Position numbers and translations under genes: made by a program | The notes under the pieces: model-generated | What the model was told of the DNA's origin: nothing | The model's database searches: none | What the model saw: only the letters and a program-made list of their open reading frames with translations | Part shown: piece after piece, positions 1-35,791 of the stretch | Position numbering within the stretch: position 1 is the stretch's first letter | Layout of the letters: every line of letters begins with the position of its first letter | Assembly: GCF_001194135.2 (NCBI RefSeq) | Contig: NC_068983.1 | Coordinates: 147,233,222-147,269,012, forward strand | DNA from: Octopus bimaculoides | Taxonomy: Eukaryota | Length of the DNA stretch: 35,791 bases | Reading direction: 5' to 3'

Positions 1-56
<56 letters not shown>
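1..56. repeat. (TA)n microsatellite
   Basis: Pure TA dinucleotide run at the window start, just upstream of the copy A exon-5 acceptor. Confidence 0.97.
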
Positions 57-57
<1 letters not shown>

Positions 58-104
58 TCACGGGTATGTATATCTATCTGTCTACCCATTAAAAATCTTT
101 GCAG

Positions 105-211
105 GTAAAGTGGATACATGGAAAAAATGGTTGACCGTAGAGCAAAGTGAACGAATGGATGCAAGGCTCCAATCAGAACTTACAGAAAGAAGAATCAAAT
201 TTAATTTCTGA
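105..211 (+). CDS. SULT-fold gene copy A, last coding exon (exon 5)
   Basis: Acceptor ctttgcag|gt at 104/105. Translates G-KVDTWKKWLTVEQSERMDARLQSELTERRIKFNF* with TGA at 209-211. Same length and phase as copy B exon 5, with the SULT C-terminal KxxxTVxxxE motif. Confidence 0.9.
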
Positions 212-374
212 ATTATTCCATTTATGTTAAAAATTTGCAACTCTGGAGCTTAGTTTTAAAATTTAATATAAAATTTTGTCATCTAGTAACATACATAGGA
301 AAAGAACATTGTCAGTTCATACGAATCAATGGCTCAAAAAATAATTGTCTTGCAATAATGAGTGAATAATTTTG

Positions 375-380
375 AATAAA
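375..380 (+). promoter_or_regulatory. Putative polyadenylation signal of copy A
   Basis: AATAAA about 164 nt after the stop. Copy B has AATAAA about 159 nt after its stop in a visibly homologous 3'UTR. Confidence 0.55.
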
Positions 381-496
381 CATGTTAGTATTTAATTTAT
401 CTGGACTTTTGCTGCTTAAGTCTAAAATCTAATCTCTTATTATTGTTCAAAATGATAATCAACTTTTACTGCACAAAGCAGTTGAATTGAATAATA

Positions 497-1567
497 ATCA
501 ACTTTCGACACCTCCTTCTTTTTGCTTTTAGTCAAGGTTCTAAGGCCGCAAAAGCTGCTTGCGACATCTGTGTTGTGTATGGAGAGTTCAAAAAGTTCAA
601 AAATAGAAATTTTGACCTCAAAGACGCACCTCGTTCTGGCCGTCCAGTTGAGTTCGATGAAGTGCAATTAAATCAACATTTACACAAAAATTCTCCTCAA
701 ACAACAAGGGAACTGGCAGAGAAAATGGAATGCTCCCACACTGCTATAGAGAAGCATCTTCACTCGATGGAAAAGGTACAGAAGTATGGAGCATGGGTTC
801 CGCATGCTTTAAGTGACAACAACAACAAAAAATCAACGAGCCACAATCTCCGCTGGTTTGCTTGCTCGTCACCGTTCAGCTTATGGACACAAGCAACGAT
901 TTCTTTACCGAATCGTTTCTGGCGACGAAAAATGGTGCCTGTATATCAATATGAAGCAGCGTAAGGGATGGCTTAGCCCCGGTAAACAAGCGACACCGCG
1001 CGTGAAACAAGATCTTCATCCGCGTAAAATAATGTTGTGCGTATGATGGGACTGGGAAGGGATTACCCATTACGAATTGCTTGAAAGGAACCAAAAGGTC
1101 AACGCGGAAATCTATGTTCAACAGATGGAACGACTCAACACGGCTATTCAAGAGAAAAGACCTAATCGACAGCATGGAGTTCTTCTGCTGCACGACAACG
1201 CCCGCCCTCATATCGCCAATATGACCAAGGAAGCCATTCAAACGCATGGCTGGGATGTGCTGCCACACCCACCGTACTCTCCTGATTTGGCACCAGCGGA
1301 TTTCACCCTCTTTCGATCTCTTTCAAATGCTATGCGTGGAGTTTCGTTCAATACTGATACAGAATTGAGAGCTTGGTTGGATCAATTTTTCGAATCGAAA
1401 TCGGGTGATTTCTACCAACGAGGTATTGAAAATCTTGTTGAACGTTGGGAAGAAGTTGAAAACAATAAGGGTGAATACATTATTGAGTAATTAGTCATTT
1501 TTTTATTAAACCTTTTAAAAAATTAAAATTTAAAAAAACCCGCGGGAACTTAGTTGCCAACCCAATA
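497..1567 (+). mobile_element. Decayed mariner (DD34D, mauritiana-like), 5' TIR missing
   Basis: Transposase pieces in several frames: FRHLLLFAFSQG, DAPRSGRP, WVPHAL, GDEKW, HDNARPH, PPYSPDLAPADF. There are frameshifts and a TGA at W(W)DW. The 3' TIR ...acttagttgccaacccaa is followed by TA at 1566-1567. Confidence 0.92.
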
Positions 1568-1822
1568 TATTAGTTACAATACTTATATGACAAGTCTCAC
1601 CACACGAGTTTCACTCTGGAAAATAACATTTACAAATTATAAACGAACAAAATTTTGTAGATCATGTTTTCACAATATCTTTAAGATTAACTTCCTGTTC
1701 GATTTTCTCAATTGTATTGTTATTTTATTTAAATGGGCAATGTGAACAAATATATGTATTAACTCTTCTGGGTGGAGACATTGTGAATAACCTTAGTATA
1801 TAACATGAATATGACAAGATAT

Positions 1823-1831
1823 AATGATGAC

Positions 1832-1891
<60 letters not shown>

Positions 1892-1912
1892 AATAATAAT
1901 AATAATAGTAAT
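1823..1912. repeat. (GAT)n-(AAT)n compound microsatellite
   Basis: Direct reading. Confidence 0.97.
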
Positions 1913-1914
1913 AC

Positions 1915-2050
1915 TGTTGCCATAGGGATGATAGCAAAAGGGGTTGATTGCTTCCTAGCTCAGATACCAGGAAACCTCAATATGGCAGTAATTCAAAAGA
2001 TAGTGCTCAAGGGAACCGCCCATATCCTACGTAAAATTTTGTCTATGTAA
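1915..2050 (+). mobile_element. 3' end of R4/Dong-like REL non-LTR retrotransposon
   Basis: AIGMIAKG...QIPGNLNMAVIQKIVLKGTAHILRKILSM* matches the C-termini of the other REL-LINE fragments here (LLGTAHILRKTLSIQ, STTHIFRKTLSIL). It starts immediately after (AAT)n. Confidence 0.75.
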
Positions 2051-2070
2051 TCGAAATGTCTCGAATGATA

Positions 2071-2430
2071 CTTTTTACGTGCCACCGGCACGGGTGCCAC
2101 TCAGGCAGTACTGTCATCGGCCATGGCAACGATTTCACTTACTTCAACAGGTCTTCGCAAGCACAGTTTATTGCCCAATGATTGAAAAGTAATCTGAAAT
2201 GGGCTGGTTATGCTGCACTGGCATAGGCCATGGTTATGGTCTCACTTGACTTGCCGAGTCTTCTTAAGCACAACATATCTCCAAAGATCTCGGTCACTTG
2301 TCATTGCCTCGGTGAAGCCCAGCGTTCGAAGTTCATGCTTCACCACCTCATCCCAGCTCTTCCTGGGTCTACCTCTTCCACAGGTTGCCTCTAGTGCTAG
2401 GGTGTGACACTTTTTCACACAGCTGTCGTC
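2071..2430 (-). mobile_element. 5'-truncated RTE-clade LINE 3' end
   Basis: Minus strand reads DSCVKKC...RGRPRKSWDEVVKHELR. Closely similar to 33700-34030, including the ttttacgtgccacc tail repeat. Confidence 0.8.
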
Positions 2431-2882
2431 AGTGGAAACTATATCTATTTCTGTATAATTTTTTTGTGTTTATTAAATGGATTTGCTATAAGTAGACAGT
2501 ATATCTTGGAAAAGGTGGGTGAGTGAAATACCAAAATACAGAGAAAACGATGCATGAGCAAAATTGTACAGAAACAATGTTTTTTCTTCTATCACGCTAC
2601 TTATTTTTCAAACCACGACGTACCTACACTGATTAATATTTAGATAATATCTCAGCTGAAGTAACTGCCATTCATATTATTATGTGATGCCTACCATCTA
2701 CCATAAATACGGTATCTATGAAGTACCAGATATGGTCTGCACTGATGCATGTATATTCTTGAATAATAAAAACTATTGTGCTCGCAACATGATGCTTGTA
2801 AGATACTCTCTTATTTATATTTCTAGGACAGTGATGTCACTGGCATATTACTGCCAGAGTTAATGTTATTTTGTTACACTAG

Positions 2883-2978
2883 TATATGTAGTAGTATGTC
2901 TTTATCTATATGAAGTAGTATGGCTTTATCTATATGAAGTAGTATGTTTTTATCTATATGTAGTAATATGTCTTTATA
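2883..2978. repeat. 24-bp minisatellite, 4 copies
   Basis: tatatg(t/a)agtagtatgtctttatc repeated head-to-tail 4 times with few substitutions and no spacers. Confidence 0.9.
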
Positions 2979-3419
2979 TAGACCTAACAAACAAATATAT
3001 ATGCTTTCCCGAGGAGATAGTAAGGGTAAAAATTTGCTGGAAAGCTACTAATCTTGTTAAATTTTATATCTTAACCCATTTTACCTATTTCCAAATTTGA
3101 CTTAAATAGACTCTAATACTTGAATGCATTAAAAAAGTATTTATTGTGGTGAGTTGCCCTTGGTTTCATTGGGCAATGTTCAATGTCGTTTATCTCACAC
3201 CCATACGTACACAGCCTGTATTGAATTTTCATTTAAAACATCACACTCTTCACATTATGTTAACATATGCAATATATAATTCTATGTGACCTTTGGAATA
3301 TTGATTTAACTGTTGCTAAAACAAATATACACTGATGAAATGAATAAATGTTCAAATTTTAACCTAAATATTACACTATCATACTAACTGGGGCAATGCA
3401 AACCTGCTAGGTTGCTGTC

Positions 3420-3477
<58 letters not shown>

Positions 3478-3593
3478 GTAAAATTATCTTCACTGCTGCA
3501 TTTTGTTAGATACAGCGAGGAGGTATAGCAAATTTACTCTTTCCTTAGCATTTAGCTGTTGTTAGATTTTAAAGCAGTGCAATTTCAACTAAG

Positions 3594-3828
3594 ATGTCGT
3601 CAACATCAACTGTTAGTGAAGTAAAGATGAGAGATTGTGAAGAAATAAAAAAAGAAATAGAAAGTAATGCTGTACAATTCATCGGCAACGACGGAGAACC
3701 TATGCTAATTTATCAATATAAAGGGCACAATTTTCTTCGTATAGAAATGGCATCATCAGCTTTGTCCAAACTACATACAGTGAAAATTAGACCTGATGAT
3801 ATTTTGCTGTACACCCATCCTGGAGCAG
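3594..3828 (+). CDS. SULT-fold gene copy B, coding exon 1
   Basis: ATG at 3594; MSSTS...YQYKGHNF...KIRPDDILLYTHPGA-G; donor g|gtaag at 3828/3829 (phase 1). RPDD+PSB-loop position is typical of cytosolic SULTs. Confidence 0.9.
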
Positions 3829-4176
3829 GTAAGATTTTAATATATTCACAAATATTGTAGTTAGTGTTGCGTTGTGTAATACGTCATTTTGTTAGAAGAC
3901 AGTATGGTTGTGAGGGTTTCTAGGAAATTGTATTAAGACTTACTATTTCAAACCTGTGATGTCACCTTCGTGTAGTGGTCAACAATGCTTTGCAGTTTAC
4001 AGCAAACACAAGGTTCTATTCACATAGATGATATTACAGCTTTCCTCCGTCTGCTATATAAGATATGCATGCGTATATACAAAACTATGCATATAGATTT
4101 AAAACCGTAATATATTTTGTCCAGTGCGAAGCACCTTCTTAATCGGTTGCATTTTGAGAATTCGGAAAAATTTTGT

Positions 4177-4327
4177 GACTGTGAGTTAAGAAGCTTGCTT
4201 TCCAACTACACGGTCCTAGGTTCAGTCACACTACATGGTACCTTAGGTAAGCATCTTCTACTATAGCCTTGGGCCAACCAAAGCGCTATGAGTGAATTTG
4301 GTTGACAGAAACTGAAAGAATTCCGTC

Positions 4328-4381
<54 letters not shown>

Positions 4382-4985
4382 TAAGGTTTTTAAACTTTTA
4401 AATTTTCATATTCAAAAGAGACAGAGACTTCAAATTCGATATATCNNNNNNNNNNNNNNNNNNNNNNNNNNNNNNNNNNNNNNNNNNNNNNNNNNNNNNN
4501 NNNNNNNNNNNNNNNNNNNNNNNNNNNNNNNNNNNNNNNNNNNNNNNNNNNNNNNNNNNNNNNNNNNNNNNNNNNNNNNNNNNNNNNNNNNNNNNNNNNN
4601 NNNNNNNNNNNNNNNNNNNNNNNNNNNNNNNNNNNNNNNNNNNNNNNNNNNNNNNNNNNNNNNNNNNNNNNNNNNNNNNNNNNNNNNNNNNNNNNNNNNN
4701 NNNNNNNNNNNNNNNNNNNNNNNNNNNNNNNNNNNNNNNNNNNNNNNNNNNNNNNNNNATATATATAATGTGTGTGTTTGTGTCAGTGTTTGTCCCCCAC
4801 CACTGCTTGACAGCCAGTGTAGTTTTGTTTACATCCCCGTAACATAACGGTTCGGCAAACTGAAACTGAAGGAATAAGTAACAGGCATTAAAAAAAATAA
4901 GCATTGAAATCGATTTATTCGACTAAAATTTCTTCAAGGTGGTGCTCCAGCATGGCCGCAGTCTACTGACTGAAACAGATAAAAG
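4177..4985 (+). mobile_element. tRNA-derived SINE with internal microsatellite, spanning an assembly gap
   Basis: Head has A/B-box-like gttaagaagcttgc...ggttcagtc. Middle is (TG)/(TA). The 3' part ...gcttgacagcc...cggttcggcaa...ttcaaggtggtgctccagcatggccgcagtc recurs at 27855-28100 and 31945-31990. Resembles SINEs I recall from octopus genomes. Confidence 0.7.
4446..4758. other. Assembly gap (N run)
   Basis: N bases. Confidence 1.
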
Positions 4986-5307
4986 ATTAAATATTCATAA
5001 AATGAAAAAAATGTTTATTTAATTTATGTGTGTAATCGTAAGTTTGCTATCCGGCCATTTTAATCCCTTGCTTACAGTTATAAAAGTTTGCAATATGTAT
5101 TTTACTGCTTCACACACACCGTAAGTAATCACGGTGAAGATTACTAGGAGTGTAGATTAAACAGATAGAATACCTGTCAGAAGCATTACCACGATTGAAA
5201 TAACATTGAGTAACCGTAGAGCAATAATTTTTCAACTGTGTACTAGTAATTATTTGTGGATATCATACTGGATATCTCACAGGAGAAATTTTCATTTATG
5301 GTTTCAG

Positions 5308-5625
5308 GTTCACATTGGATGTTTGAAGTCATTAATATGGTACTGAGAGAAAGCAGTGAAAGAATCAGCACGATAAAGGAATCGTTGCTATTAGACTGGG
5401 CACCAATAGAAATTCTCGAGTCAGCTGAATCACCTCGAGTATTGAACACACACCTTTCTATTGAATTCCTGCCTCCGGAATTGCTAAAAGATCATAAAAT
5501 CATCTATCTAAACCGCAACCCTAAAGCCATGGTGGTGTCGTACTACAGACACGTGAGTAGTTCTAAAGCTACTGAATACACAGGAGATTTTCCAAGCTTT
5601 TTTGACCTCTATATGAAAGGAAAAG
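5308..5625 (+). CDS. SULT-fold gene copy B, coding exon 2
   Basis: Acceptor gtttcag|gt; 318 nt; SHWMFEVINMV...SPRVLNTHL...KIIYLNRNPKAMVVSYYRH...FFDLYMKGK; donor g|gtaag. Contains the catalytic His (5451-5453) and the RNPK..S 3'-phosphate motif. Confidence 0.93.
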
Positions 5626-5631
5626 GTAAGG

Positions 5632-5651
5632 TTACCACCACCACCACCACC

Positions 5652-5740
<89 letters not shown>

Positions 5741-5830
5741 TGATGATGATGATGATGATGATGATGCTGATGATGATGATAATAATAATAATAATTATTA
5801 TTATTATCATTATTTTAACAATAATGATAA
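5632..5830. repeat. Compound trinucleotide microsatellite (CAC)(TAC)(AAT)(GAT)
   Basis: Direct reading; begins a few nt after the exon-2 donor. Confidence 0.97.
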
Positions 5831-5831
5831 T

Positions 5832-6460
5832 AAGGGATGCTGCAAGGGCTCATGCGGCTGTAAAGATCAGCTACTGGTCAATAAGGCCATAACTGAAGAC
5901 AACCGCAGAAACAAGAAGGGTCTAAGTATAGCCTGGATCGATTACCGAAAGGCTTTTGATAGTATTCCCCACACATGGATCCTAGAAACACCAGACAGTG
6001 CTACAGCTCCAGACAAAAGAGGGACTCATAAAAACCAAAGCCATCTCCATTAGAAGAGGAACGTTCCAGACAGATACGCTCGCTTCATTCCTTTTCTGCT
6101 TGGCACTGATATATGCTGAACAGAGTTGGATGTGGATACAACTGTTATGGCAAAAACTATCAGCCATCTATTATATATGGATGATCTAAAACTGTAAGTC
6201 AGAAATGATAAACAGCTGGAAATATTACTAGAGACAGTACATGGAATTATCGAAGAAATAAACATGAATTTTGGCTTAGAAAAATATGCCAAAGCAACCT
6301 TGAAAAAAGGAAAACTAGTTAAGAGTAGCAACATCACACTAGATAAAGCAAATGAAATAAGAGATTTAGACCAAAGCCAGACATACAAATACTTAGTAAA
6401 GAACTAAATACGATACAACGCACATAAATGAAAGAAGATAGAAAAAGGAATACTGTAGAC
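5832..6460 (+). mobile_element. R4/Dong-like LINE reverse-transcriptase fragment (decayed)
   Basis: KGCCKGSCGCKDQLL, WIDYRKAFDSIPH, ISIRRG.FQ.D, YMDDLKL motifs, with deletions, frameshifts and stops. Confidence 0.85.
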
Positions 6461-6720
6461 AGGGCTAGATTTATAGGGGTGCGGAGGGGGAAATTACCTC
6501 AGGCATCAAAAAAATTGGGGTGGTGGTGCTAAGAAGGGTATGTAGCATTCAATACAGGGTACCCCCCCCCCCAATTTCTTAGCAATCAAGCATGAATATA
6601 TAAAGGTATCTTAACGTCTTAAAATAATATAATGGATCTTCTTTTTATGATAAATAAAAATAGATTTTACCACTTTACAGACACCAAATAATTCAATTAA
6701 AAAACACTTTAATATCCAGT

Positions 6721-6764
6721 CCCAAAACAACTACAGTTCCCAGGGGAACTGTAGTTGCTTTGGG
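6721..6764. other. 44-bp near-perfect palindrome
   Basis: cccaaaacaactacagttccc-ag-gggaactgtagttgctttggg: 21-bp arms with 1 mismatch and a 2-nt loop. Confidence 0.9.
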
Positions 6765-7189
6765 GGCAACAGAGAAAAGGGAAACAACAGAACAGTTCTG
6801 ACAGTGTATGTATATATATGTATCTGTGTGTGTAAGTATGAATTTATAAAGAGATTGATAGAAAAATGTTCTTTGTCTCTCGGCCAAATTACTTCTTTCA
6901 AAGCATAACTGAGTTTGACCTTGGCTTGGCCAATAGCGGTTAAAGGCACACACACACACACACACATACACACATACATACACATACACACGCACGAACA
7001 CACGCACGCACGCACACACATTTCTACTTCTAAACTGGCTTTATTTTATGAAGCAAGTAAATAAAGAAGACTTTTGAATTTAGTTTTAATTATAAAATTA
7101 CATCTCTCAACAGCGAAAAGTATTCTTTTCCAGCTTTAGAATTATTGCATTATTCAAATGTTGTTTTCTTATTTTTTCATATATGTTTC

Positions 7190-8132
7190 GTCATTCTGTC
7201 CGAAATTTGAATAAAGAGAACAAGTGATCAAATGTTATATTTAATTGAAATTTAATCATCAATGTACTTTCCTTGATTATATCTATGACTTCCTTCCATC
7301 TATTTACAAGCTTTTTAATCTCATCAATGTAAAACTCTTTTGGTCTCAAAGCGAAGAACTCTGAAATGTTAGTTTCGACTTCCTCCTGGCTTGCAAAAGT
7401 TATGCCCCCCAAATGATTCTGTAAACTACGAAACAAATGGTAGTCTGAAGGAGCAAGGTCGGGAGAATAAGGTGGATGAGGAATTTTTTCCCAACCAAGC
7501 TTTTCGATCTTCTGTGATGTGATCTTTGCAGCGTGGTGTCGCGCATTGTCCTGATGCAACATCACTCATTTTCAGTTCACTAAAGCGGGTCGTTTTTTCT
7601 TCAAAGCTTGGTTCAAACACTCTAATTGCTGACAGTAGACTTGAGCATTGAAGTTGTATGGTTTGAATTAAGCTTTATTGCCAATTCTTCAACTGATAAT
7701 GCAGGATTTTCTTCAAGTAATGCCCCAAGGAGCTTATCATCAAACTCAACTGGACGTCCTGTTTGATCTTCATCTTCAAGGTTGAAATCTCTACTTCTGG
7801 ATTTTGTAAACCATCCTCTGCAAGTTCTTACCTTCAAGCATTATTTCCCATAAACTGAGTATATGTTTCGAGTCGCTTCGGCTGCAGAGTTTCCATTTTT
7901 TGTACTCATAAAGCATTAAATGCCTTAAGTGCTCTTTGGATACTTCCATGTTAGAAAGGGTTTTAATCAAAGAATTTTCAGTTCTATTATTCTGTAAAAT
8001 AATATTTAATTAGTTTAAATGTACACAAATGCATAAAAATAATTTTTAATTCCATTAGACATTCTAAAATACTATTAGATTTCATTCAATTTAAAAAAAC
8101 GGTAAAATCGGACAGAACTTATGGAATGATCA
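7190..8132 (-). mobile_element. Internally deleted mariner
   Basis: Start MEVSKEHLRHLMLYEY at 7949; HQDNARHH and PPYSPDLAPSDYHLF are present. A deletion joins SNHTT to the YCQQL region and removes the first catalytic Asp. The right TIR is cggacagaacttatggaatga; the left TIR remnant gtcattc-tgtccga lacks 9 nt. Confidence 0.88.
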
Positions 8133-8146
8133 ACATCAACAACAGG

Positions 8147-8240
8147 GTATGTATGTATGTATGTATGTATGTATGTATGTATGTATGTATGTATGTATGT
8201 ATTATGTATGTATGCATGTATGTATGTATGTATGTATGTA
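8147..8240. repeat. (TATG)n tetranucleotide microsatellite
   Basis: Direct reading; forms the 3' tail side of the adjacent minus-strand LINE. Confidence 0.95.
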
Positions 8241-8590
8241 CAGATTTGTATGTTTATATGTATTCTCATACATAGAGTTACATATCTAGACAGGCTCATA
8301 TATATTTAAATGATAAACTTCTGGAAAGTTTTACAGATTTTTATAGTTCCAGTGATGGATTGAATCTGTAGCGTTCGAATTAGCTTTCTCCTTTCTGGTT
8401 CTGAGAAGCCTAATTTCTCAAGATTGGTATTTAGGCAGTGTGTTACATATCCCAGGGCCCCAATAATTACAGGTATAAACCTGAACTTGTAATCTGGATA
8501 GAGCAACTGTAGATTTCTCAATAGTCCAGCATAGATGTTCTCTTTTTCACTGATCTTTAGCTGGGCAGCTAATTTCTACAACTCTGCACA
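8240..8590 (-). mobile_element. 3' end of a REL-type LINE (second family) ending in (TACA)n
   Basis: VVEISCP...EKENIYAGLLRNLQLLYPDYKFRFIPVIIGALG...KICKTFQKFII*, then a short 3'UTR running into (ACAT)n. Confidence 0.75.
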
Positions 8591-8881
8591 AAATTGGAAA
8601 AGGTAAGGTTTGAAAGCTAGCTAAGCTAGAGGCGTGCTGAGATTGAGCTGATATTACAAATATGAACTCGCCAATATCACTGAAATTCTTAGTAATAAGC
8701 ATAAATTTTGCAAAATATATAAAAATATAAAACTCGTTTGACAAGTCAACGGGGTTACCAAACATGCATTTTTTCATTTTGCTTTTGTTTGGTTAATTCT
8801 ACCTTAATTAGGAGGTGTTTGTTATTCTATCAGTTCTTATGAGACAATCTCATATTCTAATTTATTTTCTTAATTTTTCAG

Positions 8882-8979
8882 TTCCTTATGATGATTACTT
8901 TAAACATGTTCAGGAATTTTATGCCCTAATTAAAGATAATCCAAATGCACTTATCATTACTTATGAAGAAATGCAAAAG
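8882..8979 (+). CDS. SULT-fold gene copy B, coding exon 3
   Basis: tttttcag|tt; 98 nt; (V)PYDDYFKHVQEFY...IITYEEMQK|gtaat. Equivalent to the SULT V.YGSWF.HV..W and YEDM motifs. Confidence 0.92.
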
Positions 8980-9310
8980 GTAATTTTTTATATTTTTGTG
9001 CACTTTTCATCTGAATTTCATTATACCTTATTTAGTACACTGATTTTTGATGTACAGGAAAAAGATCTATAATATTATTATGATATATCTGATTTACTTT
9101 TAAATACAGTCGCGTCCTTTCAAATTGAAAAAAAAAAAGAAACTATAACGTACATATTCTTTCAATTAATCTTTGTTCTAAATCGTCTTATCTTTTTAAT
9201 GTCATGAGTTTAACCACATATTAACCAGAGAAAGAGGTCTTCAGTAAGAAAATGCAATCTTTCTGTTAAATATAAAAGAAAATTCATAATTCGTTATTTC
9301 TCTTCAACAG

Positions 9311-9491
9311 GATCTATACAAAGTAGTGTTACATATTGCTAAGTTCCTTGATAAAACAATTTCTGACCAACTTGCTAAAAGTATTGTTGATATGTGTTCA
9401 TTCGATAAGATGAAATCTGAGAAAACATTGGTGTCTGCTTCGTGTGTCCCTAAAGACTTATTCAAAGAGGGTGGTACTTTCTACCATTCTG
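9311..9491 (+). CDS. SULT-fold gene copy B, coding exon 4
   Basis: ttcaacag|gat; 181 nt; DLYKVVLHIAKFLDK...CSFDKMKSEK...GGTFYHS-G|gtaag. Confidence 0.92.
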
Positions 9492-9831
9492 GTAAGTATG
9501 TCAACGTAATGTTAGCTCCGTTATAATTCTTTTCCTAAAAGTAAAAGGCAAATATCTATCATTGCCAGCAAGGATATCTAGCTCGTGGTCCTTGCATGAG
9601 TCTTTGGGTGTGAAATGTGGAGTGAGCAATTGCATATGATCTAGTACATGCAGCTCGTAATCTCTGTAAATATTCAACACAGCCTCAGGTTAACGAACTT
9701 GTTGTTTTTATATGATTACCGTACTAGCATCCGCGAATTATTTATCTTACAATTTTTCGATTGAAAATTTGTATTTTTTTACATTTTTGTCTTGAAAACT
9801 TAACGTATTCATAAAGGAATAATAATTTTGA

Positions 9832-10005
<174 letters not shown>

Positions 10006-10288
10006 TAGAAAAAAAAACTTTAAGAGACTATGCATTATTTCTTAATCCCTTATTTACTATAACTACTCTGCAATTATGTTTGAATTATAAATTAAATACT
10101 CTAAATTATACATGTTTTCCTAGTCCATTCTCTTTTTCTAATATGTATCAACCCTCTCAAGGATGACCCACTTATAGCCATTTTTGATAAGCAGCTTCAG
10201 CCTTTGATTCAGTTGCAGATCAAGCAGAAGTTTTAGAGCTGAACCAACCCGAGCACTTATAGACTATATCTATTAATTCATTAGACGG

Positions 10289-10341
<53 letters not shown>

Positions 10342-10468
10342 CATACATGGTAAATCGAAAATGAGCGAACTTACACACGGGTACATAGAGGCAAAATTAT
10401 TATTCATTTGGGAATACGTTAAATTATATTTATATAATTACATATGTATGTTATCAAAATTTTTGCAG

Positions 10469-10575
10469 GTAAAGTGGATACATGGAAAAAATGGTTGACC
10501 GTTGAGCAAAGTGAACGAATTGATGCAAAGATCCAATCAGAATTCATTGATAAAGGAATCATATTCAATTTCTAA
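10469..10575 (+). CDS. SULT-fold gene copy B, coding exon 5
   Basis: ttttgcag|gt; GKVDTWKKWLTVEQSERIDAKIQSEFIDKGIIFNF*. The five exons sum to 235+318+98+181+107 = 939 nt, an uninterrupted 312-aa ORF. Confidence 0.93.
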
Positions 10576-10733
10576 ATTATTCCACTTGTGTTAGAAAGAA
10601 GTATTTTAAGTTAGAATTTAAAATCTTAATAAGAAGATTTGTGCCCATAGAAATATACATTGAATTTGTATATAGCCAGTTTATATAAATTAATGACATG
10701 AAAGTGGTTTGTAATAATGATTGAGTAAATGTT

Positions 10734-10739
10734 AATAAA
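10734..10739 (+). promoter_or_regulatory. Putative polyadenylation signal of copy B
   Basis: AATAAA at a position matching copy A's signal. Confidence 0.55.
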
Positions 10740-11204
10740 ACCTACAAATATATATTTTTGTCCAACTTCATAATTCTTTCATTAGTTCATGTTCGACGAA
10801 ATATTTGACTTTAGCATCAGACCTCCATCTGCGCTATCGTAGTTTGTTTTGCAAATTTTGTTATTTTTTCCACGTGCATTGCTCTCTGAAACATAAATTT
10901 ACAAATTACAAAGATGTTTCTCAATTCTGTATCATTGTTAGAATAGTAAGAATAACAAACTCAAATCTGACCATCACAGCCTAAATTAAAACAGGCTTGA
11001 AATCAATATCACCAGGTTAAGCAAAATAAATATATGCAGCCGCCACAGTAGTTAGAAATAAAAGTATAAGTTCCATAAAATATATTCATATAACAATATC
11101 AAACCCTAAAAACTACTTGCAAAGCGAACATAGAAAAAGATAAAAATATAACTATTAATAATAATCTCTCAAACATTAATAAAATCTATAACCATACGAC
11201 ACAA

Positions 11205-11299
11205 TTGAAACGCATGGAATTTGAACTCAGAACGTAGCGGCAGACGAAATACAGTTAAACATTTCGTTTGGCGTGCTAACGTTTATGCCAGCTCACCGC
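11205..11299 (-). mobile_element. SINE head fragment (tRNA-like)
   Basis: Minus strand gcggtgagctggcataaacgttagcac...gttctgagttcaaattcc, with A-box and B-box-like segments. It abuts the truncated end of a mariner. Confidence 0.6.
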
Positions 11300-11948
11300 T
11301 GGAACGTTTACTCACCCAAATTGAATGTTGGGTTCACCACTTTGAGCCAGAGTCCAAACGGCAGTCCATGCAGTAGAAACACCCGTCTTCTTCTCCACCA
11401 AAGAAGGACAAGGTGGTGTCATCGATAGGGAAGGCGATGGTCTCCGTCTTCCGGGCATTGTGTTCATTGGCTACCTTCAGAAAGGCCATACTATCAATGG
11501 AGAATACTATACCAACTTGTGGAGGCAGCTGCGAAAGGTAGTCAAGTGAAAACGGCCTGGAAAAATGACGAAGGGTGTCCTGCTTCACCAGGGCAATGCC
11601 CTGCACGCAATTCTGTGGTAGCAATGGCTACTGTGTGTGATTGTGGCTTTGAATTCGTTGATCACCATCCATATTCTCCAGATTTGGTACCATCTGACTA
11701 TTTTCTGTTCCCTAACATGAAAAAACACTTGGCTGGGAAGCAATATCGGACCGATGATGAGGTCCTATCTGCTGTTGAGGAGCTTTTGAGTGTCAAGATG
11801 AGAACTTCTATACCATGGGAATCCAAACGCTGCAACACTGATGGAAGAAGTGTATAGACTGCATGGGCGACGATGTCGAAAAATAAAATACATTTGGTTA
11901 GACTATTGCATCGTGGTCAGCCTATGAACTTTTCAGCCAACCCTCGTA
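11299..11948 (+). mobile_element. 5'-truncated mariner (irritans-like)
   Basis: WVHHFEPESKRQSMQ, HQGNA, HHPYSPDLVPSDYFLFPNMKK motifs with frameshifts. The 3' TIR cagcctatgaacttttcagccaaccctcg is followed by TA. Confidence 0.88.
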
Positions 11949-12298
11949 CCCTATGTAGCCCTTTGTATTTATTAAACTCCATTCACTTTGCTATCGTGTA
12001 TTTACTTAGCTTTGTAATTATGATTTTATATTTCTCTTTCAAATTTTATTTATTCTATTTTCGCCATTTCCCTCTTTCCGTGTTTGCACATTTGTCGTCT
12101 ATTATACACAGCACTGATTGAAGTCGTTATTTCTACAGACATGAACAACACGAATCACGTGACTTTACTGTTTAGTTTTCTTTTTAGTTGCAAAGCTATT
12201 TAGACTATAAATACAAGTCAAGCTAATTCACTTCTAAATTATTGTGATGGGCTTATCAGTGAACCTAACATAACCTTACTTTTCCATATACATATACA

Positions 12299-12336
<38 letters not shown>

Positions 12337-12799
12337 TTTCGTATACTCTCTCGCTTTCCATATCTATCTATCTATCTATCTATAATCTCTCTCTCTCTAT
12401 CTATCTATATATATGTAAGTATATTAGTATATGCAAAGCCATACGAATAGAGAAAACAAATGTGTGTATGTGTGAGTGTGTGTGTGTGTGTGTGTTTGCA
12501 TATCTGTGTATATGAGTATACATTATGTCTCTACATATGTTGATACCTTTGTCACAGGGCTGTCTTGTGTGGTTACCGAGATGCTTGTCAAATCATGTGA
12601 CTTATCAGTTTATGGCCTTATACCTTTCTCAGGAAGTCCTAACGTTTCCAGAATAAGCATAGTCCTTATCGACATCAGCACTAACACATACACCCAGTCT
12701 TACTCTGACACTCTCTTCTAACCGCTCGTTTGCTATTGCCATCATCAACAACATGCTTACAACCATTGTCATATCTCAACGTCAACACAATCATCTGTC

Positions 12800-12833
12800 T
12801 GTTTGTCTGTCTGTCTGTATGTATGTGTGTGCA

Positions 12834-12919
<86 letters not shown>

Positions 12920-12975
12920 CGTGTGAGTAAAGAAATCGTGTGCAGGTGTGTGTATGTATTTGTGTGTGTGCGTGC
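12800..12975. repeat. (TG)n-rich microsatellite
   Basis: Direct reading; source of the spurious CVCV/HTHT ORFs. Confidence 0.95.
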
Positions 12976-13039
12976 GTATAATGACCTAAACAGCTAAAAT
13001 AAATTTGGAAATCTTGCTTTATCTTGTCTGTCATCACAC

Positions 13040-13420
13040 CACCAAAATTCAAAAAATGTAAAATTCCCTCCAATACTGAACGCTCTTTTGGATCTTTTCT
13101 GGATGCGATCCAGCATAGATTCAACATTTGGGATATGGATCTCGTCATCAGATCCTCAAAGCGTTGTGATATATTTCTTCCAGTATTTTATGTTTACCAT
13201 TATAAGCTCGCAACTCATCCGATACAATCTGTGTTTCTGATGGAATGTAATTTGGAATGACCACTTTTTGTCCAACCTTTATTTTACTCCCTCCTAGTAA
13301 AATAGATTTTGTACTGGATGTTGTGTGATGAAATACATGCAGTTGTCTGCGCATAACAGGTGCCCAATCAACGACAGTTTTTCCGACGGTAGATTTAGTT
13401 TCAGCAGCTGTGGCCTTTTA
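13040..13420 (-). mobile_element. Merlin (IS1016/ISXO2-like) DDE transposase remnant
   Basis: Across frames: KTVVDW..MR.., FITQHPVQ..LGG, YIPSETQIVSDELRAY, and DDEIHIPNVESMLDRIQKR. These resemble Merlin motifs VDW/LGGPG/I.SD.WRAY/HTQ.IES.W. The first-Asp region is deleted; no TIRs were seen. Confidence 0.6.
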
Positions 13421-13789
13421 TAACATTACATAAATGAAAGTCATTAATTGTAACTAACTCCGTTAAATTTTTTTTTTTTTTTTTGGAAAACTAATTCGGA
13501 AGAATTAATTCGACCTTATGGTTTTACTCGCATTTTTTTTTTTTTTTTTGTGATAAACAGGATTTTAGTCAATCATTCCAACACAAAGTATCTAGTTCAT
13601 AAAGTGACGTGGTTAAGGTGCTCAAAATTTACACCTTGTCTTGGATCGATGCTCGGCAGTTCTCAAGACTTGCTCGAGAGTTCTCAATTTTGGCTCTCTA
13701 TCAGTTTTATTGCTCAGATTTATGTTCCTATTTTCGATGAGTTATCTGTACTCATACTTTTTTTTAAATAAAATTATTTTATTAAAAGT

Positions 13790-16105
13790 GGTCACACAAG
13801 ATAATCGTTTTGAAGCATTTACTTAGTCATTCAATCTAGCCATCATATTTCTGCACAATCCTTAATTATTGCTGATTTCATTTTAATTTCTTTACACCTT
13901 GCAAGATTCTATATTGAAAAGACATATAAGGTGAACATTATCTTAAAGAATATTTTATAACTCAGACAGACGTGTAAGCACATAAATGATCTACTTATTG
14001 TAATTAAAGATGTATTACAAGAATATTATTAATATCTGTATGCACAGTAGATTAGAATTAATTTAAACATTGCAGCATTAAAATTTTACTTATGACGCAT
14101 AGTGCCATTCTAATATAAGAAGAGTTGCAGGTTATAAAGCAATTGAACACACACAACTATTAATGTGAATGTTCTTGATATTTTAATTTCATCAAATATA
14201 TCTATAGCCTAATATACAAACAATGAATAAGCACATCCCACAAATGTGTTAACAAGCTGAATATTGCATTTTAGTTAACTTGAGATCAACAATATGAAAG
14301 AAAAGAAATATATCTGAGATGACATAGACAAGAAAGCATAACGAACATGATATTGAATGCATAAGATATACTAAGGCAAAAAACTATTAACCACAGATAA
14401 ACACGAAGCAATACAGAAGTACTTAGTTGTGGTCGTTATAATAGTTCTTGTTCTTGCCCCAGACCTTTGATGCTAGTTTTCCAGCTGTGACTATGCTGTC
14501 TTGTCTTGTCAAGGATTATATATTTAGTATTGTATTATCCAATATATATTTCTCTTTTGTTATGATGGAGGATGTAATTTGTGGGAGATTTGACTGCTTT
14601 TTCTGATAGGTTAAGTAACGGCGTAGAATCTCTGCAATACTTCAGTCATTGGTTCTCGTCAGTGATTTAGAACATCACTCTACGCAGTAAATCTATCTCC
14701 TAAACTTTGCAGCCAAATATTCTTCAAAAAATATACTGTCACTTAAAAGGTGAAACGTGATATTGGATAACGCAATTCACGAGAAAATTTGAGTGTTAAA
14801 AGGTATGGACAAGAGTGGAACGTTTTAGTTCAGAGTTCTGCTTGATCACGTCTATCATATAATAAAATAAACAGCTGGTACTTTCGAACTTATGTGTTGT
14901 TCAGTCTCAAACTGGTGAGTAAGAGAACGAGTACTGGGTTGTAGAGTGAGAAAACTTCAAGGTAGAAGGCGAAAATTACATCAAGCGGCTGTGTTTGAAA
15001 CCGGAAAGCAACAAACTAGTTATGTCTCGACGTGGTATGTTGACAACTGTCATCGCTCAACTCTTAAATGCTACTGCTTGCCGACTACTGTTCGAAGTCA
15101 ATAGACGGCCTCATGAACCATGTGGAAGATATATAGAAACAAAATGAGTCGCTACTTCTTCAAATAATCCAAGTTACCTGTACTGACCAATGCTGGGTCG
15201 TATATTTACATGTAAACGCTACCTTTAAATTCTACATAAGTCTAATTTTTCATAAGTCTAATGATGAAGTCGTAACTTTGAGTAAAATAGAGCTGAGTTA
15301 AACTGTTACCAAATACTTATGAAATTCCAACTAAATGCATTAAGTGGGGTGGTATTTCTTGTTTAGTTTACTTTCACGTGTAAATGTGTATGGTATGTGT
15401 GTGTGTAAAATGGTGACTTTGCACAGTGGAAAGAAAACTTTCTGCTAAGAGGAATTAACACTAACTGATCTCAGATGTTTAGCTAAGAGGTATACACAAC
15501 TGGCCCCTGATCATGTATATACATATATACAACAAATATGCAACAGAAGTATAAAATATCCAGCTTAGTGCTGCATGACTGTTTTTCATGTTTAACTCGC
15601 ACACAGTAAAATATAGCCAAATTGATCCTTCCTACGATTTCTCTTAGAATGGCGGAATTTGAATGCTGAGCCTTAAATTACTTACCTTAATATTATAGGG
15701 TTTCTTTATCAGCATTGCATTACAATTGATTTACTTTTGCAAATGGTGAAATCATGAACGCACAATGGTTATCCTTCAATCATTGAAAAATTAGATTTAA
15801 TTAACATAAATTACTATCTCTGATCACCAAATACAAGAAACTCTTAGAACGCGAGAGAGATTCCCATTTATCCGTTTAAACATTTGTTTTTATAGCTAAG
15901 ATTGTATATAACATTTTAAGGTCACACTGGATGCTTGAAATCGCTAATATGATATTGAAAGAAAAGAGTTTCTTTGATAAAAGAAGACATGCTAACAGAT
16001 TGGGCACCAATTGAAAAGTTGAATTCCGTTGAGTCATCTCGATTCTTTACCACACACCTTCCAACGGAACTTTATGCAACCAGAATTGCTAAAGATCATA
16101 AAGTT
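13790..16105 (+). repeat. Paralogous block (intron 1 + start of exon 2) duplicated at about 28400-31480
   Basis: Collinear similarity, e.g. aatatgaaagaaaagaaatatat.tgagat (about 14290 vs 28951), tgtgggagatttg.ctgc, ggtgaaatcatgaacg, ttagatttaatta, and gctaagattgtatat. Confidence 0.88.
15920..16105 (+). pseudogene. SULT-fold copy C: orphan, disabled exon 2
   Basis: SHWMLEIANMIL..RVSLIKEDMLTDWAPIEKL..SSRFFTTHLP..KDHKV. The acceptor ttcag has become tttaa relative to copy D. There is an 8-nt deletion plus further indels, and the exon is truncated by a LINE. No exon 1 or exons 3-5 were found nearby. Confidence 0.88.
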
Positions 16106-17720
16106 ATGAGCATGGAATGGGTTGACTATCGCAACGCATACGATATAATACCATATTCCTGAAGAACAAGAACAATGGAAATGTATGGAATAGCAGAAAA
16201 TATGAGAAGTCATATGAAATAGCATGAATTGCTGGAGAACGAATTAACAGCAGGGAATCAAATATTAGGAGAGGTGAAAATCAAGGAAGGATATTCATGT
16301 TAGGAATGATCCCCTCGAGTGAAATACTACATAAAACAAAGTTGAGGTATGATCTGGGAAGAGGTAAGGGCAAACTGAACCACTTGCTGTTCATGGACGA
16401 CATGAAGCTATTCACAAAAAAACTTAGGTAGAACTGGACAGCCTAGTCCAGTCTGTGCTTATTTTCTCCAATGATATTAAGATGGAGTTTGGACTCTCAA
16501 AATGTGCTACGATGGTGATAAGACGAGGAAAACTTGCCAGGACAGACGGCATATGTATGTCAAGTGGTGAAATGATGAAGACAAGTGAACCTGAATTCGG
16601 TTAGAAATACCTGACTGAGAAACGTAGATGGAATTAAACACAATGATATGAAAAGAAAAAGACAAAGAAAAACTACCTACGGTGTTTGAGAAAAATCCTG
16701 GCTTCAAAGATGAATGCCAGAAACATAATTTCAGCTATAAACTTGCGAGTACTCGCAGTAATTCGGTATGGCGCTGAAATCCTGAAGTGAATAGAAGAGG
16801 AGCTAAAGGAATTAGACAAGAAGACAAGAAAGCTACCAACGATACATGGAACCCATCATCCACGTGCAGACATTGATCGCCTATACATGAAGAGAGTAAA
16901 TGGAGGAAGGGGACTAGTAAGTGTGGAAGGCTGCGTGCATATTGCACTCGAGAGTTTAATGAAATACCCAGCCCAAAGTGAGGAAACCAAGCTAGTGAAA
17001 GTTAAGAATAAGGGTGTATTGAGAGCAGAGAAAAAAGGGAAAGCAGAAGAAGTACGAAAAGGACATGAACAAGAATTACGCAAGAAGGAACTACACAATC
17101 TATTCCATGTAGCCACAACTGAAGATGCCGGCAAACATAGGTAGGATCACTGAAGAAAGGAACATTGAACAAAGAGACTGAGAGCACTATACTGGGCGCA
17201 CAAGACCAAGCTTTGACCAAGATTGGAGGGTCAACCTTTGGAATGAGCAAGTGTCTCCGATGTGCTATATCTATAATAGAGTGGACGAAATCATAGACCG
17301 GACTTAGTGGTGGTGGACAAGATGCACCACATGTGCTATATAGTTGATGTTGCATGCCCCTTTGACCCACTAATGTTCAAGAAAGAAGGCGAGACACTAG
17401 ATAAGTACCACCCTCTTATGTACGAAATAGCCTGGCTGTGAAAAATGAAGAAGGTGAACATAGTGCCAATCATTGTTGGGTCCTTGGCGACAATATTAGA
17501 AGGCATCATGAGGAATATACAGGAAATTGGAATAGAGTATCCAGTAGAACTGTTACAAAAGGTTTGCTTCCTTAACACGGCCAGAATAATCAGGAAAGTA
17601 TTAGATAGTTGAAAAGAACAGATAGCATGATACCGCAGGCTACAGGCAGCAAGCCCGCTACAAATGCAAAACTCCAGAAGTTCCAACAAAACCTGAAATA
17701 AAAATACAAATAGCAATAAT
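16106..17720 (+). mobile_element. 5'-truncated R4/Dong-like REL LINE
   Basis: WVDYRNAYD, HLLFMDDMKL, KMEFGLSKC, RPDLVVVD (REL), VDVACPFD, VPIIVGSL, ...RIIRKVLDS*. The 3'UTR ends in aataataattataat. Many stops and deletions. Confidence 0.88.
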
Positions 17721-17933
17721 AATTATAATAATTGGGAGGACCACAGCAAATTACAAACATCACAGACGTGTGACAGCGAGCTGCCTGGGAAGATAGATCA
17801 AATCTGAAACCATCACGAAGCCGAAGTTAAGAATCCGCTAAAACAATCAAAGTGAAGTATGTTTTAATGTAAGTAATTTCAGGAAACCGAAATATTTCTC
17901 TTCATATATGGAGTATCTGAGTACCTTATTATT

Positions 17934-17971
<38 letters not shown>

Positions 17972-18473
17972 NNNNNNNNNNNNNNNNNNNNNNNNNNNNN
18001 NNNNNNNNNNNNNNNNNNNNNNNNNNNNNNNNNNNNNNNNNNNNNNNNNNNNNNNNNNNNNNNNNNNNNNNNNNNNNNNNNNNNNNNNNNNNNNNNNNNN
18101 NNNNNNNNNNNNNNNNNNNNNNNNNNNNNNNNNNNNNNNNNNNNNNNNNNNNNNNNNNNNNNNNNNNNNNNNNNNNNNNNNNNNNNNNNNNNNNNNNNNN
18201 NNNNNNNNNNNNNNNNNNNNNNNNNNNNNNNNNNNNNNNNNNNNNNNNNNNNNNNNNNNNNNNNNNNNNNNNNNNNNNNNNNNNNNNNNNNNNNNNNNNN
18301 NNNNNNNNNNNNNNNNNNNNNNNNNNNNNNNNNNNNNNNNNNNNNNNNNNNNNNNNNNNNNNNNNNNNNNNNNNNNNNNNNNNNNNNNNNNNNNNNNNNN
18401 NNNNNNNNNNNNNNNNNNNNNNNNNNNNNNNNNNNNNNNNNNNNNNNNNNNNNNNNNNNNNNNNNNNNNNNNN
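17972..18473. other. Assembly gap flanked by (TA)n and (CA)n
   Basis: N bases. Confidence 1.
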
Positions 18474-18545
<72 letters not shown>

Positions 18546-19039
18546 TAGCTTCTCCCTGATGTGCCGCCGCAGCAAAACGTCTGTGAAAATGTAAACATGT
18601 GGACTGCAATACTTCTAGACCAAAACTGCGAAACTGCAAGTAAATTTTTAATCTCATATGCAAACCTAGCTCTAAAAATACTCTATACATATGCACATTG
18701 TTGTTTCTCAGTTATTCGCTAATACATCAATAAATGTTCTATTTATACTACCCACGGATGCGTAGAAAACAAACATCGAACGCACGTTATTTAAATGACT
18801 TTAACAAAGGTGGTGTCGAGTTTCGTTCCCCTGAAGAGTGAAAAAGAGCAATTATGATCGATGTTCGGTGAAAAAAAAACAATAAATAGAGAATAAAGAA
18901 TAAAATAGAAAGAAATAGAGAATTTCGTCTTGTGAGCTCGAGCAATCGCGATACGAAAGAAGCTTCAATACACCTCCAGAGGATGTGTTCTCTGTCAAAA
19001 AGTTAGCGTTGTAAAGACGGACCCATCTCTTATTGTCCC

Positions 19040-19265
19040 TGCCCTAACGAATAACAAAACTAAAACGAACGATGGACAGATGAAAACGATTACAATGAAG
19101 TGATACACGCTTACTACAATGCAACACTATACAAAAAAACACAGGAATATATTCATACAGTAAATACCCAGTAAAACGAACAACTCCCTACTACATGTGC
19201 CATGAAGGGCCAATACCCAACAGAAGAACAGCGCACAATACACACACAATACAAACATTACTACA
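19040..19265 (+). mobile_element. Possible N-terminal (Myb-like) fragment of a REL LINE
   Basis: ...WTDEN.YNEVIHAYYNA... resembles the KWTxEE..V..Y start of the fragment at 19600. Heavily decayed. Confidence 0.35.
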
Positions 19266-19599
19266 ACAGAACAGTCAAATTAAACCCTGTAGCAAAATAT
19301 ACTCCCCAAACGACCAAAAAAAAATGCAATGTTGCACACATCTCAGCAGCACGAAAGTTTAAAATGTGGTGCAATAGAAACTTACTTGAAGCTATCAGAT
19401 GTTGAATAATAATAGTGATGATGACTATGATTGTGAAGAACATTACCATTATCTTACCTCAGTTTATGAGAGACAAGATTTTGCGCAGAAACTCTGATTG
19501 AAACAGTGAAAATTTAGTTTGAACTTTTCAGGCAAGGCCTCTTGTTTAACAATGGTTCAGTACAGATGCAAAATGACTACAGCTATTACCCTAAGATAA

Positions 19600-20172
19600 A
19601 ATCAGTAGATTAAGGAAACGGAAGTGTACTAGGGAAGAAAATAGGATAGTAATGCAGTGTTACTTAGAAAGTGTACCTAAAAGAAGGGGTTATAGAAAAC
19701 GAATGTTAACATTTTGGGTAAAGAAGGGTGTTTAAAGTGACTGAGCAGAGACAAGTAGATGAAGCTAATGCCATTAGGAGAAGAAAGTGGATGACAGACA
19801 TAAAAGTGGAAGAGGTCACCAGAGAACTGGCAAAGAAAGACCAAACAATTGAAAAACCAAGCAACAATATAGATGCAGTTAAAACCAAAGAAGGATCTAG
19901 AGGAAAGAATGACAACAGCACTACCAGTCAAGAAGGAACAATTGGCACTAGCGAATTAAGAAACTTAAGTGAGGAAGACCAGAAGATCAGCATTAAAAGG
20001 AGCAAACAGAAGGAAGCTGCTAGATATGATTAGGAAGGTAGATTCTGTTATCTGTAGGATAGATACTAAAAATATAGGTAACACTAACTTATTGATCTAC
20101 GTAGGAGGGGTAGTTGTTTCTAGAAGATTAGGTATTCCTCAAGGAAAGATTATGAAAAAACAAATGTGGAGT
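19600..20172 (+). mobile_element. 5' portion (Myb-like N-terminus) of an R4/Dong-like LINE
   Basis: RK(C/W)TREENRIVMQCYLES.PKRRGYRKRML.FW..KG.FKVTEQR..D.ANAIRRRKWMTD, then NLLIYVGGVVV..RLG. Frameshifted. Confidence 0.7.
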
Positions 20173-20569
20173 GATGTCTTTAAGACAAAATCTGAAAAGA
20201 ATGGAAGCTTGTTTTATAGCCGGTTTGATTACTGTTTGTGTAACACTACTTTTATATGTTTCCTATTTGGAAATAGATAATAAATATATTTTACTTTTGA
20301 AGTAGGAATATATATTGATAAACACGTCACTTATAACTTACTTATAAATGTTATCATTATACATAAATCCTGACTCCAGCTACATAAATACCATAGCGAG
20401 AAATATATACTTTAAAACGCTAACGGACATTTTATGCGTGCATGTATGTTGAAGATAAATAAATTTGTGTTCTTTTAACCGCTATAAAAACCACAGTTTC
20501 ATAATTACAGAAATAAATTTCACTAACAAGTTGAAGAACATGAAGAAAGAGAAAATAATTACTACATTA

Positions 20570-21842
20570 CGAGGGGTGTATGAAAAGTCTTGAGCCTAAC
20601 CTAGAAACGGGGCTGCTAGGTAGCTGAAACAATTTTTTCTGGTTAGTACAGTCTTTTCGGGGTATTCTTGCTCATTTTCATGATTCTGATATTTTAAATT
20701 TTTTTTGCTGCAGATTTTTGAATAAACAAGTGTCGAGGTTACAATGAAAATGGAGAAAACTGAGTATCGTGCTGTCATAAAGTACCTTCATTTGAAAGGC
20801 ATGACTCCATCAGAAATCCATGAAAATATGGTGAGAACCTTAACAGACAATGCTCCTTTATATGCGACAATCAAACGCTGGGTAAATGAATTCCAGCGTG
20901 GCAGGGAGAGTGTGGAAGATGATCCCAGACCAGGGAGACCTCTAACTGCAACCACCGAGGACAACATTGACCTTGCTCTTGGTATGATAATGCAAGATCG
21001 TCGAATATCATGTCGTCAGATAGCCAAGAGATTGGACATTTCAACTGAAAGAGAAGACAACATTGTGACAAAAGAACTTGGATTCTCAAAAGTTTCTGCA
21101 AGGTGGGTCCCTCGCCTTTTGACTGAACAGAAACGTACCAGGTGCACTTTGTCCACGAGCAATCTGGAACTGTTTGAAGCCGATGAAGAGAATTTTCTGG
21201 CTCGTTTCATTGCTATGGATGAAAGTTGGGTTCATCACTACCAGCCTGAAACCAAAGAACAATTAAAGCAGTGGAAGCACACATCTCCTACTCCAAAGAA
21301 GGCCAGGGTCATTCCTTCAGCTGGCAAGGTCATGGCGTCAGTTCTTTAGGGTTCTCTAAGTGTCTTGCTGATAGATTACCTTGAAAAGGGTCACGCCATG
21401 ACAGGACTGTATTATTCTCAGCTACTGAAACGCCTCCAAGAAGCAATCAAAGAAAAAAGGCTGGGAATGCTCACCAGGGGAGTCCTTTTTAATCACGACA
21501 ATGCTCCAGCCCACACCTCAGTGGCTGCCATGGCAACATTCGTGATTGTGGATATGAACTTGTTCCCCATCCGCCTAATTCGCCAGACTTAGCTCCTTTG
21601 AATTTCATCTATACCCAAAATTGAAAAATGCCTTGGCTGGTCGCCATTTTGCCGTCATAGACGCTGTAGAAAGTTTCTTGGAATCTCAAACAAAAGAGTT
21701 CCTCTACGCCAGGATAATGGCGCTTCAGCACTGCTGGAGAAAGTGTTCAGCTATCGAGGAGGACTATGTTGAAAAATAAATCATCAGAAGTCTTGTACCG
21801 TGTTTTGTTTTTTGAGGCTCAAGACTTTTCATACACCCCTCT
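20570..21842 (+). mobile_element. Full-length mariner (irritans-like), transposase disrupted
   Basis: 28-bp TIRs: cgaggggtgtatgaaaagtcttgagcct (20570-20597) and 21815-21842, 27/28 match, TA on both sides. Transposase MEKTEYRAVIKY...WVPRLL...MDESWVHHY...HDNAPAH...SPDLAP. Stop at 21347-21349 plus frameshifts. Confidence 0.95.
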
Positions 21843-22648
21843 TATTTTATTTATGTACATTTAGCATTTATAGTACAATTGGGAAGGAAAGTCATTTTGT
21901 CGTAGAGAATTACGACTTAAAATTTACACTAGCTAATCCTTCGTACTAACTACTAGAGTTCACAATTCAAATAAGTCTTGTTGGATTTTTATCATAGACA
22001 TGGCATAAAAAATAGCCAATATCTCAATGAGTGAGTGTTGTGGAGTTTAGTAACATCCTACGATCACTGAGTAATTTCCCAAAAAACAAGGTTTTTATAA
22101 CTGCTCATATCCGAATTCTAAGAACCGTATTTCGTGAAACATTTCTTTGATGAAAGTTTAGAATTCGTATATGGGCAGTAGTTTTAACCAATGGGATACC
22201 AACAATTATGCTTGTTCGGGCAAACGATCATTACGTCATATTGTCGCCTTTTGTCACTTGCTACACTTAGAAACTGAACAACTCCGTGAAAGCCATCATA
22301 ACCGCCTTTCATTATATGTTCCACGTTGACTGCTGCAACTGATATTAGTGCGAATGAACTTTGAAATTTGTACTGCACGTATAGTATGTATTCGTAATCT
22401 GTAATCAGTTCAAAATCAGACATATTAAAATATTCAAATCAAGGTTTAATGATAAAAAATATCAACATACTTCAACATATTATACAAGGAGAGATAGAGT
22501 GTTATGTTTCATTTGACAGGCACATCTGATAAATGTGCATAATAAATACTTTCTGAGCTGTAAATTAGTCTCACACTAAAGGACAACAAAAGAAACTGAT
22601 AGGATTTTTTTTTAATCGATTACAATAACTAGTACATCAACAACTACA

Positions 22649-22859
22649 ATGGATAAAGAAATCAACCCTGAAGAAATAAAAAAAGAAATTGAAAGTAATT
22701 TTAAGCAATACTTCGGCAAAGATGGAGAACCTATATCTGTTTATCAATATAAAGGACACAATATTCTGCATCTCGACATGGCATCGTCAGCTTTATCGAA
22801 ACTACATACGGTGAAAATTAGACTTGATGATATTTTGATGCTTTCCTTTCCTGCAGCAG
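22649..22859 (+). CDS. SULT-fold gene copy D, coding exon 1
   Basis: ATG at 22649; EEIKKEIESN...YQYKGHN...MASSALSKLHTVKIRLDDILMLSFPAA-G; donor g|gtcag (phase 1), the same position as in copy B. Confidence 0.88.
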
Positions 22860-23409
22860 GTCAGATGTTACTATCTCAATTTTGTTAGGCAAAATATTTT
22901 TCATTGTAGCCTCTGTTTAGAGGTTCACTGAGACTAGGTGTGTTTGCATGTGTGTGTGTATGCATGTGTCTATATGACGTTCGTACGTGTACTTAGGTTT
23001 GTAAAGATTTTATTTCGTCTTTGGATTTGGTTTGCAAGATTCTTTATGTGAGTTCGTGTGTTGAAGCATATTCTGTTGTCTGGGGAGAGCAATTTTCTTT
23101 TTGTGCCTTATAATTTAACACATTCACCGGTAAAATTTCCACTTTCTTATTTACAAAACTAACTGATCATGCCGCTTTCCTCCCTCCAGTTGTAGAGAGA
23201 ATATTTACCTCCACCATTCACGAGTCGCCTATACAGCTAAGTGCTCTACAAGTGCGAAACTAATGTTCACTCTCTGACCATTTTAGCACACTTCTTTATG
23301 AAATACTTTATGAAAATATATGAAATACTGACATACATGTACGTGCGCGCCCGTATAAAAATATTAATATATAAAATCCGTTCTGTCTGTCTATCTATCT
23401 TTTTGTGTG

Positions 23410-24645
23410 CTTATAACTCGAGTATTGTTTTTCGAACACCATCCGGAGTATTCGAGTGGTCCCAAGCAGTGCTCTTTTCTGCAAGTGCTCCACCCTTATT
23501 GCAGCCCCTATTCGTTCCACGTACTTCTCGAGACTTTTGCTCACTGTTCCCAGGGCTCCGACAATCATTGGTACTACTACTACCTTTTTCATCGATCACA
23601 ACTGCTTAACCTGTCATATCTCTCGACTTTTCTTTCTTCCCTGTCGCATACCTCGTTGTCAGCTGGGTTTGCTATGTCTAAGATCTAGGATCGTTTGCTT
23701 TCTTTCTCAATTAACACTACATCTTGTTTCTTATTCTCTATATCATGGTCGCACTGAATCATAAAATCCTATAGGATCTTTGCATCATCATTTTCGATAA
23801 TGCCTTCGGGTTTATGTTTCGCTCTGTCAAGTCCATACTTATCGCAAGTTGTCCAGTGGACAATTCTTGCTATATTGTATGACGAATCTTATATATATAT
23901 ACTTTCTGGGCTAGTCGCGTATATTGACTGGTAATATGCCGTACGGTTTCACCATTTTGTCCACAAATTCTGCACTTATCACTTTCTGATGTGTTGTCTA
24001 TTATGTATTTGATGTAATTGATTCTTAATGCTTGCTCTTGGGCAGCATAGATTAGAGTTTCCGTTTCCAGTCTTAAATCACTTTTAGTCATCCATAGCCA
24101 TCTTTTTTCTCTGTCTGTCTTATCTTCAACATCCCTATGAAATTGTCCATGCATTCTTTTCTTTATCTACCTATTTTCAGTTTCATTCATTCTCAAGTGC
24201 TTGTACAGTGCTTTACCTTTGCAGTCTTTCATCCCACACAAGGCTGAGTTTCTTACTTCCAATAATAGCGGTCCTGTGACATTTTTTACAAACCATACTA
24301 CGCTGTTTTCTTCTGTTCTAATGCTGTGCTCGCATCCAATCAGTCCTATTCCTCCTCTTTTTCTTGGTACATACAGTCTGCCTGTGGCACTTTTTGGGTG
24401 GAGTATCCCATATCAAAGTTAGCAACTTCCTTGTCTTTCTATCTAAGGTGTTTACTTCGTCTACTGTCCATGCAGTTACCTCTGCTCCATATCTAAGAAG
24501 TGAAACCGCCCAGGTGTTGATAACTTCAATCTTATTCCGTCCGTTTAATTTCGACTTAAGGACCAGTCTCAGTGTGCACAAGTACTCCACCTTAAATTTT
24601 TCTGTCATTTCTTTCTCCGTCAATTTATCCATTTCCAATAACGAC
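23410..24645 (-). mobile_element. R4/Dong-like REL LINE, 3' half
   Basis: KSKLNGRNKIEVINTWAVS, MHGQF, AAQEQAL, CRICG...H (CCHC finger), VPMIVGALG...LLGTTRILR. Confidence 0.88.
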
Positions 24646-25000
24646 AGACTGGAGTCAGACCAGTATCTCTGAGCCTGCTGGGTGCAACACTGTCACCATC
24701 AAGGGCTTTAGTTTCATTACCACCATTATTCACAATATTTTATTTTTTCATTGTCACTCATATATGAGGTAGCAATTATCAGGTTGCGCAATTACCAGTA
24801 TTTTTATTGTGACACCATCACTAGATGTAGCATCGATCAGGACATAGGGAGGTTCCAACCACTTCCTTTCACTATTATTACTATCATCACTGATATTATG
24901 ATTTTCATTTTTGTACTATTTGTCATTGTTAATATTTCCTCTGCTCCGACATGAGTTTTGGCTAAACTATTATTATTATTGTTGTTGTTGTTGTTGTTGT

Positions 25001-25509
25001 TCTGGAAGACTCTCGGATAGTTCTTAATTACCGGTTGTTCTTTACTTGAAAGCAGGCAATGACAAATCACCAAAGGCTTCAAGTAGTGCCTTCTCCTGTG
25101 ACTCAAAGAGACAACACTCTCCTTAGAATGGGAGCTATACCCAACAATGTTGTCTTCTGGATCACTTCAAGCCTGAGAGCAGCGCCAATATTCTTAATAT
25201 GTTTTTTAAAGCCCTTGGAAATTGCTCCTAATGTTCCAGTTACCACTGGTATCACCATTACTTTCCTCATACCCCATAACTTTACTATCTCGTCCCGCAG
25301 TGGCTGGTATTTCTCAGTTTTCTGTTTCCTTACATTTCACCCTTGAATTGCCTGGTATTGCATCATCTATCATCTTCACTTCTTTTTCATCTTTATAGAT
25401 GATCACTATATCTGGCCGTCTCACCTCTATGACTTGGTCGCACTGTATGTTAAAATCCCAGAATATTTTGCAATGTTCGTTTACCGTTACTCCCTTTGGC
25501 CTGTGTTCA

Positions 25510-25510
<1 letters not shown>
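25001..25510 (-). mobile_element. REL endonuclease 3' fragment flanked on both sides by (AAT)n-type tracts
   Basis: KILWDFNIQCDQVIEVRRPDIVI...KYQPLRDEI.KLW...IPVVTG.LGA...LLG...LRRVLSL*. Tracts at 24968-25001 and 25510-25585. Confidence 0.85.
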
Positions 25511-25585
<75 letters not shown>

Positions 25586-25589
25586 TAAA

Positions 25590-26764
25590 TAACGTGCTTT
25601 CACTTCACTACCGAGCGCAGCTCTGTGCGCCTTGGGTATGTGCTGTGGTTTGCTGTGGTGCTCTTATGTTTACTGTATTGAAAGTGTTTTGCGTAGAATG
25701 TGTGCCGTACCCAGTAGTGCANNNNNNNNNNNNNNNNNNNNNNNNNNNNNNNNNNNNNNNNNNNNNNNNNNNNNNNNNNNNNNNNNNNNNNNNNNNNNNN
25801 NNNNNNNNNNNNNNNNNNNNNNNNNNNNNNNNNNNNNNNNNNNNNNNNNNNNNNNNNNNNNNNNNNNNNNNNNNNNNNNNNNNNNNNNNNNNNNNNNNNN
25901 NNNNNNNNNNNNNNNNNNNNNNNNNNNNNNNNNNNNNNNNNNNNNNNNNNNNNNNNNNNNNNNNNNNNNNNNNNNNNNNNNNNNNNNNNNNNNNNNNNNN
26001 NNNNNNNNNNNNNNNNNNNNNNNNNNNNNNNNNNNNNNNNNNNNNNNNNNNNNNNNNNNNNNNNNNNNNNNNNNNNNNNNNNNNNNNNNNNNNNNNNNNN
26101 NNNNNNNNNNNNNNNNNNNNNNNNNNNNNNNNNNNNNNNNNNNNNNNNNNNNNNNNNNNNNNNNNNNNNNNNNNNNNNNNNNNNNNNNNNNNNNNNNNNN
26201 NNNNNNNNNNNNNNNNNNNNNNNNNNNNNNNNNNNNNNNNNNNNNNNNNNNNNNNNNNNNNNNNNNNNNNNNNNNNNNNNNNNNNNNNNNNNNNNNNNNN
26301 NNNNNNNNNNNNNNNNNNNNNNNNNNNNNNNNNNNNNNNNNNNNNNNNNNNNNNNNNNNNNNNNNNNNNNNNNNNNNNNNNNNNNNNNNNNNNNNNNNNN
26401 NNNNNNNNNNNNNNNNNNNNNNNNNNNNNNNNNNNNNNNNNNNNNNNNNNNNNNNNNNNNNNNNNNNNNNNNNNNNNNNNNNNNNNNNNNNNNNNNNNNN
26501 NNNNNNNNNNNNNNNNNNNNNNNNNNNNNNNNNNNNNNNNNNNNNNNNNNNNNNNNNNNNNNNNNNNNNNNNNNNNNNNNNNNNNNNNNNNNNNNNNNNN
26601 NNNNNNNNNNNNNNNNNNNNNNNNNNNNNNNNNNNNNNNNNNNNNNNNNNNNNNNNNNNNNNNNNNNNNNNNNNNNNNNNNNNNNNNNNNNNNNNNNNNN
26701 NNNNNNNNNNNNNNNNNGAGATAATATGATTTATTGTTTCTTGTCGATCTCCACATATTCTACA

Positions 26765-26765
<1 letters not shown>
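25590..26765 (-). mobile_element. REL LINE 3' fragment spanning the assembly gap
   Basis: CRICGDRQETINHII on the right of the gap and ALLGTAHILRKTLSIQ* plus 3'UTR into (AAT)n on the left. Continuity across the gap is inferred. Confidence 0.65.
25722..26717. other. Assembly gap
   Basis: N bases. Confidence 1.
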
Positions 26766-26823
<58 letters not shown>

Positions 26824-26835
26824 TATTACTATTAC

Positions 26836-26881
<46 letters not shown>

Positions 26882-26882
26882 T
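26766..26882. repeat. (TTA)n microsatellite
   Basis: Direct reading. Confidence 0.97.
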
Positions 26883-26994
26883 ACTTTGAATCTGGGGCGA
26901 GTGAAAGATGAGATGTTACACTTTGACTGAAAGCTTGGGGAGGGGAAATGGCAGGGGCAGTAGTGAAATATCTTCATGTAATACAACACAGACA

Positions 26995-27530
26995 TTAAAA
27001 ATTGATAGGGTTTTTCTAAAGATGTGGGTAGTACTTGTCACCACAATCTTTCGAATTTCTCTGAGAGATGGTTCTCCTGGGATTTTATCTAGATGTTTCT
27101 GACATCCCTTTCTTATTATACCTAGGGCACCTACAATAACATGAACAGCTCACGCTTTAAGATGCCACATCCTTTGTATTTCAATTTCCAATATTTACTT
27201 AATTTGTCAAATTCCTTTACAGCTATATTTTTATCATTAGTCTACAAGTATTATATTAGTCTACAAGTGTGTATATTAGTCTACAAGTATGTTCTTCCCC
27301 GTCTATAATAATTATGTCTGGTCGATTAGCCTGGATCGTTCTATCAGTGTTGACTGGAAAATCCCAGTGGATAGTGACATCGTTACCTTCAGCGACAGGC
27401 TAATGTTCATATCAGTAAACAGGAGTGCTGATTTTATAGTGTTTACATATTTTCCAATGTAAATACTGTCCTATCCTATCATGGCCATTTTTGTATTCGT
27501 TTAGTGTCAGCACAGGATATCCAGAGACGA
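26995..27530 (-). mobile_element. REL LINE 3' fragment
   Basis: HDRIGQYLHWKICKHY, IHWDFPVNTDRTIQANRPDIII, VIVGALG, STTHIFRKTLSIL. Internal triplication of attagtctacaagt at 27236-27288. Confidence 0.85.
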
Positions 27531-27722
27531 GATTATTATTATTATTATTATTATTGGCAAACAGAACACAGTCGTGTGTCGATAAGCCAGCTGGAGGAGA
27601 TGTCCTCCTGGGGCTAAAAGCAACAGTAACATCCACCCCTAGGGGTCAGCCACACTTAAGTGGCAATATACTACACTTTATCGTGCAGTTACTGTTAATA
27701 CTTCATTTAGAGAATTAACATT

Positions 27723-27723
27723 G

Positions 27724-27763
<40 letters not shown>

Positions 27764-27787
27764 ATTATTATTATTATTATTATTAAA

Positions 27788-27835
<48 letters not shown>

Positions 27836-27852
27836 TACTACTACTACTACTA
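27723..27852. repeat. (TTA)n/(CTA)n microsatellite
   Basis: Direct reading. Confidence 0.95.
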
Positions 27853-27854
27853 TA

Positions 27855-28100
27855 TATATGTGTCAGTATATGTGCGCATTTGTGCGTGTATTTGCGTCAG
27901 TATTTGTCCTCCACCACTGCTTGACAAACTGTGTTGGTTTATGTTCTTGTAACATTAGTGTTTCGGCAAAAAATAACCGATAGAATAAGTACAATGACTC
28001 AAACACATAAATACTGGGGTCGTACGACTAAAATTCTTCAAGGTAGTGTCCCAGTATGGCCGCAGTATAATGACTGAATCATCTAAATGACAAAAGATAA
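27855..28100 (+). mobile_element. SINE 3' half (same family as 4177-4985)
   Basis: ccaccactgcttgaca...ttcggcaa...gaataagta...cgactaaaattcttcaagg...ggccgcagt matches 4795-4975. Confidence 0.72.
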
Positions 28101-31100
28101 AAGACTGCAGCATTCCCTATACATGTCTTCACTATTAACTGTTGCATTCAGTGTTTGCACACTTTTTTCTGAGAAACAGGTTTTCAGTCAACCATCCCGA
28201 AATAGTCAGAACCTTCTTCAATTACTGACGTATTCAACACATTCAAAGTCCATACATTGTCCTAGCTCTCCATATCAGTCAGAACTTGGTCAGCAGTTCC
28301 CAATTTTGGTTTTCATCTCACTTTATCTCTCAGCTTTACCTCGCTGATTACCATTAACTTTCTCTACACATAATTTTAGAACGATTATTTTCATCAAAAA
28401 TGATACCGCAAAGTAGTCGTTTTCAAACATTTACTTAATCAGTCATTCAGGTTACTCATGTTATTTCAGTACAATCTCTATATACTGTTGATTTAATTTT
28501 AATTGATTCCACTTTTTCTACATCTTGCATGTTTCTATTTTGAAAATATAAAGTTAAACTTTAGTTTAAATTCAAATAGATGCGCAACCATATAGATAAT
28601 CTACTAGCTATAATTACCACTGTCTTACAAATCATTAATATATGTATGCACAATAGCTTTAGAGTAAGTTTAAACAACGCATTACAGCATCATATCATTT
28701 ATGATGCTATAATGATAATTTTAAGATGTAATAATTGCAATTTATTAAAAGTAGAATTGCAGATTATAAAGAAATACAGCTGACATATCTGATAACATTT
28801 TAATACAACTGACTATTAATGCACATATTCTTCCTGTTTTAAATAACATGAAATATATATCTAGCACAATGTATAGACAAGGAACTAAACACAACCCAAT
28901 CACAAATGTAGTAACAGACTGAGTATTACAATTTAATTAACTTGGAATCAATATGAAAGAAAAGAAATATATTTGAGATCACAAATAGACAAAAATGCAT
29001 AACAAAGATAATATTGAAAGCATGAAATATACATAGAGATAGGCATAAAACTCTTGATCACTCATAAGCACGAATTGGTATGGGAGTACCTAGTTGTGGT
29101 CGTCATAGTTGTTTTTGTTCCATCTTAATTCTCATTTGATGACAGTTTTTCCTGCTGTGACTACGCTGTCTTGTCTTCGGGAAAAATGTGTCCAGTACTA
29201 CATTATCCAATGTATACTTCCCTATTGTAATGATGTAGGATGTTATTTGTGGGAGATTTGCCTGCTATTTCTGATACATTGAGTGACTGCGTAGAAGCTC
29301 AACGCAATATTTCAATCATTGGCTCTTCTTAGTGATTCCAACATTCACTCTATGCAGTAAATTTATCTCCTAAAACTGTCAGCCAAACTATCTTCAAATA
29401 TCACACTGTCGTCTAAAAAGCGAAACGTATATACTAGACAATGCAATTCTCGAAACACTTTTTAATATTGAAGATTTATAGACATAAGTGGAACGTTTTC
29501 GTTCAGAGTTTAACAACGTCAGCTAGTACTTGCCCAGTTCCAGGCTGGTAAGAGAGCAGGTACTGAGTTGTAGAGTGAGACAACGCGTCAGAGAAGAAGG
29601 CAAAGATTATATTATTAATATCTATATGCACAGTAGCTTTAGAATAAATTTAAACAACAACTTACAGCATCAACATATTATTTATTAATCATTAGTTCTC
29701 AATAAAATCCAAAAGATTTTCATGACAATTGACATCTGAACAGTAAATAAAGTAAATGAAAGCACTTTATTCATACGAGATTTATGTATGTTATATAGAT
29801 TAATTTAATGGAATCATGGCAGATACTCAAGAGTCTTGTTCAGTCAAAACATTTTATTTTATTCGAGAATAATGAAACTTAAATGCGTGATTCTTTCACG
29901 AAGCTGCATCGGAAGATATCTAAAACACGGCTGACAGCAGGAAATGATGATGAAATGCAGTTTCTGTGGTGAAGCATAAACTTGAAATCGAGAAGGCATG
30001 TAAGACTTACAGAAAAATAGTTAAACTACTTGATTATCAAAAGATTATTTTGACAGTATATGTTTGCATGAGAAACTAGGTTATATTTCTTAAGAATTCT
30101 AAAGTATTCTTTGAGAATGTCCAGTATTGTTTCTTGCATCGTTTCTCTTGGCATACTTGAGTTAACATCAGTTTTTACGCTAACATCTTTTGATACATGC
30201 CTGATTTAAAGATTAAGAGCCTGAATTTTTGTATCAATAATTTAGATTTACTTGGATGGATCCACTGAAGATCATCGCTTTTATGTTGACTCCGAATTTG
30301 CATCATATTTTCGCAGAACGTCTCTTCAAAATTGGCCTGTACGTATGTCAGGTCGGTGTGTCTAAGAGAGCTGAGCCTTTTTTGATAGATATTAGTCTTA
30401 ATTATTAAATACACTGAGGTTAACACCAAATAATATTTTTTGCCTTTAATTCTGGATAATGTTGTGTATTGCAAGACTATATGAGATGTATTTTCCACGA
30501 AAATTGTTATGCTTTGTAGTACTTTCTTTCGTGTACCTACTCCATATTACCTCCTAGGTCACGGTTAGCTCAAGAAACAAGCCATGCCAAATCATATATG
30601 CTGTATCATTATTGTTTTATGGCTTTAATGTATGAATGTTTTTCTCGAATAGATCGGCATCTTCCAATTATTAACATCATATAGAAGTCTGAATGACAGC
30701 CTCTCTTAATTCATATAATTTCACTGTTTCTCAAATTCTTGTGAAAAGTAAAAAAAACAATGTTAATTTGTGTTGACATTGAGGTACTTGTGTTGCTGGT
30801 GCAGTGCATTGGAACTCAGATACATTTATGCTTGAGTAGTTGGGCGTGCGTGTGCGCGCGTGTGTATGTGTGTGCTTCAGGATTCTTTTCCATGCTCGTC
30901 TCGCATATGGAGAAATACAGTCAAATGAATAAATCCCATGATTTCACTCTTGAATGATGGAGCTTAAATTTCAGAGGAGTGGAATTTGAACACTGAACAT
31001 AAAATTACGTACCTCAATAACATAAGATTTCTTTTTCAGCGTCTACGGCCTTATTACACATTTAATTTTGCAAACCTGTTTATTTTCTAACTTCATATAA

Positions 31101-31285
31101 TTCTATAAACGGTGAAATCATGAACGGACAGCGATTAATTTTTGACTGTTAAAAGATTAGATTTAATTACTGTAAATAAATATCTCTGATCACTAAATAT
31201 ATGCGTTCCTTAGATCGTCTGAGAGATTCATATTTATCTATTTATACATTTGTTTTAATAGCTAAGATTGTATATCACATTTCAG

Positions 31286-31603
31286 GGTCACATTGGATGT
31301 TTGAAATTGTTAATATGATATTGACAGGAAACAGTGAAAGGGTTTCCTTGCTAAAAGAAGACATGTTATTAGATAGTGCACCTGCTGAACTACTTGATTC
31401 CACTAAATCACCTCGATTCTTGAACACGCATCTTCATCCTGAACTTCTGCCTCCAGAATTGCTAAAGGATCATAAAATTATCTTCCTCAACCGCAACCCA
31501 AAAGCTGTGCTGGTGTCGTCGTACAGACATACATTAAACGTTAATTTGTTGGACTACAAAGGAGATTTTCCAAGCTATTTTGATCTTTGGATAAAAGGAG
31601 AAG
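31286..31603 (+). CDS. SULT-fold gene copy D, coding exon 2
   Basis: ttcag|gg; 318 nt as in copy B; SHWMFEIVNMI...FLNTHLH...RNPKAVLVSSYRH...LWIKGE; donor g|gtaag. Confidence 0.93.
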
Positions 31604-31944
31604 GTAAGCCTATCAAGTTATTGTTACTACTAATAATTTGTTACTACTACTAATTTGAAAGTTTATTTCATACTCTTCTGTAGGTGAAATATGGAAATGA
31701 AATTAGTTATCCCTCCATGTTATTTCTGCCTGTACCCCACAAAGCCATGCATCTACAAATGTATCGTTGTATCTGAACATAGATCTTGTCACAATCAAAG
31801 TCGTGTATCGATAATGACATTCAACCGAGATGTATAAGTGCAACCTTAGACGTTTATCTTACATATTCCTTGTCGTTCTTCTTAGAACATGTATGTTCTT
31901 CTCAGATATTGATTTGAAGATTTTGAATTGCATCTAACATTTAA

Positions 31945-32000
31945 ACGGCGCTGCCCCAGCATGGCCACAGCTTAGAGCTGAAACTGATAAACAAAAAAAC
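31945..32000 (+). mobile_element. SINE 3' terminus
   Basis: ggcgctgccccagcatggccacagc...ctgaaac matches the ends of the other SINE copies. Confidence 0.5.
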
Positions 32001-32966
32001 ATTCGTAGATGTAGTAGTGAATCATCTGCAGACGAAACGCAAAATGAGCATCCAACGTTGATATTTATGTATTTCATTTCAATTTAAACCAGAGATTCGC
32101 GTTCAAAAGCAACAATCTTTTTCTTTTCAGTTTAACACCACACCCAAGAATTATCAGAGTCATCCTGTTGCAAGCATTCGGTTCCTGTCTCTTTACTGCT
32201 AGTCTAGGAAGCATTGTCAATGACCATGTACCCTATATTTCTCTCCTGATAAAATCATCGACACAATCCCAACGTCGTGACTCATCTGTGCTGCTTTTCA
32301 TCCTCTTACATTTCCATCATTTTGCTTTAAGATGTTACTGTTGGTTCAATTCCATGCTTCGCACCTGGTCTATCCGTCCTTTGTATTCATGGAGTAACTT
32401 ATTTGTCTTCTCCTCAGACCACTTCCCCACTCATTTTTATGGATTTTAACGTTTGTCTCATATTCTCTCAACACTTTTTATTTCATATTCTCTTATTGAT
32501 ATTTTCTACCTGGTCACAAAATACATATCAAGTCAAGTCTATTTTTTCATTTAATTTTTTTTAGATTATATCAATGGAAGTATACTCTGATCTCATGTTA
32601 ACTAAGAACATATTATATTCAATATTCTGAGATTTTCAATGCATTATATCGGAAAATTCATATTTTTATTAAACTTTTTTATCTATTATCAATCACCTCT
32701 GTTGTATGCACAGAAATACTATCAATATGACGTTGCAAATATCTATGTTAGATGCACTGATGAAAATATAAATTTCACAAATTCTCTCTATAATTGTCTG
32801 TAAAATATAAAATTTTGTACTCACTTCCCAAAAAGTTGCCTAAAATATTTTCGTTTTAAGCATTGCATTGTCATTATAATTTAATTTAACGTTATGAGCA
32901 GAGGGTTTGGCTATTCTTTTGAAAGTTATTACATAAACATATCAATTTATTCTTTTAATTTTTCAG

Positions 32967-33064
32967 TTCCTTATGGTGATTACTTTGAATACGTTCAGGA
33001 AATTTATGCTCTATGTAAAGATAACCCAAATGCACTTATCATAACTTACGAAGAAATGAAAGCA
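32967..33064 (+). CDS. SULT-fold gene copy D, coding exon 3
   Basis: tttcag|tt; 98 nt; (V)PYGDYFEYVQEIY...IITYEEMKA|gtaat; 26/33 aa identical to copy B exon 3. Confidence 0.92.
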
Positions 33065-33349
33065 GTAATTATATATTAATTATGTTTAATTTTATAATAA
33101 TTTATTTCGTGTTTTTGTTTCCCGTGTACACAAAAGATATCCAAAGTATAAAGTTTAACTTTTAAATAATTCCAATTGAAAAAGTATAATTACCACATAG
33201 AATATATCCCTTCACATGCCTTCCACATTTTTTTAATGCATTTCTTTTAACGTATTAATCAGAGAAATTGTTTTACGCATGTAAGAAAACATTTTAACGT
33301 TAAATACTGAAAATTTCACAATTTGACTTCAATTATTTCTCTTCAACAG

Positions 33350-33527
33350 GATATGTCCAAAGCAGTGTCACGTGTTGCTAAGTTCTTGGGGAAAACTATT
33401 TCAGACCAACTTACAGAGAGTATTGTTGATATGTGTTCATTTGATAAAATGAAATCTGAGAAAAATGTGACTAATTCGTTTTTAATCAAAGATCATTTCG
33501 TAGAAGGCGGTACTATCTACCATTCTG
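33350..33527 (+). CDS. SULT-fold gene copy D, coding exon 4 (exon 5 not in window)
   Basis: ttcaacag|gat; 178 nt, one codon shorter than B; DMSKAVSRVAKFLGK...CSFDKMKSEK...GGTIYHS-G|gtaat. Confidence 0.92.
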
Positions 33528-33565
33528 GTAATTATGTTAATATTTTATTCCAATAAACTTTCTTG

Positions 33566-35105
33566 TAGGGTGCTTTTACGTGCCACCTGCAAAAAAACCA
33601 GTCCAGCGACACTGGCCACAACCTTGCTCGAATATTTTTTTACGTGCCACCGGCACAAGTGCCAGTAAGGCAACGCTGGTAACGATCATGCTCGAATGGT
33701 GCTTTTTACGTGCCACCAGTCAGCTGCTCGGATAGTGCTCTCAGCGCTCCCAATTTCGATTTCACTTGCCTCAACAGGTCTTCACATGCAGAGTTTAGTG
33801 TCCAATGAAGGAAAGGTACGCATAAGTGGGCTGGTTACACCACTGGCATAGGCCACGGGTTATGGTCTCACTTGGCTTGCCGAGTCTTCTCAAATACAGA
33901 GGTCTCGGTCACTAGTCATTGCCTCGGTGAGGCCCAATGTTCGAAGGTTGTGCTTCACCACCTCATTCCAGGTCTTCCTGGGTCTACCTCTTCCACAGGT
34001 ACCCTCAATCACTAGGGTGTGGCACTTTTTCACACAGCTATCCTTATCCATTCTCGCCACATGACCATACCAGTGCAGTCGTCTCTCTTACACATCACAT
34101 CTGATGCTTCTTAGGTCCAACTTTTCTCTCAAGGTACTTATACTCTGTCGAGTATGCACACTGACATTACACATCCAACAACTTGATATCTCTGTAATTG
34201 TTTGTATCTAAAGCATCACCTTTACCTTTATAGCAGTTGACTATAGTGCTGCTACACCAGTCATTGGGTATGACTCCGTGTGACAAGACCGATATTTTGA
34301 GCATCTTTGCAGTGATTCCTGATGGGCCGGAGGCTTTCCCTGTCTTAATACTCTTAATTGCTTTATCTACCAAGGTACTGTCAATTCGAATAGCTGTTGG
34401 GTCGACATTCAGCAGACTCTCTTTCTCCCATTCATTCTCTGTATTGAGTAACCTTTCATAGTGGCGTCTCCAGACCTCTCTCTTTGCAGCCTCGTTTAGT
34501 GCAAGTGAACCATCATCCATGCAGACACATTTCTCTCCAATAACATCACGATTCTCTCTCACACACTGTCTTGCAACATGAAATACCTCAAGTCTTTGGT
34601 CTTCATGGCGCAGAACATTGGCAAAATTTTACTTATCTGCTTCCCCTCCTAGCTTCCGTTCTGGCAGTCTGATACAATTCTCTGCTACCACCGTTCTTCC
34701 AGTACTTCCAAGCCTGTCTCTTTTCTCTAATAGCCCTGTCAACAACATTATTCCATCACCACGTTATTTTGGGTCTAGAGGGGACTTTGCACTATCCACA
34801 GATCTACTCATTGGCCCTCAGCAGGTTGTCCTGTAGAAACCTCCAGTTGTCTTCCACAGAGTATATCTCCTTCTATTTCGTCAAAGGCATCGAGTAATAC
34901 GTCTCTAAATCTCTGTCCATTCGCACGATCTTTAAACTTACAGACCCTTCTCCTCCATGCTGGTCGTCTTCTGGGCATCCATTTAGCCCTGATCCTGAAG
35001 TCGCTAACTACCAGTCATGTTGTGGGGTACATTCTTTGCCTGGGAAGGTTTTGGAATTTATAGGCAGCCATCTTTCTCTTTTTCTGGCGAGGATGTAGTC
35101 AACTA
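33566..35105 (-). mobile_element. RTE-clade LINE, 5'-truncated, RT core deleted
   Basis: End of the APE domain (VDYILARK), WWWNN, KGKGDA...NYR.IKLL, then directly the post-RT C-terminus (WYGHV.RM, RGRPRKTW). The 3' tail has repeated ttttacgtgccacc. Confidence 0.88.
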
Positions 35106-35768
35106 GCAAATTTAGACGAGAGCATCTTCTGGATACATTCTTTCGGTGGAGGTATTAAAAATCGAGTAGGGGAGTCCGAGTGCGTGCGTTTATTTTATAT
35201 AGGGTGGGGATGGAGATGGTGGTGGAGGAAGTCTTGGTGAAGCAAGTGGTAATCAAAAGAGAGATAGACAGACAGACAGAGTGAGGCAGAGAGAGAGAGA
35301 GGTGGGTGCTAGAGTTACGGTGGTCAGAACACAATGGAGAAAAATACTCTTTTGAGATTGGGATTTGAGTAGCATAATTTAACGAAATAGCAAATGTCGA
35401 TAATAGTAAAATAGAATTGAAAAAACCTTAGAGTTTTCGGTCAGCCAATCTATGACAAAATTAGAGAAACAAGTGACTGTGTGATAAACTTGAATAAATG
35501 AATATGCGGCGGTTAAGGATATGCGTAAACTGAGGTTATCTTAAGGCAACAACGAGGAAAACGAAACTGTTGAAACTACATGTTTACATGTTTATTTTGA
35601 AACTATATTTACAAGTTTACAGAATAATGAAAAGAACTAATAAGGGGTTTATGATCTGCGCAGAAATAGAAGAGTAGATGAACGAGGTTGAAAAGACAAA
35701 ACTTCTTATCTGAGCATCTTCTGAAATTCGTATCCTTTCGGCAGAGGTATTAAAAAATCGATACAAAC

Positions 35769-35791
35769 ATATATATATATATATATATATA
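35769..35791. repeat. (TA)n microsatellite at window end
   Basis: Direct reading. Copies A and B also have (TA)n shortly upstream of exon 5. Confidence 0.9.

Follow-up and report, generated by a model that had tools for sequence, protein, structure and literature searches.

The SULT1-type proteins encoded by an array of Octopus bimaculoides genes lack the lysine of the 5'-PSB loop (Lys48; human numbering is taken from the SULT1A3 alignment), and this absence goes back to a single loss in an ancestor, one of a series of steps, apparently under selection, that remodelled the cofactor site in an octopod-specific family. This account replaces the framing of the sequence-only reading of the same DNA, which had reported two different small residues in two paralogs: the residues, Gly and Ala, stand as described, whereas the tree gives one ancestral loss and not two events. 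Coupled changes in the 3'-phosphate motif, which that reading had missed, show that the anomaly is not confined to one residue and that the cofactor site has been remodelled.

The window (the whole stretch of DNA analysed, 35,791 nucleotides) belongs to O. bimaculoides chromosome CM046603.1 (assembly GCA_001194135.2), at ~147.23 Mb, and it is eukaryotic and AT-rich, with a heavy load of transposon debris. By self-comparison and tblastn, we found four SULT1-like genes, A, B, C, and D, in a head-to-tail array, all on the + strand. Gene B is complete with five exons, and exons 1-4 of gene D lie inside the window. The features are as follows:

101-208, + strand: gene A, last coding exon only (ending …GKVDTWKKWLTVEQSERMDARLQSELTERRIKFNF and the stop), found by tblastn with the gene B protein at 72% identity
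3594-3828, + strand: gene B exon 1, donor G/GTAAGA, ending in phase 1 inside the PSB loop
5308-5625, + strand: gene B exon 2, with G-S-H-W, the catalytic His in NTHL, RNPKA…VS, and then the clade-specific Arg159
8882-8979, + strand: gene B exon 3 (VPYDDYFKHVQEFYALIKDNPNALIITYEEMQK)
9311-9491, + strand: gene B exon 4, whose terminal F-Y-H-S-G is the altered 3'-phosphate-binding motif (canonical F-x-R-K-G)
10469-10575, + strand: gene B exon 5, (G)KVDTWKKWLTVEQSE…, in which the KxxxTVxxxE dimer motif precedes the stop codon
15907-16114, + strand: gene C, exon-2 relic, frameshifted by an 8-bp deletion and further 1-bp indels, ending after …DHKV at an inserted retroelement
22649-22859, + strand: gene D exon 1, ending L-S-F-P-A-A-G at the splice junction, the first of the two Ala codons at 22853-22855
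31286-31603, + strand: gene D exon 2 (GSHW…NTHL…RNPKAVLVSSYRH…)
32967-33064, + strand: gene D exon 3
33350-33527, + strand: gene D exon 4, with terminal I-Y-H-S-G
38720-38826 in window-equivalent coordinates: gene D exon 5, ~2.9 kb past the window end

The remainder of gene A lies upstream of the window start, and its exon within the window matches the C-terminus of P0003 (O. bimaculoides XP_014790794). All introns of genes B and D are GT-AG with intact reading frames, and the exon models equal the RefSeq models exactly, the gene B product being 100% identical to P0001 ("sulfotransferase 1C4 [Octopus bimaculoides]") and the gene D product being P0006 ("sulfotransferase 1E1 [Octopus bimaculoides]"). 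In exon 2 of gene B, RNPKA…VS carries the equivalents of Arg130 and Ser138, and G-S-H-W closes the PSB loop. Gene B has two in-frame ATGs, at 3594 (the RefSeq start) and 3627, 33 nt apart, of which the upstream one adds MSSTSTVSEVK and is favoured because the O. sinensis orthologue has Lys at the second Met. No further exons of gene C were found in the window; ~2.4 kb of intron-1-like sequence homologous to intron 1 of gene D is retained there (context 13544-16160), and the retroelement that cuts the gene off has a reading frame starting …MEWVDYRNAYDIIP.

Four degenerate mariner/Mos1-type transposase remnants, at 491-1487 (+), 7194-7840 (-), 11209-11854 (+), and 20744-21621 (+), are situated between and inside the SULT genes, recognizable by Pfam HTH_48, Transposase_1, and DDE_3 and by the conserved PHPPYSPDLAP motif. 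Long trinucleotide microsatellites of the ACC/ACT/AAT type occupy 1821-1913, 5637-5833, 25510-25590, 26766-26883, and 27714-27860. The one at 5637-5833 begins 12 bp after the gene B exon 2 donor and is in frame, so that exon 2, if called from open reading frames only, would acquire a poly-Thr/Asn/Asp tail (ORF 5256-6053). Three assembly gaps (N runs, 1811 bases in total, at 4446-4758, 17972-18473, and 25722-26717) are flanked by dinucleotide repeats, and two of them fall in intron 1 of gene B and intron 1 of gene D, which are therefore not fully sequenced. A ~79% identical repeat pair was also noted 3' of gene A (2060-2427) and inside intron 4 of gene D (33691-34042); its minus-strand frame, …CGRGRPRK(S/T)W(D/N)EVVKH…, resembles a retrotransposon tail, and the adjoining minus-strand ORF at 34167-34562 had no Pfam match.

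At positions 3810-3828 of gene B, the letters TAC ACC CAT CCT GGA GCA G/gt encode Y-T-H-P-G-A-G, with the Lys48-equivalent codon GGA at 3822-3824 (Gly), and exon 1 of gene D ends TCC TTT CCT GCA GCA G/gt, with the Lys48-equivalent codon GCA at 22853-22855 (Ala). Exon 2 of gene B starts GT TCA CAT TGG, and the complete loops read Y-T-H-P-G-A-G-S-H-W in B and L-S-F-P-A-A-G-S-H-W in D. The Gly of B and the Ala of D align opposite the K of TYPK(A/S)GTTW in HMMER alignments to solved SULT structures. Direct reading of the window agrees with the sequence-only reading on the coordinates and codons, on the replacement of the preceding Tyr by His in B and by Phe in D, and on the first Thr, which is Ser because exon 2 continues G-S-H-W. 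It is also correct, as that reading stated, that neither GGA nor GCA is one substitution away from AAA or AAG and that A-to-I editing, which would yield GGG or GCG, cannot make a Lys codon. Sequencing or assembly error, already regarded as unlikely, is ruled out by the identical GGA and GCA codons in the independently assembled O. sinensis orthologues of B and D and by the motif in cDNA: an intronless RNA-seq contig of a paralogue (L003; SRR3401912, 1213 nt) has PGAGSHW, uninterrupted, where exon 1 joins exon 2. We also considered whether PK(S/A)G might be regained through a different first exon or splice junction, and rejected this, because the motif [YFHW]P[KR][STAC]G is absent from all six frames of the window and because the junction is the one used in the paralogue cDNA. 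A tblastn search of the window with eight canonical N-termini returned the known exons only.

The identity of the copies as SULT paralogues, likewise part of the original observation, is supported by the match of the gene B protein to Pfam Sulfotransfer_1 (PF00685) over residues 56-292 (E = 2.2e-51). In total, 44 solved SULTs match at E <= 1e-11, the best by sequence being SULT1C2 (2ad1, E = 5e-38). An AlphaFold2 model built with the clade alignment has a pLDDT of 88 and a pTM of 0.88, with confidence reduced only at the N-terminus and at residues ~250-280, including the altered 3'-PB motif; this latter segment corresponds to the flexible cap loop of canonical SULTs. The top Foldseek matches of the model are SULT1A3, SULT1B1, SULT1E1, and SULT1A1, with TM-scores of 0.75-0.87 (~0.8).

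We then compared the residues of the cofactor site in the octopod clade (21 sequences, of which 14 form the crown clade) with those in 191 non-octopod relatives. At position 48, whose survey across cephalopod SULT paralogs had been suggested together with the original observation, the Lys is absent from all 21 clade members, which have G, A, T, S, or Y there; of the 191 relatives, 189 have K or R (182 K, 7 R) and none has G, A, or T, and the crown has G in 10 sequences and A in 4. The changes extend to the 3'-phosphate motif. Position 257 is R in 187/191 relatives and H in 14/14 crown sequences, and position 258 is K in 186/191 relatives and S in 12/14 crown sequences. Position 262 is G in 182/191 relatives and D in 13/14 of the crown (G262D), and position 263, D in 183/191 relatives, is T throughout the crown (D263T, 14/14). 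Outside this motif, the Asp found at position 134 in 188/191 relatives is replaced by A in 12 and S in 2 of the 14 crown sequences (D134A). The canonical R257-K258-G259-x-x-G-D-W-K is thus read as H-S-G-K-V-D-T-W-K, the RKG becoming HSG, and only Gly259, Trp264, and Lys265 are kept. In addition, position 106, which is Lys in vertebrate SULTs and provides a second cation near the sulfuryl group, is Asn in the octopod clade.

The remainder of the site is largely constant. Pro47, Gly50, His52, Trp53, His108, Arg130, Pro132, Lys133, and Ser/Thr138 are kept in 21/21 clade members, as are Cys227, Phe229, Gly259, Trp264, Lys265, and the KxxxTVxxxE motif, with Asn131 (one Ser) and Tyr193 (one Phe) close to invariant. 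The catalytic base His108 corresponds to H127 in P0001 (invariant, 21/21), and Arg130 corresponds to R148 of the same protein (14/14 in the crown, where the Ser138 equivalent is S in 9 sequences and T in 5). The PSB loop backbone is retained in the gene B protein as P76, G79, H81, and W82, and in the dimer motif K284-K-W-L-T288-V289-E-Q-S-E293, the residues K284, T288, V289, and E293 are invariant. From these counts, it follows that the cationic phosphate clamps have been selectively removed, while the catalytic base and the other parts of the nucleotide site have been preserved. The crown has also fixed residues that are rare elsewhere, namely, in P0001 numbering, His276, Asp281, Thr282, Arg159, Lys285, and His141. 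Among these, Arg159 (SULT1A1 position 141) lies in helix alpha-6, one helical turn past Ser138; it is invariant in the crown and present in 4/7 stem members, with Asn or His in most other relatives, and it arises at the same node as the K258 loss. The Ser of mSULT2A8 equivalent to Ser138 sits between the PSB lysine and the 3'-phosphate (PMC8134075). At the sequence level, Arg159 is the best candidate for a compensating cation, and it may reach the vacated site.

The absence of the lysine is concentrated in octopods. All 19 octopod matches to gene B, which come from O. bimaculoides, O. sinensis, O. vulgaris, and Argonauta hians, either lack the Lys or are fragments missing the loop, and the next-best matches after the octopods are from the gastropod Elysia and read PKAGTHW. 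Among the best 150 SULT relatives, essentially only octopods lack K/R at position 48. The search with the clade profile was exhaustive over 1.84 billion representative proteins. No canonical K48-bearing octopus SULT was present among the named matches, in searches that were not exhaustive for that question. A firefly-squid SULT from another subfamily keeps both the Lys and the RKG, and cephalopods as a group therefore possess canonical SULTs.

In a neighbor-joining tree, the octopod clade is monophyletic with 96% bootstrap support and its crown group with 100%. Its members form a ladder with respect to the two motifs. The lowest rung is P0030, annotated "SULT1B1-like" and located on another chromosome, which has PASG and an intact RKG and whose Argonauta and Octopus sequences share at least 90% identity. 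The next is P0026 (PYSG and RTG), followed by P0022, P0017, and P0024 (PT(A/S)G and RSG) and by the crown expansion (P(G/A)(A/T)G and HSG), which includes genes A, B, and D. The tree indicates a single loss of Lys48, at the root of the octopod clade, and it makes K48 the first residue lost, K258 the second, and R257, replaced by His, the third. Two independent losses of the lysine are rejected by the same tree, and the Gly of B versus the Ala of D represents later drift at an unconstrained site, since GGA and GCA are one base apart. Two RNA-seq relatives of P0030, 71% and 67% identical to it, also lack the Lys (PASG and PSSG), and one of the two occurs in at least 20 runs. In the gene represented by P0030, P0182, and P0183 (loci L007-L017), only Lys48 is missing (PASG or PSSG) and RKG is kept; this P0030-type gene is abundantly transcribed, with identical contigs in at least 20 RNA-seq runs.

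Because the substitutions are common to at least 21 proteins in four octopod species, they predate the species splits. The order and orientation of genes A, B, and D are shared with O. sinensis (i.e., the array is syntenic), and all five exons, the phases, and the splice sites of B and D are intact in both species. By the Nei-Gojobori method, dN/dS between paralogues is 0.24-0.46 (dS 0.38-0.93), in all cases significantly below 1, and the D orthologues of O. bimaculoides and O. sinensis give 0.54 (p = 0.017); for the B orthologues, the value is 0.68 and not significantly below 1 (p = 0.12). Intronless RNA-seq contigs, i.e., cDNA, represent the clade members P0008, P0182, and P0183, and exact-match transcript look-ups for B and D returned genome records only. 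Taken together, the substitution patterns suggest that the family is fast-evolving and selected (moderate purifying selection), not decaying.

It is therefore very improbable that B and/or D are young unitary pseudogenes, or genes being lost, in which the missing Lys merely reflects neutral decay, although several observations are of the kind that such decay would leave: the dN/dS of the B orthologues is not significantly below 1, remnants of transposons abound in the introns, the array sheds copies (gene C is frameshifted and transposon-truncated), and there is no exact-match transcript contig for B or D. Against decay are the substitutions that 21 or more proteins share across O. bimaculoides, O. 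sinensis, O. vulgaris, and Argonauta hians, the exons, phases, and splice sites intact in two species, the paralogue dN/dS and the significantly constrained D orthologues, and dozens of invariant positions, newly fixed ones included. Pseudogene status of B and D is thus largely rejected on the basis of the intact frames and introns and of dN/dS, and the true relic in the array is gene C.

As to what these proteins do, we give about even credence to the explanation that B and D encode functional proteins of the SULT fold whose canonical PAPS-dependent transfer is weak or absent and which act mainly by binding a ligand or nucleotide. B and D belong to an octopod-specific, tandemly expanded SULT1-type branch in which the positive clamp for the cofactor phosphates was dismantled stepwise, with D134A, G262D, and D263T accompanying the K48, K258, and R257 losses in the crown that holds both genes. 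The proteins would adopt the usual dimeric SULT fold and could probably still accommodate an adenine nucleotide as well as a small ligand resembling an acceptor. Of the two 3'-phosphate clamps, one would be missing, as would the cation by which the departing PAP is stabilised, and canonical sulfuryl transfer would for this reason be poor or nil. Their main role, by analogy with SULT4A1, might be that of ligand-binding or regulatory "pseudo-sulfotransferases". Judged from the alignments and the predicted model, residues essential in active relatives are replaced (Lys48 and Arg257/Lys258 are changed) and the fold is retained, which is the pattern by which pseudoenzymes are recognized. Mutants of other SULTs support the key role that the sequence-only reading had ascribed to the replaced 5'-PSB-loop lysine. 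In canonical SULTs, this Lys touches the bridging oxygen of PAPS. AtSOT18 K93A has no detectable activity; at pH 5.5, mSULT2A8 K44A loses 70-90% of its activity, and at pH 7.5 none is detectable (PMC8134075). Furthermore, the side chain of AtSOT18 Arg313, the equivalent of R257, binds the 3'-phosphate.

Several features nevertheless sit uneasily with a pseudo-sulfotransferase. An invariant His108, together with the remaining cofactor contacts (21/21), would be unexpected in a pure non-catalytic binder, and the basal P0030, which appears essentially canonical save for Lys48 and has at least 90% Argonauta-Octopus identity, would fit a working enzyme. His52 is present, and by analogy with mSULT2A8, in which the equivalent His48 is catalytic and K44A keeps 10-30% of the activity at acid pH, it could contribute to catalysis. 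Arg159 may fill the vacated cation position, and the dN/dS of 0.68 (p = 0.12) for the gene B orthologues also counts against this role. A rewired but active sulfotransferase, working on PAPS or a related donor such as APS with other residues replacing Lys48, is accordingly a real possibility, though one that we hold clearly below even. Arg159 and/or a protonated His52 would take the place of Lys48, and His276 and Lys279 that of Arg257/Lys258. Such an enzyme would account for the clade-wide retention of His108, Arg130, Ser/Thr138, Trp53, Phe229, Tyr193 (one Phe), Cys227, and Gly259, for the new invariant residues R159, H276, D281, T282, and K285 that adjoin the site, and for the very strong conservation of the basal K48-less gene, and mSULT2A8 shows that catalytic roles can shift within the SULT scaffold (PMC8134075). 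Moreover, AtSOT18 Lys314, the equivalent of K258, touches the 3'-phosphate via its main chain only, so that K258S need not hurt. By contrast, no natural SULT1-type enzyme without Lys/Arg48 was encountered among the 191 relatives or in the literature searched, every test of an Ala at this Lys has shown a severe effect, and Lys106, the other cation, is Asn here. The more specific proposal that the clade consists of competent transferases, using PAPS or another donor, that stabilise the leaving group without the PSB-loop lysine, via Arg159 and/or His52, is rather doubtful. If true, it would represent a previously unknown catalytic architecture in the SULT fold, with a stepwise origin followed by an octopus radiation. 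Less probable still, and unlikely on present evidence, is new chemistry on the SULT fold via His108, whether of a dehydratase type, hydrolytic, or a transfer from a non-PAPS donor. It would be in keeping with the retention of the catalytic His and the acceptor side while the donor-phosphate clamps alone were changed, coordinately, and then conserved, and the SULT fold does host a non-transferase, retinol dehydratase, which is among the structural matches. However, retinol dehydratase uses PAPS and was solved with bound PAP, and since it still uses PAPS it offers no precedent for the loss of the lysine; nor is there positive evidence for any alternative donor or reaction.

The octopod proteins share with canonical SULT1-type enzymes (SULT1C2, 2AD1; SULT1A3, 1CJM/2A3R; SULT1B1, 3CKL; and the molluscan SULT1-like proteins) the same Pfam domain and fold (TM ~0.8), a length of ~300 aa, the KTVE dimer motif, and His108, Arg130, Ser138, Trp53, Phe229, and Gly259, and most molluscan relatives also have, like the octopod clade, His at position 52 and Asn at position 106. 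They differ in the replacement of Lys48 by Gly/Ala, RKG by HSG, GDW by DTW, and RNPKD by RNPKA, each of which occurs in at most 2% of the 191 relatives. A closer functional analogy for the preferred explanation of a mainly ligand- or nucleotide-binding protein may be vertebrate SULT4A1, the orphan brain SULT (PDB 1ZD1), which we regard as the best one available: it combines a conserved SULT fold with minor alterations of the PAP site, one of which removes the Lys that separates Arg from Gly in the RKG loop (PMC1847840). Human SULT4A1 is conserved, does not bind PAP, has no detected activity, and binds catecholamines (PMC1847840), and the absence of PAP binding is attributed to one or two changes in that same loop. 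The resemblance is incomplete. In SULT4A1, the adenine-stacking Trp53 is Leu and the loop is shortened, whereas the octopod proteins keep Trp53 and the loop register; conversely, the loss of the PSB-loop lysine in octopods is not among the SULT4A1 differences given in that paper (PMC1847840).

A precedent for a relocated catalytic residue is mouse SULT2A8, a 7alpha-hydroxy bile-acid sulfotransferase (PDB 7EOV), in which the canonical His is Leu and the PSB-loop His equivalent to position 52 serves as the catalytic base (PMC8134075). Position 52 is likewise His in every member of the octopod clade, but in SULT2A8 the PSB lysine and the RK of the 3'-PB loop are still present, whereas the octopod proteins have the canonical His and not the lysine. 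SULT4A1 also differs in its mode of evolution, being single-copy and slowly evolving, in contrast to the fast-evolving tandem family of octopods. Tandem expansion of a detoxification-enzyme family is also seen in the S-crystallins of cephalopods, GST-derived lens proteins of which some members are catalytically dead and serve a non-enzymatic role. The S-crystallins, however, have a different fold and belong to a different family, and there is no evidence for a structural or lens role of the SULT-like genes.

The literature searched contained no description of SULTs without the PSB lysine or of this octopus family, and no biochemical data on these octopod proteins were found in it. Genes B and D have been annotated automatically as ordinary sulfotransferases (1C4 and 1E1), and an optic-gland transcriptome paper gives "sulfotransferase 1C2" as a steroid-sulfating enzyme in O. 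bimaculoides. Caution is warranted here: octopus "sulfotransferase" transcripts, such as the optic-gland SULT1C2-like one, a possible member of this clade, should not be taken as evidence for steroid sulfation. The PSB-loop lysine and RKG are treated as defining, invariant features of PAPS-dependent sulfotransferases and underlie the annotation of genes B and D as 1C4 and 1E1. Their ordered loss in at least 21 octopod proteins, in which selection has apparently maintained the catalytic His and the other parts of the nucleotide site from a time earlier than the Argonauta/Octopus divergence, amounts to a natural experiment on which cofactor contacts are dispensable. Either outcome would be useful: the family may prove to be an invertebrate counterpart of SULT4A1 in the form of an expanding non-catalytic family, or it may hold a new catalytic solution within the SULT fold.
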